The position numbers were made by a program, and so were the translations under genes. The notes beneath the pieces were generated by a model, which saw nothing but the letters and a program-made list of their open reading frames with translations, had not been told where the DNA came from and searched no databases. A stretch of DNA of 64,000 bases from Albugo candida (taxonomy: Eukaryota): assembly GCA_040437565.1 (NCBI GenBank), contig JBDOQK010000050.1, positions 186,001-250,000 on the forward strand, read 5' to 3'. Shown piece by piece: positions 1-64,000 of the stretch (within the stretch, counting starts at the first letter, position 1; every line of letters begins with the position of its first letter).

Positions 1-792
1 TCAGTCAGAATTGCAGAAAAAGAAAGAGGGCTTGAATAACATGTATAGATCGTTCTCCTCAATCAGGAGAATCTCTTCCTGCGAGACGCAGAACATCTTC
101 TCGCATTAATACTTTTCGCTTCAGTATGTTTACTAGCGTCGTAGGAAGCGATTATGCGAGCACAAAAGCACTGTTTGAATCAAGTAAAGATGACAATGTA
201 TTAACCTACTGATGCCCGCAATGCTTCGCGCATTACGAAAGCGCGCGCCAATGACAAACAGACGAATTTCTCACTGCTCTCTAGCAAACTACAGCGCCCA
301 ACACCATTTCAACATACCTGCCCGTAGAGTGAATTCGTATTGCTAACAAGATCGTCCTGCTCCATACGCTACAAGCTATACGCTGAACTCGTAGCGATAT
401 TTAAACGGTGAGGAAATGGAAATGTTCTTTCTCAACCTCGCAGCTTTCTGTGAAGTGATTTTGTCCGATTTGTCTCCTTGTGTCAGGCACTTGCTACCGG
501 TTGCACTCAAAGGAAGACGCGTGATGTGGCGGCGCCAGAAAGAGCTCAGTTGAAGGTGTCTATATTACTAGAATTAGACAAACTGACTTCTCTAGTTGCC
601 TAGGCTATNNNNNNNNNNNNNNNNNNNNNNNNNNNNNNNNNNNNNNNNNNNNNNNNNNNNNNNNNNNNNNNNNNNNNNNNNNNNNNNNNNNNNNNNNNNN
701 NNNNNNNNTTGAAGAAACAATGCATCCGCGCAACGATTGGACAGCTATAAAATCGAATCTAAAAGTACTACATTTCGTATTTCTACATCTTT

Positions 793-810
793 GCTCATTC
801 GAGGATTTGC
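793..810 (+). promoter_or_regulatory. Oomycete Inr+FPR core promoter
   Basis: GCTCATTCGAGGATTTGC fits the oomycete GCTCATTYBNNNWTTY consensus and lies just upstream of the ATG at 814. Confidence 0.7.
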
Positions 811-813
811 ACC

Positions 814-2627
814 ATGCCACCGCTACGACCAGTGAGCATAGTCGCATGGGTTTTCGCATGTCATCTGCGGCCATGTTTTGGTCAGTTGTATCAAAAAGAA
901 TACACGATATCCGCTCATAAAAGTCTGATGGGGAAGAGAGCATTAGAAATAAATTATTTCATCTGCCAGAAATGCATGATAGATGCTGCTGGAGTGGCTG
1001 GCATATGGATGACTCATTTCAGTGACCGTCGGAACTTGGCAGCATTTTCCATCACTGGTACGCTACGCAGCTTCGGACGGGTACACACGTATTGCGAGGC
1101 TTATTGCGATGGTCTGCAAGAGTTACCACCTTCTCCCGGAATGTCTACCTCTGACGAAAATTTGAATCGGCAAGAGCAAAATGCAAATTTAAGAGCAAGC
1201 GACCAATCGAATGGTCGTCTTTTGTGTCTTGCTCAGCCTCAGTGGAGTGTTTCGCTTTCGTGCAGAACTTGTCTGAAAGAAACGAGTGAATCCGTCAGCT
1301 TCGGTGAATTCTATGTCGTGGCAGGAAAAGACATCCGATACGTCGTTTATGTACTGCACTCTGTGAGGACACGAAAACAAGTTTACGAACCTTGCATAAC
1401 ATTTGGACACTGCGCTGCCTTTAATGAAGAAATATATAGTGAAAAGGTATGCGAGCGAGTTCATGGTTCTCAAGCCTTATGGTACACTGAACCGATAAAG
1501 TCGCTCGAGAAAGCGATTGCCAGTATGAAAGTGTCAAATGATGGACAAATTGAAGAAAGCCCAAATGGACCCGAGTCATATACGCACTTCCAATGCTTCA
1601 AGACGACAAAGCGAACTGACCTACGAAAGTTGCATCAGCTGATCTTAAATTGCATGGAATGCTTGACAAAAAATTTTTTTTGGATTAGTGCATTGTATGA
1701 CACCTGGCTCTACTCGTGATCCAGATGCTCTATTTTTGATCTACTTCCATGAAGAAATGTCGGTAGAGGTATCGTCTTCGCAAATTTGCCGCAATAAATG
1801 TCCAGACTTTGAGCCTGTCGAAACGGAAGAATGCTACAAGAAATATCACTTCGGTTTTGATTGGTCACCAGCTGAAAATCAAATGTCTGTCAATGTGCCT
1901 GAGTTGAGCAGGAAGAATGATCATACGGTAGATGGTACTTTGTGTGTTTTAGCATATTCTAACACCGACATCGGAGCGTGCGGCGCATGCCTCAATTCGC
2001 AATTCAAGAATGAGAAGCACAAGGCAAGAACGCTCAGTAAAATGAATGCCTTGATTCGTATCCACGCCAAAAAAAAAAACCGAACTCGCAAAATGCATGG
2101 GCGATTCTGGAGAGCCTTGCACTGGATTCTTGTTTCCGTCGACTGAAGTATGTAAAGACGAAAAGTTCTATCCAATAACTTCAACACATAGCAGTGAAGA
2201 CGAAAAGGGTTTTTCTATTGTAGCTAACGGCTTTCCAGCCGAAAGCTCGTCACAATCCAATGGCAAAAAGACCCGACTATCAATATTGCCCGACCCTAGT
2301 CGAGTCGTCACTGTTGTGGGGGTTAAATATGTACATAGCAATTGCTTGGCATGTTTGCTCATGTTGTATGAAGTGCTGCTCGTATCAACTGAAGATGAGT
2401 ATCTTTGGATGGTGGAACATGAGGAACCTACCATGAATTGCGATTGTACTTGGGAAAAAACGGGGACAAGACTAGAGAAATTCAAGATGAATCCATTGCG
2501 ACCAGTGGCGGGCTATGGCGCCGAGTTTTGCTCTGACATTGATTTTGCGTCCTTCCACCTGGTTCCTACTATAACGAAGATAGAGGTAGACAGACTTCTG
2601 ATTGCCGCTCATCAAAACCGCGAATAA
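814..2627 (+). CDS. Secreted CCG-class (CxxCxxxxxG) effector candidate, interrupted by two homopolymer frameshifts (~603 aa if repaired)
   Basis: Signal-peptide-like N-terminus MPPLRPVSIVAWVFACHLRPCFG; CQKCMIDAAG at aa 51-60. ORFs 814-1719, 1688-2146 and 2097-2627 join into one frame by removing one base from T8 (1674-1681) and one from A11 (2069-2079). Confidence 0.75.
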
Positions 2628-3521
2628 AGGATCGGAGTGTTCAAGCGATTGCAACAATCATGTTCACTAGCACCGTAGAAATCGATCAGGTCTTATAATA
2701 GCGCTGCTTGATTTAGGTCAAGGTGACACGTCCTTGCTTAAGAAATATCTTGAATTGCCTAACTTTCTGTAATGGAGCCTAGCACGAAAGTGTTGACTAT
2801 AGACATACGCATCAAATGACGACTAGACGATCAGGAGATGAACGAGAACTGGGCAATAAATCACAGTCTCAGTCATGCAGCTAATGTCGCTTAAGTGAAT
2901 CAGTGAGAATCAATCACAAAGATGTGCCTATACGCGAGCATCAACACGTGCTATTTGGGCGGCTACTCTATCGACGCGACTCGATAGACATAGAACGAGC
3001 CCAGCTACTAATTGCACTTCGACTATAAGCACATGCGCACAATTAACGTGTCCATCTGACAGCGGCATTCTGTAAAATCTGACTTCGCCTCAGCGTTTGA
3101 GGTTTCCTGAGAGCTGAGACTGCTGATAGACAATTACGTTGACGCTGCAAAAGTACAATGAACGCGTTCTAATTCATGCTGCACAACTCACTCCCCATAG
3201 CCGCATTTACATTCTGACAACTCTCACGCAACATTCTAGAAAATCAATGAAGAAAATATGAGCAAGAAAAGATCGGAAACACTGATCGCGTTTCACCCAC
3301 GTGGAGCTCACTGTCTTTTTTAAAAATTCGTCGACTTGATATGTTGCAAACTGCATCTGAGAGACGTCACAGAACGCTCCATTGAATTTTCTACTTTGCA
3401 ATCAAAATCTACTTTTGACAATTAAAACTGATAGCATACGTTTCACCCGTACACGGCCAAATTTAGCCATAAATCATCCAGTGGAATCATCTCTTTCATC
3501 TGCGTCATTAATTTTTCGACA

Positions 3522-5907
3522 ATGGACGCGAAACGCGCTCTTATTGCAGCCAATGAGCTGTTGGCTTCCGACGACATTATCGTTTCTGCAGGCGACCTTA
3601 ATGCATTAGCAAAGCCCCAAAGCGACAAGAAGAGTATTAAGCAAGACCGTCAGCCGCAAGCCGAAGAAGATGAAGACCGCACCGACAATCAAGAAGATGA
3701 GAGTTTCTTCTGCAACGAGTCCAATCAAGAGAAGACGACATTACTGAATGCTTCCAGAGCTTTTTCTGATGACTCTGACTCTTGTACACGCAGTTGGAAA
3801 GGTTTTTCATGGATTAGTGTGGGTGTACGTGCCTTAACACGCAAGAATAGACACAGAGTGCACCCCACTGGATCCTCTAAAGCTTCAAAANNNNNNNNNN
3901 NNNNNNNNNNNNNNNNNNNNNNNNNNNNNNNNNNNNNNNNNNNNNNNNNNNNNNNNNNNNNNNNNNNNNNNNNNNNNNNNNNNNNNNNNNTTGGCTTCCG
4001 ACGACATTATCGTTTCTGCAGGCGACCTTAATGCATTAGCAAAGCCCCAAAGCGACAAGAAGAGTATTAAGCAAGACCGTCAGCCGCAAGCCGAAGAAGA
4101 TGAAGACCGCACCGACAATCAAGAAGATGAGAGTTTCTTCTGCAACGAGTCCAATCAAGAGAAGACGACATTACTGAATGCTTCCAGAGCTTTTTCTGAT
4201 GACTCTGACTCTTGTACACGCAGTTGGAAAGGTTTTTCATGGATTAGTGTGGGTGTACGTGCCTTAACACGCAAGAATAGACACAGAGTGCACCCCACTG
4301 GATCCTCTAAAGCTTCAAAAGGACAAAAACAGCAGGATCGGCAAGTGGGAAGCTTATATCTGTATGTAAGCGTTCTACTAGTCCTTTTATCTGGGTCACA
4401 ATTGGGTTGGGAAATCACGCAACTCAATTTGAGCACATTTCATAGTCAAGATGATTGTGCACGAAGACCTATTCAAGATGGGAAATGCATCATATTTCCC
4501 GGTCATTCGAGTTTCCAGTGGGTTTTAGCGGTTGTTGCTTGGGTTGTAGGGGCAGCGTTCGGGTCGTTGAGCGCATCCAGTCCAGCTGATCGATTTGGAA
4601 GGAAGTTTGTTATATATGCTAATGCCATCCTGATGATTCTTGGGGCTGCCTTGCAGACATTTGCGCCAGCTATCTCAGTTTTCTCACTCGGTCGATTCAT
4701 TTCTGGATTGTGTTCCGGTTCCGCGACGACCATCGCGTCCATATTCCTGGCTGAAATTGGACCAGAACATCAACGTGCTAGTTTTGTGGTAGCGTTCCAA
4801 GTTGCTGGATCACTCGGACTGGTTGCTATCACATCAGCTCATTTTGCTGTTTCCGGCTCATCAACATCGTGGCGATGGATTATGATGGTGCCAATGTGTA
4901 TCGGTGGGATTCAGCTTTTGTGTATGCCAATCTTCCTAATCGAAAGCCCGACGTGGCTATTACAAAAACACAAATATCAACAAGCTGCAATTGCGTATCA
5001 AAAGCTGTACCGAGGAGGATCTTTTGAACAACTTCAAGCACAAGTACGAGCAAAACAGGAGGCTTCACGGCAGGCCGAATCGTCTCGTCCGTCAGGTCAA
5101 ATGAACACCTTACAATCACTGGCGGCGTTTTTTAGAGAGAGCACATTAACTGGGAATCGTGCCCAGTTTTACCTTTCGATTCTTCTTTGTATTGCTCGGC
5201 AATTTGGTGGAGTTTCAGCCGTCTTCTACTACTCCTCCAGCATCTTTACACGAGCTGGAATCTCAGATCCGCGAGTTGGCAATCTGATTCTTTCAAGTTT
5301 TAACGTCACGACTGTCTTTACGGTTTGTACGTTTATGAAGCACATACCACGACGAAAAGCTCTTTTGTTTGGAATCTCGGGCATGATTTTCGCATCCATT
5401 GGTATGACATTGGCTCTCATCCGTCAAAGTATGCTGGCCATTGCGTTCACCGCAATGTATGTCACCTGCAATTCCATGTCACTTGGGACGCTACCGTTTC
5501 TCGTGAGTGCAGAGATCTTACCGGAACATATTCGATGCAAAGGACTCAGTATTTCTTCGTGTGTGAATTGGCTGGCAAATTTATGCATTGGAATTGCTTT
5601 TCCCAGCATTGCTCAAGCACTTGGAAACTTTGCATTCACACCATTCACTATTCTTTTGGTCTTTTTCTGGCTAGCTTTGTATTCCTTCCTTCCAGAAACC
5701 AAAGGCAGAACCAGTGAGGAGATTCAGCTTGATTTTGTAGAGTCAAAAAGATCATTTTTTTGCAACCCGAAACAGGTCGGCTCCGTCTTTGATACGAAAC
5801 GGGAAGGAGCGCCTGGAAGTCTTTTTGCTAAACAAGCCGCACGACTACGTAGAGCGAGTATGGAGATGATACAGATAGCGATTCCGAGCATCAGTCAAAG
5901 TGCGTGA
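3522..5907 (+). CDS. MFS sugar porter (GLUT-like) transporter, ~651 aa after collapsing the gap duplication
   Basis: DRFGRK, ESPTWL, QFGGVSAVFYYS and LPETKGRT sugar-porter motifs with many TM segments; 3561-3890 is repeated at 3991-4320 across the N gap, so the start is 3522. Confidence 0.92.
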
Positions 5908-5970
5908 GAACAGCAGCGCTTGTTACGTCGGGTTGTATGGTTTTGATTATATATACATAGCGGCAGATGC

Positions 5971-7138
5971 CTACTTTTCAGCCGATATGGACGCAAAGCC
6001 GCTGACACTGCCCGTTTTGAATGGTCTGAGAATGACAGAAGCGAAGCCAATTCGTATCAACGTATTCTGAATGTTCTCGAAAAAAGATCGAGCTTGGGCA
6101 AGGATGGTTTGATCCACTTCTACACTCGTTGGATTGACACTGCGCTCTATTTCGTGTACGGGTACGTACCCACCGCTGCTCGATTTTTGGTCAGAAACCG
6201 AACCCGAAGGTTTACGGATTCAGGAAGTGCTAGTAATTGTCGAATATATGCTTCTGCTTTTTCGACTCGTTTCAGATGGTCCTGTGCCCAACACAGCGTG
6301 AGATGATGTCCTACATCTGAAGACTATGATTTACTTTTGTAGCTTCTACTCCATAAGCGAGTCTTGAGCGCAGACAAGGAGATGCAGCCACATTCCAATT
6401 CGACAATCCAATAAACCTCGCAATCTCTCGCACTTGTGCTTTTGATAAGTTGTCCAATGGACTCACCACATCAAACTCATCGGCCGCGACTAATCCTGTG
6501 GGTGCATTGGATCGAATTGACTAAAGATCGCTCTTCTAAACGCTCATAGCCAGTACCTAGTCGCGTTGGATCCACTCGGTCGTCGGCGTTTGTGCCGTTG
6601 TATATTGTCGCTTTTATTTTGCTGAAAGATCCGATCGCTTCAGAGCTCTATGATGCCGGCTTTGAAAATCAAATAAATGGACTGTTGGAAATATGCTTTA
6701 CCATCATGGCTGTTTTTGTAAATAATGAAATATGATGCATCGTCGTGTAGAGATTGGTTTTGCAGTGGTAGCAACTAAAGGGTCTGTTTACATTTCAGAC
6801 ACAGCTATGTGCAGTGTACGCAACCTTCTTCCTCGATTCTCGACGTAATTGTTATCTTCACCTTCTGTGGTGTTACATTCCACCAATTGGATTCCAATTT
6901 CATTCGCTATTGTACGTGCTCGTTCGACTTGATCTATTGACACAGCTGGCGAGATGCCCAGGACTGCAGCGCTCTCTAATGGGAACACACGGTGTACAAG
7001 AGACGCTACAAGCGAAGAGTCGACACCTCCGGAGAAGGCAACAATACTCGGAAGTGAGCTACATTGATTTGATTGTATCTTTCGCATGTTTGCATGACGA
7101 ATACGATGCAGTAAAGCATCGATTCTTGCCGATGTCAT
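5971..7138 (-). CDS. larE: LarE-like PP-loop ATP-dependent sulfurtransferase, 299 aa, 6 exons
   Basis: Exons 7138-6825, 6774-6702, 6647-6557, 6495-6335, 6281-6170, 6119-5971, all GT-AG and phase-consistent (900 nt). Motifs AFSGGVDSS, CYHCK, NGTNADD, SPL..LSKAQVREIA, ASPCLRSR..YG, RVEKAE, NLRVR, PFKTGSV. Confidence 0.88.
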
Positions 7139-7295
7139 GACGGTAAGTACGACGCATTTAATATAAAGGTTCGTCTGGTGCGGTTTATAATGAGCTCGTG
7201 ATCACTGAACCGTAGAGCCATTCAAAGGAGTGCTCTTGATTGGCTTGGAGGCAGCGGATATTCCTTGTTCCCGACACTTTTTACACGCAGAAAAT

Positions 7296-7891
7296 ATGGG
7301 CATGTATGTAGTCGCTGATAATCCACTAAAGGTATCTGATTGATTTATGACAGCATTAAGAATGGAAAAGTAGTAGTATTGCTAAATGGCCGCTTTGCTG
7401 GGCGTAAAGCCATTGTCGTGAAAGCGTTTGATGAAGGCGTTGGCGATAGAAAGTATGGGTTTGCGATTGGTACGTCCTTGTTCTCCCCAAGTACGAAAAT
7501 AGGCTTATTCGTGTCCGCATAGTTGCCGGTATCGATCGGTACCCTCGCAAAGTAACACGATCTATGGGCAAGAACAAGATTAAGAAGAAGTCGAAAATCA
7601 AGCCTTTCGTGAAATACGTGAACTACAACCATATGATGCCGACACGATACATTGTAGACATTGATCTGAAAAAGGTCTTGGATGACGATGTCATGTCTAA
7701 ACCGGAATCTCGTGTGGAAACCCGCAAGACGATTAAAAAAGTCTTTGAAGAACGGTATGTCAGTACATTCATTCTGCAGACCGTATTCTAAATGTATTGG
7801 TGTCAATCACAGGTACTTGAACCAAGCGGATTGCTCGTCTGAGAAGAAGGCAACTGGTGTTAGCTTCTTCTTCAAGAAACTCAGGTTTTAG
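7296..7891 (+). CDS. RPL27: 60S ribosomal protein eL27, 4 exons
   Basis: Exons 7296-7303, 7354-7469, 7523-7754, 7813-7891; [56 protein letters not shown]. Confidence 0.97.
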
Positions 7892-8271
7892 GCACAAACT
7901 AACAGCATTTCTTGATAATATCCGCGCCTTGAATGAATTGATCGAAAATGTGACTCTGCATCTGNNNNNNNNNNNNNNNNNNNNNNNNNNNNNNNNNNNN
8001 NNNNNNNNNNNNNNNNNNNNNNNNNNNNNNNNNNNNNNNNNNNNNNNNNNNNNNNNNNNNNNNNGAATTGATCGAAAATGTGACTCTGCATCTGTATACT
8101 ATACGTCCATTCCTTCAAACTATACACATACACACAAAGGCACTCAACCAGCGTCTTTCGTGACCGTTACGCAACTGCCAACAGCACTTGCAATTCACGA
8201 CATAAACCGCTCTTTCAAAAGCGTCGCAACATGACCGTTTCCGTGGATAGTGACTCATAACTAAGTCTTCA

Positions 8272-10137
8272 ATGTCAATGTCGCTCATGCACGTGCGAGT
8301 ACACGTGTTGGTGTGTAGTCTACTATTATTTGCCAATGGCATTTCAGCGCTGACGTTGGACCACTTGACTTGGAACCTCACATCCGATACATTTTTCTTA
8401 ACACAGCCGCTCTTTGATATTGGTAGAATTGTGATCAGTGACGTGTTTCCGGAGCCGTCCATTCCACCCAAACAGCTTTGGGAAATCGCTAAGCAATATA
8501 CACCCAATTCGCGTGGATTCGTGTTGCCGCTCTTTGATGGAAATTCGCATTTAGGCTTCTCGCTACTTATCGATTTCGAGCGTAAATTCGGCCTCAAGAT
8601 ACCTGTGGAAGTACCGCATTGTGGAGACTTGGAGATTGAAATTCAGGAGCAATTGAAAGTACGATTTCCTTCTATACGTATATTTGATGTGTGCGATCTC
8701 GCAGCTTTGGCTGAATACAATGGCCAGAAAATATTTTGTCAGAATGTGAATCATTGTCATGAGATATTTCGCTCGTTTCTGATTGGTGTGCTGGCGGTTG
8801 TGTACTCCACATTTGATGAAATAATGCTTCTAGACGCAGATACGCAGTATTTTACCGACCCCACAGAGACCTGGGAGCTGGAGGATGTGAAGCAAACTGG
8901 GGTGTTGTTATTCCGCGATCGAGTCGTTGAACCGTATAAATTCCTATTAGAGCCGACCGAGGAAGAGCATCAAGGATTGCGTCGGCTTCATCGATTCTTG
9001 GGAGCATTTGATCCACGTCCTTATCGTTTTCTCGGTCATGTCGCCAGTGAGCCTGCACCTGACGAATGGGTCGCTACTATGTCATCAGAATCTTTTCGCC
9101 ACTACAAACCATCCAAATTGGCGATGACAACACATGCTTGGAATTTCCTATCAGGCCATAATATCGATTCCTCGTTCGTTTTATGGAGCAAAGGAAAACA
9201 ATCACGAGCAACGACAATTCTCGCTTCTTTTGTTTCGTTGAATGGAGTTCCATCTCCACCTTCTTATGGCGATAAAGAGTTATTTTTCTTTGCATGTGAG
9301 CTCGCAGAAACCTCGTATGCGGTTTCCAAGTACGGAGCTGGAAGTATCACAAGCAATGAGCCCATACTGAACAATACTGCGCTTTGTGGAGATGCACTTC
9401 ACTTTCTACCCATTCGTCAGCCGTCACAAAATTGGTCACTTTCCGCGAACGATGGCGTCCCATTCTACACAAATGGCGATTATATCAGCAGCTGGGATCC
9501 CGAACACGATAAGCTGTTCCATACAATGTCAACGCCAGCAAACTTCCATCTAAACGTATTGAAGCGCTCTAAAACGCATGTCGGATGTCTACAGCGTCGC
9601 GTGGTTGTAAACGCATCCGAAGCAATGCGAAATGCCATTTCAGAGCNNNNNNNNNNNNNNNNNNNNNNNNNNNNNNNNNNNNNNNNNNNNNNNNNNNNNN
9701 NNNNNNNNNNNNNNNNNNNNNNNNNNNNNNNNNNNNNNNNNNNNNNCGCAGAAACCTCGTATGCGGTTTCCAAGTACGGAGCTGGAAGTATCACAAGCAA
9801 TGAGCCCATACTCAACAATACTGCGCTTTGTGGAGATGCACTTCACTTTCTACCCATTCGTCAGCCGTCACAAAATTGGTCACTTTCCGCGAACGATGGC
9901 GTCCCATTCTACACAAATGGCGATTATATCAGCAGCTGGGATCCCGAACACGATAAGCTGTTCCATACAATGTCAACGCCAGCAAACTTCCATCTAAACG
10001 TATTGAAGCGCTCTAAAACGCATGTCGGATGTCTACAGCGTCGCGTGGTTGTAAACGCATCCGAAGCAATGCGAAATGCCATTTCAGAGCGAATAAAAGC
10101 TCTGCGAGAGCTTCAGTTTGGATTTATTGGACGCTGA
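8272..10137 (+). CDS. Putative alpha-mannosyltransferase (GT71-like), ~473 aa after collapsing the duplication
   Basis: N-terminal hydrophobic leader, FDEIMLLDAD (DxD), TGVLLFRDR, IDSS, YGDKELFF; 9303-9646 repeated at 9747-10090. Confidence 0.82.
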   Translation: MSMSLMHVRVHVLVCSLLLFANGISALTLDHLTWNLTSDTFFLTQPLFDIGRIVISDVFPEPSIPPKQLWEIAKQYTPNSRGFVLPLFDGNSHLGFSLLIDFERKFGLKIPVEVPHCGDLEIEIQEQLKVRFPSIRIFDVCDLAALAEYNGQKIFCQNVNHCHEIFRSFLIGVLAVVYSTFDEIMLLDADTQYFTDPTETWELEDVKQTGVLLFRDRVVEPYKFLLEPTEEEHQGLRRLHRFLGAFDPRPYRFLGHVASEPAPDEWVATMSSESFRHYKPSKLAMTTHAWNFLSGHNIDSSFVLWSKGKQSRATTILASFVSLNGVPSPPSYGDKELFFFACELAETSYAVSKYGAGSITSNEPILNNTALCGDALHFLPIRQPSQNWSLSANDGVPFYTNGDYISSWDPEHDKLFHTMSTPANFHLNVLKRSKTHVGCLQRRVVVNASEAMRNAISEXXXXXXXXXXXXXXXXXXXXXXXXXXXXXXXXXXAETSYAVSKYGAGSITSNEPILNNTALCGDALHFLPIRQPSQNWSLSANDGVPFYTNGDYISSWDPEHDKLFHTMSTPANFHLNVLKRSKTHVGCLQRRVVVNASEAMRNAISERIKALRELQFGFIGR

Positions 10138-10436
10138 CTGTCACAGACGCTGCAATTTTGGGTGCGTTTGTTGAAAGCTTTTTACGCGATGAGAAAGTCG
10201 AGGATGTTACCCTTCTTTTAGGGAAGGGGATCCGCATGTATTGCAATGCTTATTGTCGGTGTAAAGAGGTCTATAGCGTGTAAAACATGAAAACAATAAG
10301 CGCATTTTGGCGGCGAAACGATTTTTTGTCTCTTGCAATGGATCTTTACATCGCTTTCTGATTGGTGGATCCTTCAAATAGGATGATTTGATTCGCTGAT
10401 AATCGCCTAACTGGCACGACGATCGAAATCTTTGCA

Positions 10437-13400
10437 ATGGAACGCATTTGGAATCATCCAGCGTTTCTTGGCGTCTTTGGTGACCCGTACCTGCGTCAAA
10501 CTGTACTGGAAAAAAATGGATGTCCTCTATCCTGTCACCAGTCCATAAATCTTCTCTGTGAGCTTCTTACAGCCGACACAATAGACTCTGCAATCGACCT
10601 GTCTCTAAACACACTTCAGCGAGCATTTGTAATTGATATTCTAATCCCAAAACTAAGGCTCTGCAGCCAATGGATACATAAATCGCTTTCTGTGACAGAT
10701 AGCATCAGTTTCACTCAATTCCTGCGCGAGTGGCAGACGTATTTGCATGAAATACAGCCCGGAAACTCGATTCTAATTCCATCAGGATACAACCAAAAAG
10801 ACCAGCCGAGTCATTTGCTCTTTTTCGTGCTACAATGCGTACAGAAAGATACTTTGGACGACACGTACGACCTCACAATATGCAATAAAGGCCCAGGAGC
10901 TGATCTCTATCATCCAATGCGTATCCAAGCAGACGGCTACTGTGACAAGCTTCGAGTCAAGTCGTCTATAACAATACATAATATCAATGGACACAGAATG
11001 CTCGATCCGACGTTTTGGGCATTGGCGTTCTCGTTGTGGCTTAAAAGACCGGCTTCCGAGTATCATCGCGTCGAGGTTTTGTACGATGTATTACTTCCTT
11101 GGCTTTCAGGCGAGTCGTTGCTTCCAATCGATATCCACGAGTTTGACGAGGCAGCCAGTGATTATCACAGTGTCCAACGAAGCGGTCTTGGCTATTTCAA
11201 AAGCCTCATAGAAGCGATACGGTTCTTATGTCTCACTGCGTCGTACGATAACAAACCGATTTTCCAGCCGAAAGAATTTAAATTCGGATTGCTATTCCGA
11301 CTTTGCGTTCAATTTGGTCGCAAATTATTGGATTCTTTGAACAGTTTGCAATGCACAACGAGAAATATCAGTCAGATTGCGAGTTTGGATGCTTTTCGAC
11401 TGCTGTACGGCCTCACGCTGATGGATTCCCTTCAAAAGAATATCACTTTAACATCGTTTGATGGATCTTCACATCGAATTATCGCCTTATACTTTGCAGA
11501 TTTCGCGTGTAAACGATTGACAAACAATTTGGTTGCACTCAGTGAGAGCTTGAGCGCCAAGAACAAGGAATTCATTGTGGTCGTCGTGTCCTTAGATCCT
11601 GATCCGATCGCGTTCCAGATACTGACAGCCTCTCTGCCGACGGAACGATGGCTCATCATACCATTTTCAGAGACAAATGCTCGTTCAAAGCTCGTGGAAT
11701 TGCTTCAGATTCGAAAAGCACCGTCCCTTTTCTTCCTAAATGAACAAGATCGCAATGTGATAACGTGTCAAGGAACACGAATCCTCGAGAATGATCCCAA
11801 TGGAGAGCATTATCCGTGGCACAACGCAAGCAAAGATCTATCACTGGAGCCAATAACGTCCTCAGAATACGCACTCATTGAAATGGCGATCCGGCAGCTC
11901 GGGAAGAAGGCGGTCGTACACCACAATTCGAAACACCTGAGCTCAAAAGGACTCGAGGAAGTTTATAATCTCATTCAGAGTATCGATAAAGCGGTCAAAG
12001 AGCTTCAGAAACTTCCAATCGAGTCCTCCAAATCTCCCGAGGCAAACGATACGCAAAAGCGAGACACCGCGCTATTCCGACGAGAAATCCCATTCATACA
12101 ATATTCCAACATCGAACTGCTTCCATTCTCAGCAAATATGGACGCGTTTGCTGGTGATACACACACTGGAGGACTTGAGGCCCCACAGAATACGCTCATT
12201 ATACCCAAACACGTCGACTCCATAATGATCGCTATCGGGTCCCTCGTACGATGTCAAAAGCTCTGCAAGCTCTTGATCGAGCGATCTCTCGATACTTCTT
12301 TTTCATCCAAAGTATTCCTCCACCATCAAATCATTCGAACGATCACACAGCTCTTTGTGGAAGCTCTTCCTGTTCCAATTATCGAAAACAAAAGTGTCTC
12401 CAACATTTGGGGAGAGCCGTTATCTCACAAATTACAACTTTGGTGTCTTCGACTGATCTCCGAGCTAACGATTATCTTTGCTTATGCGTGGCAATCCATT
12501 GAGCATCCAACTCGCTCCTTCGATGCCGAGAGATCACTTACAGCGATATGCGGCCTTGCGATCTTTGACGCTGTGATGCGAACGCCAGCACACGATGACC
12601 CAATGGTACTTTCGTTACTACTCAATGGCTCCTTCCATGGAAGCAATTCGATCTTTGTCTTGGCACATACGTTCTCTTCATCGAATCTCTCGATCGCAAA
12701 GACGACACATGCCATGGAGCTTGTACATCCTTCCTTTGCAGTCACACGCGGGCGTGTATTGGCGTACTTTGACGCATTGGATGGCGCAAATGCCGGGTCT
12801 CCAAGCCGTCAACTCTTCACGTATCACATGCACGATGACACCATTGAGATGGACAAGTACTCGTCGACATCACAATGCGTGTATCAATTGGTGGAGCGGT
12901 ACGGGATCTCTCTCATAAACCCCGACGACCCGAATCCACCGAGTGAGATGGAAGCGTTGATGGAATGGTTTTGCTCGTCGACGACTTTATGCCCGGAAGT
13001 CGCACTCACAAGAGACTTTGTACTGCTTTCCAAGTTTCTAATGACAATGGAGTCGCGTGAAACAGAGCTTCTATATCGACGTAAACCGCATTCCATATGG
13101 CAAAATTGGCAGCTGACGCATACGGATGCAAGCGAACACGCAACGCGACAGAGAACGCGAAACTTTGATTCCGTTGTGGCCCATGCGTTCAAGTGGAAAG
13201 TCACAAACATCCGAGGACACGATCAGAATATCGCCGACATTCAGGTGCATTTATTTGGGGATCGAAAAGTGGTCTTTAGCGAAGGGATGTTGCTTCAAAG
13301 TCCTTCGGCGATCGGCGCATTGATGGCGGGTATCTCTTCTAAGAACGGGCTCACAGATGTCACAGAGGACGATATTCTCCACGCGGATGCATTGCCGACG

Positions 13401-16400
13401 TTCGACGGGACTCTTTCTATGGAGGAAGCAGAGTATCTATGGAGCTTTATGACAGTTCCGTACACGCGAATACCTCTCCTTCTCAACTTTTTCGCCTCTG
13501 GAGATCGCGTCATGTATCTGTTCCACCGCACGCTTCAGCGAATGCTTTATTCCGTTCTCTTCGAAGTGGGAAATTGGGTCCATAATGAAGACAAACGTAT
13601 AGAGAGCGTTCCTCTCCGCACATCGCAGGATCATTTGGGCACAAGGAATGGAGCTCTATTGAACGAGCTGCTTCATGCGGCCAACGCTGTGCTGTCGCCT
13701 GTGGAGACCATCTTGAAAGCCTCGATCGATCTTGCGCGATGCTCTGTGTACTCTCCAAGCGCTCCATTTATCTTTTTTGCCATCAAACTGTGTGCTGACA
13801 TCACGCGATACACACATTACGCATTGCGATTCCGTGGCAATAGCAGCGAATTGGAGCATTCGATTGATTTCCTATCGGAATATCTCGCAGCATTTGCATT
13901 GGAAACACTGGAGAAATGGCTCGAGGAGGCAGAAACCGAACAGGATATCTCCACAGCGTGCATCATACATTCGTATCGGACGTTGTGCGTTGCCACTGTA
14001 TACGCTGGAAAGCTCACCGACGAGCGTATCGTTCAGCGCATGGGAGCGATTGTGTACGTTCGGAATTGGCACCGATTTGGCTCTTCTTCCGCTGAGATCA
14101 ATCCATCGACGCAAACGTGTCCATTATCAGCTCAACATCGTCTTCTTCGATGGCTGCAAGCACACGGAATCAATACGGAAAGCATCTCTTCCGAAAGTAT
14201 GGAAACGTATATGAAAGACCGACCTTTGTATCTCAAAATTGGGCTTCAAACCGTTCGAGTTCCCAATTTTCAATCTCTATCGCCACACACGAAACGCTGT
14301 TCGGTTCGCGTGCTTGAAGCCGAAATGGTGGACGTGTTGCATGCACAAAGTCGCGATATTGTCGCGTTTATGGACGCAATGGATGTGCCACGAATGCATA
14401 GTGTTCTCGATAGAATCGTACGGATCGCATTACGTTCATCCGACGCTACGGAATCGTGGTCGTGGCTTCCTGTCGACGTCATGAATTGCCCGGGACGGTA
14501 TCGCTGTGAGCGTACGAACCTCCAACTCGATCTTCAGACTGGAGAAATGCTCTGGCGACACGATGCATTACGACCCGTGCCGGATGGAATGACACAACAC
14601 GAAGAGTATAAGCAGATTTTCGGCGATCGATCGCTTCATTGTGGCGTTGTCTCTCGTCAGGAGCATCGCTATTGGGTCAGTATCGTTGGAACACCATACG
14701 AGCTCTTGGAATGGGATGCACCGAGCGATGAACAAGGTCTTGAAGCTCCGATTCCGTGTCAGTGTCGAGCCACAAACGACAGCCACCTTCCAATGTATTG
14801 GGAATGCAGCGCTTGCACGTGTTCCAATTACAACGGCGATCAAGTGAGCGCTACTTGTCAGGTCTGCGGCAATCCACGCGTCTGTCAAAGTCCGAGACAA
14901 CCGGAAGACTTGGGCTTTTACTACCAGAGCCAAAAGTACTCGCGTGCGTTTGATCCGTTCAGCGATTCGATGGAGGCGCATGAGCAATGGATCGGTCAGT
15001 TCTTACGTAAAACGAAAGAGATCGTGTACCCGGAAGAGAAGGAAGGCTTCCCATTCACACTGTTCCTTCCAATAAATCCAATAGACCCAAATTGCAACGT
15101 CGTTCATCTGCTCGCATTCGACCAACAAACAGCTTTGGAGACGTTACCGACGTACAAACAAGTCATTTTGTATCGCGTCTTTGGTCTCGTTCACATATTC
15201 GCTTTGATATCGCACGGTCGACGCGTGTACCGACAACAGATATTCACTTTAAACACACGCATTTCGTTGCATGAATTTGAGATCGAAACGGATGCAATTG
15301 GGAGCGCTATCCATTCCTCTCCGACTTTACAAGCGCGTACGTGTCAGCCTGCAGGAAGCAGTTTGGTCATTCGGCGATACAACGAGACACTGCGAGGTAG
15401 CGAGGAATTCGTTCCCTGTCGTTTACTGCAGGGAATCATACCAACTGTATTGCTGGAAGCGTTCACATTTTGGCTCGGCGATGACAACATACTTCGTGGA
15501 GATCCATTGACCACCGACTCGCAATGGTTTCGGTATCGTATCGAAATGAATTGTGATCGAAAAGTACTCATTCGAAAGCCTATTTCGTCGTCTTTTTCAA
15601 TGATAGCGACAGGAACACCAACACTTCCGTCGTTGCCTTTCCAATCGCATTGTGACGCGAACACTGACGACAATGTGGTGGAATTGATGGCGATGGGCTT
15701 TTCCAACGCTGCGTGTCGTCTCGCATTGAAAGAGACTGGGAACAAGCTTGACGATGCGGCTGAATGGCTATGGAATGATGAGAATCGAGATCGAATACGG
15801 GATGCCAAAGAGAACGATGAGATGTGTGTGGAGAATGAATCCAAAGCTTTACTTTTGAGTTTGGGATTCTCAAAGTGTGCTGTGGAGCACGCACTTTATC
15901 TCTTCGATCACGACACTGCTTTAGCGACAGCGTGGCTCTCGCATCCCGAGAACAAAGCAGAGATCGAACGCGTCGAGCACAGAGTTTCACCGGCAACGGA
16001 GAGGACGGAAATGACACCGGAAAGCGTGTTTTCCGATACGAACGTCGCCAACGACTCCAACGACGAACTCTATTTACTGAACCCATTGAACGTTCCCAAT
16101 GATTCCACCGATTTGCTACGTCTGATTTCGCTGATAACGCGCTTGGAGAATCTCTCCCATGTTCTCATTTGGTGTTTGGAAAGTCACATCGAATGCATCG
16201 AATTCCCGCGACTCCAATTAACGCTTTTCCCACAAATTGTAAAGACATTTGATGACAATTTGTATGTGAAATTGTTTTTGAACGAGCAAAACGAATGGTT
16301 TGTAAGCAGCAAATCCTTTGACGTTTGCATCGATACGATGTGTCCACAGCCTTTACAGCGAATTCCAACGCATTTCAAAGACAATCAGAAGCTTTTCGAA

Positions 16401-19400
16401 TGGGCACAAATCCTTCCCGAAGCGATTTTCATCGAGTCTTTCTCACACGATCTCCAATTACTGTGTCCGAATTACGACGTCTATCGTCCTGTGGTAAGAA
16501 ACGAAGCCTTCTCAGTCGCTGTGGCATCGAATCGAAGCTCGAAAGGATGGATGCACGCTATGGAAACGCGATATTATCTCTACGACATCCATTCCAGCAA
16601 CACATTCCTCCTCCCGTCTTCATCGAGCGCGTCATTGTACGTCTTGTTACTGGCGATATTGACTCGACAATACACCAAAGCCATGCAAATGATCCCAACC
16701 TGTACGATCGACACCACAATGACACCCGAAGAAGTATGGATTCTGAAGCAATTCCGTCAATCTGTCGACGATCGAGCTCCTGATGCCTGTGCGTGTCGAC
16801 TCCAATTGACGCTTGCAATCGGCGATACGAATCAAAGCGTTCCGTGGGATGTTTCTGAAGAATTATACGATTACATTGTCACCCAAAAGCACGTCAGCGC
16901 GCTATGTCGTCTGTCGGTACGCGACGAAGTCGAACTCTTTTCAATGGCAACGGAACGCATGGGAAAATATCAGCTTTTTCACGCTCGGGAAGCGTATTGC
17001 CACTTGCACAGTGGAAATAGCGTTCCACGTGTGTCGTACAATCCATTTCTTCGCGTTGGAGGCATCGCATGGCTTCAAATGCGAGCGTATACGAAAGCGT
17101 ATCTCCATACAAACGGAAAACGACTTTCAATGGTGCGATACGTTCGACCAAATGCCGAGCCTTTAGCGCTTCTTTGGGACACCAAATGGATGCGTGATGA
17201 CGTTTGTGGAAGTACCAGCAGCTTGGGGTTTTTGTATTTGTATGAGATTCTCTGTGGCGCGCTACCGACTGAAATGTCGCGAGAACACGCGATATCGTTT
17301 GTGGAATTGATGACGCGAACGATGCATTTGAAAATGTCGCGTTGGGGTCGTTGTACGGATCTCCATGGAAAGCACGCGTCGTTGGCGATATCTCTGCTTG
17401 CAATGATGCTTCCGGATCGATCTCACGTCGATTCTCGATCGATTGTATGGCCTCAGCTGTCCATCGACGAGGAAACGAGTCGATTGCTAATGACAGGCGT
17501 GCAGGTGTATGCGGACGCTGCGGACAAGTCTGTTGTCAGAGCGTTTTTCGACAATTTGCATACGACAATGGAAATGGTGTTGTTGTCGGAATCGCATACT
17601 CGCACTCGCACTCGCATTGAAAGTCTTATCGCACGTCTGACGACATCTCATTCCGTCCATTTGAAAGACTGTCCGACGCCTTTATTGGAATTTCGAGCGA
17701 GTGACACACTTTGTGATTCTCTGACTTTCAAAGCCAAAGACGTGGATCCCGTGCATCCATTCAAACATGTTTTCAACGTTTTCGAGTTTGTGGAATTCGC
17801 GGAGGAACACAACAAAGTCTTTGAGAAGCTTCCATTTGATCTTTCACAGCATCCCGTCGCGAAAAGCCCAACAGCGAAAGATCTCCTCGCACGTTTGGAA
17901 GAAGATATCGCCAACCACGCAGCCAAAATGCTCCATCGCCAGCAAGCGTACGTGATCGGTCTCACTCCACACGCTTTATCGACTATTGACATTCTGCCAA
18001 CGTGTCGGAACGCATGTATTCGCCTCGAAACGCTCTGTGGAAAATGCGTTGAGATGGAAGCACAGGATCGAATCCAAGTGACCGATAGGATCGTCGAGTT
18101 GGAGAAGATGGCCAACAGTGTGCTTCCAATCGAAAATGACGTCACGATCGAGCAGTATCGACGCTACGTTCTCGAGAAACGAAGCGGAAGGTATCCATTT
18201 GTGACATTTGATTTCCTCATTTCACTTTTAATGGCTCGTGACGCGTCTTTGGATCTCTTTAAACGGAATCGATTCTCTCCATTTCAAACAGAGAAAGCAA
18301 TGCAACGCTTACGGAATCAATTGATCGACATTTGTCTTCTTTGTGGTCGAATCATTCAATCGCGAGCGATCTTCCGAGCTGTGCATTCTGCAAAGACTTT
18401 ACTCGAATCCGTTGCATTGTCTCCATCTTCCGACACGCGCGAGCAACTCCTTCAAAGTTCCAAGCATTTGGCTGCATTACTGACATCCACACGTTCGTAT
18501 TTCAGCGTTCAGAAGCGTGGAAATTGGCATTTTGATCCGAGATTTCTGGTGTTTGAATTTGTGTTTGATCTCACACTTCGAAGACGACAAGTCGAAATGA
18601 TACAAAGCTTTCTCGCCAGCGTGAATTCCAATCAATCGCGTGTCCAGCAGATGATTATGGGTGCCGGTAAAACGACTGTGGTGGGTCCATTGCTGACGCT
18701 CATGCTCGCTTCCAAAGAACAGCTCGTCATGCACGTCATGCCGACCGCGTTATTGGAGCAAACACGTCGCGTGCTGAGGAATCGCTTCAGCACAATTGTC
18801 TTTGGGAAACGTATTCTGACATTGAATTTCGATCGAAATGAAGCGCAAGACGCAGTGGGTATCACGCGAATATATCGCAAGTTGATTCACGCTCAACGCG
18901 ACACGGACGTCGTGTGTGCTTGTCCCGAGACGATCAAGTCATTGATTCTCAAGTTTATCGAGCTCTTGCATTCCGTCGAAGAAGCCACGACGTCCAATGA
19001 CGAAAATGTATGCTTTCAATCGAAACGCTTTAGAAAAGTGCTTGAGAATCGATCGGAAATGGCCGATAGTTTGCATCCAATTTTACATTTATGGAAATCG
19101 ACTGTGCTGATTATGGACGAAGTCGATGTGCTCCTTCATCCATTACGTTCCGAGCTGAATTTCCCGCTTGGAGATAAACATTCGATCGATTTGGCTCCAA
19201 TTCGATGGGAATTTCCAATATTTCTGTTGGATTGTGTCGTTGGGCCTTTGAAAGCGACGACGTACGGGTCGGAATTCCAGCGAGCGCTCACGCGGCTGAA
19301 GAAGGTCATCGAGGATGGATATGAATCCCACGCATTACAGCGGTTCCCGCATTTGATTCTGTTGGATACTGCTTTCTACACAATTAAAATGGCTCCAATT

Positions 19401-22400
19401 TTGGCGGAATTAACAGTTCAATGGATCTCCACACACATTTCAATCGCTCCATCGACGTGTCTCCGTCTTTGCACGTACCTCCACGCGCCTCCACCAGCCG
19501 TCTTTGACGTTGATTTCTCGACATATTCGTTCCAATTAGTGAATCTCGCACGCGAATGGATTGTTACTTTCCTTCCGCATGTGCTCTCGAAAATCAATCG
19601 CGTTTCGTACGGCTTACTGGACAATGAATGCCCAAGCAACAACAAGTCGACAGGTTCCCGTGGTCTCCTCGCAGTCCCATTCATCGGGAAAGACGTTCCA
19701 AGCCGTTCTTCTGAATTCGCGCATCCCGATATTCTCATTGGAATGACCGTCTTAGCGTATCGATACGAAGGGCTTCGAATGTCCGATTTCAGTCGAGTTA
19801 TCTCTCAGCTGCAACACGACTTTAGTCGACAAATTGGACCGCGTAGCCAACGTCCTGCATCCAAAACATTCCAGACTTGGATCCATATCGCTCAATCTCA
19901 AATGACTTTTCAAAGTGTTTCGATACTTCCGCTTTCACTCATTCAAATGGACGATTCTGCTCAGCAAATGCAATTGTTCTCACTGATGGCAACGCTCGTT
20001 CCAGTGATCCATTACTATCTCTGTCAGCACGTATTTCCCACTTGCATTCGCTTCCAAAAACTTCAGATCTCAGCATCGGGTTTCGATTTAGGGAGTTCGT
20101 TCCTCTTTGGAAAGCGTATCGGTTTCTCGGGGACGCCATCCAATGTGCTTCCAATGGATTTAAACGCATGTCGATACGAGCCATTAAGTGATGGAGGAAT
20201 CTTTCACGCACTCACGGACCCGAAAATCGTCACAATCGAACGGAAATGGAATTGGAATGCGACGACTTTATTGCTTGACATTGCACGAGCAAAGCCTCCG
20301 TTCCACGCGCTCATTGACACTGGCGCATTGATCACTGGATACGATAATGCACAAGTAGCCGAATTCCTTCTCGCTCACCTTCCGATAGAGATGGAAGGCG
20401 TCGTGTTTCTGGACCGAGACGATCGTCCAATGATACTGTTACGCGACCATACGACTCCATTGGCGTTGTCTCAATGTGATGTGAATGCCTCTAAACGCTT
20501 CACATTTTACGATCAAGTGCATACGACAGGAATGGATATCCGTCAATGTGTGAATGCACGGGCTGTTTTGACGCTGGGGAAGGATACGACATTCCGGGAT
20601 TTCGCACAGGGAGCGTATCGAATGCGTGGAATCACAATCGGTCAATCGATCCATTTGTACTTGATCCCTGAGGTCGAATGTCGTATCCATTTGGAGAATG
20701 AGAATATATCGAAAGAGATCGATTCGCTTTGTCGGATTGCAGCGTGGCTTTTGATCAATTCGATGCGTACGGAATCGATGCAATTTGTGCAATTATCCAT
20801 CCAGGAGCTTCACACTATCTGGAGGAAACGAGCGTTGCGTGCTTTGATGGAAGAGATCGAGACAGCAACTGCCGATGGCGTATCGAATGCCAAGAAACGC
20901 GTAAAGCGCTTTCTCCAACCGCCAGAATTCGATACGATCAAAGATGTAAATGAGAACGCCTCCGAGCGTCAGACGAATTGGCTTGGTACGTGCATTCAGC
21001 AATTCCGTCAGGAGATTTCGTACAGCATCGATGAATGTCTTCCCGACCGAAAAAGCTTTCTCGATACGATTGAAAAGCTCATTGTAAAACATGAGCAATT
21101 TCTGACGGAAAAAGAGGATTGGGAACGTGTCCGAGCCATTGAAAAGCGATTCCACACTGTTGGCGTACATGAGATCGATGTCGTAAGCGGATTCGAACAC
21201 GAGTACGCACAATTGAATGCTCAAGTCGTCCACGAAAATGAGATCGAGACAGAGGAACAAGCCGAGCATCAAGTCGAGCAAGAAGAGCAGAAAATGAGTG
21301 CGTTCGCACGCGATGAAGAGCATCCAATCTGTTGGGCTGTGGATGTCTTACGTCGCTCTCCAAAAACGTTTGAGGCGAACACGCCGTTCTATCGATTATC
21401 GTCTTTCCAAATGCATTCTCAATGTCCAAAAATCCATTTTCCATTGAATTTATACCTTTCCAACAATTTCCATCGATTTCATTGGGTCGGAATTGGCGAA
21501 CGTCGTCTGAGGAATTGCAGTCTTCTTTTGGAATGGTCTCCTTCTGTCATCCACGACACATACAAAGCGGCTGTCGACTACTATTTCCATCAACGGGAGC
21601 TCTATCACAAGGAGGATCCCGGGCTTCTTGCAGTCCAATCGCTTCAGAAAGCAGAAGCGCTTTTCCAAAGGCCGCAGATGCTTCCTTCCGAATTGCTTGA
21701 GCAATGGGAACGTCTTTGGTCACAATTGCCGATTTACGTGCTCATTGTATCGCTGGCGGAAGGAGAGACACTCCGACGGATTCTGCATCAGCGTCATTCA
21801 ATTACCAGGTGGAGCTTTCTTCGGGTTTGTATGGTGGATGGAACAATGATCGACGATGATCCTCCGGGCCTTTGGTGGGTCGGGCTCTTTAGAAGCAAAC
21901 AGATGGATTTACAGGAAAATACAAAGATGATACAATGTGCCCGGTACTTTAACAATGAGATGTATTATTCGAGCGACGAATTGGAGGTTCTTTTGAAAGC
22001 ATTGGACACGGATTCCGTTCAGAATCGGCAAAAGTTCTTTGAGGAATGCATGGGCTGTCGGCGTCGCGAGCGTCATTTGTATGGTGATACGCCATTGGCT
22101 AAAATATTTACCTCTACGNNNNNNNNNNNNNNNNNNNNNNNNNNNNNNNNNNNNNNNNNNNNNNNNNNNNNNNNNNNNNNNNNNNNNNNNNNNNNNNNNN
22201 NNNNNNNNNNNNNNNNNNACGCCATTGGCTAAAATATTTACCTCTACGAATGAATGGCACCTTATAAATGATCGAGCTCGATTTCAGCGATTCCAACGAG
22301 CGCTGTGTGAGAAAGAAGCATTATTGAGTAATGCAGCGTCAGATAGCCCCATTCCGATCCGTCCGGGGAGGTATTTAGTGTCCGCTTTGCGTCAATATGA

Positions 22401-22914
22401 TGTGAAGAATGATGGAAGTATAAGTATGGAGTCACTTTTAGCTTGTTTCCAGCAATTTCGACTTGGGTATTCGCCTTTGGAACTTGATGAACTCGTTCAA
22501 TTTATCAAAACATCTATCGGAAAGACTGAATTTTATTTGAAAGATATTTGTCGTCTTTTTGAAATTTCCGTCGACGAATGCGAACTTATCGACCGAGAAA
22601 ATGAAACGTTACGACAAAGTGCGTTTGACACGACTCCGAATGAAAATCGCGAGTTCAATCAGCCTCAAGAAAGCGATCCGATCGAATTAGAGCGCTTATC
22701 AACGTGGCAATGTAGCAATTGCACGTGCTACAATCTTAGCGAAGACCAATACTGTGATGTTTGCCAGTTTGATCAGCAGGGTCGACGGAGAGTTCCCACT
22801 GGAGAGTGGATTTGCGCTGGTGAAAATGGTGGATGCACCTTTTTCAACTCTATGAGTCATTTTTACTGCCAAGTCTGTCATCGAGCTCGACCGGACTTGA
22901 GCTCTCAGTTCTGA
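10437..22914 (+). CDS. Giant intronless DUF3638/DUF3645 SF2-helicase-like protein with thioredoxin-like, UBA, RanBP2 zinc-finger and EF-hand-like domains (~4115 aa)
   Basis: The two ORFs join once the gap and 30-bp duplication at 22119-22248 are removed. QMIMGAGKTT, IMDEVD, LAVPFIGKDVPSRSSEFAHPD, GFSGT, LIDTGA, FYDQVHTTGMDI, QGAYRMR; LMAMGFS and LLSLGFS UBA motifs; three W-x-C-x2-C-type fingers. Confidence 0.85.
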
Positions 22915-23007
22915 TTTTTATATCATATGGTATTATAGTATTAACATAACGAGTGTATCATGATACCTGAACGTTATATGGATTTAAACATGATAAGTTA
23001 AAATTGA

Positions 23008-24312
23008 ATGGCGATGGAAATTGCGATTCCGTTGGCTTTGTCGGTGCCTTCACGCGAGTTTGTGGCCGCTACCAAAGACACTGATGGGATACAACTTGTC
23101 AATGGATTAGGTGGATATACCTGTCACAGCAAGAAAGTGTTTGCTGCTGGTCGGGCGTTCCATCGTTTTGTAAAAAACGCCAAACGTGGACGATCAATGA
23201 GTTGTGAGAGTTTGGATAAGAATCAGCATGCAAAAAACGAACTTCGACGCGAAGAAGAGAAAATATTGAAAAAGTATCGTAAATCCATCCGTAATAAAAA
23301 CTTTCTGGAACTCACAATGTATGAGCAATTGGGTCTTGGTGATATTGGGTTTGATGCGACTGAAGAAGACATCAAGAAAGCGTATCATCGCGTTCTCATT
23401 GAGCATCATCCAGACAAAACGGGAAAAACAGAAAACGATCCTAATTATCTGGCGGTGCAAACTGCATACACCACTTTAATGGACCCTGCAAAAAAACGAT
23501 CATATGATTCGCTGTGTGAATTTGACGAATGGATTCCATTGGGCACGGAGAAAATCGTACAGAATGAGAGTGATGGTAATGGAAAAGATTATTATGCGCT
23601 TTATGGATCCGTTTTTACGCAAAACGCGCGTTTTTCAAAAACGCAACCGGTTCCGTCATTAGGAGACGATAGTACCGAACTTGAAGATGTTTATGCGTTC
23701 TATGATTTCTGGCTGAAGTTTGATTCTTGGCGAGAATTCACGCATGATGCTGAACACGACGTTGAAAGTGCTGAACATCGTGATCATAAGCGTTGGATGG
23801 CCAAGAAAAATGACGTGGTTGCTAAAAAGAAGAAGAAGAAAGAATACGCACGTCTTGCGACTTTGGTCGATCGTGCTATGGCTAACGATCCTCGCATTCG
23901 GCGCGCAAAACGAGCGGAAAAGGATAAAAAACTTGCAGAAAAACGTCGAAAAGAATTGGAAGAACAACGAGTTATCGACGAGAAAAAACAAGCGGAAGAT
24001 GAAGCCCTTCGAATTGCTCGTGAAGCAGAGGAAAAAGAGAAAGAATCACGCAAAAACGCGAAAATGAACAAGGAAAAACAGAAAAAACTGATTCGAAAAG
24101 TGAAAAAAACGTTTAGAGAACTTATGACTGGGGCACAAGAACGCGAATTGGAATCTGCGATTGATTGTGTTCAAACAGAACATCTTTGTGACACCCTTGA
24201 GATGGAAGAGTTACAGCAACTCGTTAACGCTCTCGGAGGCTCAGTCGATACGTTGGACGCATCCGCTTTACCGCAAGTCACTGCCGCTTTGGATCGGGTC
24301 GGTCGAGCGTGA
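23008..24312 (+). CDS. DNAJC2: Zuotin/DNAJC2-family ribosome-associated J-domain chaperone
   Basis: J domain with HHPDK, zuotin homology region FYDFWLKFDSWREF, LVDRAMANDPRI and a charged coiled coil; no C-terminal SANT domains seen. Confidence 0.9.
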   Translation: MAMEIAIPLALSVPSREFVAATKDTDGIQLVNGLGGYTCHSKKVFAAGRAFHRFVKNAKRGRSMSCESLDKNQHAKNELRREEEKILKKYRKSIRNKNFLELTMYEQLGLGDIGFDATEEDIKKAYHRVLIEHHPDKTGKTENDPNYLAVQTAYTTLMDPAKKRSYDSLCEFDEWIPLGTEKIVQNESDGNGKDYYALYGSVFTQNARFSKTQPVPSLGDDSTELEDVYAFYDFWLKFDSWREFTHDAEHDVESAEHRDHKRWMAKKNDVVAKKKKKKEYARLATLVDRAMANDPRIRRAKRAEKDKKLAEKRRKELEEQRVIDEKKQAEDEALRIAREAEEKEKESRKNAKMNKEKQKKLIRKVKKTFRELMTGAQERELESAIDCVQTEHLCDTLEMEELQQLVNALGGSVDTLDASALPQVTAALDRVGRA

Positions 24313-25060
24313 TTACACTAATGCTAAATAAAGTGTTTTGATCTCAGCTGTTTCTTCCGGCTAAACGTAAAAATTGACTTTTGGGACTCTAGTTGATTGA
24401 TCATCACTTACACTTAAGTGGTGGTAAAGNNNNNNNNNNNNNNNNNNNNNNNNNNNNNNNNNNNNNNNNNNNNNNNNNNNNNNNNNNNNNNNNNNNNNNN
24501 NNNNNNNNNNNNNNNNNNNNNNNNNNNNNGAACATCTTTGTGACACCCTTGAGATGGAAGAGTTACAGCAACTCGTTAACGCTCTCGGAGGCTCAGTCGA
24601 TACGTTGGACGCATCCGCTTTACCGCAAGTCACTGCCGCTTTGGATCGGGTCGGTCGAGCGTGATTACACTAATGCTAAATAAAGTGTTTTGATCTCAGC
24701 TGTTTCTTCCGGCTAAACGTAAAAATTGACTTTTGGGACTCTAGTTGATTGATCATCACTTACACTTAAGTGGTGGTAAAGCAATCAGAACAGATCCGAT
24801 CGAAGCGATTTCTGTAGATGAAAAGTGTGATTTTCTTCACTTTTTTGTCAGCCTCAATGTGATATTTAGGCGCCTGATAACCTCTATCTTTCATATAAGG
24901 ACGACGTCAGATCTCAAAACAAGTCACTTGGATCATTCAAGCCTTTATAATATAATACTTGAAATCCGCGTCAGTTTGTTACTTTCGCCAAAACTTTTAT
25001 CATTGTGTTTGAAAAGCTAATGATTTACGTTCATTATCTGATTTCGCATTGCGGTGCCTC

Positions 25061-25996
25061 ATGAGGTTTCAATCGGTACTCCTACTTTATTGTGCCGAAC
25101 TTTTCAGTCGTGTGGGCGCATTAAAACGTTTTGAGGATTCCACTATCTGCTCGCTTTCAATACACGAGTTATCATATATTAAGCCAACCAGTTTCCATAT
25201 CTCCGCTTGTTTTGATCCAATCAGAGGTCTTGAACCAGCCTGCTTGAGTTTATGTGATTGTCGACACGCACTCGGTGTGAATGTAACTCTATGCACTGGA
25301 TCGCTTGCCTATCAGAATTGCAAGTTTATCAAGTGTGATAATATCGATCCAACCCGCGTCCAGCGTCATCTCAAAGATGAGAACGATGACACTGGGACCC
25401 ACAATTCGTCGAAAAAGGAGATACCATGGATATGCGTCGTGATAATCGTGTCCGTACTCTTCCTGTGCACCGTCGTCTACTTCCTACACAATTGGCTTCG
25501 CAATGGACCCATTCGAGGAGATAATCATGAGGCAATCGAACATGCACGTGCATCGATGATTTATAAAGAATTGCAACCAGACACAAAAGTGAAAGACTGC
25601 GAACAAGATCGTGAGTCCATCTCCACTACAAACACTCGTTTAGATGGTAATGTTTCGGTGATTTCTGGTCTGAGAGGAAAGCCACAGCACGATTTGTGCA
25701 ATTCAATTATGACTCGAGAACATCTCGCCACACCAAGTTACCGTGATTCGATGAGTTCAGATTCACGATCGAGTAAAGACGGGAAGGTTGTAGAGACATC
25801 CAAGTACGGTAAACTACGTGCTTCTCTGGAATCGCGGTATTCGATGAAAGAAACGCCAGTGAGGGCATCCATAGAATGTGAGACACCAAAACAAGGCGAG
25901 CGAATGTCGTTGAACGATGAGTACGATATCAAGCAGCAGTGTCCTCGTTTCAAAAAAGTGTTTATGTGGTCACGTAAAACCTCCATTGAGGTATAG
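25061..25996 (+). CDS. Single-pass membrane protein with small Cys-rich ectodomain, unknown function
   Basis: ATG at 25061, signal-like leader, Cys-rich segment, TM IPWICVVIIVSVLFLCTVVYFL, Ser-rich tail; Inr/FPR-like TCATTATCTGATTTCGCA upstream. Confidence 0.7.
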   Translation: MRFQSVLLLYCAELFSRVGALKRFEDSTICSLSIHELSYIKPTSFHISACFDPIRGLEPACLSLCDCRHALGVNVTLCTGSLAYQNCKFIKCDNIDPTRVQRHLKDENDDTGTHNSSKKEIPWICVVIIVSVLFLCTVVYFLHNWLRNGPIRGDNHEAIEHARASMIYKELQPDTKVKDCEQDRESISTTNTRLDGNVSVISGLRGKPQHDLCNSIMTREHLATPSYRDSMSSDSRSSKDGKVVETSKYGKLRASLESRYSMKETPVRASIECETPKQGERMSLNDEYDIKQQCPRFKKVFMWSRKTSIEV

Positions 25997-26303
25997 CTAT
26001 ACTAATACAATGATTCTCGAAGTGTGAGTAATGGAATCTTAATGAGTCACACCACCCTATCCTCCAACCTGTTACTTTCTGCTGTGAGGACGCGTTCAAA
26101 AGCATACTGCGAACACTCATTCGAGCGTGCACTCCATTGCGAGAATAAAAACTTTGTTACGTTACTCAAAACTGTTTTTAATACTGTGTCTGATTGTACG
26201 AGAGTACCCACATCCAACTCATCTGACAACTGTCAAAAGAAATTGAGAACAACCGCACAATGTAGACTCATACTTGTGCAATTAAATAACTTGCGCTTGG
26301 TAG

Positions 26304-28007
26304 ATGGTAAACGCTAAGAAGAAAATCATTATCGGTGTTATTTTAGTCATTGCCATCGTCGCGGTCTCTCTAGGCGTCACACTAATATCGAACAGCGCGT
26401 CCACAAAATCGGGCACTAATTCCAACCCACCACCGGATTCCGGCGCCAGCGCACTTACCGACATACATGGCGATTTGCATGGAAGTAATAACCCGTCTTC
26501 CAACTCTTCTCGAACGTCAACTGACTTCCCGATTGCTGCTTTAGCCATCGGCGATTTTGGTGTCACCGTCGATAAAGGAAGCTGCTGCTCCAATTACGTT
26601 CGGCACGGAATCGATCTCTATAAGGACCAACGAGCCCAATCAAATATAGCATACTTAATGTCTATATCTGCAAAATTAAGAAAAATTCAGCTCATTATTG
26701 GTCATGGCGATAACTTTTATTATAATGGAATCGGTGCAGAACAGGTTTATCGTTTTGAGCAAACTTTCGAGCAAGTTTACAACCAGAAATCGCTATCAGG
26801 CATCCGATGGATCAATGTAATGGGAAACCACGATTATGGTGGTAGTGGGTATCTCTGCGGTAAGAAAGATTTCAACTGGGAACCGTGTCAAACTGTAGAG
26901 GAAACTCTCAGAGCACTGGATCAACGCTTTATCATGCAGAGCACGTACAAAAGCCCGAATGAGGATCGATGGAAAATGCCTGCTCGATACTATAAAGAGC
27001 GTCTCACAGATCCTCAATCAGGTCTGACGGTCGATATATTCAATGTCGATACGAATGCCGCTAATGTGCATGGCGCCGAACAAGTGTGCTGCCAGTGTTA
27101 CGACTATATGGGGAAGAAGAAGAAAGGTGATAAAGGGTACGTGGCATGCAGTTCAGTGACTCGAGGACATCAGTATTGTTTTGGTGGAAATTTAAAGTTA
27201 TTTGATGCGTGTGTGGATCAATTCGATAAATGGACCCACGATTCCCTCCAACAATTGATAAAAGATGCGGCAGCATCCAAGGCTGATTACAAGATTGTAA
27301 ATTCCCATTATTCGCCTTATTTGCATATGAATGAGGTTGCGATGAAGAAATGGTTGGATGCAGTTGATAAAGCAAATATACAGCTGTTNNNNNNNNNNNN
27401 NNNNNNNNNNNNNNNNNNNNNNNNNNNNNNNNNNNNNNNNNNNNNNNNNNNNNNNNNNNNNNNNNNNNNNNNNNNNNNNNNNNNNNNNGCGTGTGTGGAT
27501 CAATTCGATAAATGGACCCACGATTCCCTCCAACAATTGATAAAAGATGCGGCAGCATCCAAGGCTGATTACAAGATTGTAAATTCCCATTATTCGCCTT
27601 ATTTGCATATGAATGAGGTTGCGATGAAGAAATGGTTGGATGCAGTTGATAAAGCAAATATACAGCTGTTTATGTGTGGTCACACACATGGAGAGAGCCA
27701 TGAATATAGACTAGGAACGCATTTTGTGGTGAATGGAGCAGGTGGAGGGATTCAGAGTGAGTCTGTAGGAGATGTTCCGTTGCCCGGGAAGAAGGCTGGG
27801 ATTACACAAATTTGGGGTGGATCGGGTACACCGTACGCTTACATGGAATTGTTGTTTTCAAAGACGATTGTGAGAATTCGCTTTTTGACATTTGGAGATG
27901 ACTGGAAATTCGAGAAAGAGCGAACGGTGCAAACGGAAAATCAAAAAGTAATTCATTGTTGGGATATCCCTAAAGACGGTTCAAGAGGAAAAAAGTGCGA
28001 TTCATGA
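26304..28007 (+). CDS. Membrane-anchored calcineurin-like metallophosphoesterase (purple/tartrate-resistant acid phosphatase type), ~473 aa collapsed
   Basis: GDFG, GDNFY, GNHDY, SHY and GHTH metal-binding motifs; N-terminal TM anchor; 27207-27388 repeated at 27489-27670. Confidence 0.9.
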   Translation: MVNAKKKIIIGVILVIAIVAVSLGVTLISNSASTKSGTNSNPPPDSGASALTDIHGDLHGSNNPSSNSSRTSTDFPIAALAIGDFGVTVDKGSCCSNYVRHGIDLYKDQRAQSNIAYLMSISAKLRKIQLIIGHGDNFYYNGIGAEQVYRFEQTFEQVYNQKSLSGIRWINVMGNHDYGGSGYLCGKKDFNWEPCQTVEETLRALDQRFIMQSTYKSPNEDRWKMPARYYKERLTDPQSGLTVDIFNVDTNAANVHGAEQVCCQCYDYMGKKKKGDKGYVACSSVTRGHQYCFGGNLKLFDACVDQFDKWTHDSLQQLIKDAAASKADYKIVNSHYSPYLHMNEVAMKKWLDAVDKANIQLXXXXXXXXXXXXXXXXXXXXXXXXXXXXXXXXXXACVDQFDKWTHDSLQQLIKDAAASKADYKIVNSHYSPYLHMNEVAMKKWLDAVDKANIQLFMCGHTHGESHEYRLGTHFVVNGAGGGIQSESVGDVPLPGKKAGITQIWGGSGTPYAYMELLFSKTIVRIRFLTFGDDWKFEKERTVQTENQKVIHCWDIPKDGSRGKKCDS

Positions 28008-28136
28008 CAATGGNNNNNNNNNNNNNNNNNNNNNNNNNNNNNNNNNNNNNNNNNNNNNNNNNNNNNNNNNNNNNNNNNNNNNNNNNNNNNNNNNNNNNNN
28101 NNNNNNNNNNNNNCAGTTATCTGAAACGTACTTAGA

Positions 28137-31124
28137 TTAAGTTCGGGGATTTTTGGGGCACATTTCTTCCAATAGATGCCGTTTCCATCCTTTTTTCCCA
28201 GAAGGAGTGATATTTTCATGACAAAGCGGACATCGGTTGGCTTGCTTTGGATGTGGTCGAGGTAGACAGTCTTCCATGCTCACATGTTTTTCAAAAAATT
28301 TGCAAGTGATTGCTTCTCCACATCGTGGGCACTCTCGATGATTATTCTTCCGTTCACATTCCAACAGCAGATGGTCATTCAATGTCGCAATTTCAATCAC
28401 TTGACCGCATAGTTTGCATGGTGTTAACATCGGACAAGATGCCCAAAAATGATGATCCAATTCCTCGGAAGCAAATGTATCGGCGTGATCACAAAACGGA
28501 CAAGTGAGGTCATTTTCAGTAGAGTGATCATCTCCATCCTCATCTTCCTGCTCGTCCGCATCACGTTTGACCGACTTGCTTGCTGGTTGTGATTTTCCTG
28601 ATGGCTTTTCTGCATGTGTACTTACTTTGGTCGCTTGAAATGCAGCATGGTATTCCTCTAGCTGCTTGGGCCTCAAATTTTTCAAACAGCTTTCAACATC
28701 ATCGCCAACGATCTAGAGCACTTTTGTTCAGCGAAAAGTATGGTCAGAAAAGAAGTGGGATTGTACCCGATACAGGGCCACCATGATTTCCTTAGCAATC
28801 TCGCGTATCTCCCGTGACTGGTGCGCATAACAATTGGTTTCATCCAAAAAAGTGGAAATGTTTTCAAAGGAATAATCTGATTCCGGAATCAGACCGAGAT
28901 TCTGATTCGTGACATGCATTGTCAGTAATGTCAAAAGTACTTGGCAGCGTCCTTGTAACAATTTGACAGCAATAGTTTTCTTGGTGCGTTTGAGAAGATG
29001 AGAAGCCACAAACACGACGCCAATGTTTTCGGTCGTTGCAAGTAATACAAGGCACTGTGCAGCTTCATCGCGTATTTTGATTTGCGTGATGCCAAGTTTA
29101 TACACCAATTGAGCGGCAGTATTTCCAAGCTAGCATGATAACAAATTTAGCCTTGGGAATAATGCTATTACAAATGTACTCACAATGCGACACAGTTCTT
29201 CTCGCCGTAAGTCCGACGCGTACGGCATGACTTTTTCGAGTAAGCGGAAAGCGGAAATTGCAACTTGATTGATTCTATCGCCAATACCGCTCTGAACCAA
29301 TGTACAGCATACTTCTATGAATTGGACCGTATTCCCATGACTGCGGTCGTGAAAAACGTCCGATTCTTTCGCTACTTTGCGAATTACAGCGTCGCGATGA
29401 TTCCATACATTGCTGTAATAACATCGCGTCAAGTACGACCCAAGAATCGCAATGAGATCCCCGCTCTCCTTTCGTAAGGATGATGGGATCTCTTCTGGAT
29501 CGGGAAGACTCTCAGCGTCCATAATTCCTTTAAAATGAGGATTTTGAGCGTGCGTATCGGTACCATTTGCATCATCAGCGTCTTCGGACAGATCCAAGTC
29601 GTAGGAGCCATTTGGCCTGGCGGATAATGGACGATCCATTTCTGTAGCTTCAGACTGACTGTTGGAGGAAGTCATTCGAACTCTGTGAGGGGCTTTGCTT
29701 ACTTTTGAGATTGGCTCGCCATGTTTGCTCGATCGAACGGAGTGGGATACCTCGACTGGAAATGGATTAATGGGCGGTACAATTGCTTCTTTTGTGTTAC
29801 TTCCGGATGATGATGCTTCCAGTCGCATAATGTCATTCTTGAGTCGTTTGGCAAGGTCGTAATCTTCTTTATCGACTGCTTCTTTCTTTTGTGATTCAAG
29901 CCGTGTTAGTTGAATTCCGATGTTTTTCAAATGCTCTTCCATCTGTTTTAACCGCTTCGCCTGGTCATAATCTTCATCCGCTACAGCTTGTAATTTAGCA
30001 ACTTGAATCTCACGAATCCGTCGAGCTGTTTTCGCATCAAATTGCATGTCGGAGGAATCGTCTTTTCTTTTCGTCAAGCTGGCGGATGATAAATTGGCCG
30101 ATAGAAGCGTTGGGCCGGATGCACGTAAGAATCTCTCCTGAGTCACAAGCTGGTCTCTTGCATGATCACAATGTCCCCGGGTGCCACTTATGTGAATCGC
30201 CATTATACCAACTTGGCTGTATAGATTTCGCTCATTCATATAACAGGAATGTATAATCAGTTTTAAAAATTCTGCTTCCTGATCAATGTGAACGGTTTTG
30301 AGTTCTCGTGCCATGTAATCGCTCTCCACATTGGACTTGAGCGTAAAATAACCAAGTCTATGGAAAGGGACGTCCTCCAATGCAGAGTTTGAGCTGCCTG
30401 GGCCCCAATAGAGCTCAATTTTGGACGCGATGTGACTCTGATGCGACAAGAATTGGATCTGTATACTGAGGGTGAATTATACAGAATATCAATACGTAAG
30501 GGATATTAAAACCTGCGTCACACGAGAGCTGCCTCCATCCAATTGTAGGATGAGCTCTTGTGGGTACTCGCAATTCCTAGTAGATGAAAATCAGCANNNN
30601 NNNNNNNNNNNNNNNNNNNNNNNNNNNNNNNNNNNNNNNNNNNNNNNNNNNNNNNNNNNNNNNNNNNNNNNNNNNNNNNNNNNNNNNNNNNNNNNNGCTC
30701 TCCACATTGGACTTGAGCGTAAAATAACCAAGTCTATGGAAAGGGACGTCCTCCAATGCAGAGTTTGAGCTGCCTGGGCCCCAATAGAGCTCAATTTTGG
30801 ACGCGATGTGACTCTGATGCGACAAGAATTGGATCTGTATACTGAGGGTGAATTATACAGAATATCAATACGTAAGGGATATTAAAACCTGCGTCACACG
30901 AGAGCTGCCTCCATCCAATTGTAGGATGAGCTCTTGTGGGTACTCGCAATTCCTAGTAGATGAAAATCAGCATTTCTCAAGTGCTGGCGGCTGTTGGCTT
31001 ACTTTGGTGTCATAAATCCTTTGCAATTTGTTGTGTGACAGTTTAGTTCATTGGCGACGTGATCTGGGTCTTCTCCAGAGCAGCCGATAACTGTGAACTC
31101 AAGTTTCGTGATTGCTGCTTCCAT
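28137..31124 (-). CDS. CEP104: Centrosomal/ciliary-tip protein CEP104, multi-exon
   Basis: Start MEAAITKLEFTVIGCSGED at 31124; CEYPQELILQL, QFLSHQSHIASKIE, ARELKTVH, N.YSQVG, EDYD repeats, TOG-like helical region, C-terminal zinc fingers ending RCPLCH..GWKRHL..CPKNPR; GT-AG introns link the ORF pieces. Confidence 0.93.
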
Positions 31125-31284
31125 TCGCGATCAATGGTCGTATACGCGCTGATACATTGCGTCGACCGCCTCCTTTGTGTATACGTGTATACCGCACCGA
31201 GAACGATTGTAACATACCACGCCATCTAACGTGCTATGTAACCGCTCACCAGTTAGCTATCCATCTCCCGTCGAAGGGAGGAAA

Positions 31285-33795
31285 ATGGCGACAAAACGCA
31301 CTTCCAATGCTTCTGATTCCGGCTCTCATATTGCGTCTGATTCTGATTCTATGTCGACAGGATCTCGTTCCCCAAGCGCCTCCGGATCAATCTCGAATTC
31401 AATGAGCGGCTCCGAAAGCATTATACGTTCAGGATCTTCGAGCGGCTCGGCATCTGATTCCAGCGTCAGTGGAAGTGAGCGCGGTAGTGCGAGCGACTCA
31501 CAAAGCGGAAATTCAGTCAGACAAAGTGGTGCAAGTAGCTCTGAAGTAATTTCGCGTCAGCCAAAAGCAAAACAAAAGAAGAAAAATATTACCTCAGCAC
31601 CCAAAAAGAAGGCTTTAGGTCCGAAAAAACGGAAGGTTGCTGCATCGATCCAAGAAAAAGCTCAAGAAGAAAAGAACCAAGACGCAGACGATGAAGCAGA
31701 TCATCAACAAGCGTCAAAAACCAAAAAGCAAAACACTGTAAGGAACCCACAAATGGAATCAGAAAGCAAACGTTTGTCTCAGGACGAAGATGAACAGGAA
31801 GTGACTTTTGCAAGTGCCACACAGATACACAGAAGCAGTAAAAAACTAGTGGAAGAAGATGAAGAAGATGAGGAAATGGAAGGTTTAACTGAAGTCGAGA
31901 AAGAAAAGCGTCTACTGTGAGTATCTTGAATTTCTTTCAATTTGATCTTAACTTGTTCCTTCAGCGAGAAATATGAAGCCGAAGAAAAACGACAGAAAGA
32001 AACACAATTACGAAAACGACTAAATGCGAGTTTAAAGGATGAAAGTCAGATAAACATCGAAGACGAATCGAGTGAGGAAGAGGAAGGCGCTGTCGATACG
32101 ATATCATCGCGTCGAGGAAGAAAAAAGGATGGTGATCGTCGTAAGGAAGCTCTATCAAATCTCAAGGCCAATAAATCAAAACATCAAACGGGTTCGATGC
32201 TTCGGAATCGCTTGGGCGATAAATTTGACAGCGATGACTCGGAATTTGGTCGTGACGATTCTCGTCATGCTCTGGCCGAAAAGCGTCGAAAACGTCAGGA
32301 ATTATTGCATCGTCGGGCTGGCGAAGATGACGATAGCTTTAGTGATGAAATGGATGAATATCAACAGACAAGTCAGCGATCTAAGAAAAAAAGCACTGCG
32401 AAAAGCGCTGAAGGTGTCAAAAATGAGCTGTTAGAAAACAACGCTTCGCTAGCGGCAATGGAACCGATTGTTGAGAAACCTGAAGACGTCTTACCCGCTG
32501 ACTGGGGCCAAGCGCATCGTTACCTGCTTAAGCGCCGATCGTTCTTTGAAAAGTTCTTTTACGAGCCATACTTTGATAAATTAGTTCGAGGCGTTTACGT
32601 CCGAATCCCAATCGGTGAAAAAGACGGTGATACAGTCTATCGCTTTTGTGAAGTTGTTCATGTCAGCAAGCTTCCTCGACCGTACAAATTCGCTGGAGAA
32701 ATGACACAGAAAGGTATCACCTGTGCTTTTGGCAAATCGAGAATTGAATGGCGTCTGAATGCGGTTTCCACGCATTCGTTGCAAGAATCCGAGTTCCTTT
32801 TGTGGCGTGCGACACTCAATAAAGATCGAATGAAATTTCCAACGTATGGAGAAGTTCGTAAAGTGTACCAATCCAAAATCGATTTAATCTCAAAGTATCA
32901 GTATTCGGAGAAGGAAGTGGATGAAATGGTGCAGCGAAAGAATGCGTCGGGTGTTGGAAGCTCTAAAGTCCCCTTAGGCGTTCAACGTGTGCGTCTGGAG
33001 CGCGATATCAAAGCTGCGAGAGAGATGAAGAATTTTGAGAAGGCAATCATGCTGGAAGCGAAATTACAACGTTTACTAAATGAAAATGAAGCCCGACAGA
33101 GTCGAAAGAGTGATGATGTACTTCGTATCACGGAAATTAATCGTCGTAATCGAGAAGCGAATTTGAAACAAGACTTACAAGCGCAAGAATTGAATGATGC
33201 CATGCGGGAAAAAATGACCAGTGCTGAAAAGCTTCAATTCATTCGCGCAAACTCAAAGAAAATGTTTCTGTCACGCGATAAAATCGAGGCAAATCTCGCG
33301 CAGGGAAAGCTTGTGAAACTTGCTGATGGTCGAATTATGACTTTGAATAAAGTTCATGAAATTGAAGCTCTACCCGAAGATCTCGTACGAAATAACACCA
33401 ATCAGAACAGCGTGTTGGAGTGTGAAATCGGGCAAGATGGACGACCAACGGGAAAAATAGAAATTGATGTGGATCGACTCTTGGCAAAACAGCGCGAAAG
33501 AAAGAAAAAGGAAATCAAGGATAAAGCGGATATGGAAACAAAGGAAACTAAGGTCGAGTTTGTGGGTCCTGCGCCAACGAACGTGGCTGAAATGGCGGAT
33601 GCTACAATTCGAATCCAAGATGATGATGGTTCCTGGATGACATTACGTCCTGCAAGTGAGATTCTTCGTCAAATGCGTGAGAAATCTAAAGTTTCCACTG
33701 AATTGAAAGCTTCCCGGAAAGGACTCACTGTCAAAGAATACTTTGATCGGGTAAAACGTCAGCGCGTGCAAGCACCAACAGGAGCCGATGATTGA
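31285..33795 (+). CDS. RTF1: RTF1-like Paf1-complex subunit (Plus3 domain), 2 exons
   Basis: Intron 31917-31964 joins the Ser-rich first exon to the main ORF; Plus3 region FYEPYFDKLVRGVYVRIPIG...YRFCEV and ITEINRRNREAN. Confidence 0.88.
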
Positions 33796-34073
33796 ATCGA
33801 ATGTTCAAGATGTGTTTTCACAGGTTTAAAGACGGTTCCTCTTGTGACTTTTTACTAGTCAGCTGTATCCAAATCAAAGTTGCAGACGACGCGTTAGACA
33901 ACCAGCGACGCACTCTCTTATAAGTGCGAAAAGCCGTTAACAGGTTATTTGCGTAGCAGCTTTGATTCAATGAAATGTTTGAAAGTGAATTTTATACAAC
34001 ATAGAGAGAGACGCAAGTACTGCGTCCACTAGTTGCCGATGTATCGACGCAGTAATCTAATAAGTATAAGATT

Positions 34074-34685
34074 TTACTCGGTTCTTACGACCGTTATGCC
34101 GAATTTATTCATCAATTCGTGCGCTCCTTTGCTTACGTGGTCGTTGATACTTGATCCAAAGTCTGAAAATATGGTGGGTACAGACGCTATACTGCGAGCA
34201 AATTGATGGCCGGGGGAAGCATTTTTTACATATGCGCTTATTTGGTGGCGGATACTTTTTCTGATATCCTCGTCACCATACGAAACGACCTTGTAAGATA
34301 AGTTGTCCGGATATGTGTCTATAGGCGCTTTACTTATGGGCGATGTTCGTCGAGTGTCAGACGCGGTCCTCAGGACGAGTCGACGAGCAGAGACCAGTCC
34401 GTTCACACCATTCACATCTCGATCGTTGCGACTAATTGCTAGTTGCTCGAGTACGCCATCTTTTTCTAATGAACTCTTTGTCGCACGAAGCTTGGTCCTT
34501 GTTGATGGTATTTCTCCCATGTCCAGAGGTGAGGTCTTTGCAATTCGTGACTCTGATGCTTCGACCCTTTTTGAATTGACCTGTTCCGAGTACTTCATAG
34601 AAAATCCATCTACTTCCCGAACACTCTTTGAAGCAACAGCAGAAAGTAGCAGTAGATTTGAAGATGAAAATAGCTGCGCCTTCAT
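34074..34685 (-). CDS. Small secreted protein, tandem family member 1 (203 aa)
   Basis: Leader MKAQLFSSSNLLLLSAVAS; start context and upstream DNA shared with member 2. Confidence 0.7.
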   Translation of the reverse strand: MKAQLFSSSNLLLLSAVASKSVREVDGFSMKYSEQVNSKRVEASESRIAKTSPLDMGEIPSTRTKLRATKSSLEKDGVLEQLAISRNDRDVNGVNGLVSARRLVLRTASDTRRTSPISKAPIDTYPDNLSYKVVSYGDEDIRKSIRHQISAYVKNASPGHQFARSIASVPTIFSDFGSSINDHVSKGAHELMNKFGITVVRTE

Positions 34686-34980
34686 TGTCCAAGTAAAATT
34701 TTTTGGAGGTTACTAGAAAGCTGATAAAATGACTTATGAACGAGTGGAAGAAAGGTGTCCTGTGAATATCTCTTGCTCTAAAATTCAAATCAAATGCGTG
34801 GCTGTCAACACTCGTAAACCGGTGATTCGGTACGATCTAGCGTTTTGCGTAGGACTCCTCATGTTCTAAAGTGTTCAATCGTGTGGTTCACGTCCTTCTG
34901 TATTGCTTATATCACTACAAAAGTGCTACTTGTATGCTCACTATCTACCACAGTCACAGTTTGTTGGGTCGGGAAAGGTA
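34681..34980 (-). promoter_or_regulatory. Duplicated upstream region of member 1 (homologous to ~36870-37145)
   Basis: Collinear blocks on + strand TTCATTGTCCAAGTA, AATGACTT, GTAGGACTCCTCA (34849), GGGTCGGGAAAGG (34966); includes Inr-like GTCATTT on the minus strand. Confidence 0.65.
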
Positions 34981-36015
34981 GAAGTAGAGATTACTTGGAA
35001 GTGGGTAAAAATGAACTACATTGAATGAAATTTGCCTTAGGAATGTAATCACAGGTACTACATAGGTTTTCTATGAGGACATCAAAATGATAAGGAGGTC
35101 ACAGATAAGCAGGACTTAGAAATCTCAAGAAAGAGAGATTGCGGTATGTGGCCAAAAGTGTTAGCTCACATGCTGTTATGCGTTGAATGACGGAAAGCAT
35201 TGACAGTCGTTAGGATTACCTCGACATTCTAGAGAAGCCGCCCATTGCAATCGCACAACAGCACCAGAACTCAAATCACTCTTGACTAGGTTCGGCCCAA
35301 TTCGGATCATTAACGCCTCCACTATGTACATAAAAGTACACAAAGTTGACGGTAGCAGTGCTGCATGCTGTCTTTCCTGTACCAAATACACTTCATCCTG
35401 ACACAAAAGACGGCCCTCGACCAATGCACGGCACTCCACGACATCATTTTATGACTGTGATGCAATGCGGCTGAAGTACGAATGAAATGATGATCTTTCG
35501 TTGTCAATAAGAAATGGTGGGTTATAGGTCGGACGAATTCGGGCACGATAGGTAGGGAGATCTTAATGCTTTTTCCATGCATACTGTTGAATCGTACAAG
35601 GTGAGAAATCTTTCTTCCAATGTTGAGGTGCATTCGGTGAAGCGTTTTGACAGATTATATGATACTGCTTGCAGCAGGAGTAAATTTTCGTGCCTAAATA
35701 GCATCTGTTTTTTTGGCAGCCTACACGATGCGTCAAAGCAACGAATCGCGCTAGAGAGAAAGTTTTTGACGCAAAGAATAGCCGTACATTTGACGACGGA
35801 AAATATTGATGTACGTCACGGAGCAATTTCGATCCTCTAATCGTCGAGCAGGAGTATGTATGATAAGAAAGTATATATACGAAAACACACTGGTAAAGTG
35901 ATATCAGATTAATCCATCACGTTTTTGCCTTTCTAGTTAAAATACTGATATCAAGAAAGGCAAACCTTCTTGTACTTGATGATGACTTCATTACTCAGAA
36001 CTTCCGAACCACTTA

Positions 36016-36874
36016 TTATCCATCGTAGCGGCCATTTTTATCCACTTCTTTTACTTCTGAACTTGATGCGTGTGTTTCTTCCACGTTTGCAATTGCTGGG
36101 GATTGTGCCTTCTTCTCCACTTCTGCATTTGATGCACGTTGCTTCCTTTGCGAACGGAGATGGGGAAGATCATTGAAATGTCTCTGTATAGCCGACTTTA
36201 TAAGCACATCAGCGAGAAAATCATCGGGAGTATCGACCGGTATGACAGGGGGAATATATCTTGAATTACCCTCATCAAGGAGTTGACGATTTGTTGTGGT
36301 CGCTTCGTCAGGAGCAACGGAACTGATAACACGACTATGAGTCGTGTGACCATGTAGATAATTGTCCCTCACTAATTGTGATGCTGCTGAATCCGTGTGC
36401 AACTTCATTGGCATTCCTGGCTCTGCTCGTTCGACATCTCCACGTTTGAGCTGTCGCAAGGAACTATCAGGGTANNNNNNNNNNNNNNNNNNNNNNNNNN
36501 NNNNNNNNNNNNNNNNNNNNNNNNNNNNNNNNNNNNNNNNNNNNNNNNNNNNNNNNNNNNNNNNNNNNNNNNNNATATCTTGAATTACCCTCATCAAGGA
36601 GTTGACGATTTGTTGTGGTCGCTTCGTCAGGAGCAACGGAACTGATAACACGACTATGAGTCGTGTGACCATGTAGATAATTGTCCCTCACTAATTGTGA
36701 TGCTGCTGAATCCGTGTGCAACTTCATTGGCATTCCTGGCTCTGCTCGTTCGACATCTCCACGTTTGAGCTGTCGCAAGGAACTATCAGGGTATCGATTT
36801 AGGTCCTTACCTGTGACTACAGCGATAGGAGAAAGAAGCAATAAATTTAGTAATGAGGCTGTATGTGCCTTCAT
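36016..36874 (-). CDS. Small secreted protein, tandem family member 2 (179 aa after collapsing the duplication)
   Basis: Leader MKAHTASLLNLLLLSPIAVVTG; 36256-36474 repeated at 36575-36793, and removing the repeat plus gap gives one 540-nt ORF. Confidence 0.72.
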
Positions 36875-37145
36875 TGTCCAAGTACCAGGTATTGAAATGT
36901 TCACAAGAATGACTTTTAACGAGTGAAGGAGATGGCGTATGAATTACTTCAGCTGACAATAACGTTGCACGAGTCACTGGCAAGCACTAGAAGCCAGATA
37001 AGTCCAGCTCTAGCGCTTAAAGTAGGACTCCTCACCTTCCAAATTTACCAGTTGAGATGCTCGCATCATTCTATATTGCGTATCAGATGAGTTGTATACT
37101 TACTGTAAATACCACACCGTCAGAATTCGCGGGGTCGGGAAAGGA
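36870..37145 (-). promoter_or_regulatory. Duplicated upstream region of member 2
   Basis: Same blocks in the same order as 34681-34980 (GTAGGACTCCTCA at 37022, GGGTCGGGAAAGG at 37132). Confidence 0.65.
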
Positions 37146-39135
37146 AGGGAGCAGTACTCCAACGTTTCAATTGGGTAATGACACTAACCGACTACTTCTT
37201 TAAATTTTGGACTAGAAATATCATTATTTATTCTCCAAGTGTGAAATCCCTACAACGTGTGTCTTCTTCCAAGTATAGTGAAATCACATACCTGACTGGG
37301 AAGTGTGCAACACCACTACGTGGGACAAAGCGTTAAAGTGGGTTAGTGAAAGGAGCCAAAACCTCGCGTGGGTATTTGACCACGTGGCAATGCTCAGCAG
37401 GTACTTTGCCAAAGAATTACACTCACATGGAGGGAGTTTTTTGAGAGACATCCATTTTTATCGACAGAGAGTTGTCTCTGACACTTTACACTGCAACGTG
37501 AAGGCTGCACGTTGGCTCGTGTACCGCAAGGAGCGTCGCCGATAAACGGACGTGAACATGACTTCACTCAAGGCTATGTGAAAACATTACATGCAGAAGC
37601 CGGCGTCGGATTTATATGTGACGCTATCATTCCATGGTTGAATAAAAGGACGTTGAAGGACTCGATGGATAACATCACTCACGACATGACACTCCATCTT
37701 TAGCGGCATCACGCTAGTGGTGGCTCAGTGGTCGTATGGATCGGATCAAGCATTCTGGATAAGTCACAACTTGTTCGCTGAACGGTGGAGAAGTATTGAA
37801 CAATATGGTGACACAATATCGCGATGACTTTTCCGATTTGTAGAGCTGAGCCACAAAATGAATTCATATGTCCATCACGCAGCCATACCTCTTTGCTGGA
37901 GATGGGGCCAACTCATCTGCTGATCTTGATGTCAACCCAAAATCGTCACCATTCGAAATTTGTGATTGACCATGACCAGACTGGTATACGCCGATGGAAA
38001 GTTGTACGCGAGCGTATCTGATTACAAGAAGCTCATCTCAAACATGGACGGAAATCTTTCATGCCCGCACCAGCATTGCTTGATAGCTTGATGCATCATG
38101 CGGCCTTGCAGTCTATAGAAGCAAGGGAAGCGAAATGCACTTCAAAATCAATTCTGTGGTTTCTGTCATTTTCATCTTCAAGTGGAGTTGGTTATTTACT
38201 TACCGCATGCTGACGCAGTATCTGAAAAGCCTGAAGCTGAGGGTGCTGTGAATCAACCTGTGGGGGTCGTCATCACTCAACGCCGAATGCGAACAAGCAC
38301 CTTTTAGTCCCAGTATGTGTGGAAGCGTTCAAGTCAAAAGAGCACATGTGCCGAAGTTACCATTTCCAAGCTCCAAAGAGATATAGAAACTACAAGCACG
38401 GATTCTCTGCGTCCGCGGGTTTACGGTCCTGAAAGGAGTTGCTCCCTACTGATACGTACGCAGTAGTGCAACTCTAATCCTAGTCCTGGTTGAATGACAA
38501 CGTTTCGTTTTGAGTGGCAGAATCTCGTTTGGAAAACGCTGTGCTTCAAATGCTTGCATTTATTACAAACTAAACACAGTATCGTATTTTGGTGGGCCGA
38601 TGCAAGCGCAATCAAAGTTCCTAACAGCAAACGAAAGCAACCAACTCAGGGCGTCACGAAAATATCGATTCCAGCAACAAACTTTGTACAATCAGATCAT
38701 CCTTTGCACTAGTTCGGTTCAAAGAACCCAACGGCGTACGTCGCTTAGACTCGCACCATCGATGAAGTGCTATTTCTTAACTTCTGTGTGGTTTCGAGAT
38801 GGGTAATGCGGTCAAATGACTTCTAATAAATATATATTTTACTGACTTCGAGAGCTTTTTTGATAACCTTCAAGAATTGGATGAAAGTTGAAGTATGGAG
38901 GTGTCTTAACTGCTCTTTTCGTAATAATTGATTAATCTTTCATGCTGATCTCCTTACCACGTAATGGCTGGGGATGTATCACCTATGCACCATAATCGTA
39001 ACAGGAAGATGTCTTTGACAATCGCGAAAGACAGCAAAATATATAGATCTCAAAACAAACTATATATTTTTCTCTGTCAAGATCGAGTTATTTGAGCAAA
39101 ACAATCCTGCATCACTAAATAGTGACTCGATAACA

Positions 39136-39804
39136 TTATGGGTTCTTGTACCAATCTCGGACAAAGGTCTCATAATCGTTCGCCTTTTCTCTCTTCTCTA
39201 TTACTTTCTTACGTTGTTCCTGTTCCGTAGGGCCTGAAGAGAGAAATACGGGATCAGATGTAGACCGTCGCATATTGACCGTTGAAGGAGCGGTGGATAC
39301 AGTTTTGACGCGAATAAAGTTTTTCTCTCTCATAGGGATATATAGTCGTCGATTCGATGCGATTCTGTCGTCATTTGGAAGGGGAGATAATGCAAGGCCG
39401 TGACGAGTGCTGATTTTTTCGTCTCCGACGTCTCGATCAAGCGGACCTTGTGTCACCCAATTGTGGGGAGGGGGTGCTTCGACTTGGTCAGTTAGTTCGG
39501 TTCGTCCCCCTTGACTTTGATCTTGTGCAGAGTATCCTCTAGAATGGATAGTCGAGACGGGAACACGTGCAGCGACCAATGTGACCACACCTTCATTCTT
39601 TTTGTCGGTTGTCGCATGTTCCAAACGATGAATCACTGTAGCTTGACGAGCTGCGCTCCCTGTATTCGACAGCAAATTCAGACAAGTGCTTCGTGGCATC
39701 CCTCGTTTTGATTTCTGCGCGCAATTCGAGTGAGGTTTGTTCCTGTTCATAGCTACTGCTGAATAGAACAGTAAAGCCGGATACCATAATGTATTCTTTT
39801 TCAT
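39136..39804 (-). CDS. Small secreted protein, tandem family member 3 (222 aa)
   Basis: Leader MKKNTLWYPALLFYSAVA; short shared patches with the other members (SAVA, GSAARQ/DSAASQ, TIHSR/TTHSR, DRDV, RRL). Confidence 0.62.
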   Translation of the reverse strand: MKKNTLWYPALLFYSAVAMNRNKPHSNCAQKSKRGMPRSTCLNLLSNTGSAARQATVIHRLEHATTDKKNEGVVTLVAARVPVSTIHSRGYSAQDQSQGGRTELTDQVEAPPPHNWVTQGPLDRDVGDEKISTRHGLALSPLPNDDRIASNRRLYIPMREKNFIRVKTVSTAPSTVNMRRSTSDPVFLSSGPTEQEQRKKVIEKREKANDYETFVRDWYKNP

Positions 39805-40049
39805 TGCACAGGCGGAGAGGAGGCTAAGATTTATGTGCACGAAATAATTACGCTATTGATCAGGTAAATGACTGGCCACCAAGCACGCAGAGCCTGATGA
39901 TTAAAACACTTGCGTCTTTCGTAGTGTTCTCCTCATCTTCATGCAGTAGGTATTTTGGTCATTCCTATTGCGTTTACTCCGTGTGTACCACCGATTTTGA
40001 ATCGCGAGAATGAAGTGAACACTACCCTTTACTACCGTCCCTGATCATT

Positions 40050-41000
40050 TAACTACGTATGCTTATTTTGTCAAATTGTACTTACCACCTAAATCCAGCG
40101 TATACGTACTTTCGACTACAATTTTATGGNNNNNNNNNNNNNNNNNNNNNNNNNNNNNNNNNNNNNNNNNNNNNNNNNNNNNNNNNNNNNNNNNNNNNNN
40201 NNNNNNNNNNNNNNNNNNNNNNNNNNNNNATTTTGTCAAATTGTACTTACCACCTAAATCCAGCGTATACGTACTTTCGACTACAATTTTATGGAACTAA
40301 TGATAATGGAAATGAAACTTGAATTACACTGTAGAAGCAACAAATCTTTTCTACATGTGCGTGAAATGTACTAAAAAAATAAAAGGAATAATGTCTTCCT
40401 ACCAGCCATGTAATCTCCCAACTAGTAACACTCCCCTTTGATAAGAGGACATTACATCGATGGTAAGGCCACGTATGGCAGAAAAGCTAGACCTCGCATG
40501 CCTCATATGCAAGGATCATAGCCTACGTTATGCGGTCAAGACAGAGCTCGATAGACTTGTCTCCAAAACCATTCAAAAAAGCCGCGTATTCAAGACGTAC
40601 AGCAGCAGAATACCCGAGTCACACCTGAGCAATGTCGGCCTAATATCGAAAAGTGAGCTTTTGCAGATCCTAGTAGACCATTACGCGCATATGCTGCTCC
40701 TCGAGTTTCTCCATATTCGACATGGGGAGCTCAGCTCTGTTAAAATACGGTATACCGGCTAATGTCGACTATCGGTTTTAGTAGATGTGCTTATGTATGC
40801 ACACAGTTGACGCTAGCAGCACGGCATGCTGTCCTTCAATACTACTTCTTGTCAGCAAAGGCGACCCTGGAACCAATTGATGGCAGTCCACGACAACTTC
40901 CTATGGTTCTAGTACATTAGGGGCTGGGATAGGATCGCAGTACGAAAGTGTGGGTTATCGATCCGGCATATTCACGCGCTGGGACAATTGCAGCACCTGT
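40050..41000 (-). mobile_element. Possible degenerate Ty1/Copia LTR retrotransposon 3' relic
   Basis: Minus strand AAAGGGGAGTGTTA (~40425-40439) resembles a PPT joined to an LTR start; upstream stop-riddled frames faintly echo Copia RNase H. Boundaries approximate. Confidence 0.3.
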
Positions 41001-41537
41001 ATTCTTTCTATCACGACTTTTTTGCCACAAGGTATCCCGAGACTGGCTTCATAGTGTAAAAGTTCATCCTTTGGTTCGTGTATAAATGATTGAACGATTC
41101 CAAACTACTCAGTGTCGTAGCGACTCCGAGAAGTTTGATACAACAGCTGATACGACCGTTTTTTAACGCAGTCGTCTGATCGATAGGGAAGATCTCAGTG
41201 CTTTTCCATGTTTAGTGCTGAATGGTACGTCACACATCTCTTTCCTCTAATGTTGTGTTACATTGGATAAAGCATGTGACGTGTTATATAATACTGCTGG
41301 TAGCAGGAATGCGGATTCGTGCAGAAGGACATCCTTCGTCAATATCGATTATTTGATGACGGAGAATTGATGTGCGTCATGACGTCAATTTCGTTATTTC
41401 AATCATAAAAGAGCGCGTAGGAGAAGTGCATATAGATACGACATTATAATTGCAAAGGGATATCAGATTGAATGCATTTTGGGATGCCTTTATCAAGTTA
41501 AGCAAATCATCGTGTGATGAGAAATAACTCCGTTTTC

Positions 41538-42287
41538 TTACACAGCACTGCCAAACCAACTCTCCTCCATCTTACTTATATGAGCGTCTGCTTCTTTCAC
41601 TTCGGCACTTGACGCGGGTAATTCCTTCTTTGATCGCTGCTGGGCGAACTCCTCACCATCGGGTCTCGGGATTTGCGAACTTAAATATGTATGCGGCCTG
41701 CCATTTTGAAAGGCATAAGAATAAACACTTCCAGATAATTTATGCGGCGTATGTTTTGCGCGTACGGGCTTCGATGCGGTTTGCTCCTGGTTTGCTTGAT
41801 GCTTGGTGCGAGACTTATGCTTACCTTTCTGCTTGTGCATTGCCGGAATTTTATTATTTGGTAAATACATTATACCTTCTGCTGGAGAATGTAGACAATA
41901 CGCAGGATGGACTTGACTATTTATATCGCTTCTACTTGCTTCGCTTTGTTCTTGTGAGCAAGACTCTTCTTTTGATGCAGTTCCCGAATAATGTGTAGAG
42001 GACCGTACACCGATGCATTCCCATGTTGGTCTTTGCAATTGGTTCGTGATTGTCTAAAGCCTTTCTTTCTATATTGATAAGAGGTACTCTTTCCCGTACG
42101 AGAATCCCCACTCCGTAATGCCGAATTCAAAGGAAACTTCGTTGGCACTCTTGGCTCTGCTGGCTCGACATGTCCACCTGTATGCTGTTCCGAGGAACTT
42201 CCAGGATGAGCATATACTCCCCCGCCTCTGATTAGAGCAGCACCAGAAGTAGCAGTAGATTTGGAGGTGATACTAGCTCGTCTACAT
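41538..42287 (-). pseudogene. Pseudogenised tandem family member 4
   Basis: ATG TAG at the start, then AATCTACTGCTACTT identical to member 1's leader; GHVEPAEPRVPTK and SSAEVKEAD match member 2 in different frames. Confidence 0.7.
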
Positions 42288-43589
42288 TTTCCGAGCAAAA
42301 ATTCAAGAAGTTCAAGTTGATAGATATGCAAAAAACCAAAAATGATCTCTCAACGTGTGAAAGAGCCAGCCCCGTTAAAATAACTCCACGCCAACCAGCG
42401 AGTTGGATGACTGGCTGCCAGGTACTAATGACTTAATGAGATGAGCTCTTGCGGTCACTGTAGCATGATTCCATCTTTATCAACTTCGAGCGTGAATGAG
42501 CACGAAAATGTTGTGTGGCTACACTATTGGGATAACCTGAAATAGATTTTCTGATTTAACTCGTCGAAGTTCTCATCGTGTCCACAAGTGCTGTAAGCTC
42601 TGCTTAGTAGCAACGCTCTGTTCGGAGCATAGTAGCTCTCTAAAGAACAAACCCATACACTCCGTAACTCGGGCAAAACGCGACATTTGAAACGTTGATC
42701 GTTGCAATGCGATATTTGCCTTTCAACGTATATATACTCTCTCAATCAATAACTTTTTCCTGACGATACAGGAGCAAAGTTTCCTACATGGCAGACTCAC
42801 ATGACCTGAACCCCGTAGAATAAGACTGGAGAGATCCATTATAGATTTGTAGGATGGCTGATCGCTTTGGTTGCTGCGATAGAGACATTTCGAAAATCGG
42901 TGACGGCAAAGAGACTTTTGTTCTGAATATGTGTAGCTTTACTAACCATTACTTTATTATATTCGCAAAATGCTACCAAAAAGAAGATACCAAGTGGTGA
43001 TTTGCTTTACTAACCGTTAAATAGCGTGGATCAGCATATAATTCAATAGAAGCGAAGAAGCTAGACATATTGGAATTCTCTCAAGGAAACAATAGCTGGA
43101 GGTCTTATTTCCATCAAGTTTTGCTAGCAGCTATCGATATGGATGACTAAGCTCATATGGATTCGATTTTAGAAAGTCTCTGATAGATAGATAGTAAGAG
43201 TACACGCAGCCTGGCACTGACATACTTGTATATTGCCAAGTCCTATGCCACCATCACATTAACGGGTGTCCATCCCTGCTACCAGTACAGCTCTACAAAT
43301 TTAGAATCAACTTTATACCACCACATATATAGGAGCTGAAAAGCATGGTTTTGCTCTTCCATCCAGCTACGCACCATTAATCCCATTTACATTCGGATGC
43401 CCAGAGCTAAATCAAGCTCTGCAGCACTTCATAACTGTTGTATATCAATCAGATTCTGAATAGTTACAACAGTACCACCATCCCATGCCGACGTTGACAC
43501 TTCATTAACTAGTTCATTTCTAGTTAATTAAGCGTTCTCCTGTCGAGCCAATCGAGGCGCTCTATTGCGAGCCTTACGGTGCTCGTTCA

Positions 43590-44441
43590 ATGGCTGATTT
43601 GTACGACGAAATCGCGGAAGAAGAAGAATGTTTGTTACCAAAATATCAGCGAAAGTATTGGGACCGTAAGACGTACAAATCTCTCGAAGAGCAACAAAGC
43701 GCAATCAAACAATCCTCGACATTATATATTGGAAATCTGTCCTTTTACACGTCAGAAAATCAATTATGTGAGCTCTTCTCGCGTGTCGGAACGATCAAAC
43801 GCGTTATTATGGGCTTGGATCGGTTCAAGAAGACACCTTGTGGCTTCTGCTTTGTAGAGTACGTCCAGAATCGCTACTTCATCGCCATAAACACGTTTTC
43901 TATGCTTTAGGTATTATTCGCATGCGGAAGCCTTAGCGTGCTCCAACTTTCTGACTGGGACGAAGCTGGACAACCGCGTTATTCGTTGTGAGATGGATGG
44001 AGGATTCACTCAAGGTAGGCAGTTCGGCCGAGGTTTTTCAGGCGGCCAAGTTCGTGACGATCGGCGCTCCAAGGACGAGTACGATCCTGGCCGTGGAGGT
44101 TTCGGAAAAGCTGATTCCGAATCTCAGCCGAATCGAAATTTATTTCGACAGCCGTATAATGCTCGGAAGAGATCGCGAGGAGATTACTTACCTTCAGAAA
44201 AGAACAAACGAGCTTCTGTGTCACCGGATCGGCTCATTCTTGTAAGAACGAAATGGACTGAGAAGAGTTCCACCTGACGATTGTGTCAATTTAGGAGGAA
44301 GAGAATCCGAGATTTCGTGATCGTCCGGAACTGAATGCTGAACCACATGAAGACATGGAGAAGGCGGATGTCGTTATGGCTTCTAATGATGAAGCTAGCC
44401 AGATCAAGCCTGAGCTTGAAGAGTCTGTGAAGATCGAATAG
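43590..44441 (+). CDS. NCBP2: Nuclear cap-binding protein subunit 2 (CBP20), 3 exons
   Basis: [47 protein letters not shown]; introns 43859-43910 and probably 44242-44294 (adds EENPRFRD tail). Confidence 0.95.
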
Positions 44442-44527
44442 CTCAGAAGACAAACAGCTGATCGACATTACAATCTTACAATTTCCGTACTTGTTACAAA
44501 AATACACATGCGATGATACAGCAATTT

Positions 44528-47122
44528 TTAGAGCGATAGTCGGCTCATATCATCAGACACGCGCCATACCGCTTCCATTCCTTGAAACTCTTCCATTTTG
44601 AGGTCGGAAATACGTCCCAAGTCTCCAATTTCGCTTAAGAACACGTCTAAACTACCACGCCCAATAAGACCACTACCCGAATTAGAATTACGCAACCGAC
44701 GTGAGATGGACGATCGAGTTGCGTCAAAGCTTGTACGGGGCCGAACTTTCTTCCAGGCGGGTTCCTTCTCATCAATCAATGCTGTATCCTGAGTGGACGA
44801 GGGAGTCGTCAACAAGGAAGCTTCTGAGGATTCCATATTATGCTTTTCTGACGATCGCGGCATAGGTCCCACAGAACGCTGGATATAGACAGCATCTGCA
44901 TTTGATGGGTGCACAGGAGCATATAAACCGGTTTGGCTGCTGGAAGAGCCTGGAGATGGCTCGCCCAAATCTAAGTGTTGTTTTCGCATTTGTTGTTTCT
45001 TCAAAAATGCTGCGACTGGATTACCACCAAGTGATTGTGGCTTTGGTTGCTGGTGAGACTCTGCTTGTGAGGAGCTTGAGCTCGCTGGAGACATGTACAA
45101 ATTCAATGAAACATTTTCACTCTGCGTGGACGGTGCTCGTGAACTCGGAAGGAACTCGGAAGGAGCAGCTGGATTGGAAAAATCTTGTGCAACTAATGCC
45201 GGCTCGATTGCTCCATCGGGTGAACTTTCAGAGGCACGCTCTATAATGGTATCTACATGCGTGGAACTCACCATATTGACCGCCATCTGACCCTTTTGGT
45301 GTGAATTTAACGAGGAGGATTGTTTGGAATCGGAAGTATAATTCCCATACATTTCGGTGTATCCTGAACGAAGTAATTGTGAAGCCGCTAAGGGACATGA
45401 GCGAGTTACCATCGACGAGTCGTCAAAGCCTTGCGTGTAACCATAATGTGATGAATAGGATGCATGGGATGGAGCTATAAGATTGGATTTATCGGGTATA
45501 TGATGTGCATTGTATTCTTGCTGATGGAAGCTCACTGGGACTCTATGCGAGTGCATCGGAGTAGTGTAGCCATGGTGATTATACACTGGTGAAATCTCGA
45601 CGTTTCTTCCACCGTCGTGTCCTTTTCTTTCCATATCGTGTCTGACTTCTTGTGTAGCGCATATCGCCATTGTGTACTGACTGTTTGGGTACATGTTGCC
45701 ATTTATTGCTTCGTGAGGCGCACATGAGTTGTCCAAAGTCGAGTAGGACCCAGCTGAAGGTAATTTGGGTTGCATCGGATACTGGTGCATATCTGGTCGT
45801 ATGTTATATGCACGTGTAGTGGTTTGAGGAGAAGGCTGAGGTGCGTGATGCGGTGTGATATTTTGTACGCAATAGGGTGGAACCATATCTGTCTTCATAA
45901 GCTCGTTCCCACCATTGTAGCCATACATTCTTGGGCCCAGCGGAATCTGCATTACGTTCATATTTGGTGCAGGATGCTGATACGTATTGCTCATAGAAGT
46001 ATAAAACTGCCCATCTTGATCAGGATGCATTCGAGAAATCACCATTTGTTTCCTCTCTTTCTCTGTGTTTCTCTGACGCGACTCACTGTAGCAACCAGAT
46101 TATTAAACGAAATCAGAGTTTCTCATCAAGCATTTTACCTTCTTTTCACACGACAGAGCGATTTCCATCGGATTTTCACCGCATCTTCTGTCCGGCCTGG
46201 AAGCATGGCAGCAATGGCAGACCACCGATTACCAAGTCGGGCTTGCGTTTCCAGGATTAAACGGTCTTCGTCAGGTGTGTACTCACTATTTGACACAGAG
46301 TTAGATGCAATTTCCCATGCTTGACTGAGATACGCACCCTCTAATAATACTTGGATCCAAGTGATTGTACCATCGTTCGCGACATTGTTTGGATCTATAT
46401 CAGTTCATCCAGATCAATTATAGTGAAGGCAATGCGATGGTCACTTACGTTCTCCCAGGAATCTGAACAGCTACTTGGCCCCAATTTTTCCTCCCTTCTG
46501 CAACTAACTCCCGAAGTAATTGATCTTCGTCCGGCCTCCAATGTCCTTTGATCAGTCCAGGAGCAAGAACTTTTGTCCATCTTTGCAAACACTGGGTATG
46601 ATTCCTCCCCGCAACCTTTTCAGCAATAGCTTTCCAGTTCCTTTCTCCGAATCGAGCGACTGCATTTCGGAGTTGATCGTCCTCTTCATTTGTCCATCGT
46701 TGAGGTATGGCTTTCTCTTTTGTATTAAGCAATTTGCGCACTGCTTTTTGCGATATCGAGGCGTTCGCGTTATCTTGGCTGACGGATTCGATTTCGGTAC
46801 TATCATTTTGAGCTCCATTTCTAATATGCTTGTAAATGCGTTTACTTCCAAGCGAAAGAGCCTTTGCGTCACCCTTTACCGCCAGCTCTTGATACGGAGT
46901 CGGTGTAAAGACCACGTCAGACCGACCTGGAGCTACACCCAGTGGTTTATCTTCTTTCTGCTTTGGTAAAGCGGACGTAGATCGCGAGTTTGCTCCTTCT
47001 GTGAATAATAGCTTTCCAAAGTCGGAGATAGACATCCTTTTCTCGCTATCCAGCGGCAGATTTCCCACCAATGTCGTTATCAGATTGTCATACGACTCGG
47101 TAGAGCTGACGTCGAGACTCAT
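44528..47122 (-). CDS. Three-repeat (R1R2R3) Myb transcription factor, 4 exons
   Basis: RWTNEED..QCLQRW, GHWRPDED..SKQCRERWYNHLDP and GEYTPDED..GNRWSAIAAMLPGRTEDAVKIRW repeats joined by GT-AG introns to the long low-complexity ORF ending 44528. Confidence 0.9.
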
Positions 47123-47488
47123 ACTTCAAATCGTCGAGTGCGATTTCGTAAGAAAAGCGCGCGGGATAAGAAAACAAAATGAAGTGAAGCGAAAAGACGA
47201 ACACGTCAGGCACAATTGTACGATCTTCAGCTTGACAACGTGTAGGCGAAGGCAGCTGCTTGAAGAAAAAGCTATTTTCGGGAGAGCTTTGTGTCAGTAG
47301 AAGTTCGGATGCGTCTTTTTAGCGAATCTAAAATGAGTAGTTGACATGGTCAACCAATCAGAGAATACTAGAAATGACTGTGGCGAGCGTCTGGCAAGTT
47401 ATTTTCTATCAATCACGGACACGCCAGCTGTGATAACGCCTAGCCCGTTCACTAAAGTTACGTGCGAAATATACATCAAATTATGTGA

Positions 47489-48112
<624 letters not shown>

Positions 48113-48136
48113 GTGGATAGGTGCTACGAACCGTGG

Positions 48137-50443
48137 TCATGCACCTTCCTCATCAGACCATACAAAATCGACCACTTTGTCCTCTTCATCAACGTTTGCA
48201 ACTGACTCTTTGAATTCTTTCATGCTCATATTTTTCACTTTTTTGAAAACGAGTTTGTCGGTATCCAATGTATCATCTCCTTTTTCTTCTATCTTGTTCA
48301 CGCTGCTGTCGGTCGTCTGTTCTATCGTATCCTTTGCATTTGATTGCTTGCTATTGTTCACCTGTTTGATCTCTTCTGATACGCGGTCTTGCAGCACTTG
48401 GACGTCGTTAGCAAGCAGCTTTGCTCGCAATTGATCCTTCTCTTGCCGTAGAAACTCTCTACACTCGGTCACATCCTTTGGAGCGAATTCAACGTTGCTT
48501 CGTTTTTCGCGCACCCAAGCTGCCTGCTTTCCAATGGAGTCGCATACACCTTTTGCGAGCGTTTTCCAACGGGCAACTTTACACGTTTGCGCATACTTTT
48601 TCAGAATCATTCCCCAAGGAATCGTCAATTCAGGGAAGCCAATTTCATACTTGTAAATGTCCGCCTCACGATGTAAAAGCTCAAACAATTTCGAGATGAT
48701 CAGATCATGAACTTGTTTGCTCTCCATAGCGGATTTCGAGACTTTTATGCATAGATCCAAATCCACATTGATCGCATTGTTCTTGTCGTTTTTTTTCCCG
48801 GGAGCTTTGGTCCGTGTGATCTTACTGCTTCCAGAGTAGGACGAGTTGTACGGAGACATATCAAGAATTTCTAGAAGGATGGAGCTGGTCGGTACAAATG
48901 TCTCCGAGCTCAGAGCCAACTGTTGCAGCAGTCGAACGCAATGGAATCGCAATGGGGCAAAACGGATGGTTGATGCAAGACGCACAATTGCGTTAATCAA
49001 TTGACACAATGGATAGATCAGCTGCTGCAATTGATTTTCGTCTGGGTATGCCGAAATTACAGCGGTCCAAACTCTCAATTGATTGACGAATTGCCAATTC
49101 AGCACCGCGCGGAATGTCTCTGTGCTTGGTGAGATAACTGTTTTTCGAATAGCAATTGCCAATTGTCGGATGTAGATAAACGCGTGATGGTAAGAGCTGG
49201 CGAGATCAAGACCATACAGTTCCACCACACAATTGCCCATGAGTATTTGATGTGTGAAATTTAGCTCGTTTGTGAATTTTGTGTTTCTCATGTACGTCAG
49301 GTATAAGCCTTTTAAGCAAAGCTCAAGGAATGGAAATGGAATTTGGATCGCTAATTCACGAATACGGACAAAAGCAAGTAGACACAACTGATGATTCTCC
49401 GTGCTCTTGGCCCATATTTTTAGTAGCACTTTGAGTAGACGACGCTGTAATTTATTAGAGGGAACCAAAAACGGGAGGTAATGGACCAGCTGCTGCAAAA
49501 CGAAAGCTTGGATTTGCTGATCACAGGTTTCTTCCAGCAGATAAATTAAACAGTGGAAGAATTTGATTAATATCGGGTGATACTTTTTCCACTTGCGTTC
49601 ATCCAAATTGATCTTTTTCTTCGATACTTCCATCCCTTCTTGTTTTAAATTCTCAGCATTTCCATCGCCATGATTCTTTTGCGGGATGCAAATCAAGTCG
49701 GAGAATACCACGTGTGTCTTTTGTAGGACAGTAAGCATGAGGCGATCATAGACAGCACTACTATCGACTTGATAAACAATGCTGTTTTCCTGATCGCTGT
49801 CTTTGATATCCTTTGAACGACATGTATCACTAAAGACTTTGACGAGTTTTTGCAGTGCTTTGAATGATTTTTCCTCAAAACATTCGTTTTCAATGGCCAG
49901 CAGCTCTTCCATTCCAAAGCTAACAACACCTTTTTCGAATTCGGTTTCGGCCATTTCTTCTTCACTCTCGTCAACGCTTCCCAAGTCTCGATCCTCTTCG
50001 ATTTCATTATTTTTGGATAAACATTTAGATGATTTTGCTTCACCAGACTGCATTGAGATTTTTTCTTCTTCCGGTAGTCCAACAAGGTAACGTTCATCGA
50101 GTTCTTCCTCCATTTCATCGACGTCTGATGTATGACCTCCATCAAAAACTGCTTCCTCGTCGGAATTCTGATCTTTTTCTGAGTCGGATGTCAAAAATCC
50201 TCCGTCCAAAAATTCATCAACGTCCATCTCGTCCATCATATCTGTCTGATTCTTCTCATTTGGCATTTCTCGTGGTACTTTGGCAGCTTTGCTATTCTGA
50301 TTATCTCTTCCTCGAGACTTGAGATTCTCTGATTTGTGGTGTTGGGCATTGCGCTTCCTTTTTCTTTGGTTTTTCTGATCTAGTTTCTCACGCAATTTTC
50401 CTTTCGCGAGAAATTTAATCGCCTTCTTCTTCGCTCCGGCCAT
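48137..50443 (-). CDS. NOC2: Nucleolar complex protein 2 homolog
   Basis: MDVDEFL, YHHAFIYIRQLAI, NWQFVNQL, PLRFHC, IGFPEL, FAPKD motifs; start MAGAKKK at 50443. Confidence 0.92.
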   Translation of the reverse strand: MAGAKKKAIKFLAKGKLREKLDQKNQRKRKRNAQHHKSENLKSRGRDNQNSKAAKVPREMPNEKNQTDMMDEMDVDEFLDGGFLTSDSEKDQNSDEEAVFDGGHTSDVDEMEEELDERYLVGLPEEEKISMQSGEAKSSKCLSKNNEIEEDRDLGSVDESEEEMAETEFEKGVVSFGMEELLAIENECFEEKSFKALQKLVKVFSDTCRSKDIKDSDQENSIVYQVDSSAVYDRLMLTVLQKTHVVFSDLICIPQKNHGDGNAENLKQEGMEVSKKKINLDERKWKKYHPILIKFFHCLIYLLEETCDQQIQAFVLQQLVHYLPFLVPSNKLQRRLLKVLLKIWAKSTENHQLCLLAFVRIRELAIQIPFPFLELCLKGLYLTYMRNTKFTNELNFTHQILMGNCVVELYGLDLASSYHHAFIYIRQLAIAIRKTVISPSTETFRAVLNWQFVNQLRVWTAVISAYPDENQLQQLIYPLCQLINAIVRLASTIRFAPLRFHCVRLLQQLALSSETFVPTSSILLEILDMSPYNSSYSGSSKITRTKAPGKKNDKNNAINVDLDLCIKVSKSAMESKQVHDLIISKLFELLHREADIYKYEIGFPELTIPWGMILKKYAQTCKVARWKTLAKGVCDSIGKQAAWVREKRSNVEFAPKDVTECREFLRQEKDQLRAKLLANDVQVLQDRVSEEIKQVNNSKQSNAKDTIEQTTDSSVNKIEEKGDDTLDTDKLVFKKVKNMSMKEFKESVANVDEEDKVVDFVWSDEEGA

Positions 50444-51526
50444 TTTATTGATATTGTATGCGCCAACNNNNNNNNNNNNNNNNNNNNNNNNNNNNNNNNN
50501 NNNNNNNNNNNNNNNNNNNNNNNNNNNNNNNNNNNNNNNNNNNNNNNNNNNNNNNNNNNNNNNNNNNGGCCATTTTATTGATATTGTATGCGCCAACCAA
50601 TTTGGGATGAAATTGAACTTGGGTCCTACTTTAGAGTTTCACATCGAGTAAGGACTCCGTAGATCGTGTTCCATCGGAGCTTTTACATTACGATATTCTA
50701 CAGAATCGGCTAAAGAATAATACCAATGTGCGCTTTCAGTCTACACACTCGATACAGGAGACAGGCTAACAACTACGTGCTTGACCATTCGACTCAGATC
50801 GCATTACTGCGTAATCCGCAACTATCTTATTACTGACATCTGGTACAGCGGCACAGATCGAGAACAACTGTTTCGTTTTAAAGAAACTCTTTCACTTGGA
50901 ATAGTAGAAAGCCGGAAGATCATTTGCGTAGCGTTCAGCCGTCTAATCTGAAGCAACAGCTTCTCAATCGCTGCGGCCAAATAGCTTGCAATACCCACTG
51001 TGTTATGACAATTAACAATGGCTCTGACATGATCTTTACCAATACTTTTTCCATGTAACATAATAGCTGATTTTACTCTAAAATGAAACTCGTTGACTTG
51101 CGCATCACCCTTTACATTACTTTACAAAAGGCATTCGTGTCTTTGACCACATTATGTGTCGATGACAACATAATATCACTTAACCGCACGAGACGGACGC
51201 CATGCTAGAGGTATTTTTAAACCGCAATACCCCTACAGAACATCTGTCATTTTCTGTCATTCTTGTCACCTTTCTGTCTATACATTACATTCGCAGACAT
51301 GTGTGCATCCCAGAGGCATAGAGTTTCAGAGTGCAGTGGCTTTGTGGCACAACGATCAATCGATTCATTGTACTCGCTGCCTCAATCATCTCTATTCCGT
51401 CAACATACATCAAATATGAGTGAGGCGTCGAGGCATATCTTGGTTCCCAAGTCTCAGCCTTGGACATCGCAACGCGTTTTACCGCATCACTCGAAAGCGA
51501 AACGAGTCGAACGGCTTCCACATACA

Positions 51527-52522
51527 ATGAAAGCTCATCGTTTGTCGGTTTTATGGCGTATAGCTTTACTACTAATAGGATCAAATTCCGCGAGGCTTAT
51601 TTCAGGCCAAGCGCATTCATGTTATAGTAACAGCGAGTGTGGAAGTGGAGCCAGTTGTGTGGCTGGCGATTCCTCCACACGAGTCCAGTTTTGTGTCGCA
51701 GATCCTCCTTGTGGTGGCACAACAGTAGGAAATTGTCCCGTGGATGCTGTTGCAGGTCAATTGACATGTATCTGGCGCCCCGACATTGATTGCAGAAGAG
51801 AGGCTACTGGATGCTCTATGAAAAATGGTTCTTACGGAATTTATAAATGTGTTTCATCAGAACGATGCGACGCTTACTTTGGAAATGCTGCCTGTAGCTG
51901 TAAGTACGCGTTGCTTGTAGAGATTCATACCGACGTTTGTATTGTATACAGCCACTTGCTCGAAAGATGGAAAACAATGCAATGGTCGAGGAAGCTGCCT
52001 CACACGAAATGGCGACGTTTCCTCACTGGCTTGTTCGTGCGACTCTGGATGGATGGGAGCGCTTTGTGAGACAGTTGTGGATGGTACGAGTCTTCACCTT
52101 ATCGATTTGATTGTTATTTATCTAAATTGGTAGATTCTTGCGTGGAAAGCACGAGAGAGTGTGGTGATCATGGAAGCTGTCAGAATGGAGCATGTGTATG
52201 CTCTAGCGGATACACTGGAAAGCAATGTGAGATTGTACCCGAGACGACAAAAACAGACAAGTATGAGAGAGCTAAAATCACTAGGGATCCGAATGCTTTG
52301 GCTGGTAGTAAACACGAGTCGGAGAAGAAGTCTTCCAAGTTTGGATGGTTTATTGGTGTGGTACTAGCTGCCGTCATGCTTGTCCTAATCGCGGCGGTGT
52401 TTGTGATGTATGCCAAGAAGAAGAAAAACGCTCAAGCAGGAAACGGACTCGCAGGTTTATATCGACATTCAAATAGCAGCACGGGACCACCTACTCCGAA
52501 GCAAAATATCGTCATCATGTAG
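51527..52522 (+). CDS. EGF/tenascin-like repeat single-pass membrane protein, 3 exons
   Basis: Signal leader MKAHRLSVLWRIALLLIG, Cys-rich domain, EGF repeats CNGRGSC..CSCDSGWMGALC and CGDHGSCQNGACVCSSGYTGKQC, TM then KKKK; introns 51900-51951 and 52084-52133. Confidence 0.85.
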
Positions 52523-52870
52523 ATTCAGTAGTATTTATGGTATTCAATGTGATAGAATTGTGATTCTTTAGTCATTCTATAGACGTGTGGTAGCTTCAAA
52601 CATCAAGTATCAATTTTCTCGAAGCACTGCAAGCACTCTTATCCCATTCAGCGAGCTGATAACTCCCAATTAGATCAGTATCTCGGAACGGTTCAAGCGC
52701 CGCTGTNNNNNNNNNNNNNNNNNNNNNNNNNNNNNNNNNNNNNNNNNNNNNNNNNNNNNNNNNNNNNNNNNNNNNNNNNNNNNNNNNNNNNNNNNNNNNN
52801 NNNNNNTATTTATGGTATTCAATGTGATAGAATTGTGATTCTTTAGTCATTCTATAGACGTGTGGTAGCT

Positions 52871-53665
52871 TCAAACATCAAGTATCAATTTTCTCGAAGC
52901 ACTGCAAGCACTCTTATCCCATTCAGCGAGCTGATAACTCCCAATTAGATCAGTATCTCGGAACGGTTCAAGCGCCGCTGTATCGCTTTCTGGCAGCGCG
53001 TATTCGTCCAGCTCCATTCCAGACATCATTTGCAGGGCGATATTGGACGGAAGATCCAATATGTCATGATTTTGATTCTCTCTCACATACTGATGCAAAG
53101 GATGCTCCGTGAAAAGATCGTCCAACATATCGTCTCCCTTTTGGAGCGAAAGCTGAGTTGCATCGAGGAATGTATCAGGCTCTTCCCTGATAGTCTCATT
53201 TCGAATGGACCTGTTTTGATTCTTGTCATTTGTGCTCGGGTTCATTTCATCGAAATATCTTTTTCGTGACGTGAGTACTGATCCTGCAGGGAGATCATTC
53301 CTGAGCATTGAATTCTCTACATTGTCTTCTGTAAGCGGACGACCAAACAGCACACGGTATGTCGCCTTTCGATAGATACTTCTTGTCTCCGAGTCGTACA
53401 AAACCTGACCACGCTGCTGCGGACTTGACACGGGTCGAAGCTGTCCTGGCTTCATCACGTCATCACGCTTCACATGCACAATTTTTGGTGGTGTTAGCTC
53501 CAATAAATAAGTCTGTTTTCCTGCTTCATTCAATGTCTATGGCTCACATCAGCTTACGTTCAATATATAGCAGTATTCGCTTACCTCTGCATCCTCAAAC
53601 CATTCCCCGTGATCCATACGTCTGCGTTTATAAGCACAGCACTACAAATTCCACGCGAATGCCAT
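52871..53665 (-). CDS. Hypothetical protein, at least 2 exons, 5' end uncertain
   Basis: 222-codon exon 53536-52871 preceded by a phase-0 GT-AG intron 53584-53537; the upstream exon has an in-frame TAG at 53644-53642 if it starts at ATG 53665. Confidence 0.55.
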
Positions 53666-53912
53666 GTCAGTGCATCGACATGTAGACAGAAGTATGAAAG
53701 TGTGAGATTTTTTATTGCATTAATGCTTACGTCTCGCTCAATCGGCTTGGGCTTGTATCCGCTGATGGATCCGGAGATGCTTTGCATTCTAAATCCGCTA
53801 CTGAATGAGCCGTCGGCACCTTTTCAGCATCCAAGTGCTGTGGAAGATGTGATTAGAACTGCTGCAAACACCAAGCTTCCTCGAATGCTCCGAGTTCTCC
53901 GTATTCGGTCAT

Positions 53913-56552
53913 TCATCGTCTGGATTGGCCCCATGAAGATTTTGGGTATGAGAATCTCGATACCGAGGAGCTCTGAGACGACTGTGAAGCTTGTGATGGT
54001 CGTATCATGGAAAGAGGAAGCTTTCGTTTTGATTTGTTCCGATCAGCGGCTTGTGTTTGTTCCATCGTTTGAGACGATTGCCCCGCTGCGGCTTTGGATC
54101 GACCACCACGCTGAGTAACCTCTGTTCCTGTTTTACTTTGGAATTCCTCATCGCTGCTAATTTCATCTATTTTGCTTGATAATCGTTTCGTTATTACTTT
54201 TCCAGCATTGTGCTGTGAATCCGTGATGGATGATTCGAATCCAAAGTTGAAAAGATCTCGTTTGGATCCCGACTTCACGGGTGCTTTCTTCGCTGCTTTC
54301 CGCTTTGAAGTTCCAGCTTGAGCGGTAAGAGGTTTGCGTCGAGATGTCGTTCCACGTGTCATTTTCGGCTTTATCGAAGTCTTACGTCTTGTTCTTGGAG
54401 GACTCTCTGACTCATCGCCTGTTTCTACCTCAGACACATAATCGTCGCTTTCGCCTTCATCGGATACAAGAGCCAAATCATCTCGTTGCTTTGCTTTTAA
54501 GCCACCAAATCTTGTGCTTGTCCTCTTTGACAGGGCCCCTTTGCTCGATAAAATACATTCTGTTTCCAACTCAAGATCCACATCCATTGTTTCGCTTCTT
54601 TTTTGTGGCTCTGTTCGATTTCTACCAAGCTTTTTTTTGTCTCCTAATGTTTTTGACCGCGGAGGATGATGACCAAACGACGTTTCTTTCGTCTGTTCTT
54701 CTTCATCTGAATCAGTAGCAACGTTGCCCGTGAAATTCCGAAACGGGCCTTTTCCGGAAGGTGCCTTCCTACCAGTGATCTTTGCTTTACGGCCAGAATC
54801 CGATGAGATGATATCTGTAGTAGCTCGTGCATCATTGTCAATAAAGCCATCCACCTCGTCACCACTATCCAGTTCATCATATTCGTTCCGATCGCTTCTT
54901 GGTGCATTGTGCTCATTTTCAAGCTGCTCAGCTTTGTGCCCTGCATTCACTCGTTCCTTGTGTTTCTCGGCAATATCCATTATGTCTTGCCGAGTCTTGG
55001 TGCCCTTCTCCTTGACTAACTGCTGCTGCGTTGTCTCCAGGCAAGCATCCACAGCTTCTTCAATTGCACCCGGAATTCTTCTGATGACATAATCTTCCAA
55101 TGCTTCAGCCAGTGCAGTTTCTGGTAAAAAGCAGAGTTTTTGCTCGGGTAAATGTAATTGCTGCTTGAGTAAATCTTCAATTGTTAGCGTATCCAGTCGA
55201 GTGGGTGGAATTGGTCCATGAGAGGCCCAAACTTGTTCTCTTCGCGTACTGCCCTCTTTTTTATTCATCGTGCCAGCGCGTCTCCTGAAAAACAACAAAA
55301 TATCATTAGGATTCGCCACTTTGCCAACAAATCTCGCCCCGAAGCGTTGATTGTGCAAAACGGGAAAGCCTGAATGCTCGACTCGCAGCCTCACTAAAAC
55401 TTCTTTATGTTTGTTCTTAGCATTGTTTTTGAGCGCTATCTCTTGAGCCTGGCCAATTAATTCCGTCACACGAGCTTCCAAAACGGTCTGAATATGTTGA
55501 GCGACATCCGGATGATTTGGATCTAAACCTCGCTCCTCAGCGAGTATAATTTCTCCAATTTTGAACGGCCGAACAGAACACAACGGTTTGGTCCACTGCC
55601 GGAATTTGTTTCCTGCAATTTCAATAATTGCAATTTTCTTCTCGCGAGCTTCTCCTTCCACAAGCGATGTCGCAATCGACGATCCAGGCTGCATTATAAA
55701 ATACTCTCCCAACACAGAGTCTTCAGGTTCTATGAGACATTCATGTTCATGTCCCCATATTACCAGATCCATGAATGTCGGAATCATACTTTCACTCAGA
55801 CAATTTTTACTTCCTCTCCCTTTATTCTCTCTGTTTTGATGGACAACAAGCAAATTAAACCATGTATCGGGCTCTTCCACTGGACGATGAAACAAGACTT
55901 TTTGCTGCTCAAACATTCGATACAGCCTCTCATCGCGCATATTTCCAAGCCCGTACAATGCTATTTTGCTAGATTCTTTCCGTATAAGAATAGGAAACAC
56001 TTCCATCACATCGACCCGTTCCATCTTTCCAAAATAATTGAGTAAATTACTGGCACTCAGAATGTCTAATGCTGCGAGTGATTTGAAGGAGGAACAGGTC
56101 GTAGAGGATTCTGTATTAGTTCCTCCACCAGAGAATTCTCGCGTCGGATCATCGTGATTGCCGTGGATGCTAAAGACTGGCAGCTCGATATTATAATTAG
56201 GATCCTCATAGTTTACGACTCCAAAATTCGGAAAATTAATGCTTTGGTCGCTCACAATTTGAAACGCAATGGGATTATCGCCCATGCAATAAGAACGTAG
56301 TAGTCGCATGGTCTGATAAAGCGTATTTCGACTCGGCTTGTTCTCATGAAACAAATCACCAGCTAAAAGAACGAAATTGACACACTCTTGTTTTGCATAC
56401 TCAAGGATCTCTTGGAATGTTCGGAAAGAGTCGTCTCCACGTATCGGGTCTTTCTCTGCGTATCCTAAATGGTTGTCCGTTGCAACCAGAATACGAACTG
56501 GAGCATTAGCTTCCATGGTCATGTCTATGGAGACATTTAGTGTGGTATACAT
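53913..56552 (-). CDS. MRE11: Double-strand break repair nuclease MRE11
   Basis: ILVATDNHLG, GDLFHENKPS, NYEDPN, FSIHGNHDDP, LYGLG, VHQNR, WGHEHEC, QPGSS, FVGKVANP. Confidence 0.97.
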   Translation of the reverse strand: MYTTLNVSIDMTMEANAPVRILVATDNHLGYAEKDPIRGDDSFRTFQEILEYAKQECVNFVLLAGDLFHENKPSRNTLYQTMRLLRSYCMGDNPIAFQIVSDQSINFPNFGVVNYEDPNYNIELPVFSIHGNHDDPTREFSGGGTNTESSTTCSSFKSLAALDILSASNLLNYFGKMERVDVMEVFPILIRKESSKIALYGLGNMRDERLYRMFEQQKVLFHRPVEEPDTWFNLLVVHQNRENKGRGSKNCLSESMIPTFMDLVIWGHEHECLIEPEDSVLGEYFIMQPGSSIATSLVEGEAREKKIAIIEIAGNKFRQWTKPLCSVRPFKIGEIILAEERGLDPNHPDVAQHIQTVLEARVTELIGQAQEIALKNNAKNKHKEVLVRLRVEHSGFPVLHNQRFGARFVGKVANPNDILLFFRRRAGTMNKKEGSTRREQVWASHGPIPPTRLDTLTIEDLLKQQLHLPEQKLCFLPETALAEALEDYVIRRIPGAIEEAVDACLETTQQQLVKEKGTKTRQDIMDIAEKHKERVNAGHKAEQLENEHNAPRSDRNEYDELDSGDEVDGFIDNDARATTDIISSDSGRKAKITGRKAPSGKGPFRNFTGNVATDSDEEEQTKETSFGHHPPRSKTLGDKKKLGRNRTEPQKRSETMDVDLELETECILSSKGALSKRTSTRFGGLKAKQRDDLALVSDEGESDDYVSEVETGDESESPPRTRRKTSIKPKMTRGTTSRRKPLTAQAGTSKRKAAKKAPVKSGSKRDLFNFGFESSITDSQHNAGKVITKRLSSKIDEISSDEEFQSKTGTEVTQRGGRSKAAAGQSSQTMEQTQAADRNKSKRKLPLSMIRPSQASQSSQSSSVSRFSYPKSSWGQSRR

Positions 56553-56655
56553 TAATTTGACATCGAAGAAAAAAGAATCTGTTCAGAAAATCTTTAATAG
56601 CTGCATACATCTCGTCAGTTTTCATCGTATTCTCTTGCAAGTCTGCAGTTTGAAA

Positions 56656-58353
56656 ATGAGAGAGCAGCAAGAAATCAGTTCCTTACAAAATGAAGAATCG
56701 AGTAGCGTTGATCCGAGTCTCACCGGGTCATCTGTAGGGCAGTCTGAAGAAGGATCAGCTCGGCATGAGCGCGACACACGATTATACACACTCCGCGTTG
56801 CATTCGTTGGCAATGTTGACAGCGGTAAATCAAGTTTGATTGGAACTTTGATCAAAGGCGAGCTCGACGATGGTCGAGGATCATCTCGAAAGGCGATTTT
56901 CCGTCACAAACATGAGATCGAAACCGGTCGAACAAGCTCTGTTGCGACAGCATACATCGGATTTGACGTGAATGGAAATCAAATTGTATCGAAACGAGCT
57001 GGAAAGTCTATTCCTTCCGCAGAACTTGCAAGTATTGCAGAGAAACGGATCCAATTGATCGATTTGGCTGGACATGAAAAGTATCTCAAGACGACAGTGT
57101 ATGGGTTGACTGGTATGCAACCAGATATTGTTATTGTCGTGATTGGTGCCAATATGGGTGTCAAGCGGATGACAAAAGAGCATTTGGCCATTGCTGTTGC
57201 TGTGAGTGGCATAATAGCTCGTTATCATCTTGAGAAAACAACCAGTCTAATTCTTTTTGCAGCTTGAAATTCCAATCATTGTTGCCTTGACCAAGATTGA
57301 TATCGCACCGAAAAATGTTGCTTTGGAAACTATGAAAGTTATTCGCCAGTCGCTGAGACGATGTACGTGAACTCCAAGGAATTGGCATCAGTTTGTAACT
57401 CACATCTTCGTATATAACTAGATGGGAAGATGGCCATCACTGTAAGGACTGAAGAACAGGCAGCAAAAGCAGCAGCGAATTTGATTTCAGGTCGTATTGC
57501 TCCGATCTTACCGATATCCAACGTTACTGGAGATGGATTATCGAATTTAAAACATTTCTTCTCTGAGATATCGCCATGTGCTTTGATCAAACGCAATCTT
57601 TCATTGAAATCATCAGGATCTTCGGAAAAATCCGAGAAGGCAAACGAGCATAACAAGGAGATGGATATCAATTTGAATGATAACGTCGAACTTCCTGTGG
57701 ACGAGACGTATCAAGTACCTGGTGTTGGATTCGTCATTGCTGGCACACTTGGTCAAGGAGAAATTAAAGTGAACGATACATTTTTGCTTGGTCCGGACTA
57801 CTATGGGCACTTCCAAAAGGTATCGATACGGAGCATTGAATGCATGTACCTTCCTGTCAAATCGATCTCACAAGGTCAAACAGCGGCAATCGCGGTACGT
57901 CCAGTCAACAAGAAACAAATCATCAATCGCTCTACTTTTCGTAAAGGAATGGTGCTACTCTCTTCAAATATGTGTGTTGACAACTACGTTTCTCATACGT
58001 TTGAAGCACGTGTTATTATATTACACCACCAGACTACAGTAACACTTGGATACCAGCCCATGATAAACTGCAGAACAATCAGACAGACGGCAAAAATCAT
58101 TGCTATCGAGGATCTGTGTCAACATTCAAAACCAGAATCGTTTTCAGGGCAATTATCTGAACAAGATCACGAAGATGTGCCGGCAATTCGAACAGGAGAT
58201 CGCGCTCTGGTACGCTTCAAGTTCATTCATTCACCAGAGTTTCTTCGGAAGGGTATGCGATTTGTGTTTCGTGATGGGCAAGCTAAAGGCATTGGAAAAG
58301 TGATACGATTAATACCAATGGAGAAATATAACAGCAACGAACATAGCACCTAG
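56656..58353 (+). CDS. GTPBP1/GTPBP2-family translational GTPase, 3 exons
   Basis: GNVDSGKS, RHKHEIETGRTSS, IDLAGHEKYLKTT, TKID, SNVTG, EF-Tu-like domains II/III; introns 57202-57262 and 57363-57421. Confidence 0.93.
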
Positions 58354-59529
58354 ATATTCAATCGATCAGGTGTAATAGTGGAGAGCTTATAGATCGTCCA
58401 GGAAGCGGCGCGATGCGAATTCAAGTTTGCACGGATGTTCTCATAAAAGAAGTCTCCTCCATCGAATTCAAGTGCAAGGCCTGACAAGAAGATCAAGATT
58501 CTATTCAATCAAACTCTCGACATCTTTTGGTTTCATACTCCAGAAACACTGAGAATTGGTCCACACATTTCGCTGGGAAGGACACTCACAATGCAACTTC
58601 TACATCACTCGATAGCATCGAGATGACGTCTTCGTGTCTCAAATCGATGGTTAACATATTCTGTTCAGAATTTCTCTTGGGGTTGCTCCATATCGCAGAA
58701 ATGTTATTATGGCAGGTATATTTGGCGGAGAGAAGCTTATGTGATCCTTTTTCGTCTTAGAATTTGGCCGGGACAGCACGTTAATGAATGTTTATGATAT
58801 GAATATATATGTATATGCACATACAACTCAAAGCCAGCGAAAGGAGGGCTCGTTTTGTGGAACAAAATTTTTTTGGATACACGCCGATCATACGATGTTG
58901 CGATTTACAATTATGAAGAGACATCTCAGCCGGTCACGATTCTGTAACAAATCAGTTTTTACGTCTTGCATCCCGCCATAGAGCATCGTTCAAAGCTAAA
59001 GGAGNNNNNNNNNNNNNNNNNNNNNNNNNNNNNNNNNNNNNNNNNNNNNNNNNNNNNNNNNNNNNNNNNNNNNNNNNNNNNNNNNNNNNNNNNNNNNNNN
59101 NNNNACAAAATTTTTTTGGATACACGCCGATCATACGATGTTGCGATTTACAATTATGAAGAGACATCTCAGCCGGTCACGATTCTGTAACAAATCAGTT
59201 TTTACGTCTTGCATCCCGCCATAGAGCATCGTTCAAAGCTAAAGGAGTCAGTAAGGCTGAGTGTGTATTCCCAAAGTACGACAAAATTTTTTTTGACGCT
59301 GTCATGAAGACGCTCCCGGTTACCCCTGGGTGGATTGGTGAGCTAGCATAAATACATCACGAGGTTGGAGTTCCAGTAAGAACTTTGCATTGTCTCATTT
59401 ATAAATTTGCCATCTACTTTTCCCGTGACTGCAGTAGCCCATGCTCATTGGCGAAAGTTTTGCTGTTGGAAACACGTACTACTGTGCAGAGGCACTTAAT
59501 CGCCGTCATTGTCTTTGCGTACTTCGACT

Positions 59530-59730
59530 CGCCGTTGTTGATAATCCTTTTAATAAATGCATCTCTCTCACGCATTTTTGCGCTGTGGTCCTTAAGCAAC
59601 CGCTCGATAAAAGCATTTTTTTCGCTTATTTGAGCGGTATGATTATCGACCAAACGCTCAATCATCGCGTCTTTCTCCCGCAATTGCCCATTTTTTGTAT
59701 TAATTGACCGCTCAATCATTGCGTTTTTGT
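59530..59730 (-). repeat. Degenerate 54-nt (18-aa) tandem repeat, about 4 units, in ORF 59414-59797
   Basis: KNAMIERSINTKNGQLRE / KDAMIERLVDNHTAQISE / KNAFIERLLKDHSAKMRE / RDAFIKRI. Confidence 0.7.
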
Positions 59731-60812
59731 GAGATAATTGCTCACGTTGACGATCGATTTCGGCGCAAAGAGTTTTTACGTCCGTCATTCTGTGCAAACT
59801 GAAGAATGGAGAACGTACATAGTAGCATTGTACAGTTGGGGAGAAGCAGTTGACAAATATTCTTGCAAAAATGGTTGTATCTTGTCGATTGAAGGGATGG
59901 CAACGGCCTATCTGGGAGATTGCCTAAACCGTCTGATGCTGGCTGCTCTTCAATCCCATAAAACGAACCTCGTTGCCGCCGCAAAAGTGCCGTAAATAGA
60001 TTTGAAATGAAAAAATGTGTGCGTCCCAGAGCCAAAATACAAGCTGCGTTCAATTGCAAAAGCTTGATTTACTGTCTCATAAGCTATTTTTTTACAAGGA
60101 TTCCATTTACACTGTTTCTCTGGTTCTTTAACTACCTTCCTTATCCTATCATGAGGCCTTTGCCGTGATGACTTGAGTCTGGCTTCAAATGGATCGTAAG
60201 CTATTATAATTTATGTTGGCGCCTTGCTAGAGAAGATAGAATGGAATTTCAGGCACCAGTCATGACTAAATACTTTAAATCTATCCGTACCATGTCGAAA
60301 AAATAGACATAGGATCCTAATTTGACAAGACTCAAATAGTCTGGCCATTGATGATCGACTCCGATTGTATCCTGGTCAAGCATAGCTGCGCGATCTCCGA
60401 TGATGTTATGTTGACACCGCCAGAATTATCTGTCGATAGAAACACATGTACGTCACTAAATGTTTGTTTTTGTAATGCGGGAGTGCTATACAGTAGCGGG
60501 TCTAAAAGAGTTGAGTCATGGTTTCAAAAAATAGTTTTACAAGGGAAAAAGTCATGAAGGGTGCTGGGCAACTCCTGTCAGGCCTTACAACAGTCGTGAC
60601 ATTGATTGCTCGACCATTGAGATCGGAGAAACCAAAAGCATGTTCCAACAATCCCGTTGATACAACGTATTTGGACGTGGATCGTTCCACTTTGTAGTTC
60701 CCATGTTGGCAATATACAGCACGACGTGCGCAAGTGATTGAGAGAAAAACGCTTGGCGATAAAATTGAACCCAAAAAGGGATGACACATGAATAAAATAT
60801 GCGATTTGGCAG

Positions 60813-63524
60813 CTATGCGATTTTGGTTGTTAAGAAATAAACTAGTAATTTGTCCATTTTTCCGGCACGAATGGCTGATTCCTGCTGAGCTTGCTCTTGT
60901 TCACGAGCGTTTCTTCGTAGCGTCTCCTCCAAAGGTATGATGTCCGACACAACCGGGAGCGGATCACCAGCAAGTGGAATCATGGCTGTATCTTTGTGTG
61001 CAGAAGACGAAGAGGAAGGACCGGTGGTGTTGGATGATGCGTTAGAGTGAGTCGATCGGGTACTAGACGGCACTCTAATATCCTGAAACTCAAGTAAGTC
61101 CACAGAATCGCTCGTATTCGTGACTGTGAAAGTGCTCGTTGACGCAGATGTGACCATTCCGGATGGAATCGAGTACTGTCGATAAGCTCGAGGTCTATAT
61201 TGAGCAACCAAACTTCGACTAAAGACGTACGACAGCTTTTCTGGCGTAAGCATGTTGCTTTGTTGATGTACCAGGACTTCCTTCATGAATGCCAGGATGT
61301 AGATAAAAAGATTGTATCGCAATGGTGGTAGTGCATGTAGCAGTTGACGGCACGTTTGCGCAATATTTCCATGCCCATTAGCGTAAGCGTGTAACAGATG
61401 TTCTTCTCGGATGACATTTCCGTTCAGCGATTGTAGAAATGTAAGGAGAACTTCGGCCATAGAGGGAGCAGTATGTGGTGGAAATGCAGATCCAGTATCC
61501 AACGCTTCCCTCAAAGCTTGTATCTCTACAGGATTCCCCGTCTCAACAAACAGATTTTTTTCGCTCAAAGAAAACTGATACAAATCATCAATCATACGCC
61601 AGAGTTCCTTTGGTATCTGCTGATGGTGGGCATCACAGGTCACTTTCGTCAATTGAGCGCGTCGAATAGGCTCATTATACTGCACAAGCTGCTCAATGGA
61701 GCATCCAAAGCAAGACATTTGATAATCGCCAGAAATGGCGAGAAAGAAGTCGCGGCCATTCTCAACTCGTAGAATTAGCGTGTCCTCCAACGACTCGCTA
61801 CCTTCTGCAAGTTTCTGCGCAGCATCAATATCAACCATCGTATCCATCCGAATCTCTACACTTTCTGTCGGTAGTATCATTCCGTAGCTTGGTGTGACTG
61901 AAATCCAGTTCTTGCAAATTCGAGTATCTTCTAATTTGGGTATGAATCGAAAGTGAGCGACGACATTGCCAATATTTTCGAGAACAAAACGTTTGTGCTG
62001 TGGCACTTGGAATTGAACGTTTGTGAACTGGAATACACCCGTACATTGCACAAGTGAGCGAGAGAGCGTCTTATCCGAGAATGGAGAATCCTCGGCAGCG
62101 TGATGAAGCATCACTACTTTTGGCATGTTTTCGTTCTCCCATCGATCCAGTTGATAGATTATTTCCTTCGTGACGGCTTGTTTCTTTGCTTCTATCTGCT
62201 GTTTGATCTTCACCGTAAAGTGTGCATGCACGGGCTTATGATCCGAAATATCGAGATCCATCATTGCATCATACTTCACATTCTTAACGTGAGTTGGGCA
62301 TTTAGATTTCCATAATACGCGATCACACCACGCGGGTGCTCTTATCTTCTTTTCTGGCCTTCTGTCGTAGCGATTCGTGCCAGCCTGGAACTTGTACGTT
62401 GGTGGAAAATTGATGGAAGCTTCTTCAAAGCCGTAAAATACATTCCCTCGTTTTCTTTCGATTAATAGTTGATCACGAGGTAGTAACCTCTCACAGGACT
62501 GAGAGGATTCGGCCAATTGTAAACACTCTTCTGTCGAGATATCATCAGTGATACGATAATTCAAATCGCCGGCCCAAAAAACAAAATCATGATGAAGAAT
62601 GGATGGTTCCCTTGAGAAGAACTGCGTGGCAGTTTCATTTTTAAAAACAAAGTGCTCATTTTCTTTTTCAAAATCCACTTTAGATAATATGTTGTGGTAG
62701 TCCGCATTTCTGCCAGCAATATTATCGCGATGAGCGGCAAGATGTGAGCAAACAAAACATAAACTGCTGTCATAAAAGCTCATTCGAATGGCAGCACCGC
62801 CTTTGTTACCCATCATTCCCATGATACCGACTCCTGCTGTCGCTCCTGCGACTTCTTTCACATGTTCCCAATGCTCTTTCCTAACAAACACAAGAAGAGA
62901 GATGCCAACCAAATGCTTCTCCAGTACAGGTTTGTACTGATTCTCCGACTCAAACTGAGTGTTGAGTGCATGCAAGATTGTTTCTTCCCAGGCAAGGCTG
63001 CGTTGCACCGAATGATTATTTACCACTACATTGACTGCATTTAGATCCACGATTTCTTGCAGCCCAATTGCGACGATATCCGGAGAAAAAGGCTCGTTTA
63101 TGTGACGACTTCCTCTAACCCACTGCGCAATTTTATGAGCTTCCGTTAAAGCCAAAGGTTTCTTTGCGTTGACATTCCAGGTACCCACGACAACAATGGT
63201 ATCATGAAAACAAGTGTAGGTAGATTCTCGAAGATGTAGCTGCTGTTTGATCCAGTCATCGCGGATGAAAGACATGACCACAGGATTATGATAGCGTCCA
63301 TCCGCTGCAAGAACCGCATCGCCCACGGTAGGAAGAAGAGAATATGAAGACGATGATATAGTTGAAAGGTCTGAATTATCGGAATTTGGAGCAGAAGATG
63401 AGGATTTATGCATTGGATTCCACTCGGTACTTTTCTGTGAGGAGCATCTCACATCCATTACTTCGTTTGTGTTCTGAGATTTTTCCACTCGAATTGAATC
63501 AGTCTCGTCGGATGCAACGTGCAT
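60813..63524 (-). CDS. OCRL: OCRL/INPP5B-type inositol polyphosphate 5-phosphatase with ASH and RhoGAP-like domains
   Basis: GTWNVNAK, GLQEIV, GNKGG, FWAGDLNYRI, PAWCDRVLW, SDHKPV, then AHFRFIPK, LILRVENGRDFF, IPKELWRMID. Confidence 0.93.
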   Translation of the reverse strand: MHVASDETDSIRVEKSQNTNEVMDVRCSSQKSTEWNPMHKSSSSAPNSDNSDLSTISSSSYSLLPTVGDAVLAADGRYHNPVVMSFIRDDWIKQQLHLRESTYTCFHDTIVVVGTWNVNAKKPLALTEAHKIAQWVRGSRHINEPFSPDIVAIGLQEIVDLNAVNVVVNNHSVQRSLAWEETILHALNTQFESENQYKPVLEKHLVGISLLVFVRKEHWEHVKEVAGATAGVGIMGMMGNKGGAAIRMSFYDSSLCFVCSHLAAHRDNIAGRNADYHNILSKVDFEKENEHFVFKNETATQFFSREPSILHHDFVFWAGDLNYRITDDISTEECLQLAESSQSCERLLPRDQLLIERKRGNVFYGFEEASINFPPTYKFQAGTNRYDRRPEKKIRAPAWCDRVLWKSKCPTHVKNVKYDAMMDLDISDHKPVHAHFTVKIKQQIEAKKQAVTKEIIYQLDRWENENMPKVVMLHHAAEDSPFSDKTLSRSLVQCTGVFQFTNVQFQVPQHKRFVLENIGNVVAHFRFIPKLEDTRICKNWISVTPSYGMILPTESVEIRMDTMVDIDAAQKLAEGSESLEDTLILRVENGRDFFLAISGDYQMSCFGCSIEQLVQYNEPIRRAQLTKVTCDAHHQQIPKELWRMIDDLYQFSLSEKNLFVETGNPVEIQALREALDTGSAFPPHTAPSMAEVLLTFLQSLNGNVIREEHLLHAYANGHGNIAQTCRQLLHALPPLRYNLFIYILAFMKEVLVHQQSNMLTPEKLSYVFSRSLVAQYRPRAYRQYSIPSGMVTSASTSTFTVTNTSDSVDLLEFQDIRVPSSTRSTHSNASSNTTGPSSSSSAHKDTAMIPLAGDPLPVVSDIIPLEETLRRNAREQEQAQQESAIRAGKMDKLLVYFLTTKIA

Positions 63525-63869
63525 CTTTTATGATCGAAGGTCGAGCCCGAGAAGCTCGCAAAGAACATAAATTGACCGTTGCGACCGTTACTATTTGATT
63601 GTGAATGAATTCCATACACCGTAATTTCGGCATGTCGAATCAACCGAATTTATGTTAACACGTTAAAATTCAAAGTGTAGTCCAGAAATTCGAAAACTGG
63701 CAAGTGTGCGTTGCAGTTTGCGATAAAATAACAGCTTACAAAACCGAAAACGTATCATTTACACGTCGTATCTCCGCCTACCCGACTACAGTCGATATCG
63801 GTTGAAAGAAGCAAGTACGAGCCGATCTTATAATCAATTCATATCTGATACTCATGTACTCATCGACCT

Positions 63870-64000
63870 TTAAACACCGACCAGCCCGCGTGCAACTTCC
63901 ACCTCTTCGCCTTGTTGTGATGCAAAGTAGTTGAATATCTGCTCAAGAGTTGTCTGCGAAACAGCATACTCACGTATGTGGCACTCATCTTTTCCCTTCT
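63870..64000 (-). CDS. ABCA-subfamily ABC transporter, 3' end only (runs off the window)
   Basis: Minus-strand translation KGKDECHIREYAVSQTTLEQIFNYFASQQGEEVEVARGLVGV*; Y.VSQTTLEQIF is the ABCA C-terminal signature. Confidence 0.85.
   Translation of the reverse strand, partial: KGKDECHIREYAVSQTTLEQIFNYFASQQGEEVEVARGLVGV

What the first reader, a model, noticed from the sequence alone, without database searches (positions are those of the whole stretch)
5971..7138. Intron-containing eukaryotic LarE: possible nickel-pincer cofactor chemistry in an oomycete
Seen: five clean spliceosomal introns rebuild a 299-aa protein with a full LarE-like motif set, between a sugar transporter and RPL27, so it is not bacterial contamination. 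Established: LarE inserts sulfur into the nickel-pincer nucleotide cofactor (with LarB and LarC) used by LarA racemases/epimerases and is characterised in prokaryotes; some LarEs sacrifice a Cys, others bind a [4Fe-4S] cluster through three cysteines. Inference: CYHC plus SPCL gives three Cys, suggesting the Fe-S type; its retention in a probably obligate biotroph implies either an NPN pathway or a stand-alone sulfur-transfer role. No larA/B/C is visible in this window.
Basis: partly seen in the sequence, partly recalled or inferred. Interest (0 to 1): 0.72.

Follow-up and report, generated by a model that had tools for sequence, protein, structure and literature searches.

The report
Nickel-cofactor gene larE in white rust
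This is a real intron-containing gene of a plant-parasitic water mould for the enzyme that adds sulfur to an unusual nickel cofactor; the rest of the pathway is elsewhere in the same genome, and a related water mould was already known to have an enzyme that uses this cofactor.

Summary
Confirmed. Six minus-strand exons (7138-5971; five GT-AG introns of 50-61 nt) give 299 aa, identical to a database protein named Albugo candida hypothetical protein. It passes the LarE cut-off (TIGR00268, 192 bits against 150; next family 36), and its model best matches [4Fe-4S]-LarE (8cnz). C106/C109/C200 form the CXXC-C motif, with Pro at the sacrificial-Cys position. The same genome has intron-rich larB and larC and a larA of the D-gluconate 2-epimerase (GntE) branch, each on a different contig. 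Three LarA family searches missed that larA; a GntE-type protein query found it. So LarE most likely makes nickel-pincer nucleotide (NPN) for a mannonate/gluconate epimerase; a stand-alone role is not needed. Orthologues occur across oomycetes, diatoms and brown algae and form one clade, so this is not an Albugo oddity or a recent transfer. A Phytophthora GntE was already shown active with NPN (PMC11770544), and this scan earlier noted this genome's larB. I found no characterised eukaryotic LarE in the library searched. RNA support is partial: one junction well bridged, one weakly. Verdict: new member of a known kind.

The parts
6825..7138 (-). larE exon 1 (Met1-Arg104; PP-loop SGGVDS at 7033-7016)
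   Evidence: TIGR00268 E 8.8e-14 for the exon alone
6775..6824 (-). intron 1, 50 nt, GT..AG
   Evidence: the joined ENRGRSCYHCK aligns without a gap to homologues; not seen spliced
6702..6774 (-). exon 2; CYHC (Cys106, Cys109) at 6773-6762
6648..6701 (-). intron 2, 54 nt, GT..AG; the frame through it holds a stop
   Evidence: joint 6647/6702 in X1, short side 29 letters
6557..6647 (-). exon 3 (GTNADD...TRL)
6496..6556 (-). intron 3, 61 nt, GT..AG
   Evidence: X2 pieces end at 6497 and 6556, X1 reads through it
6335..6495 (-). exon 4; SPCLRSR at 6382-6362 (Pro199 = sacrificial-Cys position, Cys200 = third cluster ligand, Ser203)
   Evidence: TIGR00268 E 1e-12; alignment to 5udq and 8cnz
6282..6334 (-). 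intron 4, 53 nt, GT..AG
   Evidence: joint in X1 and X2
6170..6281 (-). exon 5; Arg239 and Arg241 (substrate-phosphate arginines) at 6206-6198
   Evidence: residue roles from PMC9283937
6120..6169 (-). intron 5, 50 nt, GT..AG
   Evidence: homologues align across it; not seen spliced
5971..6119 (-). exon 6 to the TAG stop (GF...FKTGS end typical of LarE)

Best explanation
The gene encodes a native, vertically inherited LarE: the second enzyme of nickel-pincer nucleotide (NPN) synthesis. Steps: (1) LarB (contig C7) makes P2CMN from NaAD. (2) This LarE uses its SGGVDS loop to adenylate each carboxylate with ATP, and delivers sulfide held on the free iron of a [4Fe-4S] cluster bound by Cys106, Cys109 and Cys200; it is catalytic rather than sacrificial and gives P2TMN. 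(3) LarC (C33) inserts nickel. (4) NPN is loaded into the GntE-branch LarA (C53), which interconverts D-mannonate and D-gluconate, probably feeding gluconokinase and the pentose phosphate pathway. Shown here: gene structure, family membership, fold, conserved residues, presence of open-frame models for the other three genes, and distribution. Inferred from bacterial and Phytophthora work: cluster binding, catalysis, cofactor synthesis in vivo, the substrate and the metabolic role.
For: TIGR00268 192.1 bits against cut-off 150, next family 35.7 bits. Best PDB sequence hits are L. plantarum LarE (1.3e-17) and 8cnz (1.5e-7). AlphaFold model pLDDT 91.8; all listed Foldseek rows (to rank 50) are LarE entries; VIA wide search ranks [4Fe-4S]-LarE 8cnz first (Z 26.5, rmsd 2.4, 249 aligned), L. 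plantarum LarE second (Z 24.6, rmsd 3.0, 247 aligned), GMP synthetase third (Z 21.0, rmsd 3.8, 251 aligned). In the alignment Pro199 faces sacrificial Cys176 and Cys200 lies one residue on, the shift described for Fe-S LarEs; Ser203, Arg239 and Arg241 face Ser180, Arg212 and Arg214 (PMC9283937 passages). These residues and the three Cys are invariant in 36 of 36 oomycete rows aligned; 216 of 220 listed homologues carry PP-loop + CXXC + third Cys. Own genome: larB (290-aa model, 7 introns, 44% to a Clostridium LarB), larC (at least 434 aa, His-rich and HFHE motifs, 3' end uncertain beside a gap), larA/GntE (472-aa model, 7 introns, 52% over 423 columns to P0382). P0382's only PDB hit is 4NAR, which PMC7583248 identifies as GntE2. 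The Albugo model keeps the D/R, both His, E-V loop, Lys, Ni-His and W..K motifs. P. nicotianae LarAH15 epimerises D-mannonate with added NPN, kcat 111 per s, KM 9.4 mM (PMC11770544). Gluconokinase fragment with a 60-nt intron-like gap on a 307-bp contig.
Against: No biochemistry on this or any eukaryotic LarE was found (paper searches). The Phytophthora enzyme was assayed with NPN made in vitro, so synthesis in an oomycete cell is not shown. Three of five junctions were not seen spliced, and RNA status of the runs is a guess. The bacterial route to mannonate was not found (UxaC, UxuA), though family searches of this genome gave false blanks for LarA. The Albugo larA could not be compared with LarAH15 directly, because no tool supplied that sequence. 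The four genes are unlinked, so context gives no functional link. The larB, larC and gntE models are mine and were not checked against RNA.
Confidence: 0.85

Rival explanations
1. LarE makes the cofactor, but its main client in the cell is not (only) the GntE-type LarA, or that LarA acts on another sugar acid. Candidates would be an NphT-like aldo-keto reductase, an ornithine cyclodeaminase using the dinucleotide form NPAD, or an unknown fold.
For: Non-LarA clients exist (PMC13524815). About 15% of prokaryote genomes analysed have larBCE without larA (PMC11796402). No UxaC or UxuA match in this genome, so the bacterial source of mannonate is not evident. An obligate biotroph keeping four genes and nickel for one epimerase is notable (inference).
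Against: A LarA-family client with intact catalytic motifs is present, and its Phytophthora relative is narrowly specific for gluconate/mannonate among the substrates tested. TIGR00300 hit only profile positions 5-79, in a 1031-aa frame that reads as the lysine-ketoglutarate reductase/saccharopine dehydrogenase bifunctional enzyme (name recalled from the sequence, not given by a call). Aldo-keto reductases were not searched.
Confidence: 0.25
2. Stand-alone sulfur transferase acting on another substrate (tRNA or a small molecule), unlinked to NPN.
For: PP-loop Fe-S thiolases share this chemistry (PMC9283937). The gene is unlinked to other lar genes.
Against: larB, larC and larA are all present. 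The P2CMN-phosphate residues are kept. Separate TilS and TtcA-like genes exist in the genome. TtcA/TtuA/QueC/MnmA structures score Z 12-14 against 26.5 for LarE.
Confidence: 0.05
3. Sacrificial-cysteine LarE as in L. plantarum.
For: The TIGR00268 family name says 'sacrificial'; the best PDB sequence score is the L. plantarum protein.
Against: Pro199 occupies the Cys176 position; CXXC is present where L. plantarum has WYYA; the Cys is shifted by one. The structure search ranks the [4Fe-4S] form first (lead of 1.9 Z units).
Confidence: 0.04
4. Bacterial contamination, a recent transfer, or a decaying relic.
For: LarE is mainly studied in prokaryotes. Introns 1, 3 and 5 were read through in the contigs shown.
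Against: Five spliceosomal introns of the same size as those of neighbouring RPL27. Orthologues at 46-59% identity across oomycetes. Oomycete clade SH-aLRT 98 inside a eukaryote clade at 100, with Saprolegniales apart from Peronosporales/Pythiales/Albugo. Catalytic residues invariant.
Confidence: 0.02

Closest known systems
[4Fe-4S]-dependent LarE of Thermotoga maritima (PMC9283937) and mmLarE-[4Fe-4S] (PDB 8cnz, 8cp3, 8cp4)
   Same: PP-loop SGGxDS, CXXC-C motif, third Cys shifted one residue from the sacrificial site, Ser/Arg/Arg phosphate site, whole-length fold (Z 26.5, rmsd 2.4 over 249 residues).
   Different: Nuclear gene with five introns, not in an operon; about 25% identity to 8cnz; a 10-15-aa low-confidence insertion near residues 121-140; aerobic eukaryotic host; cluster and activity untested.
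Sacrificial LarE of Lactiplantibacillus plantarum (PDB 5udq and others)
   Same: Fold (TM 0.73-0.76), PP-loop, Ser180/Arg212/Arg214 equivalents, best PDB sequence hit.
   Different: It lacks CXXC and donates Cys176; here that position is Pro and three Cys are present.
Oomycete NPN system: Phytophthora nicotianae LarAH15, D-gluconate 2-epimerase (PMC11770544)
   Same: Same client branch (GntE) is present in this genome; P. nicotianae also has a LarE orthologue (P0405, 50% identity).
   Different: The paper characterises the client with NPN made in vitro; in the parts read it does not test eukaryotic LarB, LarC or LarE, and Albugo did not occur in its supplement text.
Bacterial gntE-lar clusters (Catenovulum plasmid: uxaC, TRAP, gluconokinase, larA/GntE, larC, larE, larB)
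   Same: Same four lar genes plus a gluconokinase.
   Different: Genes scattered over separate contigs; UxaC and UxuA not found by family search.

Membership tests
LarE (TIGR00268) | Whole-protein score above the curated cut-off and above other PP-loop families | tested here: met
   192.1 bits against 150; next 35.7 bits
LarE (TIGR00268) | PP-loop SGGxDS | tested here: met
   SGGVDS 36-41
LarE (TIGR00268) | P2CMN-phosphate residues (Ser180, Arg212, Arg214 of L. plantarum) | tested here: met
   Ser203, Arg239, Arg241 in the alignment; invariant in 36 of 36 oomycete rows
LarE (TIGR00268) | LarE fold over the full length | tested here: met
LarE (TIGR00268) | larB and larC in the same genome | tested here: met
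   the second LarB hit is PurK-PurE
LarE (TIGR00268) | ATP-dependent conversion of P2CMN to P2TMN | not testable with these tools
   needs an enzyme assay
Fe-S type LarE | CXXC-C motif with the third Cys one residue past the sacrificial site | tested here: met
   Cys106, Cys109, Cys200; Pro199 faces Cys176 (definition from PMC9283937)
Fe-S type LarE | Bound [4Fe-4S] cluster required for activity | not testable with these tools
   needs reconstitution and spectroscopy; Cys distances in the model were not measured
Sacrificial LarE (L. plantarum type) | Single donor Cys at position 176 and no CXXC | tested here: not met
   Pro at that position, CXXC present
Other PP-loop families (NadE, GuaA, AsnB, MnmA, QueC, TilS, TtcA) | Profile score above their cut-offs | tested here: not met
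   listed ones score 35.7 bits or less, all under cut-off; QueC, TilS and TtcA not listed at E 0.001 for P0001
Complete NPN system with a LarA client (GntE branch) | LarA homologue with cofactor-binding Arg/Lys/His, catalytic Asp/His/His/Lys, and EV/S loop plus Trp signature | tested here: met
   C53 gene, PPDFTR, LGTH, PHEV, NYNKN, SHF, WLGNK; signature from PMC7583248
Complete NPN system with a LarA client (GntE branch) | NPN made in the cell and epimerase active in vivo | not testable with these tools
   needs metabolite and enzyme work

The most novel reading that the evidence does not exclude
A single ancient eukaryotic lineage of Fe-S LarE shows that oomycetes, diatoms, brown algae and some green algae build an organometallic nickel-carbon cofactor themselves. 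It is kept even in an obligate biotroph in which the bacterial route to mannonate is not found, so it serves an undescribed and possibly essential step (a different sugar acid, or a second non-LarA nickel enzyme), perhaps split across compartments, since diatom LarEs and Albugo LarB carry basic N-terminal extensions. That would add a new nickel demand in marine algae and a drug target absent from host plants.
Probability: 0.25. Interest if true: 0.72.

Novelty: new member of a known kind. Interest (0 to 1): 0.38.

Why it matters
It completes, in one eukaryote, the gene set (larB, larE, larC, larA/GntE) needed to make and use the nickel-pincer cofactor, which turns the published in-vitro Phytophthora result into a testable in-vivo pathway. 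It is a ready candidate for a first eukaryotic LarE assay. Retention across saprobic, necrotrophic and obligate biotrophic oomycetes suggests the reaction matters, in line with the published suggestion of a fungicide target. A practical lesson: Pfam and NCBIfam LarA profiles miss the intron-rich GntE-branch gene, so claims of 'larBCE without larA' in eukaryotes need a GntE-type query.

Tried and rejected
Orphan larBCE (no LarA, unknown client): my working idea after blanks with Lar_N, LarA_C and NF033504; refuted. Canonical LarAs score only 25-36 bits against the spliced Albugo model, against 443 for the GntE-type query. A Paenibacillus LarA homologue (P0112) taken first as a GntE query belongs to another branch (no PDB hit; no similarity to P0382); built on it led nowhere, and that branch was not searched for in the own genome. 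Zixibacterial LarAs were canonical type and were not used further. NPAD ornithine cyclodeaminase: only a partial linker-domain hit. UxaC and UxuA: no match, weak evidence given the LarA false blanks. The search for related loci in prokaryote genomes returned 1 weak locus of 75 candidate stretches, so no donor lineage was identified; the tree has long-branch warnings among prokaryotes and thin sampling, and names no donor. No run was on record as RNA. Introns 1 and 5 unspliced in contigs: may reflect overlap with plus-strand RPL27 and transporter transcripts or pre-mRNA; contigs cannot show absence. Mitochondrial targeting of the Albugo LarE: no N-terminal extension beyond other oomycetes, not supported. 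Cluster-member look-up could not be made. Two papers asked for by recalled DOI were not held and nothing is taken from them. Look-ups of earlier findings by words and by sequence gave nothing relevant. No complex prediction was run.

Full report
OBSERVATION. The finding lies on the minus strand. Reading three frames and the splice signals gives exons 7138-6825, 6774-6702, 6647-6557, 6495-6335, 6281-6170 and 6119-5971, with five GT..AG introns of 50, 54, 61, 53 and 50 nt. Of 200,000 random sets of five GT..AG removals, 3 gave an open frame. A search with exon 1 returned P0001, a 299-aa protein named Albugo candida hypothetical protein, identical to my model. The neighbours are a sugar transporter and RPL27; RPL27 has introns of 50-58 nt.

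RNA. No listed run was on record as RNA. I laid 4 of 24 listed runs. X1 and X2 (one study, guessed RNA) splice RPL27 and also join larE intron 4 (X2: 164 letters on the short side; X1: 29). X1 joins intron 2 with 29 letters on the short side, under the tool's 31-letter bar. Introns 1, 3 and 5 are read through in the pieces shown (4 pieces were not shown); X2 pieces end at 6497 and 6556, beside the ends of intron 3. X5 covers only short parts; X19 runs through without joints. So splicing is well supported for one junction, weakly for a second, and rests on protein homology for the rest.

WHAT IT IS. P0001 scores 192.1 bits on TIGR00268 (LarE; cut-off 150); the next family scores 35.7. Single exons also pick LarE first. 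PDB sequence hits are L. plantarum LarE (E 1.3e-17) and 8cnz (1.5e-7), then GMP synthases. An AlphaFold model from a 23-row alignment has pLDDT 91.8. All Foldseek rows listed are LarE. The wide VIA search ranks 8cnz, mmLarE-[4Fe-4S], first (Z 26.5, rmsd 2.4, 249 aligned), then 5udq (24.6), then GMP synthetase (21.0); the tRNA thiolases and QueC fall at Z 12-14. The genome holds one larE; the other three TIGR00268 hits are GMP synthase, TilS and a TtcA-like protein.

WHICH TYPE. PMC9283937 (abstract and passages) defines the Fe-S type by CXXC-C, with the third Cys one residue past L. plantarum Cys176, and names Ser180, Arg212 and Arg214 as the substrate-phosphate site. In the alignment Cys106 and Cys109 stand where L. 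plantarum has no Cys, Pro199 faces Cys176, Cys200 follows, and Ser203, Arg239 and Arg241 face the three phosphate residues. All are invariant in 36 of 36 oomycete rows (35 with an oomycete name shown, one with the organism cut off; chosen from the listed hits). Of 220 distinct listed homologues, 216 have PP-loop, CXXC and the third Cys; 3 lack the third Cys and 1 the PP-loop. Cluster binding itself is inferred.

THE REST OF THE PATHWAY. larB lies on C7 and larC on C33; the second LarB hit is PurK-PurE. My models give 290 aa with 7 introns (44% to a Clostridium LarB) and at least 434 aa with His-rich and HFHE motifs; the larC 3' end lies by a gap and my last intron there is doubtful. Three LarA profile searches were blank, and I first read this as larBCE without larA. 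That was wrong. A LarA homologue from a Catenovulum plasmid cluster with uxaC and gluconokinase (P0382) has 4NAR as its only PDB hit, which PMC7583248 (passages and section 8) identifies as GntE2. With P0382 as query, four exon matches at 49-70% identity appear on C53. The spliced model is 472 aa with 7 GT..AG introns, 52% identical over 423 columns, with all catalytic, cofactor-binding and GntE signature motifs. Canonical LarAs score only 25-36 bits against it, which explains the blanks. A gluconokinase fragment exists. UxaC and UxuA were not found; TIGR00300 gave only a partial hit in an unrelated bifunctional enzyme. NphT-type aldo-keto reductases were not searched.

DISTRIBUTION AND ORIGIN. 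The full-length search found 4,117 proteins at E 1e-10 among 8,000 candidates scored and listed 120. Named top hits are Pythium, Hyaloperonospora, Phytophthora (including P. nicotianae and P. infestans), Peronospora, Peronosclerospora, Globisporangium, Lagenidium, Aphanomyces, Achlya, Saprolegnia and Thraustotheca at 46-59%, then Tribonema, Ectocarpus, Triparma, Rhizochromulina, diatoms and Mesotaenium. One entry (P0392) already carries a LarE-like name. A quick IQ-TREE (LG+G4, SH-aLRT only) of 62 rows that I chose (18 oomycete, 11 ochrophyte, 6 other eukaryote-source, 27 prokaryote-labelled, 20 of these labelled by my judgement) puts all 35 eukaryotic rows on one branch (100) and all 18 oomycetes on one branch (98), with Saprolegniales apart from the group holding Albugo. 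This fits vertical descent from before the oomycete-ochrophyte split. It names no donor: prokaryote sampling is thin, long-branch warnings apply there, the eukaryotic rows were picked by likeness to the query, and no topology test was run.

MECHANISM. Most likely (0.85): LarB makes P2CMN; this LarE adenylates each carboxylate and transfers sulfide from a three-Cys [4Fe-4S] cluster recharged by a cysteine desulfurase; LarC inserts nickel; the GntE-branch LarA uses the cofactor to interconvert D-mannonate and D-gluconate. Gene presence, motifs and fold are shown; the chemistry is inferred. The physiological substrate is the weakest link, and a second client is not excluded (0.25, overlapping with the main reading). 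A stand-alone thiolase (0.05), the sacrificial type (0.04) and contamination or relic (0.02) are unlikely.

WHAT IS KNOWN. PMC11770544 (passages, sections 4 and 5, and a term search of its one supplement file) says NPN-biosynthetic genes and LarA homologues occur in some unicellular eukaryotes, shows P. nicotianae LarAH15 to be a D-gluconate 2-epimerase with added NPN, states that all eukaryotic LarA homologues fall in the GntE branch, and proposes them as fungicide targets. Its supplementary tables held as pictures or not extracted may list more eukaryotic genes. PMC13524815 (abstract, section 4, parts 1 and 3 of section 5, section 10) and PMC11796402 (passages) describe non-LarA clients and larBCE without larA in prokaryotes. 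PMC13510736 was seen in passages only. Eight searches of the paper library showed no study of a eukaryotic LarE or of lar genes in Albugo; the library lacks most subscription papers. This scan earlier noted the larB of this genome with the same verdict (e1-7166754); I saw it after finding larB and the paper myself, rebuilt the gene, and did not test its transcription.

VERDICT. A real gene, correctly read by the first stage, and a member of the Fe-S type LarE family within a complete oomycete NPN gene set. New member of a known kind; interest 0.38. The value lies in the complete set, the wide stramenopile spread, the open question of what the epimerase does in an obligate biotroph, and the warning that standard LarA profiles miss the client.

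Noticed in passing
window 7143-7215 (+): A 73-nt GT..AG intron in the RPL27 5' UTR is joined in an RNA-like contig, so an upstream RPL27 exon ends 5 bases from the larE start codon and may overlap it antisense; larE and RPL27 are head-to-head.
   Followed up: partly
window 5907-5971: The sugar-transporter stop and the larE stop are only 63 bases apart, tail-to-tail; overlapping 3' ends may explain unspliced intron 5 in contigs. A sugar transporter beside a sugar-acid cofactor gene may be chance.
   Followed up: no
L005 (G000:C15, about 329000-332400, -): One open frame (1033 aa) holds a cysteine-desulfurase-like domain followed by a TtcA-like tRNA 2-thiocytidine synthetase domain (SufS E 4.9e-15; TtcA 208 bits, under its cut-off of 272): an apparent sulfur-donor/thiolase fusion in a eukaryote.
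   Followed up: no
L004 (G000:C1, about 1058000-1060000, -): TilS (tRNA lysidine synthetase) domain above cut-off in a 674-aa frame, probably organellar.
   Followed up: no
L014 3713-3800 (larB start) and diatom homologues P0015, P0018, P0039, P0069, P0479: The larB model has a roughly 30-aa basic N-terminal extension, and five diatom LarEs have 60-90-aa Arg/Ser-rich extensions that look like mitochondrial presequences; Albugo LarE, LarC and GntE have none. No targeting predictor was run.
   Followed up: partly
P0004: A LarE from the green alga Mesotaenium (by its database label) falls inside the eukaryote clade, at its base: the family may reach beyond stramenopiles.
   Followed up: no
L061 (G000:C7302:1-307): The only gluconokinase match lies on a 307-bp contig with a 60-nt intron-like gap, a sign that the assembly is incomplete for small genes.
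   Followed up: partly
window 10392-22232 (+): A very long frame (3946 aa stop to stop, running into a gap) with DUF3638, DUF3645 and UBA domains.
   Followed up: no
window 8254-10137 (+): Mannosyl_trans3 family glycosyltransferase downstream of RPL27, crossed by an assembly gap.
   Followed up: no
window gaps 3891-3990, 7965-8064, 9647-9746: Sequence right of each 100-N gap repeats sequence on its left (identical runs of 330, 30 and 66 bases): scaffolding overlap artefacts that duplicate the transporter's 5' end.
   Followed up: yes
L021 11387-12505 (Clostridium butyricum plasmid record): larB-larC-larE with a nickel/cobalt ECF transporter and an aldo/keto reductase but no larA in the 16.7 kb shown: fits the published NphT-type context.
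   Followed up: no
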